This document shows positions 1 through 64,000 of a stretch of 64,000 nucleotides of DNA, one piece after another. The stretch is taken from assembly GCA_965248435.1 (NCBI GenBank), contig OZ252100.1, forward strand, positions 1,024,001-1,088,000, in the 5' to 3' direction. Every line of letters begins with the position of its first letter. The stretch's first letter is position 1. The notes below the pieces were generated by a model. It did not search any database and was not told where the DNA came from. It was given only the letters and a program-made list of their open reading frames with translations. The position numbers and the translations under genes are program-made. The DNA is from Candidatus Latescibacterota bacterium. Lineage in GTDB: Bacteria > Latescibacterota > UBA2968 > GCA-2709665.

Positions 1-137
1 GCATCACATATCCACACTGCATCGAAGACCCTGACGTCGTTCATCAAGCCTTGATTCCTTCATTCCGATTGCCTACATTTCTCGGTCGTGAGCGCGATGA
101 GTGGTCGTCGCAGAGAAGCACTCCGAAAATCGAGATG

Positions 138-170
138 GAAAAACCGTTGGCCTACGCCGGCGGTTTTCTC
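138..170 (+). terminator. Stem-loop, probable intrinsic terminator
   Basis: GAAAAACCGTTGGC-CTAC-GCCGGCGGTTTTCTC; G-U pairs favour the + strand. Confidence 0.5.
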
Positions 171-321
171 GTTGTAAGGAGAGGTTGGTAATCAGGATTC
201 CTCATCACTAAGGTCGTTGTAGCTGACGACCGCGTCATCGGCTCCCTTTGCCTTTCTCGATCCGTTCGGCTTCTAGCCCTCTCTGTCGATCTGCTACCGG
301 ACGGGATTCGGGCGGCTGTTT

Positions 322-573
322 TTACGGCTGTCCCGGTTCATCGGGAGCCCATCCCGGAACCCCATACCGTGGTGCATCGAATGAGATCTTGGATGCTGGA
401 ATCCCTCTCTCTTCCAGGAGCTCCCTGACGTGATCTCGCTCACTCGGGCCAAACGGACCGATGTGATGGACTCGCGCATCTCGAGATCCGATCACGTTGA
501 AGTTTGAGAGCTTGTCGTAGAACTCAGGACACGACGGGAACACTTGGATATAGTATTGTTGCCTAGCCATCAT
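322..573 (-). CDS. Hypothetical protein, 83 aa
   Basis: Protein-like ORF co-directional with the other island genes; weak RBS; no recognised motif. Confidence 0.35.
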   Translation of the reverse strand: MMARQQYYIQVFPSCPEFYDKLSNFNVIGSRDARVHHIGPFGPSERDHVRELLEERGIPASKISFDAPRYGVPGWAPDEPGQP

Positions 574-700
574 CTCGCTGCTGGTGTCTGTTAAGGAGCT
601 TGCTAACCGCTCCCTTCAGGCTCTGCCTTTCTTTCAGGACATGATCAATTCGGTCAGCCAGGTCGATCAGCACTTCCCGTGAGTGCGCGCCGTGTTGCCT

Positions 701-1378
701 TTAATCCTCCTGATCCTCCTTCATATGGTAGTCATGACCGAACCATTTATCTGTTTCCAGCGATTTGGATCTGGCTGACTGTTCTATACGCAGCAGGCAT
801 TCATAAAGCATATCGAACCCTATAGTTGGAACCGGCTCTCCTTGGAAAGTAGTTTCATCGAAGGAAATGCCCTGTGGCCCTCCCAAACCGTGGATAAAAG
901 AGGACCGGATGGAAGCATATGTGAAAGCCGCCAGAGTGCCTCTCCACACATTCCGAGAGAACCACTCACGTTCATGGGCAGTATGGTGTGGAGCCGTCAT
1001 CTGGCCGATTCCCTCTTCCGAGTACAGGCGACCTTTTGCGTTCTCCAAAAGCGTCCGAGTTTTCCTCAATATCGCTTGGACTCGCTTCCCTCGCCTGCCG
1101 GACAGATAGTCGAGAAGCATCTGGGGATGCACCTGCGTAAGCACTTTACACTCGCCATACTCCTTGATTAGCCGGACGAAGTTATAGTTGGAACGATCGT
1201 CTGTCCAATACATCTGATTCGCGAGACCGTCAATGTAAGAACAGCATAGGAGCAGAGCTTCGTGATCGTGGCCTGACTCACGAAGTTCCACACAGAACTC
1301 GATTCGCGCTTCCAGGTCGTCGAAATAGCTCTCGATGATTCTGTGCTTGGCCTGCGTGTTAGTATCCTCATTAGCCAT
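701..1378 (-). CDS. HEPN-like domain protein
   Basis: Helical 225-aa ORF; ALLLCCSYIDGLA helix and RxxxxH motif (IRSSFIHG); GGAG RBS upstream. Confidence 0.6.
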   Translation of the reverse strand: MANEDTNTQAKHRIIESYFDDLEARIEFCVELRESGHDHEALLLCCSYIDGLANQMYWTDDRSNYNFVRLIKEYGECKVLTQVHPQMLLDYLSGRRGKRVQAILRKTRTLLENAKGRLYSEEGIGQMTAPHHTAHEREWFSRNVWRGTLAAFTYASIRSSFIHGLGGPQGISFDETTFQGEPVPTIGFDMLYECLLRIEQSARSKSLETDKWFGHDYHMKEDQED

Positions 1379-1453
1379 TATCCATCTCCAGAACGATGCA
1401 ACGGCAACATGGCTCGCAAGTTGCCGAAGCGCTTCAGCATCCAGAATATAGTC

Positions 1454-1475
1454 AAAAACCTCCCGATCGGGGAGG
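1454..1475 (-). terminator. Intrinsic terminator
   Basis: Minus strand CCTCCC-CGATC-GGGAGG-TTTTT. Confidence 0.6.
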
Positions 1476-1510
1476 CTCCATACTTACAGCCAGTTTGTCC
1501 AAACATGAGG

Positions 1511-1564
1511 CTATAGCCAGCTGGATTCCCTTGCGTAGATGAAGGCCTTCTTCGTCTGGTCCAT
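1511..1564 (-). pseudogene. Possible 5' stub of a serine recombinase gene
   Basis: AAGGTGA RBS then MDQTKKAFIYARESSWL*, matching the resolvase N-terminal Y-x-R-x-S catalytic motif; only 17 codons. Confidence 0.4.
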
Positions 1565-1787
1565 CGTTTGGTCACCTTTGGAATGAAATCGCGTAAGTGT
1601 CCTGGATTTGGTTATAAACGGTATTGAATCGAGGTGCTTGACCCCCACTACACAACTTTGGTCGATTCCCTCAATTTTTGAGCGCCTCTACAGTCAGGTG
1701 ATCGAGTGCTTGACTTTTGATGGAATTTTCGTATTGAAGGCCTGCAACAAAGTTTAACTCTTAGTCCGAGACACGTTTTGGGTAATC

Positions 1788-1818
1788 AAAAGGCCAGCCC
1801 TTGCAAAACGAGCTGGCC
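1788..1818 (-). terminator. Intrinsic terminator
   Basis: GGCCAGC/GCTGGCC stem followed by TTTT on the minus strand. Confidence 0.5.
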
Positions 1819-1843
1819 AAACGGTGCCGAACACCATTTCTCT

Positions 1844-1889
1844 ATGAAAAGGCCCCAGGGATCATCCAAATCCCCAGGGCTATTTTCAT
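1844..1889 (-). terminator. Intrinsic terminator after the 190-aa gene
   Basis: Minus strand GCCCTGGGGAT...ATCCCTGGGGC-CTTTT, 25 nt after the stop. Confidence 0.6.
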
Positions 1890-1914
1890 CGATTCTATCA
1901 CTGCCGCTTGAATG

Positions 1915-2487
1915 CTAGCGACCAGGATAATAGGTCTTGAATGGTAGCAATGCTTTCGTATTTCTGCTTATGCCCGCCAGTTCGTGATTCGTGACTATCG
2001 TTAGCTTCAGTATTCCTCTTCCTTCTATCCTCCTCACAGATATTGCCCAGCTTCTGTCATCTACTTTCTCAGCGTGCACCTCTCCTTTTCCTTCATTAAA
2101 TACATAGTCTTGATCAATTTCTGTGATTTCACCAGGAAAGCCCTTCTTCATTTCCAGTCTGATTCTGGGGCTCATTTCTACATCTTTCTCAGTACTGAGA
2201 GCTTTAATAAACACTTCCAACTTCTGATTGTCATACGTAGTCTCGGTTAGATTGATTATGAACAGATCAACCGACACTTTCTCCCCAGAAGCGTTGTAGG
2301 GTTCGAAGACACAGTAGAGAGGATAATTCGACGCCTCTTGTCTGAGGCCAAGCAATTCGAAAATCGCCGGCTTGAAAACAATGACCGTCAAGAAAAGAAT
2401 GAGGGCGGTCATGATGTTTGCCAAGACTGGCGTGAGAATGTTCCTTTTGACGTCCCATCCTCTGAACATACTGTGGAGTTTGCCCAT
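1915..2487 (-). CDS. Membrane-anchored hypothetical protein
   Basis: One N-terminal TM segment (LANIMTALILFLTVIVF) followed by a beta-rich domain. Confidence 0.7.
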   Translation of the reverse strand: MGKLHSMFRGWDVKRNILTPVLANIMTALILFLTVIVFKPAIFELLGLRQEASNYPLYCVFEPYNASGEKVSVDLFIINLTETTYDNQKLEVFIKALSTEKDVEMSPRIRLEMKKGFPGEITEIDQDYVFNEGKGEVHAEKVDDRSWAISVRRIEGRGILKLTIVTNHELAGISRNTKALLPFKTYYPGR

Positions 2488-2532
2488 ATGAATATCTCAG
2501 TAGTTTACTACTGATTTGCTGTGGAATCACCT

Positions 2533-3147
2533 CTACTGCGACAGTTGGGTAGTTATCTCATCCAACTTGCGTAATATCGCGTAAATTTGTCTCCTAATAG
2601 CGTCTATGTCTCCAGGAGTCACCTGATCGAATTTCTGATCAAGATTGATTCGTTCGACTTTCCCGATTTTCACACTTTTACCTCGATCACCAGATCCTGA
2701 GGATTTGTCCATTACCATAGGGTGGAGTATTCCACGGATTTGTGTCAGACCCGGGGGCCAGTCTACCCTTGCAGTGAAACGAGTGTCTACAGGATTTCCT
2801 GAGACGGTGAAGCAACGGACATATAGGTTGAAGTCTTTTCCCCGAGAACCCCATTTCGCCACCTTGCAACTCTCGCTGCTACCCCCGTAGGCAGTGACTT
2901 GGACACTCCCCCCCTCCTTGCCATTTCCCCCAAGCCCTGGGAACCGGACCCGATAGACACCGACACCCGTTCGAACGATCTTGGGATGTTCCCCGCACGA
3001 ATTGTACGAGTACGTAGAACTCGGAGTATAGCTCTTTTCTGTAGGCTTGTCCGCGAATACATAACCCAATCCTTTTCCTTCTTGCGCAAGCGCGAAAGTA
3101 GGTACGGCCCAAACCATTATAGTTGTGATGAGGAGTCGCATGCTCAT
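2533..3147 (-). CDS. Secreted hypothetical protein
   Basis: Signal peptide (..TFALA-QE), beta-rich Cys-containing domain (YVFADKP..SYTPS..CKV..VRCF), C-terminal coiled coil; GGAGGTGAG RBS. Confidence 0.75.
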   Translation of the reverse strand: MSMRLLITTIMVWAVPTFALAQEGKGLGYVFADKPTEKSYTPSSTYSYNSCGEHPKIVRTGVGVYRVRFPGLGGNGKEGGSVQVTAYGGSSESCKVAKWGSRGKDFNLYVRCFTVSGNPVDTRFTARVDWPPGLTQIRGILHPMVMDKSSGSGDRGKSVKIGKVERINLDQKFDQVTPGDIDAIRRQIYAILRKLDEITTQLSQ

Positions 3148-3309
3148 CTCTCACCTCCCTATTCTTCGCCTTAAGTCAAGGCTCTTGATGAAAGTCTGGG
3201 GGAAGCCCCGATCATTCTGTCGTATTCCCGCCCTCATTCTTGTATGACCCACGTCAAGATATTCTGATGAAAATTGCGGGTGTATTCTTGGCGGAAGCGG
3301 AAGTACTAT

Positions 3310-4185
3310 CTATCGATTCCGAAGGAGCAAGACAATTATGGAGAGGAGACGATGGAAGAGGAAATCGATTTGACTGGCCTGCTGAATCTTCGGCTTTGAG
3401 GTCTCTGAGTGCCTGATCTGAAATTGATTGCCTATGTCTGTAAGGTCTTGAGCTTCCTCTTCCAGTACTTGACGAAACATAGGCTCTGAAGCCGACTTGT
3501 TGAGTATCTTCATAAAGCTATCCTTCTTGTCTTTCCCAGGCTCGAGCGTCTTTAGACGTTCCCAAGCATCCCAGAGCTTCTCTATAGCCTCACGACGAAC
3601 GGCGACATCTGCATTGACGATTTTGCTGATGGCAGTTTCGAGCATTTCATCAAGTTCACTATCTCCGGCGCTAATGACTGTTTCCGTGACTAGCTCATGC
3701 AAACCCGGTGGTAGAAGACGCTCAACACACCCCTTCTCGCTCAGTTGAAAGGCAATACCATTACGGGCAAATATTCGGTTGACATCATCTCTGAAGGAAA
3801 GTTGACCGGCCTCTCGGTCAAAAGTCAGGTGATAGTGGTCATAGAACTTGTGGAATGATCTTTGGATGGGCTCAGCTACGTGAGAATAGCAGAATTCCAA
3901 TAGATCCAATACACCTAGCAGAGGAGGTCGTTCCTGGACATCGAGAGGCCAAAAGACATCCTGGATCTCAGCTTGCAGAGCCAAGCCTATAGTATTCGAG
4001 TCAGTGGCAATACATCCTGGCCTTTCAGGATCAGGACACTGCTCAGGGAAGTCAATTCCGAATGCTCCAGTGGAAACTCGACTTTGAACATTGGAGACGA
4101 TTCCACCCCACACCTGCTGAGATATCTCTTCAGTTATCCGAGGCCCCTGGCCCATTTCTCTGTCACTGAAGTAATTGTCTCGCAT
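3310..4185 (-). CDS. AbiJ-NTD4-like abortive-infection protein
   Basis: N-terminus YFSDRE.G..PR..EEI..VWGGIV; C-terminus REAIEKLWDAWERLK and GNQFQIRHSE..DFLFHRL, recognised as AbiJ-related. Confidence 0.7.
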   Translation of the reverse strand: MRDNYFSDREMGQGPRITEEISQQVWGGIVSNVQSRVSTGAFGIDFPEQCPDPERPGCIATDSNTIGLALQAEIQDVFWPLDVQERPPLLGVLDLLEFCYSHVAEPIQRSFHKFYDHYHLTFDREAGQLSFRDDVNRIFARNGIAFQLSEKGCVERLLPPGLHELVTETVISAGDSELDEMLETAISKIVNADVAVRREAIEKLWDAWERLKTLEPGKDKKDSFMKILNKSASEPMFRQVLEEEAQDLTDIGNQFQIRHSETSKPKIQQASQIDFLFHRLLSIIVLLLRNR

Positions 4186-4274
4186 TGGTAGATAGAATTC
4201 TATAAAGGAACTTCTATGCTGTTACAAACGAAGCAATTTGAAACAGGAGCAGAACGATCAGTTCGGTACTCAGC

Positions 4275-4283
4275 ATTATACCA
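4275..4283 (-). promoter_or_regulatory. Extended -10 promoter for the AbiJ-like gene
   Basis: TGgTATAAT on the minus strand, 90 nt upstream of the ATG. Confidence 0.5.
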
Positions 4284-4335
4284 GCATATCCCGGCGTCTG
4301 GCCTCAATGGGAGATTCTCTATCAGATACAATCCC

Positions 4336-4563
4336 TCAACGATTCAGTATTTGTCTAGCCCTTTCCTTATACTCGATGGGAATGGCCCAGCGAGTGCCTG
4401 AAAATGTGAGAGTTGGTGACTCAGTGGGAAGTCCTTGGTTAATCCAATTTGTGATAAACACCTCGTCTATAGCCTCCCAGGATCGATCAGTCTCGGAAAG
4501 GTAATGCTCCACATCCCACTCGCCGAACCAATCAGAAGGTTCCGCTAACCGCGCCCGCGAGTG
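4336..4563 (-). pseudogene. Gene fragment lacking a clear start
   Basis: 75-codon open frame (..LAEPSDWFGEWDVEHYLSETDRSWEAIDEVF..RARQILNR*) with protein-like composition; only an internal GTG. Confidence 0.3.
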
Positions 4564-4633
4564 CTAACGCTACCTCGCATCATAACGCAGAAAACCTACA
4601 AATGCTCATATAAACACCCCATCTCATTTGTTT

Positions 4634-5668
4634 CTAGCGAAGGAATGGGTCATTTAGGTTGTGATTCGCAAGATCTTCTTTGGAGTCCCCCTGAACAACG
4701 GCCTCTATGAACCACGCACCCCTTTCGAAAGCAAGTTCAAACTCAGCGAATACGTAGTGAGTATCCTGGATAACCCTTTCAAACACATAATGTCCATTGA
4801 TATCTGAACGCGTCGACAGCTCTAGGTGCCGTTCCATTAGAGCCCTGACTCGCCGATTATGCTCGGCTTTCACAACTGAAGCTTCAGCAGAAATCTTATC
4901 TGAGGTTATTCCAAGTCTCTCTGCGATTTGAGGAAGTCTTTTGCACTGTTCGTTCAGGGCGTCAAGGGAAAAAGGCTTTGATTCGATCTTGCTTGAGATT
5001 GTTCGCAAAGCAGATCCGTGCGTGTCATAGACACTCATAAGCATTGTGTACCAGGTGTCGTATACCTCTACTAGGTTTTCTTCAAATGACTTCAAGCGCG
5101 CATCTCTTCCGATCCCTGCCTTCTCTAGCGCTTCCAGCTTCAATAATGCGAGATCAGTACCCACCTTGGCACTGACCAGACCCGTCTCGAAGACCCACAA
5201 ACGGTCTCCACTCGCCACAAGGAAGTCACTCAAAGCGCCGAGCGCCTCATTCATCGCCTTTAGCTCAGCCCTCGCGGAATCGAGGGTACCCGACCAGTCA
5301 TTCAATACCAACGACATACGAGTCGCTGCTTCGTGCTTGGAGGTTTCCATTCCATCGTTAATCCGCTTACCTAACATTAGAACTTCAATACCTCCTAACG
5401 CTCTTGTCTCACCACTCTTCAGAAGGAGAAACACATCACCCGTAAGTATCTTGAGAAGTTTCCTTTCCGCCACTGCCCTATGTTCCGTATCGGGATACTC
5501 TTTTAGGAGTTTCCTATACAGTGAATCCGCATCGATGTAACTCCCATACTTGTAAGCAAGCCGGGCACTATTGGCAAGATCATCCTCGTTGGAGCACGAA
5601 ATGACCAAAAGAATCAGGAAAAGAGCGCAGTAGACAAAATTCTCCGTTCTCACCTTAGCTCCATACAC
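4634..5668 (-). CDS. Lipoprotein: TPR-like segment, long helical region, beta-sandwich-like elements
   Basis: Lipobox LLVISC; YRKLLKEYPDT TPR-like; C-terminal TRSDINGHYVFERV..THYVFA. Confidence 0.7.
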   Translation of the reverse strand: MYGAKVRTENFVYCALFLILLVISCSNEDDLANSARLAYKYGSYIDADSLYRKLLKEYPDTEHRAVAERKLLKILTGDVFLLLKSGETRALGGIEVLMLGKRINDGMETSKHEAATRMSLVLNDWSGTLDSARAELKAMNEALGALSDFLVASGDRLWVFETGLVSAKVGTDLALLKLEALEKAGIGRDARLKSFEENLVEVYDTWYTMLMSVYDTHGSALRTISSKIESKPFSLDALNEQCKRLPQIAERLGITSDKISAEASVVKAEHNRRVRALMERHLELSTRSDINGHYVFERVIQDTHYVFAEFELAFERGAWFIEAVVQGDSKEDLANHNLNDPFLR

Positions 5669-5702
5669 CTTACTTTTCCACTATATCAGAAACCCCTATG
5701 GC

Positions 5703-6785
5703 TCACCCAGGACTCTGTCCAATAGCGTTCTCGGGAAAAGTGACGTTGAGGCGTAGATTCTTTTCACCAAATCTCCCTTCTCTTTTCCGAACAGGTAGCC
5801 ATCTTGGACCATCGGTGCCGTGAACGCTTTCCCAAATTGTGCGTATAATTTCGAAAGTGGAGTCTACAGCTTGATCAACAACCTCGTGTGAGACATCATG
5901 AAACATTGATTCCTTTACGTAACCACGTTCCGATCTTTGGGAGCCGGGCTCGCAGTGTATAATTGCATCCCGACGTAATTTGATGGAGCCAAATAGGACC
6001 GACATCGGTGGATTATTAGCATCCAGGTTGCACTCCTTAGCACCGATCGCGGGAGGAAGCTGAATTATTCTATTCTTCAATGCCTTCCTTGTATCGGTCA
6101 GTTTTCTGCGAAGCGGGGCTTCGATGTTTGGGTGCTCCATAATGTAGGCACGAGCAAGGCCGGACACAAAAGACTCGAGTAGATTGAAGCAAGTAACTAT
6201 AACTCCCCGTGCTAGTGACTGCCAATTCTCTGCAGCTGCGCCGACCCATTCGGGAGGCGGGATATTTTCGACCGATCTTATGAGATCTTGAGCATCTCTG
6301 AAAAGGTTGTAAATCAAGCTGAGATCTCGGGAAAGCATGTACTCTGGGTGCCGAATAGCAACGCCAAATCCTGGCTGCAACAATAACTCGCCATAAGGTG
6401 GAACCTCTACAAGCCTATGGGCAGTGAGTTTCCCTACGTTTGATTCAAACTCTTGTGCCGTGCTGAGTGTCAACGTATTGCAAAACGGCTCACTGGTCTG
6501 CATGCATTGATCAAACTTATCTGCAAGCCGGGCTGCCGCATTGAGGCGCTGTCTTTTTCCTTTCGCCTCCACAATACGATTCAGAGCATCGTAAAAATCG
6601 TAGCGGAGGTCGCCGACATACTTCCTCAGTCGCTTAAGTGTCATTTGACTACAATTTTCCACGCTAAGGTCAGTATGAGTAGGGATCTCACCTAACCAAA
6701 ATAGGCACAAGACCCACGCCTTCTTAAGAATAACACTTTCTGCTGCCAGCAAGTCTCTTCGCGTCTTCATATCCAGCCCAGCCAC
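5703..6785 (-). CDS. HEPN-like domain protein with N-terminal extension
   Basis: VIVTCFNLLESFVS helix and RxxxxH motif (RRDAIIHC). Confidence 0.65.
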   Translation of the reverse strand: MAGLDMKTRRDLLAAESVILKKAWVLCLFWLGEIPTHTDLSVENCSQMTLKRLRKYVGDLRYDFYDALNRIVEAKGKRQRLNAAARLADKFDQCMQTSEPFCNTLTLSTAQEFESNVGKLTAHRLVEVPPYGELLLQPGFGVAIRHPEYMLSRDLSLIYNLFRDAQDLIRSVENIPPPEWVGAAAENWQSLARGVIVTCFNLLESFVSGLARAYIMEHPNIEAPLRRKLTDTRKALKNRIIQLPPAIGAKECNLDANNPPMSVLFGSIKLRRDAIIHCEPGSQRSERGYVKESMFHDVSHEVVDQAVDSTFEIIRTIWESVHGTDGPRWLPVRKREGRFGEKNLRLNVTFPENAIGQSPG

Positions 6786-6853
6786 TCAGTGGATAGTCTA
6801 TAAAAGAACCTCCACCAGATTTCTAATTCACATCTTCCTTTCTCCCCGCAACT

Positions 6854-7513
6854 TCAACAGGTGTGATCTTGAGAGACCATATGAAACTCGAAGCCATATC
6901 TTGGGTTTAGTGTCGCATAGCGCCAAAGCACAAGATCAACCTCTGCGACATCATCGCCAGTCATCTCTCCGATTGTCATGCATAAATCCTGTGCTGAATC
7001 AAATCCAGCCGCCTCTGCGATCCTAACCATATGCCGATCAGGCTTGGCAACGGAAATTCCGATGTTCTTCAGAAGATGTAAACCGGTCACTGGACCTATG
7101 AATGGAAAGTTCTGAACGTAATCAAGACGATACTCCCACGTACGCTTCTTAACATTCTTAAATTTCTCATCTGCCACTTTTCCGATAATATCACAAATGG
7201 CGTTAATCTTGGCCAGGTGTCGAAAAATCTCAAGAGCTCTCTTTCGACAATCGTCTAAAACCGAGCATATCGCGCCGGCGCTACGCCACTCCAAAAAAGC
7301 GCAAGAGACACCGGGGAAAAGGCTACGAACTATGGCTTCGCGGAATCCGGAAGACAAAACAACCCATGCTGTCTCCCGGAGGAATTCGCTTTCCGTAAGG
7401 TCATCAAATGACCGTTCCGACTGCCAGTCTAGCTCCCAACCATAGCCCTGCTGAACAACGAATTCCTTGGCATCAAGGTATTTGTGCACTAGCAATTCCA
7501 GGCCTTCATCCAT
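6854..7513 (-). CDS. HhH-GPD superfamily DNA glycosylase-like protein without Fe-S cluster
   Basis: HhH FPFIGPVTGLHLLKNIG then KPDRH (catalytic Asp position); DLVLW at C-terminus; ATG at 7513 overlaps the upstream stop (ATGGATGA). Confidence 0.7.
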   Translation of the reverse strand: MDEGLELLVHKYLDAKEFVVQQGYGWELDWQSERSFDDLTESEFLRETAWVVLSSGFREAIVRSLFPGVSCAFLEWRSAGAICSVLDDCRKRALEIFRHLAKINAICDIIGKVADEKFKNVKKRTWEYRLDYVQNFPFIGPVTGLHLLKNIGISVAKPDRHMVRIAEAAGFDSAQDLCMTIGEMTGDDVAEVDLVLWRYATLNPRYGFEFHMVSQDHTC

Positions 7514-8036
7514 GATTGCCTCTCTTAAAGCTCCTGCACAAACCACGCCAACGTAGTTGGGCACTCAGTACCAACACCGGCGCTCCAGGGCACTCATCAA
7601 TCCTTCTACTGAGTAGCATCTTAAAAGCATGCCGTGCTTTAAGTCTGGCAAACTTTCTTTCGGGAATCTCTACAACGCTTCCCATGGCCTCAGTAAACCT
7701 TGTGTGGAGACGCTTATTTTCGTCCTCATCTTTTCCCCTGTATTCAGAATACGATTCCCGGTAATCAGATTTCAGCACACTCAATTTCTTTACGGCCTCA
7801 TCATGCAAAGCTGATTTTCCCTCCCAATCCACCCGAAACCCAACTAATGCGAACACAAAAACAAGGATGGAGGCCAATCCGAGACCAAGTTTGATTGTAT
7901 CAGGCCTTAGGCCAAAGTAGGCTTCTATTTCGTTATCTGCGAATACAAGCGCGCAAAGAAAGGTTGTTGTTACTAGCAATGCGAGATTCAAAGAAAGCGC
8001 ACGGCGGATGTAATTGTCCCTTTCTAAGGCGTGCAT
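7506..8036 (-). CDS. SLATT-like two-TM effector, probably 5'-truncated
   Basis: Two TM helices then W..KS..H..A..KLS.LK..Y helical region; frame stays open and protein-like upstream to about 8085 (KSENDRQYDTINQTLS) with no start codon. Confidence 0.6.
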   Translation of the reverse strand: MHALERDNYIRRALSLNLALLVTTTFLCALVFADNEIEAYFGLRPDTIKLGLGLASILVFVFALVGFRVDWEGKSALHDEAVKKLSVLKSDYRESYSEYRGKDEDENKRLHTRFTEAMGSVVEIPERKFARLKARHAFKMLLSRRIDECPGAPVLVLSAQLRWRGLCRSFKRGNHG

Positions 8037-8038
8037 GC

Positions 8039-8530
8039 TTAGGGTTTGATTAATGGTATCATACTGGCGATCATTTTCGCTCTTGAGACATCTTCTCTGC
8101 AGATCACCTGATTCCGCGCGTTCAGGAAAACCGCCACAAAGTACTCCTTCCTGCGGTCCTTGATGTCGGACACGATCGGCACGAGATCCGCTGGGCTCGT
8201 GATCGTGGGCGCGATTCCGATTCCTTTTCCAAGTCCTCTGCGCGAGAATTCGAACGCCGCCATCATCCCTGCGGCCTTCGCGCGTCCGATCCCCTTGATC
8301 CGCGTCAACTCGGCGAGGCCCATCTTCATCAACTCCTCCGGCGAGCGCTTCACGAGGATCTCCGAGGCGATCTCCAGTACGTTTTTCCCCTCATAGCCGG
8401 TTCTGAGCAAGACAGCGAGCAGCTCCTCATTACGGAGTGCCTCTGGTCCCAACCGCTCCATCTTCTCGCGGGGCAGGTCTATGTCGGCAACACCGGGAAA
8501 TCCCTCACGCATACTCATACACAAAGCCAT
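8039..8530 (-). pseudogene. radC: Truncated RadC (UPF0758/JAB) protein
   Basis: PREKMERLGPEAL..ELLAVLLRTG, HhH IKGIGRAKA, KEYFVAVFLNARNQVI; similarity stops at REDVS, so the HPREVF and HNHPSG JAB motifs are absent; likely start 8512 or 8518. Confidence 0.85.
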
Positions 8531-8552
8531 TTGTCAATGCGACCCGCTACCC

Positions 8553-8740
8553 GATTCTGGAGTATTGGGGATACTCCTTGTGTTTCCACTACGCGATCAC
8601 AAATGTGATTCTGGAGTTTTGCAGTACTGGAGTGTTGGAAAAACCTGTTTTCTCATCCCTCCATTACTCCATTCCCCCATTACTCCAACACTCACGCTTT
8701 TTTCTCGGTTCCCATTACTCCATTCCCCCCATTACTCCAG
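8553..8740. repeat. Octamer-period tandem repeats in inverted arrangement
   Basis: (TGGAGTnn)-type units at about 8558-8573 and 8612-8640; complementary (CCATTACT/CCATTCCC) arrays at 8661-8692 and 8712-8739. Confidence 0.75.
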
Positions 8741-8786
8741 CAATCAGGTTTTTGTTCATCATTCCTCCCCCGCAAATTCCGTTCCG

Positions 8787-8835
8787 AAAACAAACAGGGG
8801 AAGATCCCCTTTTCCGAATTGGGATCTTCCCCTGT
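8787..8835 (-). terminator. Intrinsic terminator of the hybrid kinase gene
   Basis: Perfect 15-bp inverted repeat ACAGGGGAAGATCCC (8794-8808 / 8821-8835), followed by TTGTTTT on the minus strand. Confidence 0.8.
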
Positions 8836-8912
8836 CGTTCCAAACCTCGGCAACAAGGTCTGAACAGGTCGTTCACTCAGTCAAGCAAAAGACGTTCAGA
8901 GATCACACTTCG

Positions 8913-11003
8913 CTACTCTTCGCTCTCCTCTTCTGGCAGCGCATTCCTCAAGGCCCGGGCAACCTGTTCCAGCCGCATGGGTTTTTCCAGCAGACCATCG
9001 ACCTGCTCGGATATTTCGCCCCTCATCCCGGCTCGATATCCGGTCATGACGACGATCCGGAGATCCGGATTGCGTGCCTTCAAGGCCTCGACAAGCTTCT
9101 TTCCTCCCATGCCGGGCATCACCATGTCCGTCAAGACGAGACGGATCGAATCTTCGTGCTCATCGAAAAGGCTCAGTGCCTGCAGACCGTCTCTTGCACT
9201 GAGGACCTTATAGTTCAATCCCTCGAGCATCGTCTTGAGCACGTTCAAAACATCATCTTCGTCCTCCACCACCAGTATCGTCTCACCGCTGCCGCTTAAG
9301 ATTCGACTTTCCGAGACCTCCAATGGGGCCCCCTCACCGGCGACCTCAGGCAGGTAGATCCTGAACGTCGTTCCCTTTCCCAGGTCGCTTTCCACATCGA
9401 TGTAGCCCTCGTGCTGCTTCACGATGCCGTATACCTGGGCAAGTCCCAAACCCGTGCCCTCTCCCTGGCTCTTGGTCGTGAAGAAAGGTTCAAACAGGTG
9501 ATCTTTCACATCGGGGGTCATTCCTGAACCCGTGTCACTTACGGCCAGCACGATCCAGTCCCCCGATGTAACGTTCGGGGACGTTCGCGAATGCGGCCTC
9601 ACGGACATACTTTCACCAGAACCCAGGCGGAGCCGTGAAAGCTGGATGCGCAGATCGCCACCATCCGGCATCGCATCCCGAGCGTTGACGGCCAGGTTCG
9701 TCACGACCTGCTGCAGCTGCGTCAAGTTCCCTTCTACAACGCAGTGTGTCTCGCCCAACTCAGTCGTCACGCGCATGGTCTCAGGCAGCGTACGCTCAAG
9801 CATCTTGATGGCTTCCTTCAAGAAGGACGCCAAGTCTATCGGCTGCCGCTGGGCGACCGTCTTGCGGCTGAAATCAAGAATTTGGCGTATGAGTTGTGCG
9901 GCACGATCGCCCTGAGTGACGATCGTCTTCAGGGTATCCTTTATGGACTCGGGGGTATCCTTTCGCATCTTCAACAGATCGGCGAACCCCGTTATGACCG
10001 TCAAAAGGTTGTTGAAGTCGTGTGCGATTCCGGCGGCGAGCTGCCCGACGGCGGCCAGCCGATCCCGAAGTTGGATCCTGAGCTGTGTCTCGCGTTCTCT
10101 GGTCACGTCCCGTATCACGACCAGCCACCCGACATCTTCCAGTTCGCTTCCGGTCGTGTGGCATTCGACTTCAAAGATCTTCTCGGTTGAACCTTCAAGT
10201 ACGAGCTCGTGGGCCAACCCATCTTCACGCGGCTTTAGCAACCGTTCGATTTCATGCCCACCGAGGCTTGCGATCGACTCATCTGCGCGATATTCCGCCA
10301 GTGAGGTCAAGTACGCTTCGCCCAATTTGTTCGCAAGAATAAGCTGTTTGTCCGGTCTGAGCAGGCAGACGCCGTCTGGCAAGTGTTCCACCAGACCCTT
10401 CAACAGCTCCTCGCTCTTTCGCATCGCCTCTTCTATGACCTGCCGCCCGGAAATCTCCCGCTGAAGATATTCATTGGCGTGCCTCAATTCCTTATTCCGC
10501 TCCTCCACCCGACCTTCCAGTTCATCCAGCGTATCCTGGAGGGCGCCCTCCATATGCTTCTGCTCAGTATTGTCACGCACCACTACGAACAGCTCGTTGC
10601 TGAGCAGCGGCATCAGTCTCGCCTCGAACTTCCTGCCTCCAATTGGCAGTGTCAATGGGAATTCGATCGTGGCCAGCGATTGGGTATCAAAGACCTGGGA
10701 AATCGTTTCTTCGAACATCTGCCCTATGTCGCGGGGGAGCACCTCCTGCAGTCGTCGACCCAGAAGTCCCTTGGGCGAGAGGTTCAATTCCGAGACCTTG
10801 CCCGCGTTGCAGTCAACGATTATGCCGTCTGGATCAAGCCGAAAATAGAGATCCGGAAAGGCGTGCAGAATCTCCGTATGCTCGGCGATGACTCTGAACG
10901 CCCAGTCCCTCTCGACCTCGGCCGTCTCCAGGTCTGCGATCCGCCGACGAAGCTCTGCTAGTTTACTCACGAGCTGGTCCCTGGTCTTCTCTTCATCATT
11001 CAT
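8913..11003 (-). CDS. PAS-domain hybrid histidine kinase/response regulator (CckA-like)
   Basis: Two PAS domains; H-box GIAHDFNNLL; NARDAM, DTGSGM, FEPFFTTK, GTGLGL; REC domain (VVEDE, TDMVMPGMGG, KP). Confidence 0.95.
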   Translation of the reverse strand: MNDEEKTRDQLVSKLAELRRRIADLETAEVERDWAFRVIAEHTEILHAFPDLYFRLDPDGIIVDCNAGKVSELNLSPKGLLGRRLQEVLPRDIGQMFEETISQVFDTQSLATIEFPLTLPIGGRKFEARLMPLLSNELFVVVRDNTEQKHMEGALQDTLDELEGRVEERNKELRHANEYLQREISGRQVIEEAMRKSEELLKGLVEHLPDGVCLLRPDKQLILANKLGEAYLTSLAEYRADESIASLGGHEIERLLKPREDGLAHELVLEGSTEKIFEVECHTTGSELEDVGWLVVIRDVTRERETQLRIQLRDRLAAVGQLAAGIAHDFNNLLTVITGFADLLKMRKDTPESIKDTLKTIVTQGDRAAQLIRQILDFSRKTVAQRQPIDLASFLKEAIKMLERTLPETMRVTTELGETHCVVEGNLTQLQQVVTNLAVNARDAMPDGGDLRIQLSRLRLGSGESMSVRPHSRTSPNVTSGDWIVLAVSDTGSGMTPDVKDHLFEPFFTTKSQGEGTGLGLAQVYGIVKQHEGYIDVESDLGKGTTFRIYLPEVAGEGAPLEVSESRILSGSGETILVVEDEDDVLNVLKTMLEGLNYKVLSARDGLQALSLFDEHEDSIRLVLTDMVMPGMGGKKLVEALKARNPDLRIVVMTGYRAGMRGEISEQVDGLLEKPMRLEQVARALRNALPEEESEE

Positions 11004-11070
11004 GATTCGAATCCCCGGTCACTTCTCGAATGAGATTCCCCCGAATAGGGATTCCGGCTTATCGTTTTAC

Positions 11071-11099
11071 AATTTAAGTGTGAATAACCGGATTGTCAA
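11071..11099 (-). promoter_or_regulatory. Sigma70-type promoter
   Basis: TTGACA-17 nt-TAAATT. Confidence 0.65.
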
Positions 11100-11102
11100 T
11101 TT

Positions 11103-12611
11103 CTACTCATGTTCGGACGACTCCGCAAAGGGTTCAGCCGGTTTTTTCGTCTGTTTGGGAAGCGAAGCCGTGAAGGTCGTCCCATCTTCTTCGCTGGAAG
11201 TCACCCCGATCCGGCCCCCGTGTGCCTCTATGAACAACCTCGCGATCGTCGTGCCCAAGCCCGTGCCCTTCTTGTCTCGCTTTGTCGTGTTGAACTTTTC
11301 GAAAATCGTCTTCAGGCGATCCTCCGATATCGGCGGACCCCAGTTGTGTACGCCCACTGAAACCATCTTACCCTCATCCAATACACGCACGGTGACCTCA
11401 CCCGGGTCGTGCTCCAGGGCGTTCTTGACCAGGTTGGAGACCACCCTGTGGATCTTCTGGATATCGTACTTGCAGTAAAGCGCGGATGTAGCTTCAGCCG
11501 TCTCGTGAGGGATCAGCTTGACCCGACCCTCGCTGCGCTCCACATCCTGACTCAATTCGGCCTCCTGAATCGCCTCTTTCAGCGTTTCGTAGAGGTCGTG
11601 TTTCAAGGGCTGCAAAGGAATCTGGCCGCGCTCATAATCCTGTACCTCACGGGTCAGGTTCAGCAGGTTTTCCAGGCGTTTTCCCCCTCGCCAGATGGCA
11701 TCGAGATACTTTTGGACCTTCTCATCCGTCACGACGTCCTGGAAGTCCTGGAGAATGGGGGTGAGCGGCGCCCTCAGTTCGTGGCGAATAAAGGAATCCC
11801 AATCGTTGCGCAGTTCCTTCATCCTGGCCTCCAGGGCCTTTCGCGCAGATATGTCCAGAACGGACTCGATGAAGATCTGGTCCTCTCCCCTCGGGACGAC
11901 TCGAAGTTGAATTTCCACTGGAATCTCCGACCCGTCTTTTCCGTGCACCTGCATCTCGTAACCGGTCAGCTCCCCCCGATCCTGCTTCCTTCTTTCTTGA
12001 TCCACGACCTCCCACGATTCGGAATGCACCGAATCATACTCTAAGCTCATCAACTCACCGAGCGAGAAGCCGGTCAACTCGCTGGCCCGTTGATTCGCCT
12101 GGTAGATCTGACCTGATTCAGGATCCCCGATAAAGATCGCATCTGCGATGCTCTCGAACAGTCCCCGATACTGCTGCTCCAGGACCTTGATTTCGCGCAG
12201 ATCCCGAAGGCGGACCATGAAGCTCTTCGGATCCTGCCCTTGAATCAGCCTCATACCCAGCATCATCGGAATGTCTCTTCCCTCCCGGGGGATCACATCC
12301 ACTTCGACTTCTGGCATATGTGTCCCCTCCAGGACACCCCTCAGCAACATCTCGAACTCAGAGCGACTCTCGGCAGAGAGCTGGTCGTGGATCAGTCTCC
12401 CTTCCAGATCTCCCTGACTATGGCCGAGCACATCTTTGCATCTCGAATTGGCAATGAGGATCTTTCCATCCCGATTGATCGTCATCAGGAGATCCGGGGT
12501 CGAATCGAAGAGGTACTGATAGAAGCTTTCCGACCCTTCGAGAGATGCGGGCTTGGAATCCAAGAGGACCTCGTTGCTTAAACTCGAATCGGATTTACGC
12601 GTATTACTCAC
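11103..12611 (-). CDS. PAS-PAS sensor histidine kinase
   Basis: H-box RHELRAPL; NLVKNALEH, GTGLG; GTG start at 12611 overlaps the LOG stop (GTGA). Confidence 0.9.
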   Translation of the reverse strand: MSNTRKSDSSLSNEVLLDSKPASLEGSESFYQYLFDSTPDLLMTINRDGKILIANSRCKDVLGHSQGDLEGRLIHDQLSAESRSEFEMLLRGVLEGTHMPEVEVDVIPREGRDIPMMLGMRLIQGQDPKSFMVRLRDLREIKVLEQQYRGLFESIADAIFIGDPESGQIYQANQRASELTGFSLGELMSLEYDSVHSESWEVVDQERRKQDRGELTGYEMQVHGKDGSEIPVEIQLRVVPRGEDQIFIESVLDISARKALEARMKELRNDWDSFIRHELRAPLTPILQDFQDVVTDEKVQKYLDAIWRGGKRLENLLNLTREVQDYERGQIPLQPLKHDLYETLKEAIQEAELSQDVERSEGRVKLIPHETAEATSALYCKYDIQKIHRVVSNLVKNALEHDPGEVTVRVLDEGKMVSVGVHNWGPPISEDRLKTIFEKFNTTKRDKKGTGLGTTIARLFIEAHGGRIGVTSSEEDGTTFTASLPKQTKKPAEPFAESSEHE

Positions 12612-13426
12612 TTCAGATAGTGTCGTTCCATCTCCTCTTTGAGGTAGTTGAACGCCTCCAGAGGAGAATCGACGACTTGAAAGAGATCCAGATCTTCGGG
12701 GCTGATCGTGCCCCATTTTACCATGGCATCGAAGTTGATCACTTCTCGCCAATAGTCTCGCCCGTAGACGACAATCGGGATGGGTCTGGGTATTTTTTGG
12801 GTTTGAAGCAGAGTAAGCACCTCCATCAACTCATCGCACGTACCCACACCCCCGGGAAAGATCGCCATACCTTTGGCCATGTAGACAAACCAGTACTTTC
12901 GCATGAAGAAATAATGAAATTCGAAATTCAACCTCTCTGAGATGTAAGGATTGGGAACTTGCTCGAACGGGAGGCTGATGTTCAATCCGATCGAATCGCC
13001 GCCCGCCGCCGCAGCTCCGCGATTTGCGGCCTCCATAATCCCCGGCCCGCCTCCAGAGCAGACCACGAAACGGCGCCCTCCCTTCAATCCGAGAGACCAC
13101 TCCGTGAGAAGACGCGCAAGCTCGGCGGCTTCATCATAGTACCGCGACATCTCAAGCGCTGCCTGTGCTGCATCCAGGTCTCGCGATGGCGCCTGGCTCG
13201 GGTCCTGGCGTTGCTTCTGAACCTCGATTTGCCGCTTTGCCTCTTCGCGAGGAAAGACGCGAGCCGACCCGAAGAAGACCACCGTGTCGCGAACCTTTTC
13301 CTGCCTGAATCGCCGAAGCGGCTCCAGGTATTCTGCCAGAATTCGGATGGTTCGGCCATCCCGGCTGCTCAAGAATCTCGGATTCCTGTAAGCTTTCTCA
13401 CCCATAAAAGGTTCTTGGGACACCAC
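12608..13426 (-). CDS. LOG family (TIGR00730-like) phosphoribohydrolase
   Basis: FGSAR, SGGGPGIMEAANRGA, FHYFFMRK, PGGVGTCDEL. Confidence 0.92.
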   Translation of the reverse strand: MVSQEPFMGEKAYRNPRFLSSRDGRTIRILAEYLEPLRRFRQEKVRDTVVFFGSARVFPREEAKRQIEVQKQRQDPSQAPSRDLDAAQAALEMSRYYDEAAELARLLTEWSLGLKGGRRFVVCSGGGPGIMEAANRGAAAAGGDSIGLNISLPFEQVPNPYISERLNFEFHYFFMRKYWFVYMAKGMAIFPGGVGTCDELMEVLTLLQTQKIPRPIPIVVYGRDYWREVINFDAMVKWGTISPEDLDLFQVVDSPLEAFNYLKEEMERHYLK

Positions 13427-13459
13427 CTGTCTCTTTCTAACATTTTGAAAATAAAAACG

Positions 13460-13509
13460 TTGACGGTAAAAACAGGCCGCAGTATAAAATCAATCCGAAT
13501 CGAAGTCAA
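13460..13509. promoter_or_regulatory. Overlapping divergent sigma70 promoters
   Basis: + TTGACG(13460)-17-TATAAA(13483); - TTGACT(13509)-17-TATACT(13486). Confidence 0.6.
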
Positions 13510-13702
13510 CCCCTTTCTGGGATTCAGGCGCACTCATGAAAAAGCCTTGATTTTGACGTTTACCTATGCTAGTATCACGGCATATCCTATTTACCTCCCG
13601 ACGCGCGCCGAGATCACAACAGAAAAGGGGTCACCGTGGTCTTCCCCCTGCCCATCGATCTTTCCAGAACGATTCTCGCTCAAGGTCAAAGCTGAACACA
13701 TC

Positions 13703-14797
13703 ATGGGCGCTCTCCTCACCGCCTGGATGGTCCTTGGCGCCCTTTACTACCTCCTCATCCTGGCCTTCTGGGTCGGGCTCCATCGCCTGAAGGCAGGATC
13801 GAGTACCGAGAAACCATCCATCACGGTCGTCATCGCCGCTCGCAACGAATCAGAAACCATCGATGCCTGCCTTTCCGCCCTCGCAGCCCAGGACTACCCC
13901 GCCGACCGGATGGAGGTCGTGGTCGTCGACGACAGATCCTCCGATGACACGGTCGCACGCGCCTGTCGCTGGGTAGGCCGCCTCCCGAGTCTTCGGGTCC
14001 TCAGTGTCGCTCGGGCGCATCACCTCTGTCCAAAGAAGAACGCCCTCGACGTCGGGATTCGTGCTGGAACAGGCGAACTGATCCTGACGACCGATGCGGA
14101 CTGTCGCCCCCCACCCGGTTGGATCGATGCGACGGCCAGTGCCTTTGAACCCGATGTCGGGATGGTCCTCGGACACGCGCCGCTCGTCCCGAAATCCGGC
14201 GTCATCCAGGCCCTGCTGGCCCTGCAGGCACTCGTTGTTTCGGCTCTGGGGGCTGGCAGCGCGGGTGTTGGATTCCCGCTGACCTGCTCGGGCCGTAACC
14301 TGGGCTACCGCCGTAGCGCATTCTATCAAGCAGGAGGCTTTGAAGAGATCGGAGATGTTCCTGGCGGTGACGACGTCCTGTTGATGCGCAAGATCGCCTC
14401 CAGGACGGCCTGGAAGGTTCGCTTCAACGCATCTCCCGGTGTTCCCTCCAGCCCTCATGCAGATCGACTGCTTCGCCGACAGCTCCGCTACCAGTCCAAG
14501 TCCCTGCATTACGGCGTTCCAGCCTTGCTTATGGCCCTACCTGTCTATATATTCCACGTGGCCCTGGCATTCGGCCCATTTTTTGTCGTTCGTTTTCCTG
14601 AATTCTGGGCTGTGCTGGGAAGTTTGGTTGTCGGCAAGGTGCTCGCCGACGGCCTCCTCCTTTGGACAGCGGCTTCCCGGTTTAAGTCTCGGCGATCGAT
14701 GGTCTGGTTTCCCGTGCTGGAGTTCATTTCCGTCCCTTACATCGTCTTCTTTTCTGGACTCGGAGCCCTTAGAACCTCCAGGTGGGAGTCATCCTGA
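13703..14797 (+). CDS. Family 2 glycosyltransferase, membrane
   Basis: VIAARNE, VDDRSSD, TDADC, GDD; N- and C-terminal TMs; start taken at MGALL. Confidence 0.9.
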   Translation: MGALLTAWMVLGALYYLLILAFWVGLHRLKAGSSTEKPSITVVIAARNESETIDACLSALAAQDYPADRMEVVVVDDRSSDDTVARACRWVGRLPSLRVLSVARAHHLCPKKNALDVGIRAGTGELILTTDADCRPPPGWIDATASAFEPDVGMVLGHAPLVPKSGVIQALLALQALVVSALGAGSAGVGFPLTCSGRNLGYRRSAFYQAGGFEEIGDVPGGDDVLLMRKIASRTAWKVRFNASPGVPSSPHADRLLRRQLRYQSKSLHYGVPALLMALPVYIFHVALAFGPFFVVRFPEFWAVLGSLVVGKVLADGLLLWTAASRFKSRRSMVWFPVLEFISVPYIVFFSGLGALRTSRWESS

Positions 14798-15855
14798 TGC
14801 TTTCGATGAAGCTGCTTCCTAAGACTTTCCTGAGATACCACCGCACGCTCACCGCGCGCCGCATCTGGAACGCGGCCAAGGTCGTTACCTCCTTCGGCCT
14901 CTCCCGCCTGTTCAAACGTGACGTTCGTTTGGGCAGGCCGTTTGTCTTGATGGTGGAACCGACCAACTTATGCAACCTGAAATGTCCGCTCTGCCCATCC
15001 GGCAACGGACAGCTTACTCGGGATCGTGGAACCATGGCCTTCGACGCGTTCTGCCAGGTCTTCGACGGGCTTGCCGACGACCTCATCCTGCTGATGCTCT
15101 GGAACCAGGGTGAACCGTTCATCAACAAGCGTTTGACCGACATGATTCGCGTCGCAAAATCCCGCAACGTGCCAACGATTACGAGCACCAATGTCCACTA
15201 TATCCGCAGCGCTGAGGATGCCGAAGACATCGTGGATTCGGGGCTTGATGAAATCATCGTCTCGCTGGACGGAGTTTCCCCTGAATCATACGTGCAGTAC
15301 CGTGTGGGTGGCAATTTCGATCGCGTGATGGACGGCATTCGGCTGCTTTCCAGCGCCAAGAGGAAGCTGAAGGCGGATCACCCGGTGATTCATTTGCAGT
15401 TCATCATCATGAAACACAACGAAACAGAGATCGAGGATGCGCGTGAGCTGGCCAGGGACCTCGGCGTCGATCGGCTCTCACTGAAAACGGTCCAGGTCTA
15501 CACCGATGAAGAAGCAGAGACCTACCTGCCGTCGAACGAAGACCACAGTCGTTATCTTTATGATCTCCCGTCGCTCACAACGAAGGGTAAGATCACCAAC
15601 TCGTGCCGGCACCTCTGGTACAGCACAGTCGTGAACTGGGATGGCGCGGTGTCACCCTGCTGCTTCGACAAGGACGTGCACTACGGACTGGGAAATACCC
15701 TCAACGGGCAGACCTTCGATCAAGTATGGTCTGGGGAAAGCTATACCCGATTCAGAAATGCGATTCTGAAAGACCGGGCCTCGGTCCCGATCTGTAATAA
15801 CTGTTCTGAGGGAATAAAGGGCCTCTTCTACGACATCGAGCACGTCCCACACTGA
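14797..15855 (+). CDS. Radical SAM protein with SPASM/twitch domain
   Basis: CNLKCPLC; C-terminal C..VNWDGAVSPCCFD..CNNC; ATG overlaps the upstream TGA. Confidence 0.92.
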   Translation: MLSMKLLPKTFLRYHRTLTARRIWNAAKVVTSFGLSRLFKRDVRLGRPFVLMVEPTNLCNLKCPLCPSGNGQLTRDRGTMAFDAFCQVFDGLADDLILLMLWNQGEPFINKRLTDMIRVAKSRNVPTITSTNVHYIRSAEDAEDIVDSGLDEIIVSLDGVSPESYVQYRVGGNFDRVMDGIRLLSSAKRKLKADHPVIHLQFIIMKHNETEIEDARELARDLGVDRLSLKTVQVYTDEEAETYLPSNEDHSRYLYDLPSLTTKGKITNSCRHLWYSTVVNWDGAVSPCCFDKDVHYGLGNTLNGQTFDQVWSGESYTRFRNAILKDRASVPICNNCSEGIKGLFYDIEHVPH

Positions 15856-15885
15856 AAGGAATCGTGCATCTCCCTACTCGACCCC

Positions 15886-17049
15886 ATGGACATGGGTTCC
15901 TGGATACTGCTTTCGGCGACGGGCGTCTACGTCGTCGCTGTCCTGGCCTTTGCCTGGGGATGCAGACGCGTCCCTCCCGGCAAACCCGTAGAAACGGTTC
16001 CGTTCGTCTCCGTCGTCATCGCCGCCCGCAACGAGGAAGCGTACATCGAACGCTGCCTCGAAGGACTGCTGCAGCAGACCTATCCTTCAGACCGGTTTGA
16101 AGTCCTGGTGGTGGATGATGGCTCCGAGGACCGCACTCGGGATGTGGTTGACCGGATCGCGGCCCGAAACGCCCGTGTCCGATGCCTGACTGTTGGGGCG
16201 CGCGAGCCCGCCCTGGCCGCCAAGAAACGTCCTCTTTCGGTAGGCATAAGAGAGGCCCGCGGCGAGATCATCCTGACGACAGACGCGGATTGTCGCGTTC
16301 AGCCCGAGTGGATCATCCGGATGGTGGCATGCTTCATGCCCGATGTCGGGGCGGTCATCGGGTTTTCGCAGGTGAAGGAACCCGGCCAGGTTTCCACCCT
16401 CCTGGAGCGATACCAGGCATTCGACTTCCTGGTCCTGATGTCCGCCGCTGCGGGCGCAGCCAACCTCGGTTACCCGCTCGCCGCCACAGGACAGAATCTG
16501 GCCTATCGGAAATCCTTCTTCGAAAGCGTCGGAGGGTTTCACGAAATCAGGAACCGGCCGTCCGGAGATGACATCCTGCTTCTCCAGCAGATGCGGAAGG
16601 CGGGTGATCTGAGGATCGTTTTCGCGAATCACCCCGGAACCTTCGTAAGCACCTGGCGGACAGAATCCTTGGGGGGATACATCCAGCAACGCCGGCGATG
16701 GGCATCCAACGCCCTCTTTCAGGTCAAACTCAACCCTCCCTTCTTCGCCTACATCGCCGATGTCTTTTTAGTAAACTTGATGATCCCGATAGGCGTTGTC
16801 TTCGGTACCCCGGGAGGTGGGCGTCTCGTTCCGTTTACGTGTTGGTTCGCGAAGGCCTGCGCCGATCTTGTCCTTGCGTGGAGGGGTGCCCGAAGGTTCG
16901 GCCGCCTCGACCTCCTCGGCGCTTTCCCCTTGTGGGAGCTGCTCCAGCCGCTCTACATCGCTGCGATGGGTGTACTGGGGAGCCTTTCCGGTTTCTCTTG
17001 GAAGGGAAGGCAGTATCGCCGGGTGGGGAAGATGATCCCTTCCTCCTGA
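15886..17049 (+). CDS. Family 2 glycosyltransferase, membrane
   Basis: VIAARNEE, DDGSED, TDADC, GDD, QRRRW. Confidence 0.92.
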   Translation: MDMGSWILLSATGVYVVAVLAFAWGCRRVPPGKPVETVPFVSVVIAARNEEAYIERCLEGLLQQTYPSDRFEVLVVDDGSEDRTRDVVDRIAARNARVRCLTVGAREPALAAKKRPLSVGIREARGEIILTTDADCRVQPEWIIRMVACFMPDVGAVIGFSQVKEPGQVSTLLERYQAFDFLVLMSAAAGAANLGYPLAATGQNLAYRKSFFESVGGFHEIRNRPSGDDILLLQQMRKAGDLRIVFANHPGTFVSTWRTESLGGYIQQRRRWASNALFQVKLNPPFFAYIADVFLVNLMIPIGVVFGTPGGGRLVPFTCWFAKACADLVLAWRGARRFGRLDLLGAFPLWELLQPLYIAAMGVLGSLSGFSWKGRQYRRVGKMIPSS

Positions 17050-17089
17050 AAGGGTCCTTTGACGCGACGCTTCATCCAAAAGGTGATCC

Positions 17090-18052
17090 ATGGCACAGTG
17101 TAATTACACAGGACCAAGCGGCAGCCGTTGTGAGGAACCGGCCCTCGAGCAGAAGCCTTCCTGTTTCTGGCACGACAGAGATGCGGAAAAGGGCGGACAG
17201 GACATTAAAGCCAGGCTCGAAGAACGGGCGAAGAACCATCAGTCGATGGAAGGGTTTCAGCTCGGCCACGCAGACCTGGAGGACGCGTATCTGGTGGAGG
17301 CCGATCTTTCACACGCGAACCTCACACGAGCGAATCTCAAGGATGGTCATCTTTACGGAATCAACCTCAAGGGGGCTCGGCTCTTCAAGACCGATCTCGA
17401 GGACGCCAACTTGAAAGAGTCGGTCCTGGAAGGCGTGGATCTCTTGGGGGCCAACCTCGACGGAACCGATCTTCAGCGGGCCTCGTGGGGGAAGGACATC
17501 ACGCTCCGTAATCATCACGAGGCCGAGGTCTTGAAAGCGGACGGGGATAGGAAGGGGGCAGAAGCAAAATATCTGGAAGCGGAGGAGATATACAGGCTGA
17601 TCCGACAACGCTACGAGGCCTCTGGTGCCATCGATTTGGCAGGGGAGTTCTTCTACTGTGAGATGGTCGCCAAGCGCAAGCAGATGCCGATTATTTCCAT
17701 CGACCGTTTTTGGTCCAAGATGGTGGACCTCCTCTGCGGCTACGGCGAGGACCCGTTTCGCGTAGTTAATAGTATGATCATCTACATGGCTGTCAACGCC
17801 TGGATCTTCTGCATACTCGGGATGGGATCCGGAGGAGAGACGTTGGCATTCCATCTGAATGAAACGCTCGGACAGGACCTCTGGCTATTCGGAAAAGCCC
17901 TTTACTTCAGCATCGTTACCTTCACGACTCTGGGATACGGTGATATCTCCCCCATCGGATGGTCACGACCCATTGCGGCCATCGAGGCCCTCGCCGGGGT
18001 TTTCATGAACGCCCTCTTCCTGCTGACCTTTGTCAGGAAGTTGACCCGGTAG
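17090..18052 (+). CDS. Pentapeptide-repeat potassium channel family protein
   Basis: A(D/N)Lxx repeats; pore motif TFTTLGYGD; N-terminal C-C-C-H cluster. Confidence 0.9.
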   Translation: MAQCNYTGPSGSRCEEPALEQKPSCFWHDRDAEKGGQDIKARLEERAKNHQSMEGFQLGHADLEDAYLVEADLSHANLTRANLKDGHLYGINLKGARLFKTDLEDANLKESVLEGVDLLGANLDGTDLQRASWGKDITLRNHHEAEVLKADGDRKGAEAKYLEAEEIYRLIRQRYEASGAIDLAGEFFYCEMVAKRKQMPIISIDRFWSKMVDLLCGYGEDPFRVVNSMIIYMAVNAWIFCILGMGSGGETLAFHLNETLGQDLWLFGKALYFSIVTFTTLGYGDISPIGWSRPIAAIEALAGVFMNALFLLTFVRKLTR

Positions 18053-18062
18053 CCACGCCCCT

Positions 18063-19226
18063 ATGGCCAGGGACCCACGATATCTTCTCGCCGACTTCCT
18101 TCGTCTCTCCACTCTTCTTTGCTTCTTTCTAATCCTGCACCCCCTGCCCGCTGCGGGGGGTGACTCGCGTCCAGGAGCCAGAGACTTTGGCATCAGGATC
18201 GGAACGCTGCCCACCGGTTCCTACAACGCGATCACCGACGTGGCAGGCGTTCGGGTCGGTCACGTCACGCTCAACTCCGGAATGGGCAAACTGGTCGTCG
18301 GGAAGGGACCTGTGCGCACCGGAGTGACGGCCGTGCTGCCACACGCCGACGACATCTACCAGAACATGGTCTTCGCCGCGGCAGAGGTCCTTAACGGGAA
18401 CGGGGAGATGACCGGCGCTGAATGGGTGAACGAGCGCGGACTCCTGGAAGTTCCGGTGATCCTCACCAACACGTTGAGCGTCGGCACTGCCTACAACGGG
18501 GTCATCTCCTACATGCTCAACCAGGATCCGCGTCGCGTGCCTCTCCCGGTCGTCGCGGAATGCTACGACGGCGGGCTCAACGACATCGCCGGCAGGCACG
18601 TGCGAGAAGCTCACGTCCTGCAGGCCCTCGAGTCCGCCCGGAGCGGCCCGGTGACCGAAGGATCGGTCGGGGCCGGAACCGGTATGCGGGCCTATGGATT
18701 CAAAGCCGGCGTCGGCACTTCCTCTCGGGTTGTGGAAGGCCATACCGTCGGCGTCCTCGTGAACGCCAACTGCGGCCGTCGTTCGGAGCTGATCGTGGAT
18801 GGCGTACCGGCAGGGAGAGCGCTAGGGTCTGAGACCCTCAAACGCTCCCGGGACGGCTCCATCATTATCCTCATCGCAACAGACGCGCCACTCATCCCGA
18901 CACAACTCCGCCGGCTCTGCAAGCGCGCACCGCTCGGTCTCGCCCGGACAGGGACCGTATCTCGCACGAGCAGCGGCGATCTGATCCTCGCCTTCTCTAC
19001 GGCTCAGCGAATTCCACGAGACAAGGCGGTTCAGGACACCGTGCTCACGCTGCGGGACAGCCAGCTCACACCCCTGTTTCAGGCTGTGGTCGAGGCGACA
19101 GAAGAGGCCATCCTCAACGCAATGTTCCGCGCGGAGACCATGGTCGGGAGAGACGGTAACACAATAGTAGGTCTTCCGATCGATCAACTGGTTGACATCC
19201 TGAGGGCCCACGGCCGGCTGAAATAG
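18063..19226 (+). CDS. DmpA/P1 (S58) family aminopeptidase, secreted
   Basis: NAITDVAGVRVGH, TGVTAVLP, GSVGAGTG, DG/SII autocleavage site. Confidence 0.92.
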   Translation: MARDPRYLLADFLRLSTLLCFFLILHPLPAAGGDSRPGARDFGIRIGTLPTGSYNAITDVAGVRVGHVTLNSGMGKLVVGKGPVRTGVTAVLPHADDIYQNMVFAAAEVLNGNGEMTGAEWVNERGLLEVPVILTNTLSVGTAYNGVISYMLNQDPRRVPLPVVAECYDGGLNDIAGRHVREAHVLQALESARSGPVTEGSVGAGTGMRAYGFKAGVGTSSRVVEGHTVGVLVNANCGRRSELIVDGVPAGRALGSETLKRSRDGSIIILIATDAPLIPTQLRRLCKRAPLGLARTGTVSRTSSGDLILAFSTAQRIPRDKAVQDTVLTLRDSQLTPLFQAVVEATEEAILNAMFRAETMVGRDGNTIVGLPIDQLVDILRAHGRLK

Positions 19227-19269
19227 TGGTCTCGATGGTCTTCATGAATAAAGCTTGGAGTCGAACGGC

Positions 19270-20724
19270 ATGGTCCACTGGCCCATCCTCCTGGTACTTT
19301 CCCTCTATATACTGATCACGCTCCTGGTTGGCCTCTATGCCGGCAGAAAAGTAAAGGCCTCTGCCGATTTTGTCGTGGCCGGCCGGAGGTTGGGAATCTG
19401 GCTCGCGACCGGCAGTCTTGCAGCCACCTGGTTTGGCGGGGGCGTCGTTGTCGGAGCAGCGAGCGAAGCCTACAAACGGGGGTTTCTGGGCGTGATCGCC
19501 GACCCCTTCGGCGCCGCTCTGTGCCTGTTTCTCGCCGGTATGTTCTATGTCAGAATAATGCGGCGGATGGGCCTGACGACGATTTCCGGTTTCTTTGAAA
19601 TCAGATACGGCAAACAGGCAGGAGTCATCGCCGCATTGTGCACCATCCCGGCCTATGTGGGCTGGGTCGCCTCGCTGCTGCTGGCCTTTGGAAAGGTCAT
19701 CCATCTCATCGTCGGCCTGGATTCCACCCTGGCGATCTGTTTGGGAACGGCCGTTGTCCTGATCTACACGGCGGCGGGCGGTATGTGGGCGGTTACACTC
19801 ACAGATTTCCTCCAGGTCGGTGTGCTCACGATCGGCCTCGTGGTCATCTTCCCGCTGTTGATCCACGACATGGGCGGATGGTCTGCCATCCGAGCCCAGA
19901 TTCCTGATGATCGATTCTTCCTCTTTCCCAGGGATGCTGGGTTCGCCGAATGGTTCGGCTATGCCAGGGATTGGCTCGTGATCGGTCTTGGAAATCTCGC
20001 GGGCCAGGACCTGCTTCAGCGGAGTCTATCCAGCAGAACAGAGGCCGTCGCACAAAACAGTGCCTATCTTGCCGGGCTGCTCTACGTCACCGTGGGTCTG
20101 CTGCCTGTGTTCCTGGGGATCTCCGCGACCCTGGTCTTCCCCGGTCTGCAGGATCCGGACCTCGTCATGATGAAGCTGGGCATGCACTACCTATCGCCCT
20201 TCTGGATGGCGCTCTTCCTGGGCGCCCTGGTTTCGGCACTCATGAGCAGCGCAGACAGTGCGCTCCTGGCCCCCGCGAGCATCATCGGCTCTGATCTGCT
20301 CAGGTATCTGCGTCCAGACGTATCCGAAGCGCGCATCCTGCAGGTGTGCAGACTCAGCGTACCGGTGCTGGGGCTCGTCGCGCTCTACCTGGCGCTGGTC
20401 CACAACGTCGTCTACACACTGATGGTGAACTCCTGGTCGATCCTTCTTGCGACCCTGTTTGTCCCCCTTACCGCCGGAATCTGGTGGCCCCGGGCTAACA
20501 CGCCGGGCGCCCTGGCAAGCATCCTGGCCGGCCTGGCCGCCTGGCTCCTCATCCTCACCCTGGCCCCGAACCTCCCGGCCGATCTTATTGCGGTCCCCGT
20601 TGCCCTCCTTTTCCTGGGTTGCGTCAGTCGGTTCACGAGACGTGCGCCCAGGGCCCTCACCGATGCATCCGGCAGGCCTCTGGAATTCAAGGATCGAGCC
20701 GGCCTGCTCGGACTGCTACGATAA
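19270..20724 (+). CDS. Sodium:solute symporter family protein
   Basis: DFVVAGRRL, GGMWAVTLTDFLQ, ALMSSADS; many TMs. Confidence 0.92.
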   Translation: MVHWPILLVLSLYILITLLVGLYAGRKVKASADFVVAGRRLGIWLATGSLAATWFGGGVVVGAASEAYKRGFLGVIADPFGAALCLFLAGMFYVRIMRRMGLTTISGFFEIRYGKQAGVIAALCTIPAYVGWVASLLLAFGKVIHLIVGLDSTLAICLGTAVVLIYTAAGGMWAVTLTDFLQVGVLTIGLVVIFPLLIHDMGGWSAIRAQIPDDRFFLFPRDAGFAEWFGYARDWLVIGLGNLAGQDLLQRSLSSRTEAVAQNSAYLAGLLYVTVGLLPVFLGISATLVFPGLQDPDLVMMKLGMHYLSPFWMALFLGALVSALMSSADSALLAPASIIGSDLLRYLRPDVSEARILQVCRLSVPVLGLVALYLALVHNVVYTLMVNSWSILLATLFVPLTAGIWWPRANTPGALASILAGLAAWLLILTLAPNLPADLIAVPVALLFLGCVSRFTRRAPRALTDASGRPLEFKDRAGLLGLLR

Positions 20725-20926
20725 AAAATGTTTGAATCAGAGCCCCGTTCTCCTTATATTTTCGATAAGTCCCAATAAATAAACAGGGCAGCGTTGTCTG
20801 AGGCCCTGAACTTTGCATAGAATGGACCTGCCCCATATCGGTATAACTGCGTTTAGATTTATACCTTTATCTCTGATTCCCATGATTGCTGCTGGGATTC
20901 CGTTTGAGATGATGGAGTAACCGAAC

Positions 20927-22879
20927 ATGGCCGATGCGAGGGAAAAGCTTCAGGCCGCAATCGCGGCGAAACAGGGCGCCCCCAGGGCGCCCTCACCTCC
21001 CAAGGCGCCCAAGAAGAAAGCACCCCCCCCCAAGCCTGAGCCTCCTCCATTAAGGAAGCCCAAGGAAGAGCCGGAAAAGCCTGCCGCCAAGAAGGCTTCA
21101 TTCTTCAAGAAGTCGAAAAAGAAGAAAAAACCCAAGGCTTCTGAAAAGCAGAAGAAAGCCCCCAAGGCTGAGAAGAAGCAGAAGAAGGAAAAGAAGAAGG
21201 GATCTGGGTTCTTCCAGAAGTTCGTGTCTGATCTCAAGGAGGCGGCGGAGGATATCAAACCTAAGGCACTCGTGTCTTCAGCCTCCGAAGGCCTGGGTTC
21301 ACTCAAGTCTATGGTGGCGTCCGGCAATGAGGAAGACGCCGACCGCGAACCCAAGTCCAAGCCTGCCAAGAAAGCAGCCGCGTCCGCTGAGCGGGACGAA
21401 TCAACAACCGCCGCGCAAGCCGAGGTCGAGTCGGGATCCACCGCGGCCGCGGCATCGACCTCACCTTCGTCCGGCCCCCCCCCGGCACAGGATGAGGCTG
21501 CTCCAGCACCCGCTTCCGGAGCCCCCTCTGCTGCACCTTCAGCATCCGAAGGAGATGCTCCCCCCTCCTTTTCTACTGTCAAAGTCCAAAAAGCCACTCC
21601 GAAAAAGAAAAGAACACCAAAACCTCCTAAACCGAAGAAGGATCTGACGGAAGAGCTTGAAGAGGCCGTCGCGGCTGCGCCCGAAGATGAGCCGGTTTCA
21701 GCGACACCGGAAATTGGTGAAGAGGAAACGCAGGATTCTATCCAGCCCGAACCAGAGGAGATCCAAGCTGACCGTGAAGAGGTGGAGGCCCCAACGGAGA
21801 CAGAGGAACTAGAGCCTCTGGAAGCAGACGAGCCGGAGGTAGTATCAGCATCCGCCGAAGAAGCTGAGGCGGTCGGCGTCGCTGACGAACCGAAACAGGA
21901 ACCGGCTTCGTCACAGAAAAGCGAAGAGGCCTCCGGGGGAAAGAAGAAGGCCAAGAAGCTGCCTCAGAAGCAGGTTCAGCAGGTCTCCAAGTCCGAACAG
22001 TTGATGCGGAGCTTCCAGGCCCTGCAGATCCTCCTGAACGACGAAACGTGGAGCCCGGTTGTGACCGACCCGGAATCTCGGCCGAGCACACTCGGAAGCG
22101 AAATCCCAATCTTTGAAATCCAGCTTAGCTTCGATGACGGCAGGGTTCTTCCGGTGGACACCGATCTCTGTCCCGTAGACATCGAAGGGCAGCGGCGGCG
22201 GCTTCTTCACTTAAGAGACATTCGTCGAAGAAAGGCTGCTGAAACCCGGTCCTCCATGATCTTCGAATATATCGGAGACGGGATCCTCATCACAGACCAG
22301 GCGGGTGTCGTGCTCCTGGGAAGCCGAAGCGCCGCGGAGCTGACGGGTTACTCCAGGGATGAGATCGTGGGTCTGGACATCGCCCAGTTCCATTCAGAAG
22401 AGGGTGCGGCCAGGTGGCAGGATTTGGTCCGACGCCAGGAGTCGGAACCCGGAATCTACGAGGATCGGCTCAAGAGAAAGGATGGGCGCGAGATTCCGGT
22501 AGAGTGGACCATGGCCGCCTTCTCGGTAGGAAGTGAAGCCTATTTCATCGGAGTGGCTCGCAACCTGACAGATCGCAAGTCTGCCGATGAAAAGAGGATG
22601 GAAGCGGAGCGTCTCAATACGCTCCTGGAAATCGCTGGAGGTGCCGCTCACGAGATCAATCAGCCCCTTACGGCAATCCTGGGATATGCTGAAATGGCCC
22701 TGGACAGCCTGGGTAAAGACGACGCGACTTATAGTTACCAGCAGCAAATCGTGGAGGCCGCTCTACGGATCAACGATATCCTGAAACGCATGCAGGCGGT
22801 GCGGGAGTACCGGACCCGGCCCTATGCGGACGGCCATCAGATCGTAGATTTCGAACAGTCCTCCAGTGAAGAGCAATAA
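20927..22879 (+). CDS. PAS + HisKA protein with long low-complexity N-terminus and no HATPase domain
   Basis: About 350 aa K/P/A/E-rich N-terminus; PAS (AAELTGYSRDEIVG..RKDGREIPVE); AAHEINQPL; ends about 75 aa after the His. Confidence 0.85.
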   Translation: MADAREKLQAAIAAKQGAPRAPSPPKAPKKKAPPPKPEPPPLRKPKEEPEKPAAKKASFFKKSKKKKKPKASEKQKKAPKAEKKQKKEKKKGSGFFQKFVSDLKEAAEDIKPKALVSSASEGLGSLKSMVASGNEEDADREPKSKPAKKAAASAERDESTTAAQAEVESGSTAAAASTSPSSGPPPAQDEAAPAPASGAPSAAPSASEGDAPPSFSTVKVQKATPKKKRTPKPPKPKKDLTEELEEAVAAAPEDEPVSATPEIGEEETQDSIQPEPEEIQADREEVEAPTETEELEPLEADEPEVVSASAEEAEAVGVADEPKQEPASSQKSEEASGGKKKAKKLPQKQVQQVSKSEQLMRSFQALQILLNDETWSPVVTDPESRPSTLGSEIPIFEIQLSFDDGRVLPVDTDLCPVDIEGQRRRLLHLRDIRRRKAAETRSSMIFEYIGDGILITDQAGVVLLGSRSAAELTGYSRDEIVGLDIAQFHSEEGAARWQDLVRRQESEPGIYEDRLKRKDGREIPVEWTMAAFSVGSEAYFIGVARNLTDRKSADEKRMEAERLNTLLEIAGGAAHEINQPLTAILGYAEMALDSLGKDDATYSYQQQIVEAALRINDILKRMQAVREYRTRPYADGHQIVDFEQSSSEEQ

Positions 22880-22904
22880 TGCCCCACGCCCGCTCGACCT
22901 GCGC

Positions 22905-23669
22905 TCACTTTCCCGTCCCCACCTTGTTGATCAAGCTCGCTGCAAATCCCGCACCGAATCCGTTGTCGATATTAACGACCGTGACGCCAGGAGCACAGCT
23001 GTTCATCATCCCGAGCAGAGCGGCTAACCCTCCAAAGCTTGCTCCGTAACCAACGCTCGTGGGCACTGCCACCACGGGTACGCTGACCAAACCCCCAACA
23101 ACGCTCGGTAGCGCTCCCTCCATGCCTGCCACCACGACGATCACACTCGCCTCTGAAATCTCTTCTCGATACGCCAGCAGGCGATGGATGCCTGAGACGC
23201 CGACGTCGTACAATCGCTCCACCTGATTTCCCATAACATCGGCCGTGACCGAGGCCTCCTCCGCCACCGGAAGGTCAGACGTCCCGGCAGAAACCACCAG
23301 CACCTTACCCGAACATGTTGCACTACTCGATCCATCCGCGCGGACGACGACGGTCCGGGCGAGGCGGTTAACCTCCGCCTCTGGCAGCGCTTCCAGAAGG
23401 GCATCTGCCATCTCCTCCGTTGCTCGTGTCCCTAAAAGAGGCGATCCGGCCTCTACGATCTTCCTGGAAATACTCAGAACCTGGTCCACCGTCTTCCCCT
23501 CGCAGAACACGACCTCCGGGAATCCCTGGCGCGTCTCGCGATGATGGTCGACCTTCGCGAAACCAAGATCCTCGAAAGGCAGTTTTTCCAGCTGAACAAC
23601 CGCTGCCTCGATTCCCAGGTCTCCCGTCTTCACGTCCTCCAGGATCCTCTTGATTCTGTCAGCAGTCAC
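22905..23669 (-). CDS. larB: Nickel pincer cofactor biosynthesis protein LarB
   Basis: DHHRETRQGFPEVVFCEGKT, AGTSDLPVAEEA, AGMEGALPS, VVNIDNGFGA. Confidence 0.93.
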   Translation of the reverse strand: MTADRIKRILEDVKTGDLGIEAAVVQLEKLPFEDLGFAKVDHHRETRQGFPEVVFCEGKTVDQVLSISRKIVEAGSPLLGTRATEEMADALLEALPEAEVNRLARTVVVRADGSSSATCSGKVLVVSAGTSDLPVAEEASVTADVMGNQVERLYDVGVSGIHRLLAYREEISEASVIVVVAGMEGALPSVVGGLVSVPVVAVPTSVGYGASFGGLAALLGMMNSCAPGVTVVNIDNGFGAGFAASLINKVGTGK

Positions 23670-23725
23670 TTAAAACCTCCAGGGCAACAGGCCTGAGTGG
23701 ACGAAGTCGCTTGGGAAGGTCGCAG

Positions 23726-24400
23726 CTATGCGAGCGCTTTTCCATCCAGCCCTACGGGGCATAACCTCTGCAGTGGGCAGATGTCGCACTTCGGCTTTGG
23801 GCGACAGATGTCCTTGCCAAGAGCGACGATCAGCGCATGGTACTCCTTGTAGAGTCCTACATCTTTCGGAATCGAGTCGGAGAATCGTGCCCTGAGGTCA
23901 TCGTAGCCGATCTTTCCGTCTACAAGACCTAAGCGGCTGAAGATCCGTCGTGTATAGGCATCGACAACGAAGGTGGGCATTTCGAGGGCGTAGAGCAAAA
24001 TACTGTCTGCCGTCTCCGGCCCCACGCCGTTGACTTCCAGAAGCTCGGGTCGCAGTGCCTTCAATGACCTGGCCTTCATTTTACACGGCTTACTCTGGTA
24101 GTTCGACCCAAAGTAGCGCAGATAGGCCTTGAGCCGTTTGGCCTTGACGTTGAAATATCCGGCGGGGCGAATCAGTGCGGCGAGTTCCCGTTCCGAGATT
24201 CGATACATCGCCCTCGGTCCCAGTTTGTTGGAGGACCTTAGGTTCTCTATCGCCCGCTCGACGTTCTTCCAGGCCGTGTTCTGAGTCAGAATCGCGCCAA
24301 TCATAACCTCAAAGGCGGTCTCTGCCGGCCACCATCCCTGCGGGCCAAAGGAGGCGAAGAGCAGATCGAACACCTGCTGGAAGCGTCCCTCTCGAGGCAT
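23726..24400 (-). CDS. Endonuclease III-related HhH-GPD protein with Fe-S motif
   Basis: GAILTQNTAW, GVGPETADSILLYA, VVDAY, CRPKPKCDICPLQRLC. Confidence 0.92.
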   Translation of the reverse strand: MPREGRFQQVFDLLFASFGPQGWWPAETAFEVMIGAILTQNTAWKNVERAIENLRSSNKLGPRAMYRISERELAALIRPAGYFNVKAKRLKAYLRYFGSNYQSKPCKMKARSLKALRPELLEVNGVGPETADSILLYALEMPTFVVDAYTRRIFSRLGLVDGKIGYDDLRARFSDSIPKDVGLYKEYHALIVALGKDICRPKPKCDICPLQRLCPVGLDGKALA

Positions 24401-24423
24401 GAAGAAGATTCCAGGATTGCAGC

Positions 24424-24458
24424 AAAACGGCGTCCGGACACTTTAGGTCCGGACGCCG
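24424..24458 (-). terminator. Intrinsic terminator
   Basis: Perfect 12-bp stem CGGCGTCCGGAC/GTCCGGACGCCG plus TTTT on the minus strand. Confidence 0.8.
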
Positions 24459-24483
24459 GTCATTTAGCTCGCGTGCCTTCGTA

Positions 24484-24609
24484 CTAGTTCGGATGGATCA
24501 GCGCTTTTTTCCATCGCTGCATGATACTCAACTGACGCTTGGCACGCTGGTATCTGTCCAGGATTTCGATAACCTTCAACCGCAATGCGAATTTTCGAAT
24601 GTCCAACAC
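24484..24609 (-). CDS. Small basic protein, 41 aa (below the ORF-track cut-off)
   Basis: MLDIRKFALRLKVIEILDRYQRAKRQLSIMQRWKKALIHPN*; AGGGG RBS; own promoter and terminator. Confidence 0.6.
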   Translation of the reverse strand: MLDIRKFALRLKVIEILDRYQRAKRQLSIMQRWKKALIHPN

Positions 24610-24648
24610 GACTTTTAGCCCCTATCTCAACGACGTGCTGTTTGCGAC

Positions 24649-24677
24649 AAGATAAGCAGGCGTCGAACAAAAGTCAA
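24649..24677 (-). promoter_or_regulatory. Sigma70-type promoter
   Basis: TTGACT-17 nt-TATCTT. Confidence 0.65.
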
Positions 24678-24789
24678 GGCACCCATCTGCGATGCTCAAC
24701 AAGGAATTCTCCTTTACAGCCGCAGACCCGACATCTATATTGCTTCGATTTCACGATCCAAGAACACTTTCGCATCGAGGTTACACACT

Positions 24790-25554
24790 ATGGCGGAAAA
24801 CAGGCTGAAAGCCAGGCTTAAAGATGGAAACATTGTCGTTGGCCCGTTTGTAAACATAGGCTCGGGTGCGATGATCGAAATCGCTGCGTTCGCGGGATTC
24901 GACTTCGTTATTCTCGATACGGAGCACGGCCCGCTGGACATCGAGACGACCGAAGATCTTTGTCGGGTCGCCTCCGGCGTGAATCTCACGCCAATCGTCC
25001 GTGTTCGCGAGAACGATCCGCCGCAGATACTTCGAGCCCTGGATATCGGTTCTGGTGGCGTTCAAGTGCCTCAAATCTCTTCGAGGGCAGATGCTGAGGC
25101 CGTCGTCCAGGCTGCCAAGTATGCGCCCTTGGGCATGCGGGGCGTCTCCCCATACACGAGAGCGGCGCGCTATTTTGCCGAAGGATCCTCTATCTTAGGG
25201 AGGCTTAACGAAGAATCCATGATCGTCATCCACATAGAGGGTGTAGAGGGCCTGAACAATATCACAGAGATCTTAGATGTCCAGGGTCTGGACGTGATCT
25301 TTCTGGGTCCTTACGACCTTTCACAGTCACTCGGCATCCCGGGGCAGGTGAACGACTCGAGGGTGGTGGAACGAATGAAGCTGGCCGTGAGCGAGGTGGA
25401 TGCGGCTGGCATCGCTGTCGGCACATTCTGCGATACCCGGGAAGCCGCCGAACGCTGGATCGACGCCGGTGTCCGTTACGTTGTCACCTCAGTCGACACA
25501 GGCATCTACCTGCAGGGATGTCGAAGCATGATCCAGGGCTTGAAACGGGGGTAA
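24790..25554 (+). CDS. HpcH/HpaI aldolase family protein
   Basis: GFDFVILDTEHG, YAPLGMRG, IE..FLGPYDLSQSLG. Confidence 0.93.
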   Translation: MAENRLKARLKDGNIVVGPFVNIGSGAMIEIAAFAGFDFVILDTEHGPLDIETTEDLCRVASGVNLTPIVRVRENDPPQILRALDIGSGGVQVPQISSRADAEAVVQAAKYAPLGMRGVSPYTRAARYFAEGSSILGRLNEESMIVIHIEGVEGLNNITEILDVQGLDVIFLGPYDLSQSLGIPGQVNDSRVVERMKLAVSEVDAAGIAVGTFCDTREAAERWIDAGVRYVVTSVDTGIYLQGCRSMIQGLKRG

Positions 25555-25585
25555 AAAAAAGTGGGACAGTTAAGGCCTGCCCCAC
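25553..25585 (-). terminator. Terminator of the dksA-like gene
   Basis: GTGGGGCAG/CTGTCCCAC stem plus T8 on the minus strand. Confidence 0.7.
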
Positions 25586-25618
25586 CCCATCGCAAGAATG
25601 CTGCTTAACGGACTTTGA

Positions 25619-26059
25619 TCAGGTCTCTTCTTCGCTCGATACCGGGAGATCGTCACTGAGGATAATGCGACGTCTCCGTCGATCTACCTGAAGATCCCTG
25701 GGATTCCTTTCCTGTTTCTGCTGGCAGTCTACGCAGAGCCGTGCTGTCGGAATCGCCTCCAGACGGGCCGGCGCGATATTCGTTTCACATTCCTCACATT
25801 TTCCATACGTCTTAGTGCCCATCTTCTCTATCGCATTGTCGATCTCCGACAGCTCGACCCTTTCGTTGTTGCCCAGGGCAATCATCAACTCCAGGGACGA
25901 GCTGTTTCCTGCCATATCGAGCGGATCGGCAGGCTGATCGTCCCTGAGTTCGTCGATATCGTCGTCCTGGATAACGACCTGCTTCAGGAGATCGTGCCTT
26001 CTCTTTTCCAGGAGCTTTTTGAATGAACCCATCTGCCGTTTGTTCATCTTCCTCTTCAC
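25619..26059 (-). CDS. dksA: TraR/DksA C4-type zinc finger protein
   Basis: Coiled coil with DPLD tip; YGKCEEC..RLEAIPTARLCVDCQ; GGAGGG RBS. Confidence 0.88.
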   Translation of the reverse strand: MKRKMNKRQMGSFKKLLEKRRHDLLKQVVIQDDDIDELRDDQPADPLDMAGNSSSLELMIALGNNERVELSEIDNAIEKMGTKTYGKCEECETNIAPARLEAIPTARLCVDCQQKQERNPRDLQVDRRRRRIILSDDLPVSSEEET

Positions 26060-26140
26060 CCCTCCAAATTCCAGCTCTGACGATTGCCGCTTTCAGTAGT
26101 TAGATCGGCAAATCGGCCAAAACTCTTCACCAGGCTTCAA

Positions 26141-26271
26141 AAACAGAAAAAACCGGTACAGCACTCGAAATTCCTGTACCGGCCTGCGACCCTCTCGGAC
26201 CTGCGGCCTGACTTCGCGAAAGCTCGGAAACGCCTGGATTTCTACGGAAAGCCAAGTGTTCCGGCCTTGAA
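26141..26271 (-). ncRNA. Candidate structured leader or sRNA ending in an intrinsic terminator, upstream of dksA
   Basis: Three hairpins after the promoter, then CCGGTACAG/CTGTACCGG-TTTTTTCTGTTT. Confidence 0.55.
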
Positions 26272-26277
26272 TCTTGA

Positions 26278-26306
26278 AATTTACAGGACAGACCGTGGAA
26301 TGTCAA
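26278..26306 (-). promoter_or_regulatory. Sigma70-type promoter
   Basis: TTGACA-17 nt-TAAATT. Confidence 0.7.
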
Positions 26307-26427
26307 GCCCCTTTTATTAAGATCGGGCCTGCCCGGACGATCCCCATTATGCATTGACAACACAGGTCCAATGTCTTACGGTTCGTATCGTAAGGCCTTT
26401 TAATTTCAACACCTAGCGGAGGAATCT

Positions 26428-26841
26428 ATGGCATCCTCTTTAACTGACAAAGTTTGGTGGCTCGCGGTTCCCGTCCTCCTCTTCTTCCTCGTTACCGGCA
26501 TCATCTGGCCCTTCTTGGAGGATGAGGATCAGCCGGAGAATTCTGCCCCAATAGCCGTCAGCTGGGTGGATTCTGTCCAGGTCCTCAGCTGGGACTGGCG
26601 GCACGATCGCACAGGGAACATTTTTGCTGTCTTCGGGGTGATTAAGAACTTGAGCAGCAAAGACTTCCGGCAGGTCACCATGCATATGCGGACACACGAT
26701 CAGTCGGACGAAATGATCGGCAAATACTCGATCGTCGTGAAAGACCTCAAAGCCGGGGCGGAGAAGCCATTCAGGGAAGACGTCCGGCGTACTGGAATCG
26801 AGGAGACGGGTTACCTGGACGTCCACAGCGTGGAGCCGTAG
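26428..26841 (+). CDS. Membrane-anchored FxLYD-like Ig-fold protein
   Basis: N-terminal TM; VFGVIKN..V....HD....IG......DLKAG..KPF pattern; GGAGG RBS. Confidence 0.7.
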   Translation: MASSLTDKVWWLAVPVLLFFLVTGIIWPFLEDEDQPENSAPIAVSWVDSVQVLSWDWRHDRTGNIFAVFGVIKNLSSKDFRQVTMHMRTHDQSDEMIGKYSIVVKDLKAGAEKPFREDVRRTGIEETGYLDVHSVEP

Positions 26842-26848
26842 GGGACCC

Positions 26849-27529
26849 TCAGACCTTCCCTCGAGAAGGACAATGCCGGCCGATCTGGCAGGCCTCACAG
26901 TTCGGTGACCGCGCCTTACAGGTCGCCCTACCGTGGAGAATCAAGAGGTGTGAAAAGACGGCCCAGCTTCTCCTGGGCACCAGCTCCACAAGATCCCGCT
27001 CAACCTTGAGCGGATCCTTATGCTCGGTCAGTCCCAACCTCCGGGATATCCGACCGACGTGCGTATCTACTACGACTCCCTCCTGCAGGCCGAAGGCATT
27101 TCCCAGGACCACATTGGCCGTCTTTCTACCCACGCCGGACAGCCCGGTTAGATCCTTCATGGTCTTAGGAACTTCCCCGTCGTATTCCTCTGCTAGGGAC
27201 CGGCAACACGCCTTGATGGCCTTCGCCTTGTTGCGGAAGAATCCGGTCGTCCTGATCCGGTCCTCGAGATCCTCTAGAGGCGCGTCGGCGAAGTCGAAAG
27301 CATTCTGATAGGTTCGAAACAAACCCGGAGTAACCTTGTTCACGCGTTCGTCGGTGCACTGCGCAGACAAGATGGTCGCGACGAGAAGCTCAAGTGGATT
27401 CGAATGGCTTAGTGAGACCATTGCATCGGGAAAAACCTTCTTCAGCCGCGTGATAATCTTTCGCGTGCGCGACGCCTTCTTCTGCCCGTTCTCCTCTAAA
27501 TGGTCGTCCTCCAATTTCGCCTTCCTCAT
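26849..27529 (-). CDS. nth: Endonuclease III
   Basis: LLVATILSAQCTDERVN, GVGRKTANVVLG, VVDTHV, C-x6-C-x2-C-x5-C. Confidence 0.95.
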   Translation of the reverse strand: MRKAKLEDDHLEENGQKKASRTRKIITRLKKVFPDAMVSLSHSNPLELLVATILSAQCTDERVNKVTPGLFRTYQNAFDFADAPLEDLEDRIRTTGFFRNKAKAIKACCRSLAEEYDGEVPKTMKDLTGLSGVGRKTANVVLGNAFGLQEGVVVDTHVGRISRRLGLTEHKDPLKVERDLVELVPRRSWAVFSHLLILHGRATCKARSPNCEACQIGRHCPSRGKV

Positions 27530-27537
27530 TCCTTCTC

Positions 27538-28266
27538 CTACCCGTTCCTGAGTCCTTTTCCTTCCGCGCTCTTTACGAGCCAGTCGAAGATCCGATCCCA
27601 TTCGCTCCCCTGCATTCTCTCGGGATGGAATTGCACACCGAGAAACAATCCGTCTTCCGATTCCACACCCTCGATGACCCCGTCAGGACTCCGCGCATTG
27701 ACCCGCAACCCTCTTCCGGGGCGCTCCACCGCCTGAATGTGTCTGCTGTTGACTGGGTCTGAACTGCGTCCACTGCTAAAGATCTTCTCAAGACGGGAGC
27801 CCGCTTCCAGGGAGACCTCGTGCCAGACCTCACACCCCTTGTTACGCGAGGGCGAATGCGGCCCGATTTCGAGCTGGCGCTGAACGTCCCCATACAGGGT
27901 CCCTCCGAATTTGGCATTGACGAACTGCATGCCGTAGCAAATCCCCAGTACTGGAATCCGCCTTTGGTACGAGATCTCAAATGCCTTCCTGTCGGACTCT
28001 ACTCTTTTCGATTCGGCTGGGGGCAGGTCGGGGGGAAGTTCGCCGATCAATCCTTCAGTGATCCCTGGACCGCCCGGTATGATCAGACCGTCCAGAACAG
28101 ACAAACACGACGTCAGCGACTCAGGGTTCGCCGCCATCGGAAGAATCACCGGCGCCCCTCCAGAATGCTCCACCGCTTCCACGTATCTGGAGTCGATGAC
28201 CTGCCTCGAATCGTTGTTTGAACTCGATTCGAGACTGGTTGTGATCCCGATAATCGGTCGAGCCAT
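27538..28266 (-). CDS. Gamma-glutamyl-GABA hydrolase family (peptidase C26) glutamine amidotransferase
   Basis: RPIIGIT, PVLGICYGMQ, VNSRHIQAV, GVQFHPE. Confidence 0.92.
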   Translation of the reverse strand: MARPIIGITTSLESSSNNDSRQVIDSRYVEAVEHSGGAPVILPMAANPESLTSCLSVLDGLIIPGGPGITEGLIGELPPDLPPAESKRVESDRKAFEISYQRRIPVLGICYGMQFVNAKFGGTLYGDVQRQLEIGPHSPSRNKGCEVWHEVSLEAGSRLEKIFSSGRSSDPVNSRHIQAVERPGRGLRVNARSPDGVIEGVESEDGLFLGVQFHPERMQGSEWDRIFDWLVKSAEGKGLRNG

Positions 28267-28290
28267 AGGATGCGATCTTCAATGAGGTTG

Positions 28291-29280
28291 TTATCTAGCC
28301 AGGGGACTTTTTGCCTTCAGATGCTCCAGCGCCTCGGGGTTGAGAACGTATGCGGGTTCACGCCCCTCCAGCGCGTCGGTGACCTGACCCATCGTCCGCA
28401 TGTCCAACCGAATGGCCGACTCCCTCGTGCACCCCGCATTGTGGTTTGTGCAGATAATTCGCGGATGGTCCTTGTGAACCTCGCGTGGGCCGTTTACAGG
28501 ATCGTCGACCACATAGTAAAAGAGCCGATCCTCCCTGATGGCCCTGTTCGCAGCCTCGTCATCCACCAGGTTGCCTCTCGATGGATTGATTAACGAAGCG
28601 TGAGGTTTCATGCAACAAAGGTGATCATACGTGACAACCGTTTCATCCCCGGCCACGTGTAGAGAGACCGTATCGCACGTTTCGAAGAGGTGCTCAGGAT
28701 TGTCAACCGCTTCCGCCCCGAATTCTCGCGCCAATTCCTGGATGTCGGGCCGGATGTCATAGACGAGCAGTCTACCCTCTTCGCCGAGGAGCGGTTTTGC
28801 CCGTTGGGCCACGGCCTGTCCGATTCTTCCGAACCCATACAGGCCAAGTGTAGACCCCTTTGCCTCGAACGTTCGAATGATCGAAAAGTCGCCTTCGTGT
28901 GAGAGCCGGTTGAGCGTGAAGAGTCTCTTAAGCGTAGCCATCCACTGAGCGATCGTGTATTCCGCAACCGTGTCTAGATGTTCCGGGGCCACTGTGACGA
29001 TCACTCCGTGCTGAGTTGCAAGATCCAGATTCACTTTCTCGTATCCTACGCCCCACCTCGCAACGATCCTCAGGTCTTTGGCCGCATCGTAAAAGCTTTC
29101 GTGAATCCAGGCGGAGTTCGCAATCACCCCGATTACGCCCTCCGCGTCCTCGCCTGAAAGTTCTCTGTTGTAATGCACCAGCTCACCGAACTCAGACAGT
29201 TCATCGAGTCCCCTTCTGCGAGCATTAGAATCGAACTCGGAATTTTGAAAGATGGGGCTCAACAAAATTTTGTGCGACAT
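28291..29280 (-). CDS. D-isomer-specific 2-hydroxyacid dehydrogenase family
   Basis: ARWGVGYEKV, GLYGFGRIG, LINPSRG, NHNAG. Confidence 0.9.
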   Translation of the reverse strand: MSHKILLSPIFQNSEFDSNARRRGLDELSEFGELVHYNRELSGEDAEGVIGVIANSAWIHESFYDAAKDLRIVARWGVGYEKVNLDLATQHGVIVTVAPEHLDTVAEYTIAQWMATLKRLFTLNRLSHEGDFSIIRTFEAKGSTLGLYGFGRIGQAVAQRAKPLLGEEGRLLVYDIRPDIQELAREFGAEAVDNPEHLFETCDTVSLHVAGDETVVTYDHLCCMKPHASLINPSRGNLVDDEAANRAIREDRLFYYVVDDPVNGPREVHKDHPRIICTNHNAGCTRESAIRLDMRTMGQVTDALEGREPAYVLNPEALEHLKAKSPLAR

Positions 29281-29297
29281 CGTTCCCCCTAAATGCC

Positions 29298-30023
29298 TTA
29301 GTGATCTTCCCAGTCCATGGTCTCGAGATGGCTTCGCAGGTCTCCTGCCGTCCTAAACTTGCTGGCGATGAGGGACCTTTCCAGCCCGCAGCAGATCTGC
29401 TTGACCTGAGGAGGATGTTTCGAGTAGAGCCGAGCGCCGCCTAAAGCGTCATAGAAGATCCGAATGAGATCAAAGACATCCTCACGAATGCTCTTTGCGT
29501 CCGCGGTGCCCCAGTTGAACATGTCTACCAGTTGACATCGAACGAGATACCGCGTCTCCGGATAATCACGTTTTCGTTGTGCGGGTCCCCGTGGTATTCG
29601 CGAGCGTGGTGAATAGGCTCCACTCCCTTTGCCAGGGCATAAAGAAGGTGAAGGCCCTCGAAGGGCATGAGGCGTTTCCCTGGCTGGCGCGACAGGAAGC
29701 TGGAAAGGAGCTCGCCCTCGACGTACTCCGACACCAGAAAGGTGACCGGGTCCTGTGATAAACGATCCGGTCCTGAGTATGATATTGAATCAGGATCGGG
29801 CAGTGACGAAGCTTGTGGAGCTTTCGAGCATAAAACTTCGTCGCCCGGTTGCCGGGATTCCGGTGAGGTAAAAGAACTTTGCGGCTCGCTCGACACCCGT
29901 GCTCATCTCCCGAACCCGATAGACCTCGCCTTCCCATCCGCTCCCCAGGAGAGAAAGCACCTCATACTTGTCCGCGAATACCTCGCCCGGTTCAAAATCG
30001 AAGCCTTCGATCCTATGATTCAT
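29298..30023 (-). pseudogene. Ser/Thr protein kinase-like gene split by three frameshifts
   Basis: LGSGWEGEVY..AAK, then FYARKLHKLRHC, then SEYVEGE..YHGDPHNENV, then LVDMF, in four successive frame segments. Confidence 0.85.
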
Positions 30024-30070
30024 CTTCTCCGTGCCCGAGAAGCTTCACGAAATGCCGTCAACTGCGCCCC

Positions 30071-30595
30071 TCAGACCTGTTTGACATCCTCTTGGAACAC
30101 GCCGACTTCATCCAGCAGGCGACTGTTTTTCGCGATAAACATGGGCGTTTTGATGAGCGCCACCAGGTTGATGCCCAGACCCGCAATGGAAGCGATCTCG
30201 TGCGAGATCGAAAGCACCGACCGGCCTGCATCGGCTTGTGCAACAATCAGATCTGCATGCGCTCCTCCGCCAAGAATCGCGGCGAGCATCGCAGCTAGAA
30301 TCCCAAAAGTAAGCCACGTGAAGAAGGCACTCTTGAACCCTCGAGCACGAACCAGGAATTCTGGATCAAGATCCCGCTCCCGAACCTCGGATTTAATTAC
30401 CGCGCCCGTCCCCAGGAAATAGAACATCGTCGTCGTGTGCGTCAAGATCGTCAAGATCGCGGTGGCCAGCCCCAATCGCACGTGAGTTCCCACATCGAAA
30501 ACAGCCAATCCGAATCGGAGGGAATACCCCATTCCGAATGTAGCCAGCAGCAGCACGAGCGACACGGTGCCCATCGCCAAAATTGCGGCCTGCAT
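30071..30595 (-). CDS. Four-TM hypothetical membrane protein
   Basis: Four hydrophobic helices with His residues; H...MFYFLGTG..IK motif. Confidence 0.75.
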   Translation of the reverse strand: MQAAILAMGTVSLVLLLATFGMGYSLRFGLAVFDVGTHVRLGLATAILTILTHTTTMFYFLGTGAVIKSEVRERDLDPEFLVRARGFKSAFFTWLTFGILAAMLAAILGGGAHADLIVAQADAGRSVLSISHEIASIAGLGINLVALIKTPMFIAKNSRLLDEVGVFQEDVKQV

Positions 30596-30961
30596 CGTCG
30601 TCGCTCTTACCCCACCCGAATCCTTGTCTGCAGTCGGCTTGTCTTCCACGAGAACCCACTCTATAATTAACTCTTGATCTGCCAGGATCATCCCAAATCC
30701 GGATGAATATAATCGATCGCGACACCCGGGCAAGCGGCTATCTCGTTCGTGGCACGCCACTTCACGTGACGATGCGATTCTGATCCGCAAAAGACCTGCA
30801 AAACGAGCATCCACGAATCCTTCCAAGAATCATAAGCACAGCTTATGATTCAGGATTCGTCGGGAATTATCGACTTGCTCGATTGGGCTTAATATCTTAT
30901 GTTTATTGCTGATACAGAGAGTTTAGTTCCGTTGAGTTTCGCATTGATATGGAGCAAGTCT

Positions 30962-31429
30962 ATGGGGTTAGAACAAGACCTGCAAGCCGAGACCGTCGGC
31001 CACTTGGATCTCTCCCCACACCTTTTCGTTGAGGGCGAGGCACAGGTTAAAGACGTCTTGGCGCGGATGCGAGAAGACAAGCGGAACTGCGTGATGGTCA
31101 TGAAACAAGACCGACTGATCGGGATCTTTACTGAACGCGATGTACTCACAAAGGTAGTCGATCAACCAGAGGTTTGGAACCGGCCAATTCATGAAGTCAT
31201 GACGCCCGCGCCGCAGACTGTCGGGAAGGATGACGAGGTACATCGGGCAACCAACATGATGAACGAAGGCCACTTCCGGAACATACCGGTCGTGGACAGC
31301 GAAGAGAATGTCGTGGGAAACCTGACCCACTACGCAATCATCAAGTTTCTGTGTGATCGATTTCCACAGGAGATCTACAACCTGCCGCCCGAACCGGATC
31401 AAACTGCTACGGCGCGCGACGGGGCTTAG
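30962..31429 (+). CDS. CBS domain pair protein
   Basis: LIGIFTERDVL, VMTPAP, GHFRNIPVVD. Confidence 0.9.
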   Translation: MGLEQDLQAETVGHLDLSPHLFVEGEAQVKDVLARMREDKRNCVMVMKQDRLIGIFTERDVLTKVVDQPEVWNRPIHEVMTPAPQTVGKDDEVHRATNMMNEGHFRNIPVVDSEENVVGNLTHYAIIKFLCDRFPQEIYNLPPEPDQTATARDGA

Positions 31430-31468
31430 TTATCCGCTTAGTATTCTAATGCCAGGAGGTTTAGACGA

Positions 31469-33334
31469 ATGGCCGACCCAACGGCCCGATCGGCGAATCA
31501 CCTGAAGGAGTTGCTTGAGGTCGAATCCATCACCGTCCGATTTGCTGGAGACTCCGGTGACGGGAGTCAGTTGATCGGGGGTGAGTTTGCGAACACCTCC
31601 GCTGTAGTCGGCAACGACATCAGCACGCTTCCTGACTTCCCCGCCGAGATTCGTGCCCCTGCCGGCACCCTTCCCGGAGTGAGCGGGTTTCAGGTGCGGA
31701 TCGCCAGTGAAGATATCCACACACCCGGCGATGAACCTCAGGTATTGGTAGCGATGAATCCGGCGGCGCTCCGAGTCAACATAAATGATATCCCTCACGG
31801 GGGCATCGTGATTGTCAACAAGGAGAATTTCAACAAGAACAACCTGCGCAAGGCTGGATACAAAACCAATCCTCTCGAGGACGATTCCCTCAAAAGCTAT
31901 CGGGTCTGCGAAGTTCCGCTCACGAGTTTGCACAAGAACGCACTCGAAGGAATCGAAGGGTTGTCGAACCGTCAGATCGATATGATGAAGAACATGTTTG
32001 CCCTGGGCCTCGCCTACTGGATTTTCGACAGGCCGCTGGAGCCCACGATTCGCATGTTGGAAAGAAAGTTTGCGAATCGACCAGTGGTCATCGAAGGCAA
32101 CCTCCGAACCTTGAAGGCGGGTTATCACTACGGCGAAACGACCGAGGAGTTCCAGTTCCGCTACCGCATCCCGAAGGCCCCGGTCCTGCCTGGCACCTAT
32201 CGCGCGATTACGGGCGCACAGGCGACAGCCCTGGGAATGGTCACCGTGGCCAAGAAGGCCGGAAAGACGCTCTTTTACGGAAGCTATCCAATCACACCCG
32301 CAAGCGCGATCCTGGAGGAACTTGCTGGTCTGAAGAACTTCGGGGTCCGGACCTTTCAGGCTGAGGATGAGATCGCTGCCATCGGGTCGGTCATTGGAGC
32401 GGCCTTCGGCGGAGCCCTTGCGGCAAGCGGCACGAGCGGGCCCGGCATCGCGCTCAAGAGCGAGGCGATCAACCTCGCCGTGGTCCTGGAACTCCCCCTC
32501 GTGATCGCCAACTTCCAGCGGGGGGGTCCAAGCACCGGTCTACCGACGAAAACGGAGCAGTCCGACCTGCTCCAGGTCCTCTTCGGCCGGAACGGCGAGA
32601 GTCCGATCCCTGTCGTGGCGGCCGCGACGCCCGCGGACTGTTTCAAGATGATCATCGAGGCCTTTCGAATCGCGGTAGAGAGCATGACCCCCGTGATTTT
32701 CATGTCCGACGGCTATCTCGTCAGCAGCTCTGAGCCCTGGAAGATACCCGACCCGGCGGAGATCAAGCCGATCGAGGTCCATCACCGCACCGATCCTGAG
32801 GGGTTTGAGCCATACCTTCGGAATCCCGAAACGTTGAGTCGCCCGTGGGTCATGCCGGGAACGCCCGGAATGGAACATCGGATCGGGGGCCTGGGCAAAC
32901 AGGACGTCACCGGAGACGTTTCTTACGATCCGGACGATCACGAACACATCGTCAAGATCAGGGCGGAGAAAGTAGCTCGTATCGCCGAAAGGATTCCTCT
33001 TCAGGAAGTGCTTGGACCGGATCACGGGGAGCTTCTGGTCGTCGGATGGGGCAGCACCTTTGGGGCGATCCGGTCTGCCGTGCGAAAGGCCCAGGCCGAC
33101 GGTAAATCTGTCGCGAGCGCTCACCTTAGGTACCTGAATCCGTTTCCGAAGAATCTGGAGGATGTCCTCTCCAGTTACGAGAAGATCCTGGTTCCCGAAA
33201 TGAATCTGGGCCAGCTTTCCCTGCTCCTCAATGCCCGTTTTCCGATCCGGGTCAGCCCTTATTCCAAGGTGAGGGGCCAGCCATTCAAAATATCTGAAAT
33301 TACAAACAAGATCGACGAACTCCTGAAAAGCTGA
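31469..33334 (+). CDS. korA: 2-oxoacid:ferredoxin oxidoreductase alpha subunit
   Basis: FAGDSGDG, YPITPAS, QAEDEIA, QRGGPSTGLPTKTEQ. Confidence 0.95.
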   Translation: MADPTARSANHLKELLEVESITVRFAGDSGDGSQLIGGEFANTSAVVGNDISTLPDFPAEIRAPAGTLPGVSGFQVRIASEDIHTPGDEPQVLVAMNPAALRVNINDIPHGGIVIVNKENFNKNNLRKAGYKTNPLEDDSLKSYRVCEVPLTSLHKNALEGIEGLSNRQIDMMKNMFALGLAYWIFDRPLEPTIRMLERKFANRPVVIEGNLRTLKAGYHYGETTEEFQFRYRIPKAPVLPGTYRAITGAQATALGMVTVAKKAGKTLFYGSYPITPASAILEELAGLKNFGVRTFQAEDEIAAIGSVIGAAFGGALAASGTSGPGIALKSEAINLAVVLELPLVIANFQRGGPSTGLPTKTEQSDLLQVLFGRNGESPIPVVAAATPADCFKMIIEAFRIAVESMTPVIFMSDGYLVSSSEPWKIPDPAEIKPIEVHHRTDPEGFEPYLRNPETLSRPWVMPGTPGMEHRIGGLGKQDVTGDVSYDPDDHEHIVKIRAEKVARIAERIPLQEVLGPDHGELLVVGWGSTFGAIRSAVRKAQADGKSVASAHLRYLNPFPKNLEDVLSSYEKILVPEMNLGQLSLLLNARFPIRVSPYSKVRGQPFKISEITNKIDELLKS

Positions 33335-33372
33335 AGGGGTCGAATCAAACGTCACAGGTCGAGGATCAAGCT

Positions 33373-34407
33373 ATGGCAGAAGCGTTGGCACTCGAAACGC
33401 CATTAACCAGAAAAGATTTTGTATCGGACCAGGAAGTCCGTTGGTGCCCGGGATGCGGCGATTACGCGATCCTGGCCCAGATGCAGCGAGTTTTGCCCGA
33501 ACTCGGAATTCCGAAAGAGAAGATCGTCTTCATCTCCGGGATCGGGTGCTCCAGTCGCTTCCCTTACTACATGGACACTTATGGGATTCACTCCATCCAC
33601 GGCCGCGCGCCGACATTCGCCACCGGTTTGAAAGTCGTCAATCCCGACCTGAGCGTCTGGGTGGTCACGGGGGATGGGGACGGCCTCTCGATCGGAGGCA
33701 ACCACTTACTTCACTGCTTGCGCAGGAATGTAGACATAAACATCCTGCTATTCAATAACCGCGTCTATGGACTCACGAAGGGCCAGTATTCGCCGACTTC
33801 CCTTCCGGGCCACCGCACCAAATCCTCACCCATGGGATCTGTCGAACAGTCGTTCAACCCGACTTCCGTGGCCATAGGCGCGGAGGCGACCTTCGTGGCT
33901 CGCACGGTGGACAGGAACACGAAGCATCTCGCCGAGGTGATTCATCGAGCGGCGGAACACAAAGGCACCTCCTTCGTCGAAATCTACCAGAATTGCAACA
34001 TCTACAATGACGGGGCCTGGTTCCACGTGACCGAGGCGGACGTAAAGGATGACAACACGCTGATCCTCGAACACGGAAAACCAATGATCTTTGGGAAGGA
34101 CAGTGACAAAGGCATTAGACTGAACAATCTGAACCCCGAAGTTGTGAGCCTGGACAGCGGCATTTCTGAAGAAGACCTCCTTGTTCACGACGAAACCGGA
34201 TCACAGCCCGCCCTTGCCTATCTGCTCAGCCGAATGGATCATCCGGAATTCCCCATTCCTCTGGGTGTGATCAGGTGCTTGGAAAAGCCGACTTACGAAA
34301 AACAGCTGATCGTTCAGGAGCAAACTGCCAAAGCTGATAAAGGCGATGGTGACCTGGCTGAGCTCTATCAGGCTGCCGATACCTGGACGATCGCGGGCGA
34401 GTCATAA
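33373..34407 (+). CDS. korB: 2-oxoacid:ferredoxin oxidoreductase beta subunit
   Basis: WCPGCGD, SGIGCSSR, GDGD..NN TPP motif, YGLTKGQYSPT. Confidence 0.95.
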   Translation: MAEALALETPLTRKDFVSDQEVRWCPGCGDYAILAQMQRVLPELGIPKEKIVFISGIGCSSRFPYYMDTYGIHSIHGRAPTFATGLKVVNPDLSVWVVTGDGDGLSIGGNHLLHCLRRNVDINILLFNNRVYGLTKGQYSPTSLPGHRTKSSPMGSVEQSFNPTSVAIGAEATFVARTVDRNTKHLAEVIHRAAEHKGTSFVEIYQNCNIYNDGAWFHVTEADVKDDNTLILEHGKPMIFGKDSDKGIRLNNLNPEVVSLDSGISEEDLLVHDETGSQPALAYLLSRMDHPEFPIPLGVIRCLEKPTYEKQLIVQEQTAKADKGDGDLAELYQAADTWTIAGES

Positions 34408-34419
34408 GAGGGCTATGTC

Positions 34420-34944
34420 ATGGAGTGCCCAGCCTGCGGCCACGAAAACATCCCCGGTACGGACATTTGTGACGGATGTGGTGTCAGTTTGACTCAGGAG
34501 GATTTACCGGCCGCATCCACCGATGCACATCACATGACAGATCCGATTTCTGTGCTCGATCCATTACTCCCTGAATGTCTATCCGCTGATGACTCGATTG
34601 AAGAGGCCATCTCCCGCATGCGTGAGAAAAGTGTCGGTTGTGTCCTCGTCACAGACGAGGAAGGCAAACTCATCGGCGTTTTTACCGAACGCGACCTACT
34701 CTACAGGGTGGCCGGACAAATCCAGGACCTTTCGGGGACGTCTGTCGGAAGCGTGATGACCTCCGAGCCGACGGCCCTGAGGCGGTCCACCCCGATCGCC
34801 CACGCACTGCATCTGATGTCGATCCACGGATTCCGCCATATCCCTCTGGTGAACAGACAGGGCCATCCCACCGGGTTGACCTCGTTCAGGAGGGTCGTTG
34901 AATTCATCGGGGCCAACTTTTTCTCCACACCCACAGCGCCCTGA
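34420..34944 (+). CDS. Zinc-ribbon + CBS pair protein
   Basis: CPACG..CDGCG; GVFTERDLL; GFRHIPLV. Confidence 0.9.
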   Translation: MECPACGHENIPGTDICDGCGVSLTQEDLPAASTDAHHMTDPISVLDPLLPECLSADDSIEEAISRMREKSVGCVLVTDEEGKLIGVFTERDLLYRVAGQIQDLSGTSVGSVMTSEPTALRRSTPIAHALHLMSIHGFRHIPLVNRQGHPTGLTSFRRVVEFIGANFFSTPTAP

Positions 34945-34969
34945 AGACTCCACAACTTTCTCTTAATGT

Positions 34970-35011
34970 AACAAGGTCCATCGATTTTCTCATCGATGGA
35001 CCTTGTTTTTT
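34970..35011 (+). terminator. Intrinsic terminator of the kor operon
   Basis: 16-bp inverted repeat AACAAGGTCCATCGAT/ATCGATGGACCTTGTT followed by a T run. Confidence 0.85.
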
Positions 35012-35144
35012 GAGCGAAGGTTGGCAGATATTCTAATCGAGCGGGATGACTCAGGGTAGGTCTGCTCTCAAGTTTCGCACCACGGCTCCCGTTAAGACAC
35101 ATCCTTGAGTCGGAGCGACTGGCTGAGTTTGTTTCAGCGCTAAC

Positions 35145-35600
35145 TCACGGGCGCTTGAAGGTAATGGACGCCAGGAGGCGTGGATCGAAGCGACCCACCC
35201 CCTCCTCCCCCAATCGCTCAGCCTCCTCGAGCCCCTGCCGGATCGCCTCTTTCAGTGCGGCGACGTCGACGCCCAGAAACCAGTCCGAAAAGGGACTCAG
35301 CTTGAAGGCCGCGTTGTTCAGGTGCTTGACAATGCCGTGGTAGATCCCCCGTTCGCGCTGGTGATATGCGGCCGCAAGTTGGATCAGGCCCTGGAAGAAG
35401 ATCCGGCTTGGCTCCAGATGCCTTCGCCAGACGAACTCCCACGCCTCGTGGCTCTCCCAGTACCGACTGCGGTTGAAAAGCGCTACGCCACGCTTGAAAT
35501 CCTCCCAGTCCGCTTCGGACATCTCCGGCTCGACAGCATCCTCCGGCCTGACCTGGTAGGCAGGCTTGACACGCGCCGCTTTCCAATCCGCATTGCTCAC
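35145..35600 (-). CDS. DUF309 family protein
   Basis: GVALFN..YWESHEAWE.VW, QGLIQLAAAYH. Confidence 0.88.
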   Translation of the reverse strand: MSNADWKAARVKPAYQVRPEDAVEPEMSEADWEDFKRGVALFNRSRYWESHEAWEFVWRRHLEPSRIFFQGLIQLAAAYHQRERGIYHGIVKHLNNAAFKLSPFSDWFLGVDVAALKEAIRQGLEEAERLGEEGVGRFDPRLLASITFKRP

Positions 35601-36361
35601 GTCCGTGTTCCCTCAACTGTCTCCCCTCGGATGCAGTGGGCTCTGATGATCGTCTCGACGGCAATCAGGTGTGCCTGGACGCGCCGCTCCGTGGACTCAG
35701 CGGTCGGCGTCTCGGACGTAATCATGTGATCGGTTATCCTGCGCTGGAACAGTGCGATCGGAATCCCTTCACCCCTCCGACGCTTTTCAGCCTCGAGGTC
35801 AGGGAATATCACCCCGTCTTTCGCCTCTTCGTTCTCGATCTTTGTGCTTAGATTCAGTGGGCAAACGTCCGAAACCTTGCGCGTGACCTCCCGGCCGATT
35901 GGCGACCTCCCCCTCACCTGTTCATACAGGTAGTATCCCGGGCTCTCCCAGTCCTCGTGAAGATCGATCACTGCCTCGAACCTCCGTCCCTCGACAAATT
36001 TTCGGATAACGCCGATCTCCTCCACATCATCGCGCAGAAAGGCCCAGTTGATGTCGACACCTTTCCGATTCGGGCGTGTGTTGTGCACATACCCGTATGG
36101 ATTCAGACAGGGAATCACATGAAACTGAAAATAAGTCAGCCACTTCGTCTGATCCCGTTCCAGAAAAGCGAGCGCCGCTTCGACGCCCGCAGGTTCGTCT
36201 CCGTGCGTTCCCCCATTCACGAAGACCGTTGGAAGGGACGCACTCCGGGACTGCTCGATTCCAAGAACAGGATACCCCTCCACCTCCCCCAGGACAGTTA
36301 CCTCGTGGGACGCCTTTGGTAGACGCTTTACGCGATTCACGAAATCGCAATAATCCCGCAC
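35597..36361 (-). CDS. M14-type metallocarboxypeptidase / desuccinylase family
   Basis: GTHGDEPAG, NPYG..R.N..DIN, DLHE, TSETP. Confidence 0.9.
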   Translation of the reverse strand: MRDYCDFVNRVKRLPKASHEVTVLGEVEGYPVLGIEQSRSASLPTVFVNGGTHGDEPAGVEAALAFLERDQTKWLTYFQFHVIPCLNPYGYVHNTRPNRKGVDINWAFLRDDVEEIGVIRKFVEGRRFEAVIDLHEDWESPGYYLYEQVRGRSPIGREVTRKVSDVCPLNLSTKIENEEAKDGVIFPDLEAEKRRRGEGIPIALFQRRITDHMITSETPTAESTERRVQAHLIAVETIIRAHCIRGETVEGTRT

Positions 36362-36364
36362 TGC

Positions 36365-37357
36365 CTAGCCTTCTTCTTCCACGACCACAGTCTTGGAGAG
36401 CGCCTCGATCACCGCATCGTGAACATGTCCATTGCTTACGACCACGCCCCGGTTGCCTTCCATCCGAACACTTGATCCGAAATCAAGCGGTCTGCAGAAC
36501 ATATCTGTGACTTTCCCCCCCGCCGCCTCAACAACGAGCGATCCCGCCGCGTGGTCCCAAACCTTCTCACGATAATCCGGCTGTTTGGGAGAAGGCATGC
36601 GAAGATAGAGCACCGCCTCCCCACTGGCCACGGCTCCGTATTTCGCCTGGCTGTCCATTCGGAGCGACGGTTCTTGGAGACCGATCGCGCCGGCAATCTG
36701 TTGGTGAAGTTCGCTGTTGCCGTGAGAAGACTCCACGCTCTCGAGCATGCGCCAGCTGGGTCCCCCCCGTTCCTTTGCCACCTGAATGTGCACGCGGCCC
36801 CCGCCACGTATTGGAACCCTCTCCGCCGGCCTGTCGCGCTGCGCGACGAAGAGGACCCCGGGTTCAGCGTCAGGCCGATACGACAGTGCAGGACATCCCA
36901 ACACACCCAGTTTCACCTCTCCGTCCTCTACGAGAGCAAGGGCCACCGCGTACTGATCGTTCCTCAAGAACCCCTTCGTGCCGTCGATGGGGTCCAGGGT
37001 CCAGAATCGGTCTGCCATCTCACCGTTCCCCGCATCAATCCAGTCGCTCACGGCCTCCGCGTCGGCGTGGGGCTGGGACCGCTGGACGTAACCCACGATG
37101 CGATTCAGCATGCCCTCGTTCTCCGGGCTCCGCAGAGCCCCGGCGTCCTCTTCCGCAACCACTGGATCTCTACTGAAGGCCATCTGCAGTCGACGGCAGA
37201 TCAGGGCCTGAGACCCGAAATCGGCAAGGGTGACGGGGCTCCTGTCCTCCTTCTCCAGGGTAGACGGATCCAGTAGTTCCTTTCGCACGGCGGTGCAAAG
37301 GCCCACAGCCTCCATTACGGCCGCCACCGCCTCTTCTTCCTCGCGTTTATACTTCAC
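36365..37357 (-). CDS. 3'(2'),5'-bisphosphate nucleotidase, HAL2 family
   Basis: SPVTLADFGSQ, LDPIDGTKGFLR, DSQAKY, EKVWDHAAG. Confidence 0.93.
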   Translation of the reverse strand: MKYKREEEEAVAAVMEAVGLCTAVRKELLDPSTLEKEDRSPVTLADFGSQALICRRLQMAFSRDPVVAEEDAGALRSPENEGMLNRIVGYVQRSQPHADAEAVSDWIDAGNGEMADRFWTLDPIDGTKGFLRNDQYAVALALVEDGEVKLGVLGCPALSYRPDAEPGVLFVAQRDRPAERVPIRGGGRVHIQVAKERGGPSWRMLESVESSHGNSELHQQIAGAIGLQEPSLRMDSQAKYGAVASGEAVLYLRMPSPKQPDYREKVWDHAAGSLVVEAAGGKVTDMFCRPLDFGSSVRMEGNRGVVVSNGHVHDAVIEALSKTVVVEEEG

Positions 37358-37373
37358 GAATTATGTCTGCTCC

Positions 37374-38273
37374 TCAGTTCGTCTGATCGACCTTGACGCG
37401 ATCCAGCCAGCTGGGCAGCGCAATCTTCTCGGAAATCTTCCACGCAGTCAGATAGAGCGCGGCGGTAAAACGAGTCGCCTCCCTTCCGCGTTCGATCGCA
37501 AACTTTTCGACGGAAGTCACGGGCGTCCATTTCTCCCCTTCCAAATCCGGGAGGTCTGGCCCCAGCTCGTAAACAAGATCGATCAGTTCACGGCCCGCAT
37601 CGATTTGATCGAAGATGGCCTCCATCAGATCGTCATACGGTTTGACCTTCTGTCCCCGCGCCATAACCTCTGGCGTAAGCTTGAGGTACTGGATCAATCC
37701 GTCCACCTGTTGGTGAATCCCCGTCCCAGACGAAGAGCCGTCCGGATTCACTCGCCCGTTGTAGTGAATCGTCAGATGAAGGGGCTGGCACATGTCCTGT
37801 GCGTAGTGCGCGATGAATCCAGCGTAGACCAGACATTTGTCCTGGATGAAGGGGCTTGATGGCCATTTGCGATGCTCCGCAAAGGCCACGGCCAGTCGGT
37901 GGGTCCACTCGGACAGCGCGTAGGGCAAGAAGCCCACTTTTTCGGGCCTGACCCCGAGCTTCGCGCACAACGGAATGTATTCGTATCGATACTTCGGCAG
38001 GGCGCTTCCCTTCAAATACTCGAGGTCGATAAAATGTTCGGGGTACTCGGCCTTTCGGACGAAGGGTGCCCCCTTGTTCTTCGAGACATCTGGATCGAGC
38101 GCATAGTGGCCAATCGCGGTTTCTCCCGCGCGAAAGAACGCAGGAACCTCCTCCGGAAGCGCGTTCACTGCTGCCCGGGTGAGCAAGCCGTGACCTTTGG
38201 GCCACCAGGCCTCACCACGCGACCCGAACAGGAGGATTGTACAGGTAAGGGTCAAACAGAGCCGTTTCATCAT
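37374..38273 (-). CDS. S1/P1 nuclease / Zn-dependent phospholipase C family, secreted
   Basis: Signal peptide then mature W-W-x-x-G-H; PD; HFID; HYAQDMCQPLH. Confidence 0.8.
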   Translation of the reverse strand: MMKRLCLTLTCTILLFGSRGEAWWPKGHGLLTRAAVNALPEEVPAFFRAGETAIGHYALDPDVSKNKGAPFVRKAEYPEHFIDLEYLKGSALPKYRYEYIPLCAKLGVRPEKVGFLPYALSEWTHRLAVAFAEHRKWPSSPFIQDKCLVYAGFIAHYAQDMCQPLHLTIHYNGRVNPDGSSSGTGIHQQVDGLIQYLKLTPEVMARGQKVKPYDDLMEAIFDQIDAGRELIDLVYELGPDLPDLEGEKWTPVTSVEKFAIERGREATRFTAALYLTAWKISEKIALPSWLDRVKVDQTN

Positions 38274-38482
38274 TCTCCTTGACGCAAAGCCGTCAATCCT
38301 GCATGCTTAACCTAGACTTTTGCAAAACCGATTGCTGAATCTGCCATTCATCGGCCAGCAGCGTAGAGTCGCGAGCGGCTTCTCTGAGGGGAGTGTACGC
38401 TGCTTGTGTCTTCTCGCCTGTCGGCCGATGTTCCTTTTTAGCGCCTCCGAACCGGTGGCGCTTTTTCGTTGACGCCGGAGAC

Positions 38483-38580
38483 TGGCGGGAATGTGTGGGA
38501 ATCGAACCCACCCAGTGTGTGATTAGCACACCGCAACGGGTTTGAAGCCCGCGAGGGCCACCAGTGCCCCATCCATTCCC
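38483..38580 (-). tRNA. selC: tRNA-Sec (anticodon UCA)
   Basis: GGGAATG..CATTCCC-GCCA acceptor, CTTCAAA anticodon loop, long variable arm, GGTTCGATTCC T-loop; directly after selD. Confidence 0.97.
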
Positions 38581-38599
38581 GCTCCTCTCGGCAACCCGC

Positions 38600-39652
38600 T
38601 CAGACTGTAACCTCAACTCGCCCAGGATGTTCGCCGAGCACCTCCCCAATCATAGCTGCGGTGAGGCCCTTTTCGACCAGGTTCTCCACGAGGCTGTCCG
38701 CCACCTCCGACGCCACGGAGACCAAAAGGCCTCCTGAGGTTTGTGGATCATACAGGAGGCGCATCCACGCTTCGGGAACGTCACCGGAAATGCGCACGGA
38801 GGACTCGAACTGGGCGCGATTCCTCATCATCCCGCCTCCGGTCCTTCGTTCCGCAAGCTTGAGAGCCAAATCGAAGTGGGGGATGCTCGAAGTCCGCAAC
38901 CGAAGGCACACGCCACTTTCGGTCGCCATTCTGAGCGCGTGCCCAAGCAGTCCGAAACCCGTGATATCGGTGCAGGCATGCGCTCCGCAAGCCACCATCT
39001 GCTCAGAAGCCACGTCGTTCAGGCGTGCCATTGAAGCGATGACAGGCCCCATCTCCTCCTCGGAAATCTTATCACCCATGTTGGCATCGGCGGCGAGGCC
39101 GGTTCCCAACGGCTTGCTCAAGACCAGGCGATCCCCAGGCCGGGCACCCGCGTTGGCCACAATCCGGTCGGGATGCACCACACCCGTGACGGACAGGCCG
39201 TACTTCGGTTCAGGATCGTCAACGGTATGGCCGCCAACGAGGACGGCACCCGACTCGCTTACCTTTTCCTGTCCCCCGCGAAGGATCTCCGCGATGGCCG
39301 TGTGCTCGAGCTTATCCTTCGGAAACGCGCAGATGTTGAGCGCCGTGATCGGCCTGCCACCCATCGCGTAGACGTCGCTCAGGGAATTGGCCGCGGAGAT
39401 CTGACCATAGGCAAAAGGATCGTCCACGATCGGCGTAAAAAAGTCCACCGTCTGGATCAGGGCCATCTCTTCCGAAATTCGAAACACACCCGCATCGTCG
39501 GCTGTGTTCACACCAACCAGAAGGTCGGGGTGCTCGATCTTTGGGAGGTCCTTCAAAATCTCATCCAGCACCGCTGGATCTATTTTAGACGCTCAGCCAC
39601 CGCAGCTGACCATCTGGGTCAGCCGTTTGGCCCTGTTTCGCCATTTCATCAT
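38600..39652 (-). CDS. selD: Selenide,water dikinase, Sec-containing
   Basis: RLTQMVSCGG(UGA)ASKI; DDAGV, TVDFFTPIVDDP, NSLSDVYAMGG, DITGFGLLGH, DPQTSGGLL; UGA at 39593-39595. Confidence 0.95.
39548..39592 (-). promoter_or_regulatory. Bacterial SECIS element of selD
   Basis: Hairpin right after the UGA: AAAAU-AG-AUCCAGC-GGU-GCUGGAU-GAG-AUUUU, with G in the apical loop. Confidence 0.8.
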
Positions 39653-39722
39653 TACCCCTTGTTATTTACCGGCTTCGCTGTCGCCCGTTCAAGAAAAGTG
39701 TAAGCATCTCTGATCCCTCACC

Positions 39723-41633
39723 CTAAAGGCCGTTGGAGTTGCGGAGAACCCGCACATCCCCCCTACGCAGCGTCACGCCGTGACTGTCAAAATAGTTGAG
39801 CAGTGGAACCGCATACTTTCGTGTCGTCCCCACGAGATCTCGAAATGTCGACACCTCGATCTCCCCCTGGTCCTTGAGGTAATCAACACACTTCCTCTTC
39901 ACCTCCCCCAGCATTTCAGTTGAAAAGAGCAGCGTCCCTTCAAGCAGGACCAACTCTCCCATCGCCTGCATCGCTTCCACGACTCTCCGAACAGAATCGG
40001 GATCGCTTCCAATCTCCTCCGAAAGCTCCCTCAGGTCCGGGGGCCTCGCGCCTCCCTCATGCAGCCGCTTCAGGATCGATCCTCGCAGGCCATCCTGATC
40101 GGACGACAGTTTGATCTGGTGATCAGTCAGGCTGAGCAGAGGGCCGTCTGCCCTGATGACTTCCTTTCGAATCAAGGATTCGACACCGTAATCGTAAAGC
40201 GTTGAGGAATACGCTCCCTTCACTCGGAGTCGAAGTTCCTCGCGCTTGATACCGGGTCTCAGAGGTTCCGACTGGTGAAAATCGGCCAGTGCTTCTTGAA
40301 TCCGATCGAGGAACTCAGCATAGGCATCTGCGTGCAGGTAGTATGTGCAACCCGAATGTCGAAAGGACGCGACACGTCTATGGCTCACGAGTTTCTGCAG
40401 GTGTGTTTCTATTTCACTCAACCCGAGCCCCATTTCCAACGCGAGTGTTTCCGGAGCTTTGGGCTCGAAATCCGCCGCTTTCAAGCGGACTTCGATTACG
40501 TGGGCCGGCTCCTTCTCACCCAATCCCTGAAGGGTCTGGATGACCTGGGCGTTGAACCGTTTGTGCTTGACCGGTTTCGGATCCAGCACCACTCCGCCGC
40601 CTATCGTTAAAACAGGGGAGTATCGCCGGATGACGAATCGATCGCCCGGAGAAGCAACCCCTGGTGACTCGAGGCGAAACTGTACAAACTGCTCACAGCC
40701 CGGCTGTAGTTCCTCCCCCTCAAGCAGAATAGCTCGCGCCAGCACTTCTCTCGGTCCCAGGTGAAGGCGCACCCGAGACCTGTCCTTCAAGGCTGCAGGT
40801 GCATGCCGTAGCAGTTGCAGTCTCGTGTCTATCATGTAGGTCTTGGTAAACTGGCCCGGTTGCGTCAACACGTCGCCTCTGTTTATCTCTTCCAGCTCCA
40901 CTCCGCCAAGGTTCACGGCGGCCCTCTGCCCGATCCTGGCACCGTCTACATCATTCCCGTGGACCTGAAGGCCGCGGATCCGGGCCTGCCTCCCCGATGG
41001 CAGGATGACAACCTCGTCTTTCGGCTTCAGTACCCCTGACAGGACCGTCCCAGTCACGACGGTCCCGAACCCCCTGACAGAGAAGGCTCGATCCACCGGC
41101 AGGCGGAAGATCCCTCGGTCTGGTCTTTCAGACACTTCCGAGATCTCTTTCTCCAGGAGCTCTCGGAGCGTTTCGATCCCCTCTCTCGTCGTAGAGGATA
41201 CGGGCACGATGGGCGCCTCCTCAAGAAACGTACCGCTGACGAGAGAACGAAGGTCATCGGTAACCAGGTCAACCCACTCCCGGTCGACGAGGTCGATCTT
41301 GGTCAATGCGATAATTCCCCGATGAACGCCCAGAAGGTTCAAAATGCCGAGGTGCTCCCGGGTCTGAGGCATCACCCCATCATCCGCGGCGACGACAAAA
41401 AGGGCCAGATCCACAGAACTGACTCCGGTGACCATATTCTTCACGAAGCGCTCGTGACCGGGTACATCGATGATCGTGACCTGATCCTTCCAATAGGCGA
41501 ACCCAATATCGATCGTCATTCCACGGCTGCGTTCCTCGGGAAGCGTATCCGTGTTGATGTCTGTGAGGGCTTCAATCAGCGCGGTCTTGCCGTGGTCGAT
41601 ATGTCCGGCCGTCCCGATGATGACGTGCGTCAT
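39723..41633 (-). CDS. selB: Selenocysteine-specific elongation factor
   Basis: GTAGHIDHGKT, DVPGHE, TKID; C-terminal TRKYAVPLLNYFD..R.GD.R winged helix. Confidence 0.96.
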   Translation of the reverse strand: MTHVIIGTAGHIDHGKTALIEALTDINTDTLPEERSRGMTIDIGFAYWKDQVTIIDVPGHERFVKNMVTGVSSVDLALFVVAADDGVMPQTREHLGILNLLGVHRGIIALTKIDLVDREWVDLVTDDLRSLVSGTFLEEAPIVPVSSTTREGIETLRELLEKEISEVSERPDRGIFRLPVDRAFSVRGFGTVVTGTVLSGVLKPKDEVVILPSGRQARIRGLQVHGNDVDGARIGQRAAVNLGGVELEEINRGDVLTQPGQFTKTYMIDTRLQLLRHAPAALKDRSRVRLHLGPREVLARAILLEGEELQPGCEQFVQFRLESPGVASPGDRFVIRRYSPVLTIGGGVVLDPKPVKHKRFNAQVIQTLQGLGEKEPAHVIEVRLKAADFEPKAPETLALEMGLGLSEIETHLQKLVSHRRVASFRHSGCTYYLHADAYAEFLDRIQEALADFHQSEPLRPGIKREELRLRVKGAYSSTLYDYGVESLIRKEVIRADGPLLSLTDHQIKLSSDQDGLRGSILKRLHEGGARPPDLRELSEEIGSDPDSVRRVVEAMQAMGELVLLEGTLLFSTEMLGEVKRKCVDYLKDQGEIEVSTFRDLVGTTRKYAVPLLNYFDSHGVTLRRGDVRVLRNSNGL

Positions 41634-43093
41634 CAAACTTCCTCTGCACGACACTGGTGATTTTTCGCGGAACCTTCTTCGTGTCCCTCGACCGCCCACT
41701 TTATGGCGTCAGCCACGATTCCGACTTCGTTAGATCGTGTGCTACGGAGGTCCAGCCATACGCGGTCTTCCCTCACGTATCCCAGAACTGGGGGGCTATG
41801 CTGCCTGAGACGGGTGGCCAATCCGGCAATCGAGCACCCTGCAGGACCCTTCAGGGTGAGCGCAATACTCGGGATCTTCTCCAGCGGCAGAGACCCACTG
41901 CCGCCCTGGGCCACTGAGTCCTGTAGACGTAAATCCCACCCGATACCGCCCAGATGTTTCAAAAGATCCAGAAGCCGCTTACCCCGCCGCCGCAGAATCG
42001 CCGGCGACTCGGTGAGCATCCTCAGCGTGGGGAGCGTCCGGATGAGGCGCTTTCGGTCCAGATAGAGTTTTAGGGTGGCTTCCAGGGCCGCATAGGTCAA
42101 CTTTCCGCATCGCACGGCTCGCATGAGTGGGTTCCGTCGAATCTGCTCGATCACATCTTTATTCCCCACAAGGATGCCGGCCTGAGGTCCCCCCAGGATC
42201 TTGTCCCCGCTAAAACATACCACATCGGCGCCCGCGGAAACACTTTCGGAGACGACGGGCTCGTAAGGCAGGCCGTATTCCCTGAGATCTATCAAAACGC
42301 CCCCACCCAGGTCGTGGGCCACGGGAAGCCCTTGCCGGTGACCCAGAGCGACCAGCTCGCTCAGCGGGACGTCAGACGCGAAGCCCAGAACTTGAAAGTT
42401 GCTGGGGTGGATCGCCATGAGCAGGCCCGTCCGTGCTGAGATCGCCTGCTCCACATCTTCGAGATGCGTCCGATTCGTCGTTCCGACCTCAACCATCCTG
42501 ACACCGCTTCGGGTCATAATGTCAGGGATTCGGAACGAATCGCCGATTTCGATCAGCTGTCCACGTGAAACGATGACTTCTCGATCGAGGGCGAGTGTAT
42601 TCAGGGTGATGAGGACAGCAGCTGCGTTGTTGTTCACGACGGCGGCCGCCTCCGCGCCCGTGAGCAGACAGAGCATCTCCTCGACAATTGTGGTCCTGGA
42701 CCCCCTCCTGCCGGATTCGAGGTCGAGCTCTAGATTGTTGTAACCTCCAGCTGTCTCCCTGATTTGGTCTATCGCCTCTTTGGGAAGCGGTGCCCTCCCC
42801 AGGTTCGTGTGCAGGATGATGCCTGTGGCGTTCACCACTCGCTTAAGGTTCGAGGAAAGCAAATTCTCCAACAGCCGGCGTAGCTCCACGATCGTAATAT
42901 CAATCAGCACTTCGCGATCAAACGCTTCAACGTTCCCGTTCACCAAAGCCTCCCTGACGGTGTCGAGCGCCGAACGCAGGAGATCCTTGATCAAAGATAA
43001 GTTGCACTGCTCTGCCATAGCCTGAACGGCCGGTTCCGTAAGTACGCGGTCGACCGAGGGAATCATAGCGAGTTCTGATTGAGATACGGTCAT
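41633..43093 (-). CDS. selA: L-seryl-tRNA(Sec) selenium transferase
   Basis: VNATGIILHTNLGRAPL, VNNNAAA, EVGTTNRTH, FSGDKILGGPQAG. Confidence 0.96.
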   Translation of the reverse strand: MTVSQSELAMIPSVDRVLTEPAVQAMAEQCNLSLIKDLLRSALDTVREALVNGNVEAFDREVLIDITIVELRRLLENLLSSNLKRVVNATGIILHTNLGRAPLPKEAIDQIRETAGGYNNLELDLESGRRGSRTTIVEEMLCLLTGAEAAAVVNNNAAAVLITLNTLALDREVIVSRGQLIEIGDSFRIPDIMTRSGVRMVEVGTTNRTHLEDVEQAISARTGLLMAIHPSNFQVLGFASDVPLSELVALGHRQGLPVAHDLGGGVLIDLREYGLPYEPVVSESVSAGADVVCFSGDKILGGPQAGILVGNKDVIEQIRRNPLMRAVRCGKLTYAALEATLKLYLDRKRLIRTLPTLRMLTESPAILRRRGKRLLDLLKHLGGIGWDLRLQDSVAQGGSGSLPLEKIPSIALTLKGPAGCSIAGLATRLRQHSPPVLGYVREDRVWLDLRSTRSNEVGIVADAIKWAVEGHEEGSAKNHQCRAEEV

Positions 43094-43107
43094 ATGCCTT
43101 TTCTAAC

Positions 43108-44928
43108 TCAATCGTAAGGTGCGATCCTGAAGACAATGCTTTTAGACGCAGATTGGTCGGTCAGCAGATCCGTTACGGTCGCATCCACAGCCTGCCTGCC
43201 AGGCTCCGTTTCAGACAAATCCAGCTCCACGTAGATCACGTCATCACTACTGTTTCCAACCTGGTCATACGCCACCTCTATCTCCTGTCCCTGCGCTGAT
43301 GATCGAAACAGCTCCCCGAAACCTCGAAGGACCTTCGCGGGCGCGGACTTCTTATCCAGAGATCGAATCGAATAGCTAACGCGGTAGCGGGCTTGACCGA
43401 ATTCATCCCGCTTCAAATCGTAGATTTCGAAATAAACGAAGGCGTGTTGCTTTTTGCGAAACGACCCGGACGACATCGGAACAATCTTCAATCGGTTTTT
43501 GACGAAGGGCTCCTCCTCTTCGGCATCGGTAATCGAGAAGGCGACTTCAAGGTCGCTGATCTTCAGCGTGTCTCCCTTCGTGTAGTCCTGGAGTGTCAGC
43601 GCTTCCCTGTAGGCCTTCGACCTCCCCGATAGGACATCATCGACCTGGAGGGCCAGGTGATAGAAACCTGGAGGAAGCTCGACGGCGAGCTCGCCCGGAA
43701 TAAACGCTCCGTCCAGGATCTGCTGCTCGGTGGGCGTCTGGAACGCAAGCTGGTCCTTCATCCGGTAGACCTCCTCCCAGGATGAATTGAACAGGGCCAA
43801 TCCCCTATCCAGGACAAGCAAGTCGGAGGTCTCATCCACCTGGAGCCTTGCCATCTCCGATGCCGGGAGACCGTAATAGATCTCCAGCCGCGTCTTTCCT
43901 TGTTCCCCCCGAAAACCAGCCGTGTAGTAGTAGAAATCGATTAGAAGGCCAGCGTCGCCTTCGTAGACGACCTGCTGATGAGCAGTAGTCTTTTCGATCA
44001 GATCACGACCGTGAAATCTCTGAAGTTCGCCGATCATCGACAACGGGACACCCGGTGGAACAGGGGCGAAGATGTAGAGATTCTTTCCGAATTCGTTGAC
44101 AAAGGTAAATTCCGTACCGTGAGCAAGACGTGTATACACCCAGTACTCCCATTTGACATCGCCCCTCACAGGGAAAGTTGGATGGCCGGGGACCACTTCG
44201 GGTCTTGCCCGAAAGCGATTCGCGAAATTTTCCCTTGCATCCTGAATGTCTCGATCCAGTTCTGCCTGCATGTCGTTTGAACGGCTGAGGTGATCTGGAG
44301 CGCCCAACCGAACGAAGACTTCCCCCCGATCGTCCCAGGGAAACTTTGCCGCAGAGAAATGTTCTCGGGCGTGTGCCACCCTTCGGTAATGCTCAAGGCG
44401 ATGCTCGTTCGAGGAGGATAGAGGCGTTGGATCCCGGAAACTCCAGTAGCGCCTGGCCAATACCTCACGCGTGATCTCCGAAAGCGATTCGTAGACCTCT
44501 CGCTCTGCATCCGTCACGACGAGCCCGATGTCCCGGTATATCTCCTGCTCCTCATCAGGGAGGCGCTCGATATAGCGTTCGAATAACCGTTCTATAAGCT
44601 CCGTTTCCTGCGCCAAATTCTCAATACGTGTGGCCTCCAGGAAGGGGCCCGCCTCACCACTTTCAGGGAGAATCGAGAGCGCCTGAAGCACGTCCAGGGC
44701 CTCAGAGTCTCGCCCCTGAGTGAAAAGCAGCCTTCCAAGAAGGACATAGTCCTTTGGCTGGCCAACATCAGAGGCGATTATGTATTGGAGCTTCGAAACG
44801 GCGTTCGCGCTTTCCCCAGCAGCCGCATCTTCGGCGGCGGCTCTGCGCAGGGAATCGGCTTGAAATGAGGAATCCTGGGCAAGGGCGATTCCAGGAATCA
44901 GCAGCAGGAATAGGATTTTCTGAATCAT
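43108..44928 (-). CDS. GWxTD domain-containing secreted protein with TPR-like N-terminus
   Basis: YW..RDPTP...NE...EHYRRV; variant motif PWDDRGEVFVRLGAPD; C-terminal Ig-like region. Confidence 0.82.
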   Translation of the reverse strand: MIQKILFLLLIPGIALAQDSSFQADSLRRAAAEDAAAGESANAVSKLQYIIASDVGQPKDYVLLGRLLFTQGRDSEALDVLQALSILPESGEAGPFLEATRIENLAQETELIERLFERYIERLPDEEQEIYRDIGLVVTDAEREVYESLSEITREVLARRYWSFRDPTPLSSSNEHRLEHYRRVAHAREHFSAAKFPWDDRGEVFVRLGAPDHLSRSNDMQAELDRDIQDARENFANRFRARPEVVPGHPTFPVRGDVKWEYWVYTRLAHGTEFTFVNEFGKNLYIFAPVPPGVPLSMIGELQRFHGRDLIEKTTAHQQVVYEGDAGLLIDFYYYTAGFRGEQGKTRLEIYYGLPASEMARLQVDETSDLLVLDRGLALFNSSWEEVYRMKDQLAFQTPTEQQILDGAFIPGELAVELPPGFYHLALQVDDVLSGRSKAYREALTLQDYTKGDTLKISDLEVAFSITDAEEEEPFVKNRLKIVPMSSGSFRKKQHAFVYFEIYDLKRDEFGQARYRVSYSIRSLDKKSAPAKVLRGFGELFRSSAQGQEIEVAYDQVGNSSDDVIYVELDLSETEPGRQAVDATVTDLLTDQSASKSIVFRIAPYD

Positions 44929-45146
44929 CTGGGGCAGTTCGCTCACTACAGTGAAAGAAAACCGCCCCCCCAAAAAAACCTGCGAGCGGCGGTAAATTAT
45001 GGGTAAAATCTAGTCAAAATGGCCTTACAGGGCAAAAGAAATTCTCGAACAATATCGGGGACCCCATCATCTCGGTTCTCTCCGTAACACATTATCTCCC
45101 AGTAGGATGAAGCGTATTTTACGGCGAAAAGAACAGCCTTTCTGCG

Positions 45147-45175
45147 TTGACATCCCACTGCCCCCGGCGTATCTT
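45147..45175 (+). promoter_or_regulatory. Sigma70-type promoter of galU-fbaB
   Basis: TTGACA-17 nt-TATCTT. Confidence 0.7.
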
Positions 45176-45216
45176 AGACTCCGGCCTTCATCCCTGCTTT
45201 GTAGAGAAAGAAGAAT

Positions 45217-46065
45217 ATGCCAATCATCAAAGCGGTCGTCCCCGTCGCAGGCCTGGGTACCCGTCTCCTGCCTACCACCAAGGCGATCCCAAAAGTGATG
45301 CTCCCCCTCGGGCGGTATCCAGCGATCCAGCACGTTGTCGAAGAGATGGTCGCAGCGGGCTTGAGGAAGTTTCTGTTCGTTACTTCGCAGGCGAACTCCC
45401 TCATCAAAGAACAGTTCGACAATAACGATCGAGAAATCGAGTTTTCTTATATCGAACAGCCGATACCTGAAGGCAGCACGAAACCTGAAGGGACGGGGGC
45501 GGCCATCGCTTGCGCCGAGCGGTTCGTGAACGGTGACCATTTTGTGGTCGCTTATGGGGACACGATTATTCATTCGACCAGGAAGCCGAATTACGTTCGA
45601 CGCATGATCGAAGAACACCTCAGGCACGGCGTCAGCTGTACCTTGGGCGTTCGTTCTGTCGGTCCCGATCGTGTGAGTCAATACGGCGTCGTAAAGCCGA
45701 ACGCTGCTGCGGATACCTCTTCAGAAAGCTTTCAGATCGATGACGTCGTGGAAAAACCTTCTCCGGAGAATGCGCCCAGTGATCTGGCCATCAACGGACG
45801 GTATGTCTTTGGACCCGGGGTCTTCGATGAAATCAGGACACTCAGTCCGGGCCCACGCAACGAGATCGAAGTTACTGACGCGATTCGGGGCTTGATTCAG
45901 TCCCGGGGTGGGGTTCGATCTGTTCAGATGGACTCGGGCGAAATACGCTATGACATCGGAAACCACGAAACTTACTTCAAGGCATTCATCGACTTTGCGT
46001 TACAGGACGCAGACTACGGACAAGCCGTCCGAAGCTACTTGGCTGAGCGTTCTGAAGAGGCGTAG
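45217..46065 (+). CDS. galU: UTP--glucose-1-phosphate uridylyltransferase family
   Basis: [40 protein letters not shown]. Confidence 0.85.
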
Positions 46066-46091
46066 GCGCCAGATCAAGAGGAGGACGAAAA

Positions 46092-47144
46092 ATGACCGAC
46101 ACAATAAGACAATACCTGGGAGGTGACGCGGAGGATTTGCTGAACTATGAATGCAAGATCTCAAAGAGCCTGTTGAGTCTGCCTGGCCCCGACTTTGTGG
46201 ATCGGGTCTTTCAAGACTCCGATAGGCCAATCCGCGTCCTCAGCAGTCTCCAGCGTCTTTTCAACAGCGGGCGGCTTGCCGGCACAGGACACGTTTCGAT
46301 CCTGCCAATCGACCAGGGAATCGAGCACTCTGGAGGCGCATCCTTCGCGCCCAACCCGATCTACTTCGACCCCGAAAACATCCTAAAACTCGCCACGGAA
46401 GGCGGGTGCAATGCGGTGGCAACGACCCTGGGTGTATTGGGTCTCGTGGCCAGGAAGTACGCACACAAGATCCCCTTCATCCTCAAGTTCAATCACAATC
46501 AGCTCCTCACTTATCCCGCCGTCTACGATCAGGTCTCTTTTGCACAAATCGAACAGGCCTGGGACATGGGCGCTGCCGGTGTCGGAGCGACGATCTACTT
46601 CGGATCTGCCGAATCGAATCGACAGATTACCGAAGTCAGTGAGGCATTCCAGCGCGCTCACGAACTCGGGATGTTCACCGTACTCTGGTGCTACCTGAGA
46701 AACTCCGCGTTCAAGACGGACGAAACGGATTACCACGAAGCGGCAGATCTGACGGGTCAGGCGAATCATCTAGGGGTGACCATACAGGCCGACATCATCA
46801 AGCAAAAGCTGCCGACGAGCAATGGCGGCTACACAGCGCTGAAATTCGGACGCACGCACGACAAGGTTTACACTGAAATGACCTCCGACCATCCCATAGA
46901 CCTCTGCCGATATCAGGTCGTGAACTGCTACATGGGCAGAATCGGTCTGATCAATTCTGGCGGTGCGTCTTCAGGGGCAAGCGACTATGCAGAAGCCGTT
47001 CGCACGGCTGTCATCAACAAACGCGCGGGCGGCACAGGGCTGATTTCCGGTCGCAAAGCGTTCCAGCGCCCGATGGACGAGGGCTGTCAGCTCCTGAATG
47101 CGATTCAGGATGTTTATCTCTCGAAAGAGATTACGGCCGCATGA
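46092..47144 (+). CDS. fbaB: Class I fructose-bisphosphate aldolase
   Basis: [37 protein letters not shown]. Confidence 0.96.
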
Positions 47145-47150
47145 CGGTAG

Positions 47151-47190
47151 AAATAGAAAAAGGACCCTGTGCCGAGAAGCACAAGGTCCT
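47151..47190 (-). terminator. Terminator between convergent genes
   Basis: AGGACCTTGTGC/GCACAGGGTCCT plus TTTTCTATTT on the minus strand. Confidence 0.75.
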
Positions 47191-47213
47191 CAAACGAACG
47201 ATCATTCCGAAGG

Positions 47214-48602
47214 CTACCTCTTCTTTTTCTTCTGTTTGGGCATGTATTTTTTCAGCCGCTGCACAATCACATCGGCCGTATAGGGCTTTACGACATAATC
47301 GTTGGCTCCCGACTGAACGGCTTCCACAACGGTCTCGCTGTCGGTCAATGAGGTCAGCATCACGATGGGGATTTGGGATAGGTCTTCGGTATCCCTGATC
47401 TTCTTCAGCGCTTCGAGACCGTTCATGCGCGGCATCATAACGTCCAGCATGATCATCCCCGGTGGATCCTTCTTGGCCAGTTCGAACGCTTCGTATCCGT
47501 TCGTGGCCTCCACCGGGACGAACCCCGCCTTCTTGATCACAAAGCTGAGCGCCCTCCTGCTGGCGATCGAGTCTTCCGCGATCAAAACCTTGTTTGAAAC
47601 CCGTGCGGGTTCAGCAGGCTTCGGAACCAGCGATCCTCCGCATTCACTGCAAAATTTGCCGCTCTGATCCCCGGCTTGACAGTTCGGGCAGGTCGTAAGG
47701 GCCTCCTCAGCCTTTGGAGCTTCATCGGCAGCCTCCGCGTCAACCTGGATCGAAAAAATCTCTCCGATCGTCTTGGCCGGACCAAAAATCTTTCCCAACA
47801 GCTCGTCGACTTTTTTCGGACCGAACCCGAAGAAGGTCTTCGCACGGTCGTCAAGACGTTCCCGAAGCTTTTCAGAGTCGCTATCGAAAAGGAAATCCAC
47901 GAGCAGACTCGCCAGATTGACCACCTGGACGATCTTCTTGTGTTCTTCGGAAATCTCCTCATCGAACTCCGCAAAATGATGGTGACGGATCACCTCGATC
48001 AGAAGTCGAGGGAGTTTCCAATTTGCGCAAAGGACCGCGCCTACGTGGGCATGGTCAACCCCGAGCGCCTCGCGTTCCGCCTTGGCCAGGTGGACACCCT
48101 TGGTTCGGGAGATGCCCATAGCACCACCGTAGTCCAGCGGACGGGTACGCACCAGGAACAGTACGCCGATATCCTGTACGAGACCAACGGTGAACACATC
48201 GGCGGGCAGCTCGCCAGACATATTCGCTGCGATTTCACCTGCCGCTACACCGCAGCAAATAGATCGCTCCCAAAACTTACCGTAGTCGAATCCTCCAGAC
48301 GAATCCGCGGGAAACAGATCCAGAACCGTTATTCCCACAGCAAGGTTGCAGATCTTCTTGTATCCGATGAGCGAGACGGCTGTAGAAACATCCTTCACGG
48401 ATTCTCCAAGACCGTAAAATGGAGAATTCACGATCTTCAGCATTTTGCCGACCAGCTGCTCTTCAGATTGGATCTTTTCGGCGATCTTCTGGACGGGCGC
48501 ACTGAGGTCCGTCGTCATCCGTGCAATTTCAGCCGCGATTGGTGAAAGCTTCGGAAAATCCTCAACTTTCTGAACCATTTTTACGACTTCATCATCCTTC
48601 AT
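47214..48602 (-). CDS. HDOD + zinc ribbon + receiver domain signalling protein
   Basis: VNSPFYG, FWERS, GLVQDIG, DHAHVGAVL..WKLP; CPNC..CSECG; AEDS, LDVMMPRMNG, VVKP. Confidence 0.9.
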   Translation of the reverse strand: MKDDEVVKMVQKVEDFPKLSPIAAEIARMTTDLSAPVQKIAEKIQSEEQLVGKMLKIVNSPFYGLGESVKDVSTAVSLIGYKKICNLAVGITVLDLFPADSSGGFDYGKFWERSICCGVAAGEIAANMSGELPADVFTVGLVQDIGVLFLVRTRPLDYGGAMGISRTKGVHLAKAEREALGVDHAHVGAVLCANWKLPRLLIEVIRHHHFAEFDEEISEEHKKIVQVVNLASLLVDFLFDSDSEKLRERLDDRAKTFFGFGPKKVDELLGKIFGPAKTIGEIFSIQVDAEAADEAPKAEEALTTCPNCQAGDQSGKFCSECGGSLVPKPAEPARVSNKVLIAEDSIASRRALSFVIKKAGFVPVEATNGYEAFELAKKDPPGMIMLDVMMPRMNGLEALKKIRDTEDLSQIPIVMLTSLTDSETVVEAVQSGANDYVVKPYTADVIVQRLKKYMPKQKKKKR

Positions 48603-48619
48603 AGATTCACCCAAGACGA

Positions 48620-49066
48620 TTACTGCTCCTTACTCTTGACCAGTTGCTTTCCGTCGAATATCATCTCACCTTTCTCGTAAATACATCCCGTTTTTTCGTC
48701 AAGCTCGTACTTCATCAACTGCCCCAGAGAGAGGTGTTCGAACACTACTTTGGGATCTTTGTACTTTTCAATCAGCTTTTCGATGGGGCCTTCGAATTCA
48801 ATGCGCTTGCGCGTCGGTTTCGCCTTCTCTCGTTGAGCCTGTTCCTCTTTGGAGAGGATCGGCAAGCGTTCGGCGGCGGGGCCCAGTCTGCTCGCATATT
48901 CCTGCCTTTTCCTGTATCGGTCGTGTTGCTTCTCGACCTCGGTCTTCTCTTCCCCCTCATAAAAAGCGGCAACCTGATCCGCTTTGTCGCGAAACTTTTC
49001 CTGCTCTTTCTCTTTCAGATTGTCCCTTCCCGCCTGCCTCAAAATGTCTCTAACCGAGCGGCTCAT
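48620..49066 (-). CDS. Hypothetical charged protein
   Basis: 148-aa ORF with AGGAGG RBS, co-directional with and 17 nt from the HDOD gene. Confidence 0.75.
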   Translation of the reverse strand: MSRSVRDILRQAGRDNLKEKEQEKFRDKADQVAAFYEGEEKTEVEKQHDRYRKRQEYASRLGPAAERLPILSKEEQAQREKAKPTRKRIEFEGPIEKLIEKYKDPKVVFEHLSLGQLMKYELDEKTGCIYEKGEMIFDGKQLVKSKEQ

Positions 49067-49282
49067 TCGTCCTGCCTCCTGAGTCAATTCGAGCCTGTCG
49101 ACCACGGCCGAAGGCGAAACTCAACTAATCATGAAATAGACGACCGGTCCTCTTCGCAGCGCAGCCGACATAAACAGGAGAATACGGCACATTAGGGATG
49201 GGTTCGGGCGACTGCACCAGCGAAGGGAAAACAGATTCTGGACCGAGATCGGGTTAAGGATCAATCCGATTCGACCCCGAAA

Positions 49283-49311
49283 AACATACCTAGCAGGCTG
49301 GTGATTGTCAA
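49283..49311 (-). promoter_or_regulatory. Sigma70-type promoter
   Basis: TTGACA-17 nt-TATGTT. Confidence 0.6.
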
Positions 49312-49510
49312 CGGGTATTTTGATATTGATTGGGCCATTTTCGGCTACAGATGTGCCATTTTCGGACCGGTACGATCCGCGGCGATCTGCTTGCCTGAAA
49401 CCGATTGACTTGCCCGTGGATGCAATTTACTTTACAAATCTCGTTTAGGATCCAACTCCTCAGCCTCGGAACTCTTCCTCCACAGGGTTGGTTCGAAAGG
49501 GACGCATTCG

Positions 49511-50290
49511 GTGATGATCGAATTCGATCGGCTGGTGAAGATCATGAGTCAACTCAGGGGCCCAAAAGGCTGCCCGTGGGACCTCGAACAAACCCACGAG
49601 AGCCTCAAGTCATACCTGGTCGAGGAGGCCTATGAGGTCCTGGATGCGATCGACAGCGGAAATGATCGTGAACTGCGGGAGGAATTAGGCGATGTTCTTC
49701 TTCAGATCGTTTTCCACGCCCAGATCGCGAGCGAGGAGGGACGCTTCGACATCGAGGAGATCTCAGCCTCTCTTTCAGAGAAGCTGCTTCGCAGACATCC
49801 GCACGTCTTTGGAAACACAGAGGTGGCAGATGCGGACGAGGTCTTGAAAAACTGGAAAGCCATAAAATCCCAGGAGGCCCGGGAGAAGGGGGCGAAAGCT
49901 TTCACACTTTCAGGAATTCCACGGCACATGCCAGCACTTCTGAGGGCAGAACGGATTCAGGGAAGGGCTGCCAGCGTCGGATTCGAATGGACAGATCCCG
50001 ACGAGGCGAAAGAAAAGGTCACCGAGGAACTGAAAGAATTTCTGGACGCCCGTTCGACCGGGGACCTGGGAAAGACAGAGGAGGAACTGGGAGACCTGCT
50101 CTTCGCATTGATAAACGTGGCACGCTTCATCCAGGTATCTCCTGAAGAGGCACTTCGAAAGACCATCGACAAATTCGAGACTCGCTTTCGATTCATCGAA
50201 ACGGAGTTGGAAAAGGAGGGCAGGGATCCCCGCAGTGCGAGCCTTGAAGAGATGGATAGGCTCTGGCAGAAGGCAAAAAGGAATGCATAA
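49511..50290 (+). CDS. mazG: Nucleoside triphosphate pyrophosphohydrolase MazG
   Basis: GCPWD.EQTHESL..EE.YE, EELGDVLLQ, RRHPHVFG, second EELGDLLF. Confidence 0.96.
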   Translation: MMIEFDRLVKIMSQLRGPKGCPWDLEQTHESLKSYLVEEAYEVLDAIDSGNDRELREELGDVLLQIVFHAQIASEEGRFDIEEISASLSEKLLRRHPHVFGNTEVADADEVLKNWKAIKSQEAREKGAKAFTLSGIPRHMPALLRAERIQGRAASVGFEWTDPDEAKEKVTEELKEFLDARSTGDLGKTEEELGDLLFALINVARFIQVSPEEALRKTIDKFETRFRFIETELEKEGRDPRSASLEEMDRLWQKAKRNA

Positions 50291-50320
50291 GACCATCCAT
50301 GACGCGAAGGAGACGCCGAA

Positions 50321-51067
50321 ATGAAGAATCCCGTTCGAGAGAGTTTGACCCGGGGCAGGGTGTCCATCGGAGGATGGCTGAATCTGTCCTCCCCGCTGGC
50401 AGCCGAAATCATGGCCAGCTCGGGTTTGGAGTGGCTCACCGTGGACGGCGAACATTCACCATTCGATCTCCCACTCATCGTAGAGACGTTTCGGGCCATC
50501 GAAAACCGTGGAGCAACGCCGTTCATTCGTACCTGGGATCACGACCCGGTAAGCCTCGCACGACTTCTTGATGCCGGGGCCTATGGCATCATTGTCCCGC
50601 ACGTCTCAACGCCACAGCAGGCAGAGGCGATAGCAAAAGCAATGCGCTACCCACCCACGGGAGCTCGCTCCACGGGCACGGGCAGAATCGCGATTTACGG
50701 CAGAGAGTACTACAAGATAGCGAATGACGAAATCCTAGTCATTCCGCAGATCGAGGATATGGAGGGGATCGACAACACAGAGGCGATTATGTCTGTCGAG
50801 GGTATTGACGTCGGCTTCCTGGGACCCGGGGACCTTTCCATCTCAATGGGCGTGGAGCGAGGTTCCCCCTCTCACGAAGAGGCCCTTCAGAAGTTCGCCG
50901 ACGCCTGCAAAAAGGTCGGCAAGCCGTATGGCATCCCCGAGCGCGGCCTTGAAGAGATAAAAAAGCGTATCGATCAGGGGTTCCAGATGATCGACATCGC
51001 CAGTGACCTCAGGACCCTCGAGACTGGCGTTACGACGCAATTGTCCGATGTTCGAGCACTTCTGTAA
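50321..51067 (+). CDS. HpcH/HpaI aldolase family protein
   Basis: VDGEHS, YPPTGARS, QIE, FLGPGDLSISMG. Confidence 0.92.
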   Translation: MKNPVRESLTRGRVSIGGWLNLSSPLAAEIMASSGLEWLTVDGEHSPFDLPLIVETFRAIENRGATPFIRTWDHDPVSLARLLDAGAYGIIVPHVSTPQQAEAIAKAMRYPPTGARSTGTGRIAIYGREYYKIANDEILVIPQIEDMEGIDNTEAIMSVEGIDVGFLGPGDLSISMGVERGSPSHEEALQKFADACKKVGKPYGIPERGLEEIKKRIDQGFQMIDIASDLRTLETGVTTQLSDVRALL

Positions 51068-51095
51068 CACGACCGGCGAGAGGGAGTGGGCTCCG

Positions 51096-51818
51096 TTAGC
51101 TAACCGGGCTTTCTAGAAGGACGGTGACGCCCATGTCGAAGTACTTCTCTCGCAGGTCGGGCGAGTAGCTTCGAACACAGACCGCAGCACTGGTGTCTTC
51201 CAGTGCTTTCACGACGTAGGCCACGCAGTCATCCATTGTATTGAAGACGTGGTGGGGGTGACGTTTCAGATTGAACATCAGGTCAATTGGGCCGAATGAA
51301 AGGCAGTCCACGCCCGATTTTGCAAAAGCGTGCGCCTGCGTGACGGCTTCGACCGACTCGATCTGCATCCACAACACACCAAACTGGTTCCACCAGGCGG
51401 CGTATTCCACCGGATCCGGGTGATCCTTTACCCCTTGCCTCGCCCCCCCACCATAGCTCCTCCCTCCCTCGGGAAGATAGTAGAATGATTCCAGGGCTTC
51501 CTCCACCGTAGATTCTAGCTCCGTCTGAGGAACCTCCACGCCGCAAGGTCCCAGATCCAGGTAATTGCCGATCATATAGGTGTGGCGGGTATGTTTGATT
51601 CGGAACTGGACGTGAACGTCGTGCTCATCCGCCATCTGGCAAAACTCGACCAGTCTCTCTTCGTTAAGCGCAGAGTGCTGACTGTCGACGTTGACGAAGT
51701 CGTAAGGTCCCTGCCCCAGAATCTCCTCGAGGCGGTCTTTGGATGTTGACAGGGGTAAACCCACACCCACAATCCGTTCGCCTGCGTGAATCCGTTTCTT
51801 GAGGCCGGTAAGCGCCAT
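51096..51818 (-). CDS. HpcH/HpaI aldolase family protein (divergent)
   Basis: VDSQHS, MQIES, FGPIDLMF. Confidence 0.85.
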   Translation of the reverse strand: MALTGLKKRIHAGERIVGVGLPLSTSKDRLEEILGQGPYDFVNVDSQHSALNEERLVEFCQMADEHDVHVQFRIKHTRHTYMIGNYLDLGPCGVEVPQTELESTVEEALESFYYLPEGGRSYGGGARQGVKDHPDPVEYAAWWNQFGVLWMQIESVEAVTQAHAFAKSGVDCLSFGPIDLMFNLKRHPHHVFNTMDDCVAYVVKALEDTSAAVCVRSYSPDLREKYFDMGVTVLLESPVS

Positions 51819-51950
51819 TTGCTATTCTCCTTTCTTCGTCTGAATTCTCGATTTACTTGCTCAACTTTCGATAATTACATCCTCGGGCTTCGTGCCCTCG
51901 AGGGCTTTGACAACGTAGGCCACGCGGTCCGCCTTCTAAAGGAAACTCCC

Positions 51951-52544
51951 ATGAACGTAAACGTCAAGGAGATTAGCGTTCCCTACGAATTCAAACTCCC
52001 GAGCGGACGCGTCCTGTTTAGAGTAGAAGAGGTTCGACTCTCCTACGAACAGTTCGATGGGAGCATGGGATCTGACGTGACCCGAGTCAATTTTGAGCGA
52101 GGCGACGCCGTTGGAGCACTGCTTTACGAAGAGGAAACTGGCAAGGTCATCCTTGTGGAGCAATTCCGCTATCCCGTCTATGCCAGAGACGCTCAAAAGG
52201 GCTGGATGCTCGAGATCGTCGCAGGCATCAAAGATGATGAAGGTAGGGTCGTTGCTCGGAGGGAGATTCTGGAAGAGACTGGCTTAGAACCGACCAGCCC
52301 CCTCGAACATTTGACGGATTTCTACGTCAGCCCCGGAGGAACATCTGAAAGGGTTGAGCTTTACCTTGCAAGGGTTCAAGAAACGGGAAGCCTTCAAGAG
52401 AACACTGGGATCGCGGCCGAATCGGAGGATACTCGCACGCACGCCATTCCCCTTGCTGAAGCACTCCAGATGGTGGAAGATGGACGAATCGAAGACGGGA
52501 AGACCATCCTCGCGCTGCTGATGCTCAAGCAGCTCCTCGATTAG
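51951..52544 (+). CDS. NUDIX hydrolase (ADP-ribose/NDP-sugar pyrophosphatase family)
   Basis: LVEQFRYP, AG..ARREILEETG, SPGGTSE, DGKT. Confidence 0.92.
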   Translation: MNVNVKEISVPYEFKLPSGRVLFRVEEVRLSYEQFDGSMGSDVTRVNFERGDAVGALLYEEETGKVILVEQFRYPVYARDAQKGWMLEIVAGIKDDEGRVVARREILEETGLEPTSPLEHLTDFYVSPGGTSERVELYLARVQETGSLQENTGIAAESEDTRTHAIPLAEALQMVEDGRIEDGKTILALLMLKQLLD

Positions 52545-52574
52545 TCTCGACTTCCATAAGCGTCACGATTCTGC

Positions 52575-52919
52575 CTACAGGACCTCCAACACATTTTCGG
52601 GCGGTCGCCCGAGCCGGGCCTCGTTCCCCATTACGACAATCGGCCTTTCGATCAGGATCGGATTTGCCACCATCAGCCTGATCAATTCCTTTCTATCATC
52701 CTGCTGGTCGGGTAGGCCAAGATCCTTGTACTCTTTTCTCCGGATCAGATCGATAGGCTCCATCCCGAGCATTCCCAGGATCCGAGCCAGGGCCTCCGCG
52801 TCCGGCGGTGTCTTCAGATACTCCACGATCTTCGGCTCAACGCCCCTCTCATGGAGGAGTTTCAGCGCCTGTCGGCTCTTGCTGCACTTGGGATTGTGAT
52901 AGATGATCACATCGCCCAC
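52575..52919 (-). CDS. arsC: Arsenate reductase (ArsC/Spx family)
   Basis: IYHNPKCSKSR, P.LIERPIV, RLGRPPE. Confidence 0.9.
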   Translation of the reverse strand: MGDVIIYHNPKCSKSRQALKLLHERGVEPKIVEYLKTPPDAEALARILGMLGMEPIDLIRRKEYKDLGLPDQQDDRKELIRLMVANPILIERPIVVMGNEARLGRPPENVLEVL

Positions 52920-52940
52920 GTCATGCCTCCTGGTCTTCCC

Positions 52941-53924
52941 TCAACCCCTTACGTTTACCGGCCGCTTCCTGGACGCGGACCTGTATACAGCCTGTGAGAG
53001 CTTCGCGACCCAGACGGCGTAATCGGGAGGCGCATAGCCTCTGCCCCCGTTTCGAATGAAGCGGAAGAATTCGGTATCCGGCGTCGTCTCCTTAATCCGC
53101 GTCGGGACATCTACCGGTTCGTCGTTGAACAGGAAAGATTTTTCTTTCCACTGATGCTGGCGAATTACGATCCCGCCCTTACTCCCGTGGATCGCAAGCC
53201 GCTCATCGTGAATGGCCCCGTTGCCGACCGTGCTCAGGGTCCCGACGGCACCCCCCTTGAACCGCACGGTCAGGACCGTATTGATATCGATCCCTTCCTT
53301 CAAGTGCTCAACAAAGGCCGATACTTCTGTGGGGATCAGCCCGGTCATCCAGAGTACCACTGCGACCATATGACTCCCCGTGTCCATAAACATCCCGCCC
53401 CCTGAGAGCTTCGGATTCAATCGCCACCCCCCCACGCCCAGCCAATTCTGCGTTACAAAGCCAACGACTCCGCGAAGGTCTCCAAGGGCACCCTTCTGTA
53501 TCAGCTCTTGCGCGTAGAGAAAAGAAGCGTGGAAGTGTCTTTGATAGCTGACCATCAGCACGCGCCCTCTCTTCTTTGCAAGGGCAAGCAGTGCCCTGTT
53601 CTGTCGTGACGAAAGCGTGAGCGGCTTCTCGACCAGGACGTGGAGTCCCGCCTGTAAGGCCCGGCGCGCCTGTTCGTAATGCAGTGCGTGAGGCGAGCTG
53701 ATTATGACCGCGTCCAGAGCTTCCTGTCGGACCATCTCTCTGTAGTCGACGTGATAGGCCACCTTCTCACCCCACCGCGCCTCCAGAGCCGCGGCCTGGT
53801 GCTCTACAGGATCAGAAACCGCAGTCACGACCGCGTTCCCGTCGGCTTGGATGCGCGGAATGTGCGCACCCCTCATGTTGCTGCCACAGCCGATCAATCC
53901 GAGTTTGATCTTCTTCTTTGCCAC
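52941..53924 (-). CDS. Gfo/Idh/MocA oxidoreductase
   Basis: LGLIGCG, HVLVEKP, GGGMFMDTGSH. Confidence 0.93.
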   Translation of the reverse strand: MAKKKIKLGLIGCGSNMRGAHIPRIQADGNAVVTAVSDPVEHQAAALEARWGEKVAYHVDYREMVRQEALDAVIISSPHALHYEQARRALQAGLHVLVEKPLTLSSRQNRALLALAKKRGRVLMVSYQRHFHASFLYAQELIQKGALGDLRGVVGFVTQNWLGVGGWRLNPKLSGGGMFMDTGSHMVAVVLWMTGLIPTEVSAFVEHLKEGIDINTVLTVRFKGGAVGTLSTVGNGAIHDERLAIHGSKGGIVIRQHQWKEKSFLFNDEPVDVPTRIKETTPDTEFFRFIRNGGRGYAPPDYAVWVAKLSQAVYRSASRKRPVNVRG

Positions 53925-54016
53925 TCCTTGGATTCTCCTCCTCGTAGAAGGCATTTCTTTGCCCGGCTGTGACCCGAACGCGCCGCTGAAACCCGAATGA
54001 CTCCGCTACTCGGCTA

Positions 54017-54046
54017 GCCGTCCGCGGTCTGCCGTCCGCTGTCCGC
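54017..54046. repeat. Heptamer tandem repeat, about 4 copies
   Basis: GCCGTCC GCGGTCT GCCGTCC GCTGTCC GC immediately past the stop of the CopD-like gene. Confidence 0.6.
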
Positions 54047-54050
54047 ATTC

Positions 54051-54488
54051 CTACATTCTCCTCAGGTAGGCCGAAAGGAACACCACGATCACGGCGAGCA
54101 CGACATTTACCGCGAGCAGCTGTTTTCGTCGTGTTTTCAAAGAGGAAAAGAGGTCGCCGGGTGTGGTCAGCAAGAAGGCGATCCCGAAGATGACCAGGGC
54201 CAGTAGAATCTTAGTCAGCAGGATGTGTAGATAGGCGGGTGCGGCCGCCAGGCCTCCCCTCATCGCCACCATGCCGACATTGTAAAGTCCGGTAAAAAAA
54301 AGCACCGCGATGCTGACCCACAAGATCGGACGAAATCGCTTCATCACCCCGTCCGTCAGCTGCCGCTGCTGCACCTCATCCAGTGATCGGGAAGCAGGCA
54401 GCAGCACGAACCTCAGAAAAAAGCTACCCCCTATAGCCACGATAGCCGACAGGAGATGCAGCCATTGAATCGCGATTCGCATCCTCAT
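54051..54488 (-). CDS. CopD-like four-TM membrane protein
   Basis: WLHLLSAIVAIGG.FF, TGLYN, KILLAL; AAAGGAG RBS. Confidence 0.78.
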   Translation of the reverse strand: MRMRIAIQWLHLLSAIVAIGGSFFLRFVLLPASRSLDEVQQRQLTDGVMKRFRPILWVSIAVLFFTGLYNVGMVAMRGGLAAAPAYLHILLTKILLALVIFGIAFLLTTPGDLFSSLKTRRKQLLAVNVVLAVIVVFLSAYLRRM

Positions 54489-54770
54489 TGCTCCTTTCCT
54501 GGGCAGGAAATGGACTCGCACGCCTCGGCGTACGTAAATTGCTCGTTTCCGAATCTATGGATCGTTGTCCTAATACGGAGGCTCGTGAATGATGACAAAC
54601 TACAAGGCAGGCATCGCCTGGCTTCGCGGGACAGGCTGGCTGTATGAAGTAGCGAACGACCGCCCACGCAGCTGGGGCCGAGTGGGACGCCAGTAGGAAT
54701 GGCGCCGATGCACGATGATCGTGATCCACCCCCGACAGCGCATCCGAGCAATGCGCGATCTGACCCGGGC

Positions 54771-55822
54771 TTAATTCATTCGCTGAAGGTCGCGAGCCCA
54801 CACACGCTGCAATTGCCCACTTTCCAGCATCCCCAGGAGTGGGTTCTCGGGTCCCGAGTAAGGAAAATCGACCCTCGCCCCGAGGCGCTTCGATTCGTAG
54901 ATCGCAAATGCCATTTCCAGTGCGGCCCTCGCATCTCTTCCGCTGGATATACTTTCCTCACCGTGCTCTACACACGCCACGAGTTCATTGATGGCGGTCT
55001 CGAAAAGGTCATTCACCTCCCCTTCGATCACTTCGCCATCCCTGAACGAGCTGGGGTCCGGGCCATCCTCCCCCGCGCGCCAGACCCGGATCAAAGGCCG
55101 CCAGCCATCGAAATTTCGGGCCTCGATCTTTCCGGTGCTTCCCTCCAGGATGATCGACTCATACCGATAGTCGGTCCCCGCCCCGGAGAGATAGGTGCCC
55201 CGAGCGCCGGTCTGGAATCTGAAAAAGGCGGTGACACACTCTTGATTCGACTCGCGGGTCAGATTCCGATCGATATCTGCAAGGACCCAGTCCGGCTCCC
55301 CTGCGAAGAATCGAAACGCATCCAAAGCGTGAGTCGCATTGTGGAAGAGCGAACCCTGGTCCCCGGTGTAGAGCACGCTGACACTTTGAAGGTCACCGAT
55401 TTCTCCCTGATCGACCCATTCCTTTATTTTGCGGTAGTTCACCTCGAACCGCATGGAATGATCCACTGCAAGCCGCGCCCCCGCTTCGTCACAGGCCTCG
55501 ATCATCCGGTCCGCATCCGCCAGGCTGAGTGCGATCGGCTTCTCACAGAAGATTCGCTTGACGCCTGCTTCTGCCGACCTTATGACGGGATCCACGTGCT
55601 CTTCATTTCGCGTGCAGACGCTGATGAAGTCGAGCTCTTCATTTTCGAGCATCTCTTCATACGTCTTGTAGATCCCGGTAAAACGCAATTCGGCCGCCAA
55701 CGCTTCAACCTTCTCCACGAACAGGTCCGCTGCTGCAACGAGATGAATCCCCTTCATCCTGGCGTAGGCCTGGGCGTGCCGACTCCCCAGTTTCCACAAC
55801 CTATCACGGCGGCGCGATACAT
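54771..55822 (-). pseudogene. Gfo/Idh/MocA oxidoreductase with a 1-nt frameshift in codon 10-11
   Basis: AGGAGG RBS + MYRAAVIGCG in one frame; KLGSRHA..CEKP..HNATH in another; total length is 3n-1. Confidence 0.85.
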
Positions 55823-55981
55823 CTCAGCCCTCCTGTTTTGTCCAAAGTGGCCACAAAATTCTGTCTAGTATAGCGAATTCCGATCCGAGCAACAACGTAT
55901 CTCGTATCTCGGGGCCATACATGCACACAGGGGCACGGCGAGCCTGTCCGTGCCCTACACAATATTCCTGTTCGAGGCCAC

Positions 55982-56013
55982 AAAAAAGGGCCCCACGCTA
56001 CACATAGGGCCCT
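55982..56013 (-). terminator. Intrinsic terminator
   Basis: AGGGCCC/GGGCCCT stem followed by a T run on the minus strand. Confidence 0.65.
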
Positions 56014-56041
56014 CCTAGTATGACATCCACTGGTGTTGCTT

Positions 56042-57199
56042 CTACTGGAAAGTTTCCGAGTCCTGCCAGAAGGTCGCCCAGGCGAACCAGAACGCATTGT
56101 GAGAGGGTACCTGCTGGAGCTGCTTTCCCTTGAGTTCGCCGTCGAGCGCCTCTCCGAGCAGGTTCCAGCTCGAACCCGTCCCATTGTCCTTCATGTAGAA
56201 GGGGAAGATGGCGCTCTCTGAGGCGATCGAATCGAACGTCAGCTTCTGGCCATCGACCGTGCTGAAGTAGGCAACAGTGAACGCTTCGGCCATGTGAGAG
56301 ACCACGACGATATCGTTTCCTGCCACATTGTCGTTGATCAGGGAATTGGTGCTCAGAGCCGTGAAAAGGTAAGCCTTGGCTTCCTCTCCGAACCGGATTC
56401 CGAGGGTCAGTCGCTTCGGCTCGTGTTGTGCGACGAGCGGATTCGACGCGAGGGGTGGAAACGTCTCATAGAATGGAGAAGACTGAAGCGACTTGTTGTT
56501 TCCATACGGATAGGTTAGATACTGCCCTATGGGGTAGACACCGTTATTCCCGCTCACGACTTTTGTATCCGGATAAAGCTGCTTCCAGTACCGCCAGGTT
56601 GTCTCTATGACAGGCAGCAGTTCCAGCTCCTCGCCTATGCGCGGGCCGAAAAACGCCTTGTAGGTCATCTGTGGATACAGCGTCCCGCCGTCTCGACGAT
56701 CATACATCACGAGGTTGTTGTTGAACAGCCAGCCTGAAACGCCCATGCCGATACGACCGCCGTCTGCCGCTACCCCGTTGAATACCATGCCCGTCTCCGT
56801 CAACGGGCAGAGCGTTGCGACGATCGGCACGCCACCCACGACATCGTTCACGATTTCGTGATGCCAACCGATATTGTGCGGATAGGCCCTCGCCTCACCG
56901 TTGATCACCACGCCCATCACGATATCGGTTTCGCCAACGTAACTGGCTTCAAAGTCACCGGGATCGGCAAGGGGGGGATCGGTCAGGGCGGGGATGCCGT
57001 CCTTTCCAGGCCCCCCGTCCCTGAGCTGGTCGACAGGAAATTTGCTTATGTCCAGAAAGTTCGGTCCGGAGCTGACGGTCGGCCCTGCACTCCCTCCGCC
57101 GCCACCTGCGTTGGACCCCCCGGTCCCTGAATCGCCGCCACATCCGAAAATACCCAGCCCCAGAAGCAGTAGAAGACCTTTGGAAAGTGGGTTTTTCAT
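56042..57199 (-). CDS. DUF3179 domain lipoprotein
   Basis: Lipobox IFGC; GGPGKDGIPAL, HEIVND, CPL, NLVMYDR, FWFAW. Confidence 0.88.
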   Translation of the reverse strand: MKNPLSKGLLLLLGLGIFGCGGDSGTGGSNAGGGGGSAGPTVSSGPNFLDISKFPVDQLRDGGPGKDGIPALTDPPLADPGDFEASYVGETDIVMGVVINGEARAYPHNIGWHHEIVNDVVGGVPIVATLCPLTETGMVFNGVAADGGRIGMGVSGWLFNNNLVMYDRRDGGTLYPQMTYKAFFGPRIGEELELLPVIETTWRYWKQLYPDTKVVSGNNGVYPIGQYLTYPYGNNKSLQSSPFYETFPPLASNPLVAQHEPKRLTLGIRFGEEAKAYLFTALSTNSLINDNVAGNDIVVVSHMAEAFTVAYFSTVDGQKLTFDSIASESAIFPFYMKDNGTGSSWNLLGEALDGELKGKQLQQVPSHNAFWFAWATFWQDSETFQ

Positions 57200-57399
57200 A
57201 TCGCCATCTCCTTGCCAGGAGCCCGCGCCAGCAAAAAAAGTCTAAATCCCCTCATTCAGGGTGCAAGACCTGTGCCGCAAATCGAGATCATCCAGACTTT
57301 TGCGCAAAGGAGTATGTATCATACTATTAATAAACGATATATGCGCCAAAACCTCGAGTCGCAAAGCTTCCCCCCGATTCGAAGGATTCTAACCCTATT

Positions 57400-57427
57400 A
57401 TTATAGTCGAACGCGAGGATGTGTCAA
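57400..57427 (-). promoter_or_regulatory. Consensus sigma70 promoter
   Basis: TTGACA-16 nt-TATAAT. Confidence 0.7.
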
Positions 57428-57500
57428 CCGGGCCTGGCGACGCCCGCTCTATCCTTGTAAACCGCTGAAGCACATAAAGGTTCCTCTCAACTGCTCTGCA

Positions 57501-58430
57501 TCAACCCTCCGGCCTCGGATGAACCACGCACCCAAGGGAATCCATGGCCGCAGAACCGAAGAGACCGATCCCACCCTCGATGCGAAACAGGGGCCGTTCG
57601 AAATTGTCCCCGGCGAGGTTCCCGAAATTGCCACCCTCGTTTTCCGGGCTGGACCGTACAAAGTCGAACCAGTTTTCGTCCAGCGCATAGATCTTGATAA
57701 TGTGCCTACCGGCGAAAGCAACCGCAAACCACGGCAGGCGAAGTCTGCCGTCCGGAGCGACGAAGGCAGGGGAACTCTCCTCCCGGTTCAGGTCCGCGTA
57801 GTCGGATTCATCCAGAAAGTCTGCCTCGAGGACGCGCTCTGAACCAGGATCGAGGCTGAAGACCCCCGCCTGATAGCCCGGTACATCCAAGGGCTCGAAT
57901 CGGACCTCCAGCAGCCCGTCCAGGTAGGTCACTTGATTCTCTGGAGCAGTGAAGACAAGATCGATCCCATCACTAAAGGTCTTGAATTGGCGCCTCACTT
58001 CAAGCGTCTCCTCATCCAGTAAGACCGCCTCTCGGATCTGGAAAGGCTCCGGCGTGCGGGTCGCCGCACGGACCTCACGGCCGTCAACGCTTACCACAAG
58101 GCCGTATTCCGTGTTCGGCAACACCGTGGATGGTTCTCCTAAGGGAAGGTAGCGACCTGCCGAATCGGGGTCTGCCTGATAAGAAAAACTCTGATCTCCC
58201 TGTCGTATCTCGACATCCGCCCCGAACACGGCTGCCATCTCACGGCGGTACTCCCGACCGGGTGAGACCGTCCTGTGGAGGAAAAGGTCAGGCAGCGGAT
58301 GGCCCACGATCAGCAGCGCGTCCACGACCAGGGTTCCTTCTTCAGACGGCCCGAAAAGATCTCCGGTTCCACGGTCTGCAGAGCAGGCAACAATCAGAAC
58401 TGAACTCGCAATCGGGAGGATCCCTTTCAA
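57501..58430 (-). CDS. DUF4249-like lipoprotein (TonB receptor partner)
   Basis: Lipobox LIVAC; LVVDALL; C-terminal IEGGIGLFGS; TTG start after AGGAG. Confidence 0.75.
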   Translation of the reverse strand: MKGILPIASSVLIVACSADRGTGDLFGPSEEGTLVVDALLIVGHPLPDLFLHRTVSPGREYRREMAAVFGADVEIRQGDQSFSYQADPDSAGRYLPLGEPSTVLPNTEYGLVVSVDGREVRAATRTPEPFQIREAVLLDEETLEVRRQFKTFSDGIDLVFTAPENQVTYLDGLLEVRFEPLDVPGYQAGVFSLDPGSERVLEADFLDESDYADLNREESSPAFVAPDGRLRLPWFAVAFAGRHIIKIYALDENWFDFVRSSPENEGGNFGNLAGDNFERPLFRIEGGIGLFGSAAMDSLGCVVHPRPEG

Positions 58431-58450
58431 GAACGATCTCCTTTTCTTCT

Positions 58451-60688
58451 CTAGATTTTGAAATTGAGTCCAATCGTCGGCACAATCGGAAGCATCTTCA
58501 CAACTTTCGGCTCTGTTTTCGGGTTGTCGGTATCGTACTGGACGAACCACTCATTTCGACGGTTATAGACATTGAATACCTGCAGGTAGGCCTCGGCATC
58601 GGTTCCGAAAAGCTTGAATCTTCTTGTCAGATTCATGTCGATCCGGTGGTAGGGCAGGAGCCGCCCGCTGTTACGAGGCGCAGGCAGGATGAAATCATCC
58701 CTCAAAAAGGCCGCAGTAGCCGGAGATCGTAAAGTATAGCGGGCGGAGGCAGGGGTAAAGGCCTGACCCGTGCCATAGATAAGGTTTGCCCCGAGGGACC
58801 AGCGACCCACCCTGTAGTTGGCCACAAAACTCAAGTCGTTTCGTCTATCGTATTTTGGAGGGAATCGGCGGCCGCCGTTCAGTTCTCCGAACTGGCGCCG
58901 TGTCCACCCGAGCGTGTATCCCACCCATCCGGTTAGCGCTCCAGTGCGTCGCTGCAAGAAGACCTCGATTCCGGTCGCGAATCCGGTTCCTCCTGAAACG
59001 AAGACATCCTCTGACGTTGTCTCTTCACTATCCTCGGCAACGTTGTTGTCCAGAACAACAAGGTTGCTCAGATCTCTATAGTAGAACTCCGCAGTTGCCT
59101 GGTATCTCCTTGAGGGTTCCCACTCCATCCCCACAACCCCCTGCAGCGATCGACTTGGCGATACTGTGCGGTCCAGCGGGACCCAGAAATCTCCTCCACT
59201 GAATCCCTCGGTCGTCACGAGCTGCAAGTATTGGTGATAGACACCTCCACCCAGCTTCAATTTCACAGTGGGACGGAGTCGTTGACTGAGGGATAATCGC
59301 GGTTCCAGCTGAAATCGCCCACCTTCGCTGAAATAGTTGGTCCTGAGCCCCAATCGGATACTGGTTGCTGCGCCGGGCTGCCACATATCCTGGATGTATA
59401 AGGACAAAAGCCTCGGGCGTTCCTTCAGGTCGATTTGATCTTGCTGGTTGAACGCAGACTCGAACGAAAAGTCGTATAGCGTGCCCAGAAATCCGGCGGT
59501 CAGGGCGTGTCGGCTGCTGGCGAAATAGTCCAGATCCCCTTTGAAGGTAAAATCTTGAATGCTGTTCGAGAACTGGATCGGCGTCTCGAAAAAGCTCAGG
59601 GAGGTCTTGCTCGTATACTTGCTTCCAGCAACCATGAAATTGCCAAACAGGGCCGGAGAAAAAACGTGCGTCCACTTTCCCGTGAAGGCTGTGTTTCCCC
59701 AACGGATGTTCACGAAACTCCCTTCGTCCAGATCAAGATTCAAGTCATCTCTGCCGAAGTATCCGCTGATGGTCAAATTGTCTTGGTCGCCGAGATCCTG
59801 GTTCAGCTTGGCGTTCAGGTCGTAAAAGAAATATGACGGCACTTCTGTGCTGTCGTTCCGGATTGCGGCCAGAATGGGATCCAGGTAGGTTCTTCTGCCC
59901 GAAATCATCCACGATCCCTTCTTCACCGGACCCTCGATCGTCGTCCGCGCGGAGATCAAGCTGATGCCTCCCCTGGCCTGAAATTCCTTATTGTTGCCGT
60001 CCCGGTTGTGAACGTCCAAAACAGACCCCAAACGTCCTCCATACTGCGCGGGAAACGCGCCTTTGTGGAGGCTCATGTCCCGGATTGCATCCGGGTTGAA
60101 CGTGGAGAAAAACCCGAACGCGTGTGAGGGATTGTAGAGAGGGATCTGATCGAGGAGAATCAGGGTCTGGTCCGGCCCCCCACCTCGGATGTATAGCCCG
60201 CTGCTGATGTCGGATGCAGACTGGATCCCCGGAAGCAGCTGCAAGCTGCGTAAGATGTCGGCCTCCCCGACTGCTGGAATCTCCTGCAAGCTTGACGCTT
60301 CCAGAGAAAGGAACCCGGTCTGTACTTCACGTTCCTGTTTGTATCGATCGGCCTCCACAACAATTTCCTCTGTTTGGATCGGCGCCTCCGATAGAGCGAT
60401 CGCCAGACGCGTTTCCTCCTCGCCCTCAAATTCCAGGGTGTCTCTGAATGCGAAGTACCCGATAAACGACACCTCAAGAACGTAGGTTCCTGGCGATATG
60501 CTCTTTATCGCGTAATAGCCGTCTTGATTGGCCAGGGCACCGAGGGTCGGTCCCGCTGATAAAAGGACAACATTCGCGTAGGGCAGGGCCTCTCCGTTAC
60601 TGTTGTCCGTAACGAATCCGCTCAAGGTTGCGGCGGCGACCTCAAATGGAAGAATTATCACAAGTAGTGACAAGACACTTCGGTTCAC
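58451..60688 (-). CDS. TonB-dependent receptor with N-terminal carboxypeptidase-regulatory-like domain
   Basis: SGFVTD..GEALPYANV, plug LQLLPGI..YIRGG..DQTLILLD, YGGRLGSVL, YHRID, NVYN. Confidence 0.93.
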   Translation of the reverse strand: MNRSVLSLLVIILPFEVAAATLSGFVTDNSNGEALPYANVVLLSAGPTLGALANQDGYYAIKSISPGTYVLEVSFIGYFAFRDTLEFEGEEETRLAIALSEAPIQTEEIVVEADRYKQEREVQTGFLSLEASSLQEIPAVGEADILRSLQLLPGIQSASDISSGLYIRGGGPDQTLILLDQIPLYNPSHAFGFFSTFNPDAIRDMSLHKGAFPAQYGGRLGSVLDVHNRDGNNKEFQARGGISLISARTTIEGPVKKGSWMISGRRTYLDPILAAIRNDSTEVPSYFFYDLNAKLNQDLGDQDNLTISGYFGRDDLNLDLDEGSFVNIRWGNTAFTGKWTHVFSPALFGNFMVAGSKYTSKTSLSFFETPIQFSNSIQDFTFKGDLDYFASSRHALTAGFLGTLYDFSFESAFNQQDQIDLKERPRLLSLYIQDMWQPGAATSIRLGLRTNYFSEGGRFQLEPRLSLSQRLRPTVKLKLGGGVYHQYLQLVTTEGFSGGDFWVPLDRTVSPSRSLQGVVGMEWEPSRRYQATAEFYYRDLSNLVVLDNNVAEDSEETTSEDVFVSGGTGFATGIEVFLQRRTGALTGWVGYTLGWTRRQFGELNGGRRFPPKYDRRNDLSFVANYRVGRWSLGANLIYGTGQAFTPASARYTLRSPATAAFLRDDFILPAPRNSGRLLPYHRIDMNLTRRFKLFGTDAEAYLQVFNVYNRRNEWFVQYDTDNPKTEPKVVKMLPIVPTIGLNFKI

Positions 60689-60983
60689 TCTCTCTCCTTT
60701 GATTCCACGAAAATTGCGTTTTATCCGCCGGCGAGCCTCCGAATGCAATTTGTATGCCGGGTTGGCCCATCAACGAATTCCCCGTTTGTTCTTAGTGCAA
60801 ACGTATGAACTCTCGAGGCGCAGGGTGATTGCCCGCAACACCTGTAGCCAAAAATCGACATCTCACCTCGATAAGGTCAGCTTTGAGAATTCCTCTCTTG
60901 CTTTTGAAAACACGCTATGGTATCTTTTTCTGAAATTCGGGCTGCTTTGGCCCAAATTCTTCGCTCGAAAAAGGGAAACCAGC

Positions 60984-62474
60984 GTGAAAGTGCTCCTGAT
61001 CAGCCCGCCGCTTCACAGCCTATACTTCGCTGCCGAGGTAATCATTCCCCCCCTCGGGCTCCTCTACGTCGCCGGAAAACTGGATGCGGACGGCCACGAT
61101 GTCGAAGTTCGCGACATGACGTTCCACGACGGTCCGGAGGATTACGATGATTTCGATCTCGTGGGCATTACGTGCACGAGTCCCCAGTATCCAGAAGCGC
61201 TTCAGTACGCCCAGCATGCCCACGAGTCGGGTTGTCTGACCTTGATCGGCGGCACGCACGTTACGTTTACGACCCAGACGACCCTTCGCCTGGACTACGT
61301 AGATTTCGTGATTCGCGGCGAAGGGGAGCAGGCGACTTCGATCCTGGTTCGAAATCTGGAAGAAGAGGGCTCCAGATTCGACCCATCCAAAGTTCCCAGC
61401 CTGTCCTGGTACGATACGGATGCCGGCGTCGTTGTCGACAACCCCCAGATTCCGGACATCGCTACAGTGGACGACCTGCCTTCGCCTGGGCGTCACCTAT
61501 TGAACATGGATCCCTACAAGGTGACCCGATTGCGTCAGTACTCCGTAACCACGATGATCACAAGCCGGGGTTGTCCCTTCGACTGCACGTTCTGCTCTGT
61601 TCCCACTTTGTACCAGAAGCGCAAGTGGCGTTCCCGCGAAGCCGTGAAGGCCGTGGATGAAATGGAATTCCTCCAGGAGACCTACGGCTTTGAAGGCGTC
61701 CTGCTCGTCGATGACCTCCTGACAACCAATGTTCAGCGCATCCACGAACTCTGTGCCGAAATCATCGATCGGGGACTGGAGATCGCGTGGTGGTGTCAAT
61801 CGCGCGCCGACATTCTGGTGCGAAACCCGGATCTCGTAGAGCACATGGCACAGTCCGGCTGCAGCAACGTCTTTCTCGGGCTCGAATCGGGGAACGAACA
61901 CGTTCTCGTGCACTGGAAAAAGAAGATGAGCCTGGACACTGGCCGTCAGGCCGTCGAGCTCTTGAGGCAGCACGACATCCGGTCCCTTACGGCTTTCATC
62001 ATTGGAATGGAGTCGGAAACGGAAGAGGATCTCGAGCAAACCATTTCCTACGCAAAGTCATTGGACGCCCATCAGGCCCAGTTTTCGATCCTCACGCCCT
62101 ACCCGGGCACGGTCGATTGGGACCGAAATGCCCATCGGATATACGACAACAATTGGGCGAACTATACCGGCAGCAAGGTTGTCTTTCACCGAGACACGCT
62201 CCCGGCTGAGGTCATCGAGAACAAGCTTCGCAAGGCCTACCTCTCATTCTACAACCCCTTACGACGATGGGATCTCGTGCTTCGTAACGTGGCCGGCGTG
62301 AACCCAAAGAAGCTCTGGCATATCTGGCGCACCCTGCGAACACAGCGCGACATCGATATCGACTCGGATATGGATCCCGTCTCGCACCTCATTCCTCTCG
62401 CTGCCGAATCCCGAGAGGAATGGTTGTCTGCACGGCCGGAGGAACCCCTTCGGGAAATCGCCGTCGCGTCCTAA
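60984..62474 (+). CDS. B12-binding radical SAM protein
   Basis: PPLGLLY, GGTH, RGEGE, TSRGCPFDCTFC, GLESG, TPYPGT. Confidence 0.93.
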   Translation: MKVLLISPPLHSLYFAAEVIIPPLGLLYVAGKLDADGHDVEVRDMTFHDGPEDYDDFDLVGITCTSPQYPEALQYAQHAHESGCLTLIGGTHVTFTTQTTLRLDYVDFVIRGEGEQATSILVRNLEEEGSRFDPSKVPSLSWYDTDAGVVVDNPQIPDIATVDDLPSPGRHLLNMDPYKVTRLRQYSVTTMITSRGCPFDCTFCSVPTLYQKRKWRSREAVKAVDEMEFLQETYGFEGVLLVDDLLTTNVQRIHELCAEIIDRGLEIAWWCQSRADILVRNPDLVEHMAQSGCSNVFLGLESGNEHVLVHWKKKMSLDTGRQAVELLRQHDIRSLTAFIIGMESETEEDLEQTISYAKSLDAHQAQFSILTPYPGTVDWDRNAHRIYDNNWANYTGSKVVFHRDTLPAEVIENKLRKAYLSFYNPLRRWDLVLRNVAGVNPKKLWHIWRTLRTQRDIDIDSDMDPVSHLIPLAAESREEWLSARPEEPLREIAVAS

Positions 62475-62562
62475 CTTCTTGATAATGCGCATTTTATAAG
62501 AATATGCAATTGAGGGCGACTCGGGATTCAGGGTTGCCCTCGATTCATTCCCAGAAACCGCG

Positions 62563-63126
62563 TCAGGTGAAGGTAGGACAATCCGTCAGCACCGGTTTCA
62601 TGCCCTCGGGCAGTGGGACTTGAAAGACGTTCAAGGTCATCGCAACCATGCTGTAGTAGCCCAGGAGGCCTGTCAACTCGACGACAGCCTGCGTGTCAAA
62701 TTGATCCAAAAGCGCATCGAAGGCGTCGTCCTGAACGAATCCGTCCTGTAAAACCTGGTGACAGAACTCATAGACGGCTCGCTCGTCCGCATTCCGGAAG
62801 TCGGGCACACCTCCGTTTCGAACCGCATCAATGACTTTCTTGTCCAGCCCGGCCTTATCTGCGAATCCTTCGTGGATGGACCATTCGGTTTGACAATTCC
62901 GAAACCGTGCGGTGATCAGAATGGCCAGTTCACTTATCCTTGGCTCCAGCACACTCTTCAAACGTACGTATTCACCCAGGGATTGGGCCCGATCGGCGAG
63001 CTCAGGACTGTGAAGCCAGACGCGGAACGGTCCGCCGATGTTCCCGCGGGATGCCAGAATGGTGTCGTAGATCCGTTTTTGTGCTTCGTTAAGTTGATCC
63101 CTCTCCAGCTCGGGTACCCGGCTCAT
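62563..63126 (-). CDS. Carboxymuconolactone decarboxylase family protein
   Basis: GPFRVWLHSP, ELAILITAR, EWSIH, GYYSMVAMTLN. Confidence 0.88.
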   Translation of the reverse strand: MSRVPELERDQLNEAQKRIYDTILASRGNIGGPFRVWLHSPELADRAQSLGEYVRLKSVLEPRISELAILITARFRNCQTEWSIHEGFADKAGLDKKVIDAVRNGGVPDFRNADERAVYEFCHQVLQDGFVQDDAFDALLDQFDTQAVVELTGLLGYYSMVAMTLNVFQVPLPEGMKPVLTDCPTFT

Positions 63127-63261
63127 CGAAACCTCCCAACACTTGACGAATACACTCTCGACATATTAGGCCTATGACAAAAATATCAAGAACACCATAA
63201 GGTAACGTGATGGGACGTCGCTGCTGCGAGTTTTGTTCCACATTAACATAAGGATTGGAAA

Positions 63262-64000
63262 ATGAGGGTTGTCACCGGCGCGATCAGCCACGAGACAAGC
63301 ACGTTTACCCCGGTCGCCACGACCTGGGAAAACTACGAAGAACATTTCGGCTACTTGCGTGGACAGAAAATCATAGAAACTTTTCGTGGCACGAATACCC
63401 CGATCGGTGGCTTCATCGAAGGTGCTGAGGCCCACGGTTTTGAGCTCATCCCGACCATTTTCGCCGAGCCCCATCCCAGCGGCCCGACGCCTCGTGACAT
63501 CTTCGATCGCGTCCTGAACGAGCTCCTGCAGGGGATCGAGGCGGCGCTCCCGATCGATGGCGTCTTGCTTGAGCTGCACGGGGCGATGGTCGCTGAGGGG
63601 ATCGACGATGGAGAAGGACATATCCTGGAGGCCGTTCGAAAGCTTGTTGGCCCAAACGTACCCGTTTTCGTCCAGTTGGATATCCACTCGAACGTCTCGG
63701 CCCGGATGGTCCAGGAGGCCGATGTGTTGATTGGACGAGACACCTATCCCGAGGTGGACCAGGCCGCCCGCGGCCGTGAGTGCGCCGACGTCCTGGAGCG
63801 CGTCCTCAACCAGGGATTACGACCGACCATGGCCCTGCACCAGATCCCCATGGTGTGGGGGTTGAATCAGGTCACGGCTCACCCTCCGATGAAGGAGGCC
63901 ATCGAGCTGCTCCACAGCATCGAAGCCCGGCCGGGCGTCGTCTGCGGCTCCATCGCCACCTGCTTTCCACTGGCCGACATTCCGGACATGGGGGCCTCCG
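63262..64000 (+). CDS. M81 (MlrC-like) metallopeptidase, runs off the window
   Basis: ISHETSTF, LHGAMV..DDGEG, LDIHSN, TYPEVD, FPLADIPDMG. Confidence 0.9.
   Translation, partial: MRVVTGAISHETSTFTPVATTWENYEEHFGYLRGQKIIETFRGTNTPIGGFIEGAEAHGFELIPTIFAEPHPSGPTPRDIFDRVLNELLQGIEAALPIDGVLLELHGAMVAEGIDDGEGHILEAVRKLVGPNVPVFVQLDIHSNVSARMVQEADVLIGRDTYPEVDQAARGRECADVLERVLNQGLRPTMALHQIPMVWGLNQVTAHPPMKEAIELLHSIEARPGVVCGSIATCFPLADIPDMGAS

Follow-up and report, generated by a model that had tools for sequence, protein, structure and literature searches.

A probable remnant of a type IV CBASS operon beside a truncated radC gene in a Latescibacterota genome

Type IV CBASS operons combine a CD-NTase and an effector with the ancillary genes Cap9, Cap10, and Cap11. 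When the operon is intact, the QueC-like Cap9 and the TGT-like Cap10 prime the cyclase by attaching a 7-deazaguanine to its N terminus; on infection, a cyclic nucleotide is synthesized, which activates the membrane effector and aborts the infection. Cap11 is reported to be a relative of OGG that is present in roughly a third of type IV operons, and its deletion is reported to leave defense intact and to raise toxicity (10.1101/2025.04.06.647259, which lists 49 operons). Defense does not require Cap11 itself, which appears to restrain activation. Cap9, Cap10, and Cap11 are also described in association with TIR-based operons (10.64898/2025.12.03.692087).

Here we compare with these systems three adjacent genes in a 64,000-nucleotide stretch of a Candidatus Latescibacterota genome (the window; coordinates prefixed C1 are those of the genome, and all others are those of the window). 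The sequence-only reading of this DNA had proposed an anti-phage module composed of a 2TM effector, an HhH glycosylase-like protein, and an HEPN protein. We consider it probable (roughly 0.88) that the 2TM and HhH genes are the tail of a type IV CBASS operon, most likely a nonfunctional relic, and that the HEPN gene is unrelated to them.

The 2TM effector and Cap11-type genes and their counterparts in relatives

The 2TM gene (7506..8036, minus strand) encodes a 176-aa protein with two hydrophobic segments (about residues 12 to 34 and 45 to 72) that matches the PADLOC CBASS “2TM effector” model (PDLC00681, 3.9e-37) and is 50 to 52% identical to the 2TM effectors of the three most closely related operons (L008 to L010). 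The SLATT-like character proposed earlier appears to hold for the family, in which Pfam SLATT_4 is matched by 13 of 34 members and SLATT_5 by 12 of 34 (E ≤ 0.01); the window protein itself is under the threshold for SLATT_5 (E = 0.22) and scores 23.6 bits against SLATT_4, where the cut-off is 55. The ORF lacks the first ~19 residues of its family. Homologues start roughly 19 codons before the window's Met, with M-x-K-x-E-N-x-R-Q, a stretch that is still in frame in the window but has lost its start codon. The 16 codons at 8037..8083 (minus strand), (K)SENDRQYDTINQTLS, align with the conserved N-terminal stretch of the homologues and are what is left of the native 5′ end, an untranslatable interval that lacks any in-frame ATG, GTG, or TTG; the first start in the 2TM frame is the ATG at 8036. 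The match to the PADLOC 2TM model reaches upstream to position 8060.

The stop codon of the 2TM gene (TGA) does overlap the ATG of the next gene, as had been noted, with 7506-7513 reading ATGGATGA on the minus strand. This second ORF extends from the ATG at 7513 to position 6854 (6854..7513, minus strand), and its apparently intact 219-aa product matches the PADLOC OGG model (PDLC00910, 2.2e-78, positions 10 to 208 of 215), in keeping with the suggested relationship to Cap11. Pfam and NCBIfam gave nothing above their cut-offs for the 2TM, OGG-like, or HEPN protein, and PADLOC identified the first two; for Pfam HhH-GPD, the HhH protein had no match at E ≤ 0.001. A weak profile match to solved Ogg2 glycosylase structures (2.6e-4, residues 121 to 203) places D159 opposite the Ogg2 Asp and V142 opposite the Ogg2 Lys, the position that is mutated in the deposited variant 9o02. 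The residue assignments of the sequence-only reading hold at each of these points: the Asp is kept in KPDRH (residues 157 to 161), which is unchanged in all 26 aligned homologues, and Val stands at the lyase Lys position, which is V, I, T, or A and never K in these homologues. A C-x6-C-x2-C-x5-C motif was looked for in the HhH protein and is absent, so that the Fe-S cluster motif expected for Nth and MutY is missing, as had been stated; elsewhere, the window has two ordinary HhH-GPD genes (about 23867-24301 and 26975-27382). The protein therefore departs from the bifunctional Nth/Ogg pattern in having Val at the Lys position while retaining the Asp. Because Val replaces the Ogg2 Lys, AP-lyase chemistry is predicted to be unlikely.

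The OGG-like protein has 326 homologues, and we scored the neighborhoods of 80 of them with HMMs, treating the 68 with at least 1,600 nt upstream as informative. A CD-NTase lies within 1.2 kb upstream of OGG in 58 of these 68 loci, and the usual gene order is QueC(Cap9)-TGT(Cap10)-cyclase-[2TM]-OGG. Cluster representatives were identified as QueC (1.1e-72), TGT (2.7e-99), and oligonucleotide cyclase (2.4e-120), with additional Pfam matches to QueC and SMODS. Wherever a full-length 2TM gene adjoins OGG, a cyclase is present (30/30 loci). Among the closest relatives, L008 and L009 have the full five-gene operon, and the contig of L010 starts inside the cyclase gene. The Cap11-type gene of the window abuts the effector gene as the last gene of the pair, the position that OGG occupies in the 58 cyclase-containing loci. 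The pairing is therefore not a new defense module, and it belongs to a named system that the sequence-only reading had not recognized: both proteins match models of an already known system, and the pair is the tail of a described CBASS type, a finding that the sequence-only reading had itself listed as refuting its proposal.

A cyclase directly upstream of OGG is missing in 10 of the 68 informative loci. The cyclase-less loci comprise PfkB/deoxyribosyltransferase-QueC-OGG triads, solo OGG genes, and partial 2TM sequences followed by OGG; any 2TM sequence is found in three of them (L027, L063, and L086), in each case as a fragment. A plasmid search (tblastn with the OGG protein) returned distant relatives only (26 to 39% identity), in 15 records with unrelated contexts that were left out of the neighborhood counts.

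The radC junction and the missing partner genes

Directly upstream of the 2TM gene, the window has a truncated radC gene (radC′; 8039..8530, minus strand) in place of a CD-NTase. Its 163-aa product matches Pfam UPF0758_N (2.1e-21) and 48 of the 121 positions of RadC JAB; the match to NCBIfam RadC (1.3e-28) is under the cut-off of that model. Residues 1 to 158 are 96% identical to a 231-aa open frame at C1:936846-937319, and the last codons (about 14) are out of frame and come from island DNA. The truncated gene belongs to one copy of a 0.83-kb direct repeat (8084..8912, minus strand; blastn and MAFFT) that comprises the region upstream of radC together with its first ~158 codons. Its counterpart is part of full-length radC (C1:936873-937739), and the two copies are near-identical except that they differ by a 38-bp indel and diverge at the upstream end. 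Repeat homology stops exactly at 8084/8083, cutting the operon about 7 nt inside the 2TM gene. The suspicion that a cyclase had been lost at the radC junction is thus upheld by the operon context of relatives together with the breakpoint. The TAA stop of radC′ lies 2 nt before the 2TM ATG, a spacing at which translation of the two could be coupled. In a consensus scan, neither promoter-like sites upstream of the pair nor terminator-like sites separating its genes exceeded chance.

A ~94-kb low-GC island, with the 0.83-kb direct repeats as its boundaries, has one of its ends at the junction. The ancestral neighbors of radC, recognized by synteny with two other genomes (G001 and G002), now map to 5.126 and 5.147 Mb of the present genome. 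A tyrosine-integrase or conjugative element found no support as an explanation of the island: none of 16 integrase matches falls within the island (937-1032 kb), and a search for VirB4 found none. One of three resolvase-domain matches is inside the island (C1:1009246-1009683).

Searches for the partner genes covered the 5.67-Mb assembly, which by marker count is 97.5% complete with 7% contamination, so that a cyclase could sit on unassembled DNA. SMODS was not found, and neither the cyclase model PDLC00790 nor the TGT model PDLC00913 had a match. Searches of the genome by tblastn returned a single match (E = 0.009) for cyclases from 60 loci and no match for TGT-like proteins from 56 loci. QueC matches occur at two distant places only (C1:0.408 Mb and 4.024 Mb), at 24 to 30% identity. 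The ancillary genes Cap9 and Cap10 are thus represented in the genome by nothing closer than these QueC matches. The genome contains one 2TM effector of this family.

We infer both the loss of function and the following order of events. Illegitimate recombination would have fused a duplicated 5′ fragment of radC with island DNA that starts about 7 nt into the 2TM gene. The first three genes of the operon (Cap9, Cap10, and the CD-NTase) would have been lost, and the last two, encoding the 2TM effector and Cap11, would have stayed behind. The effector would then receive no activating signal, and at most the pair would be transcribed from the radC′ promoter, with translation from an internal Met. 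Because no cyclase was detected in the genome and the native start codon of the 2TM gene is missing, we regard the pair as the orphaned, probably inactive remains of a known system. Except at the 2TM N terminus, both ORFs are open and full-length relative to the models; therefore, decay, if any, would be recent.

The HEPN gene and alternative readings of the locus

The third ORF (5703..6785, minus strand; 360 aa, GTG start) begins 68 nt after the HhH ORF and contains RRDAIIH. The suggestion that an HEPN-like gene with an RDAIIH motif follows the pair was correct: the protein has the four-helix fold and the R-x4-6-H motif of the HEPN superfamily, and R272 and H277 (R-x4-H) are invariant in 34 of 34 aligned family members. 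Its AF2 model (pLDDT 92) has an N-terminal helical domain followed by an HEPN domain at about residues 126 to 324. In VIA-align, the best rows were HEPN domains (3o10_A, Z 8.7, rmsd 3.1, 133 of 139 residues aligned; 5yep_B, 8.5; 8xdj_A, 8.2; range, 8.7 to 7.1), values that count as weak for helical bundles under the tool's warning level of about 13. Foldseek gave no match between the model and the PDB at E ≤ 0.001, and the protein has no Pfam, PADLOC, or NCBIfam family. All 102 homologues are unnamed, the ESM Atlas returned unnamed clusters only, and the family is represented in 168 genomes of the phylum by the window's own copy and one weak match. Membership of this gene in a module with the pair is contradicted from both sides: HEPN lies beside OGG in 0 of 86 other loci, and 47 HEPN neighborhoods, taken from metagenome contigs, contain 0 matches to CBASS-family genes and no conserved neighbors. 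The third gene is an independent single gene of an uncharacterized family and a chance neighbor of the CBASS remnant in an island rich in defense genes.

We consider very unlikely a self-contained module of two or three genes that uses no cyclic-nucleotide signal and has a glycosylase-like protein to detect or remove modified phage bases and to switch on the 2TM protein and/or an HEPN RNase. Such a module would fit the tight packing of the genes (an 8-nt overlap and then a 68-nt gap), the three open ORFs, and the presence nearby of other defense candidates, such as PADLOC candidate PDC-S32 (AbiJ N-terminal domain 4; 3310..4185, minus strand; PDLC04995, 7.9e-57; PF18863, 1e-10), and OGG-like genes do occur elsewhere without a cyclase directly upstream. 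However, an intact 2TM-OGG pair was never seen without a cyclase, the three cyclase-less loci with 2TM sequence hold fragments only, the native 2TM start is lost here, and HEPN neighbors neither OGG nor 2TM. In addition, Cap11 is reported to be dispensable for defense in the one operon tested in 10.1101/2025.04.06.647259. The odds are slimmer still that the remnant works through an activating nucleotide supplied in trans by another CBASS, Thoeris, or Pycsar system. Partners other than CD-NTases do exist, since Cap9, Cap10, and Cap11 also accompany TIR-based operons (10.64898/2025.12.03.692087), but this genome has no detected SMODS, CD-NTase, or Cap10-type TGT, and the effector is the only one of its family. 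To our knowledge, cross-talk between unlinked systems is not the rule, which also counts against a signal in trans.

Least likely of all is an assembly chimera at the repeat that hides an intact operon on the real chromosome. The junction does lie at the edge of a long near-identical repeat, an error-prone setting for assemblers, and the marker-based contamination adds to this concern. Nevertheless, contigs from a second assembler (25 kb in run X1 and 28 kb in run X3, both runs probably from the same sample as the genome assembly) extend from the island 52 nt into the repeat; across the junction they have 0 mismatches and the depth of a single copy. A separate branch leads into full-length radC, contig depth is doubled over the repeat, and the assembly contains no cyclase, Cap9-type, or Cap10-type sequence that could be joined to the pair.

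Significance and comparison with known systems

Read as a CBASS remnant, the locus serves mainly as a caution: a tidy overlapping gene pair in a defense island can be what remains of a larger operon that is already known, which only neighborhood comparison reveals. It is also a dated example of operon decay, whose break falls 7 nt inside the effector gene and at an island boundary. The recurrence of Cap11-like genes outside cyclase operons bears on the role of Cap11, and, with no cyclase directly upstream in 10 of the informative loci, these proteins may have a cyclase-independent role. A bolder reading, which we regard as improbable, is that Cap11-type proteins have an activity of their own that is kept after cyclase loss. 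That activity could possibly be the removal of 7-deazaguanine adducts or bases from DNA or protein. The radC′-2TM(deltaN)-Cap11 remnant, expressed from the radC promoter, may on that reading still be under selection, and cyclase-less OGG loci elsewhere may be working variants and not debris. A separate part of this bolder reading is that the 360-aa HEPN protein may represent a new single-gene abortive-infection family; with several hundred unnamed members, its family is a candidate for single-gene defense.

The HEPN protein resembles HEPN toxins and abortive-infection proteins (HEPN-MNT, AbiA HEPN, and sacsin HEPN) in that residues 126 to 324 superpose on nearly whole target domains and the R-x4-H motif is invariant. 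It differs from them in having no family match and an extra ~125-residue N-terminal helical domain and, unlike HEPN-MNT, has no MNT-like or other conserved partner gene beside it. The Cap11-type protein shares with Ogg2, the archaeal-type 8-oxoguanine glycosylase (9o00-9o03 and 3knt), an alignable HhH hairpin and the Asp of I-I-D-R-H/K-P-D-R-H, but the similarity is weak and Val replaces the Lys mutated in the deposited variant. Like SLATT_4 and SLATT_5 effectors, the 2TM protein has a pair of transmembrane helices at its N terminus and a soluble tail after them, but it is itself under the model cut-offs; 12 to 13 of 34 family members match at E ≤ 0.01. In type IV CBASS (Cap9, Cap10, CD-NTase CdnD, effector, and Cap11), the cyclase, Cap9, and Cap10 accompany the effector, whereas at this locus all three are missing and the effector gene lacks its first codons. 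The two genes that are left are recognized by the PADLOC 2TM effector and OGG (Cap11) models and keep the order and spacing seen in the complete operons of relatives, as a fragment of that system rather than a system of their own.

The 2TM-OGG pair and the adjacent HEPN gene

The locus consists of four consecutive open reading frames (ORFs) on the minus strand of the window, namely, a truncated radC (8039-8530), a gene for a 176-aa protein with two hydrophobic segments (2TM; 7506-8036), a gene for a 219-aa HhH protein (6854-7513) whose ATG overlaps the preceding stop within ATGGATGA, and, after a 68-nt gap, a gene for a 360-aa protein with the motif RRDAIIH (5703-6785). The KPDRH motif of the HhH protein is invariant in 26 of 26 homologues. 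When the protein is aligned with Ogg2 chains of solved structure and with their deposited K and D mutants, Val falls at the Ogg2/Nth lysine position and the Asp is retained. This protein has no Fe-S cysteine motif. The window also contains two other HhH-GPD genes, of the ordinary kind, away from this locus. The sequence features listed in the sequence-only reading, from the overlap, KPDRH, and the Val/Asp pattern to the missing Fe-S motif and the two other HhH-GPD genes, were all borne out.

Pfam and NCBIfam gave only sub-threshold hints for the 2TM and HhH proteins, and their family assignment was settled by PADLOC models: the CBASS “2TM effector” model PDLC00681 hits the 2TM protein at 3.9e-37, and the “OGG” model PDLC00910 hits the HhH protein at 2.2e-78 (positions 10 to 208 of 215). 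[quoted passage not shown] The 2TM-OGG pairing is already known from that system, and the earlier interpretation of a new anti-phage module, in which the glycosylase senses or excises modified phage bases and triggers a membrane or RNase effector, was not supported.

The 360-aa protein matches no Pfam, PADLOC, or NCBIfam family; its 102 homologues are all unnamed, and an Atlas search gave several clusters, likewise unnamed. R272 and H277 (R-x4-H) are invariant in a 34-sequence alignment. Foldseek returned nothing at E ≤ 0.001 for its AlphaFold model (pLDDT 92, pTM 0.88), and an exhaustive structural search placed HEPN domains on top for residues 126 to 324, including those of sacsin (Z 8.7, rmsd 3.1, 133 of 139 residues aligned), 5yep_B of the SO_3166-SO_3165 complex (Z 8.5), an AMPylated HEPN toxin (Z 8.2), and AbiA (Z 7.9), with HEPN in the titles of 6 of the 19 best rows. 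Because Z values of this size are modest for helical bundles, it is the motif and the structural matches jointly that point to a predicted HEPN fold. This gene is unlinked to the 2TM-OGG pair: none of the other 86 loci surveyed around OGG contains a homologue of it, and the 47 metagenome loci found through the HEPN family contain no CBASS-family hit and no neighbor cluster common to more than four loci.

Two further minus-strand genes lie nearby. The 291-aa protein at window 3310-4185 matches PADLOC candidate PDC-S32 (7.9e-57) and Pfam AbiJ_NTD4 (1e-10) and is another candidate defense gene of the same island. The 225-aa ORF at window 701-1378, which matches no Pfam, PADLOC, or NCBIfam family, contains IRSSFIH, also an R-x4-H motif, and may encode a second HEPN-like protein.

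Neighborhoods of OGG relatives

At E ≤ 0.001, 326 homologues of the OGG-like protein were found. An alignment of 26 of them, scanned against a single genome from each species, matched 111 stretches, 90 of which encode a relative, and the best 80 of these 90 were retained with their flanks. ORFs were clustered, and recurrent clusters were named through PADLOC and Pfam as QueC-like (1.1e-72; Pfam QueC), TGT-like (2.7e-99), oligonucleotide cyclase (2.4e-120; Pfam SMODS), and the same 2TM effector as in the window, with a Cap17-like nucleosidase and an exonuclease in some loci only. HMMs built from these clusters were run on all six frames of each locus. The OGG gene scored in all 80 loci, and 68 were informative (at least 1,600 nt upstream). 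The usual order is QueC-TGT-cyclase-[2TM]-OGG, with a cyclase within 1.2 kb upstream in 58 of the 68, a count to which remnants keeping only other genes are invisible, as loci were found through OGG. A full-length 2TM gene abuts OGG in 30 of the 68, and all 30 have a cyclase. The three loci nearest to the window pair (50 to 52% identity for 2TM, 51 to 56% for OGG) comprise two complete five-gene operons (L008 and L009) and one contig that starts inside the cyclase (L010).

At three loci the match between the TGT-like (Cap10) gene and its model is broken in two: in L009:4799-6453 and L041:1341-3712, with about 0.6 and 1.3 kb of other sequence between them, respectively, and in L049:5386-6417, where a frame change or stop separates the pieces. 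Short RadC-like JAB genes lie about 3 kb or nearer to type IV CBASS operons in 3 of the 80 loci (L030:6908-7468, with a Pfam RadC match of 3.6e-43; L031:8931-9371; and L056:4007-4474); the window's own genome has four further RadC-JAB matches.

No cyclase lies directly upstream in 10 of the 68 loci (five PfkB-fusion, three 2TM-fragment, and two OGG-only loci). Three-gene units of a PfkB-kinase/nucleoside 2-deoxyribosyltransferase fusion (Pfam PF00294 and PF05014), a QueC-like gene, and an OGG-like gene occur at L047:6067-8642, L057:2676-5193, L058:5952-8633, and L070:5933-8624, where HMM scoring found neither a cyclase nor a TGT-like gene. At L072:2346-7707 the same fusion occupies the usual TGT-like slot within a cyclase operon, the cyclase lying further up. 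Such units may form a QueC-based system in its own right, or the fusion may stand in for Cap10. A partial 2TM gene precedes OGG at L027:7764-8600, L063:7697-8636, and L086:1648-2785, with no cyclase in the upstream sequence searched (up to 8 kb; 1.6 kb in L086), and OGG stands by itself at L022:4936-5607 and L077:7953-8627; these five are stumps in other genomes too. L020 has a cyclase fragment downstream of OGG on the opposite strand. Plasmid pIAE1 of Trichlorobacter lovleyi carries a distantly related OGG-like gene (L001:5425-6507; 32% identity) immediately after a gene for a 179-aa hypothetical protein; a tyrosine recombinase comes next, and the 2TM and cyclase HMMs had no match at this locus.

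The radC junction and its low-GC island

radC is present twice in the genome, once at full length (231-aa open frame; genome contig coordinates C1:936846-937319) and once as the truncated copy of the window. Window 8084-8912 pairs with C1:936873-937739 as a 0.83-kb direct repeat whose copies are near-identical except for a 38-bp indel and divergence at the upstream end. Homology ends exactly at 8083/8084, beyond which the full copy continues through radC and the window copy passes into the 2TM remnant; GC content is about 0.55 to 0.57 above window 8040 and drops to about 0.47 below that position. Upstream of the truncated radC, a short dispersed repeat (window 8604-8768) recurs at 71 to 84% identity in at least 20 other genome places; contig depth spikes about tenfold here, and the two radC copies differ here by the 38-bp unit.

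The 0.83-kb direct repeats, which comprise the 5′ portion of radC and the region upstream of it, flank a low-GC region of about 94 kb (C1:936873-1032912, its right end being window 1-8912), with GC mostly 0.48 to 0.53 versus a genome mean of 0.566. The region holds one of the genome's three resolvase-domain matches, none of its 16 tyrosine integrase matches, and no VirB4. Such a layout would arise if a circular element bearing a radC fragment had joined the chromosome through a single crossover. Neither OGG nor the HEPN gene was found in any of the other 21 genomes from the same family, as would be expected had both been acquired on the island. Synteny around radC is rearranged relative to two compared genomes, whose radC neighbors correspond to C1:5.126 and 5.147 Mb, indicating that radC has moved.

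Status of the pair and comparison with type IV CBASS

The effector gene has lost its start. Its homologues start about 19 residues ahead of the first Met of the window ORF and open on a conserved M-x-K-x-E-N-x-R-Q-(Y/F) stretch. The window keeps an in-frame remnant, (K)SENDRQYDTINQTLS, with no ATG, GTG, or TTG in frame ahead of the ATG at 8036, so that, judged by how its three nearest homologues align, the break probably lies about 7 nt inside the native 2TM gene. The junction is genuine, and an assembly artefact there deserves almost no credence: contigs of 25 and 28 kb from runs X1 and X3 (one sample, probably the source of the assembly), built with a different assembler, cross it without mismatch (52 nt across). 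A separate branch leads from the repeat into full-length radC, and the repeat has about twice the depth.

Since the effector gene is beheaded and a signal synthase is missing, we read the pair as an inactive relic (probability, about 0.88). Across the entire genome (5.67 Mb in two contigs, with a marker-based completeness of 97.5%), SMODS, the type IV cyclase model, and the Cap10 TGT model had no match, and the window copy is the only 2TM effector. In tblastn searches, cyclases from 60 loci yielded one hit only (E = 0.009), there was no hit with TGT-like proteins from 56 loci, and QueC-like proteins from 38 loci reached two distant places only (24 to 30% identity). Activation of the remnant in trans is very unlikely. 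A self-contained module running from glycosylase to effector seems hardly more probable. A separate reading, a cyclase-independent role for Cap11-type proteins, is unlikely too, but the existence of cyclase-less OGG loci and the fact that both window ORFs are still open hint at it.

The inactive-relic reading can be set against the described system. According to one report (10.1101/2025.04.06.647259; Science 389:1347 in the reference list of another paper), type IV CBASS needs Cap9 and Cap10, which put a 7-deazaguanine derivative on the cyclase N terminus. The same report describes Cap11 as an OGG relative present in about one-third of operons, whose deletion left defense and modification unaffected and raised toxicity; its authors propose a negative regulator. 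Cap9, Cap10, and Cap11 also occur beside TIR proteins, according to a second report (10.64898/2025.12.03.692087). Because three defining components, each tested for, are absent, the window pair is not a type IV CBASS system but only a fragment of one.
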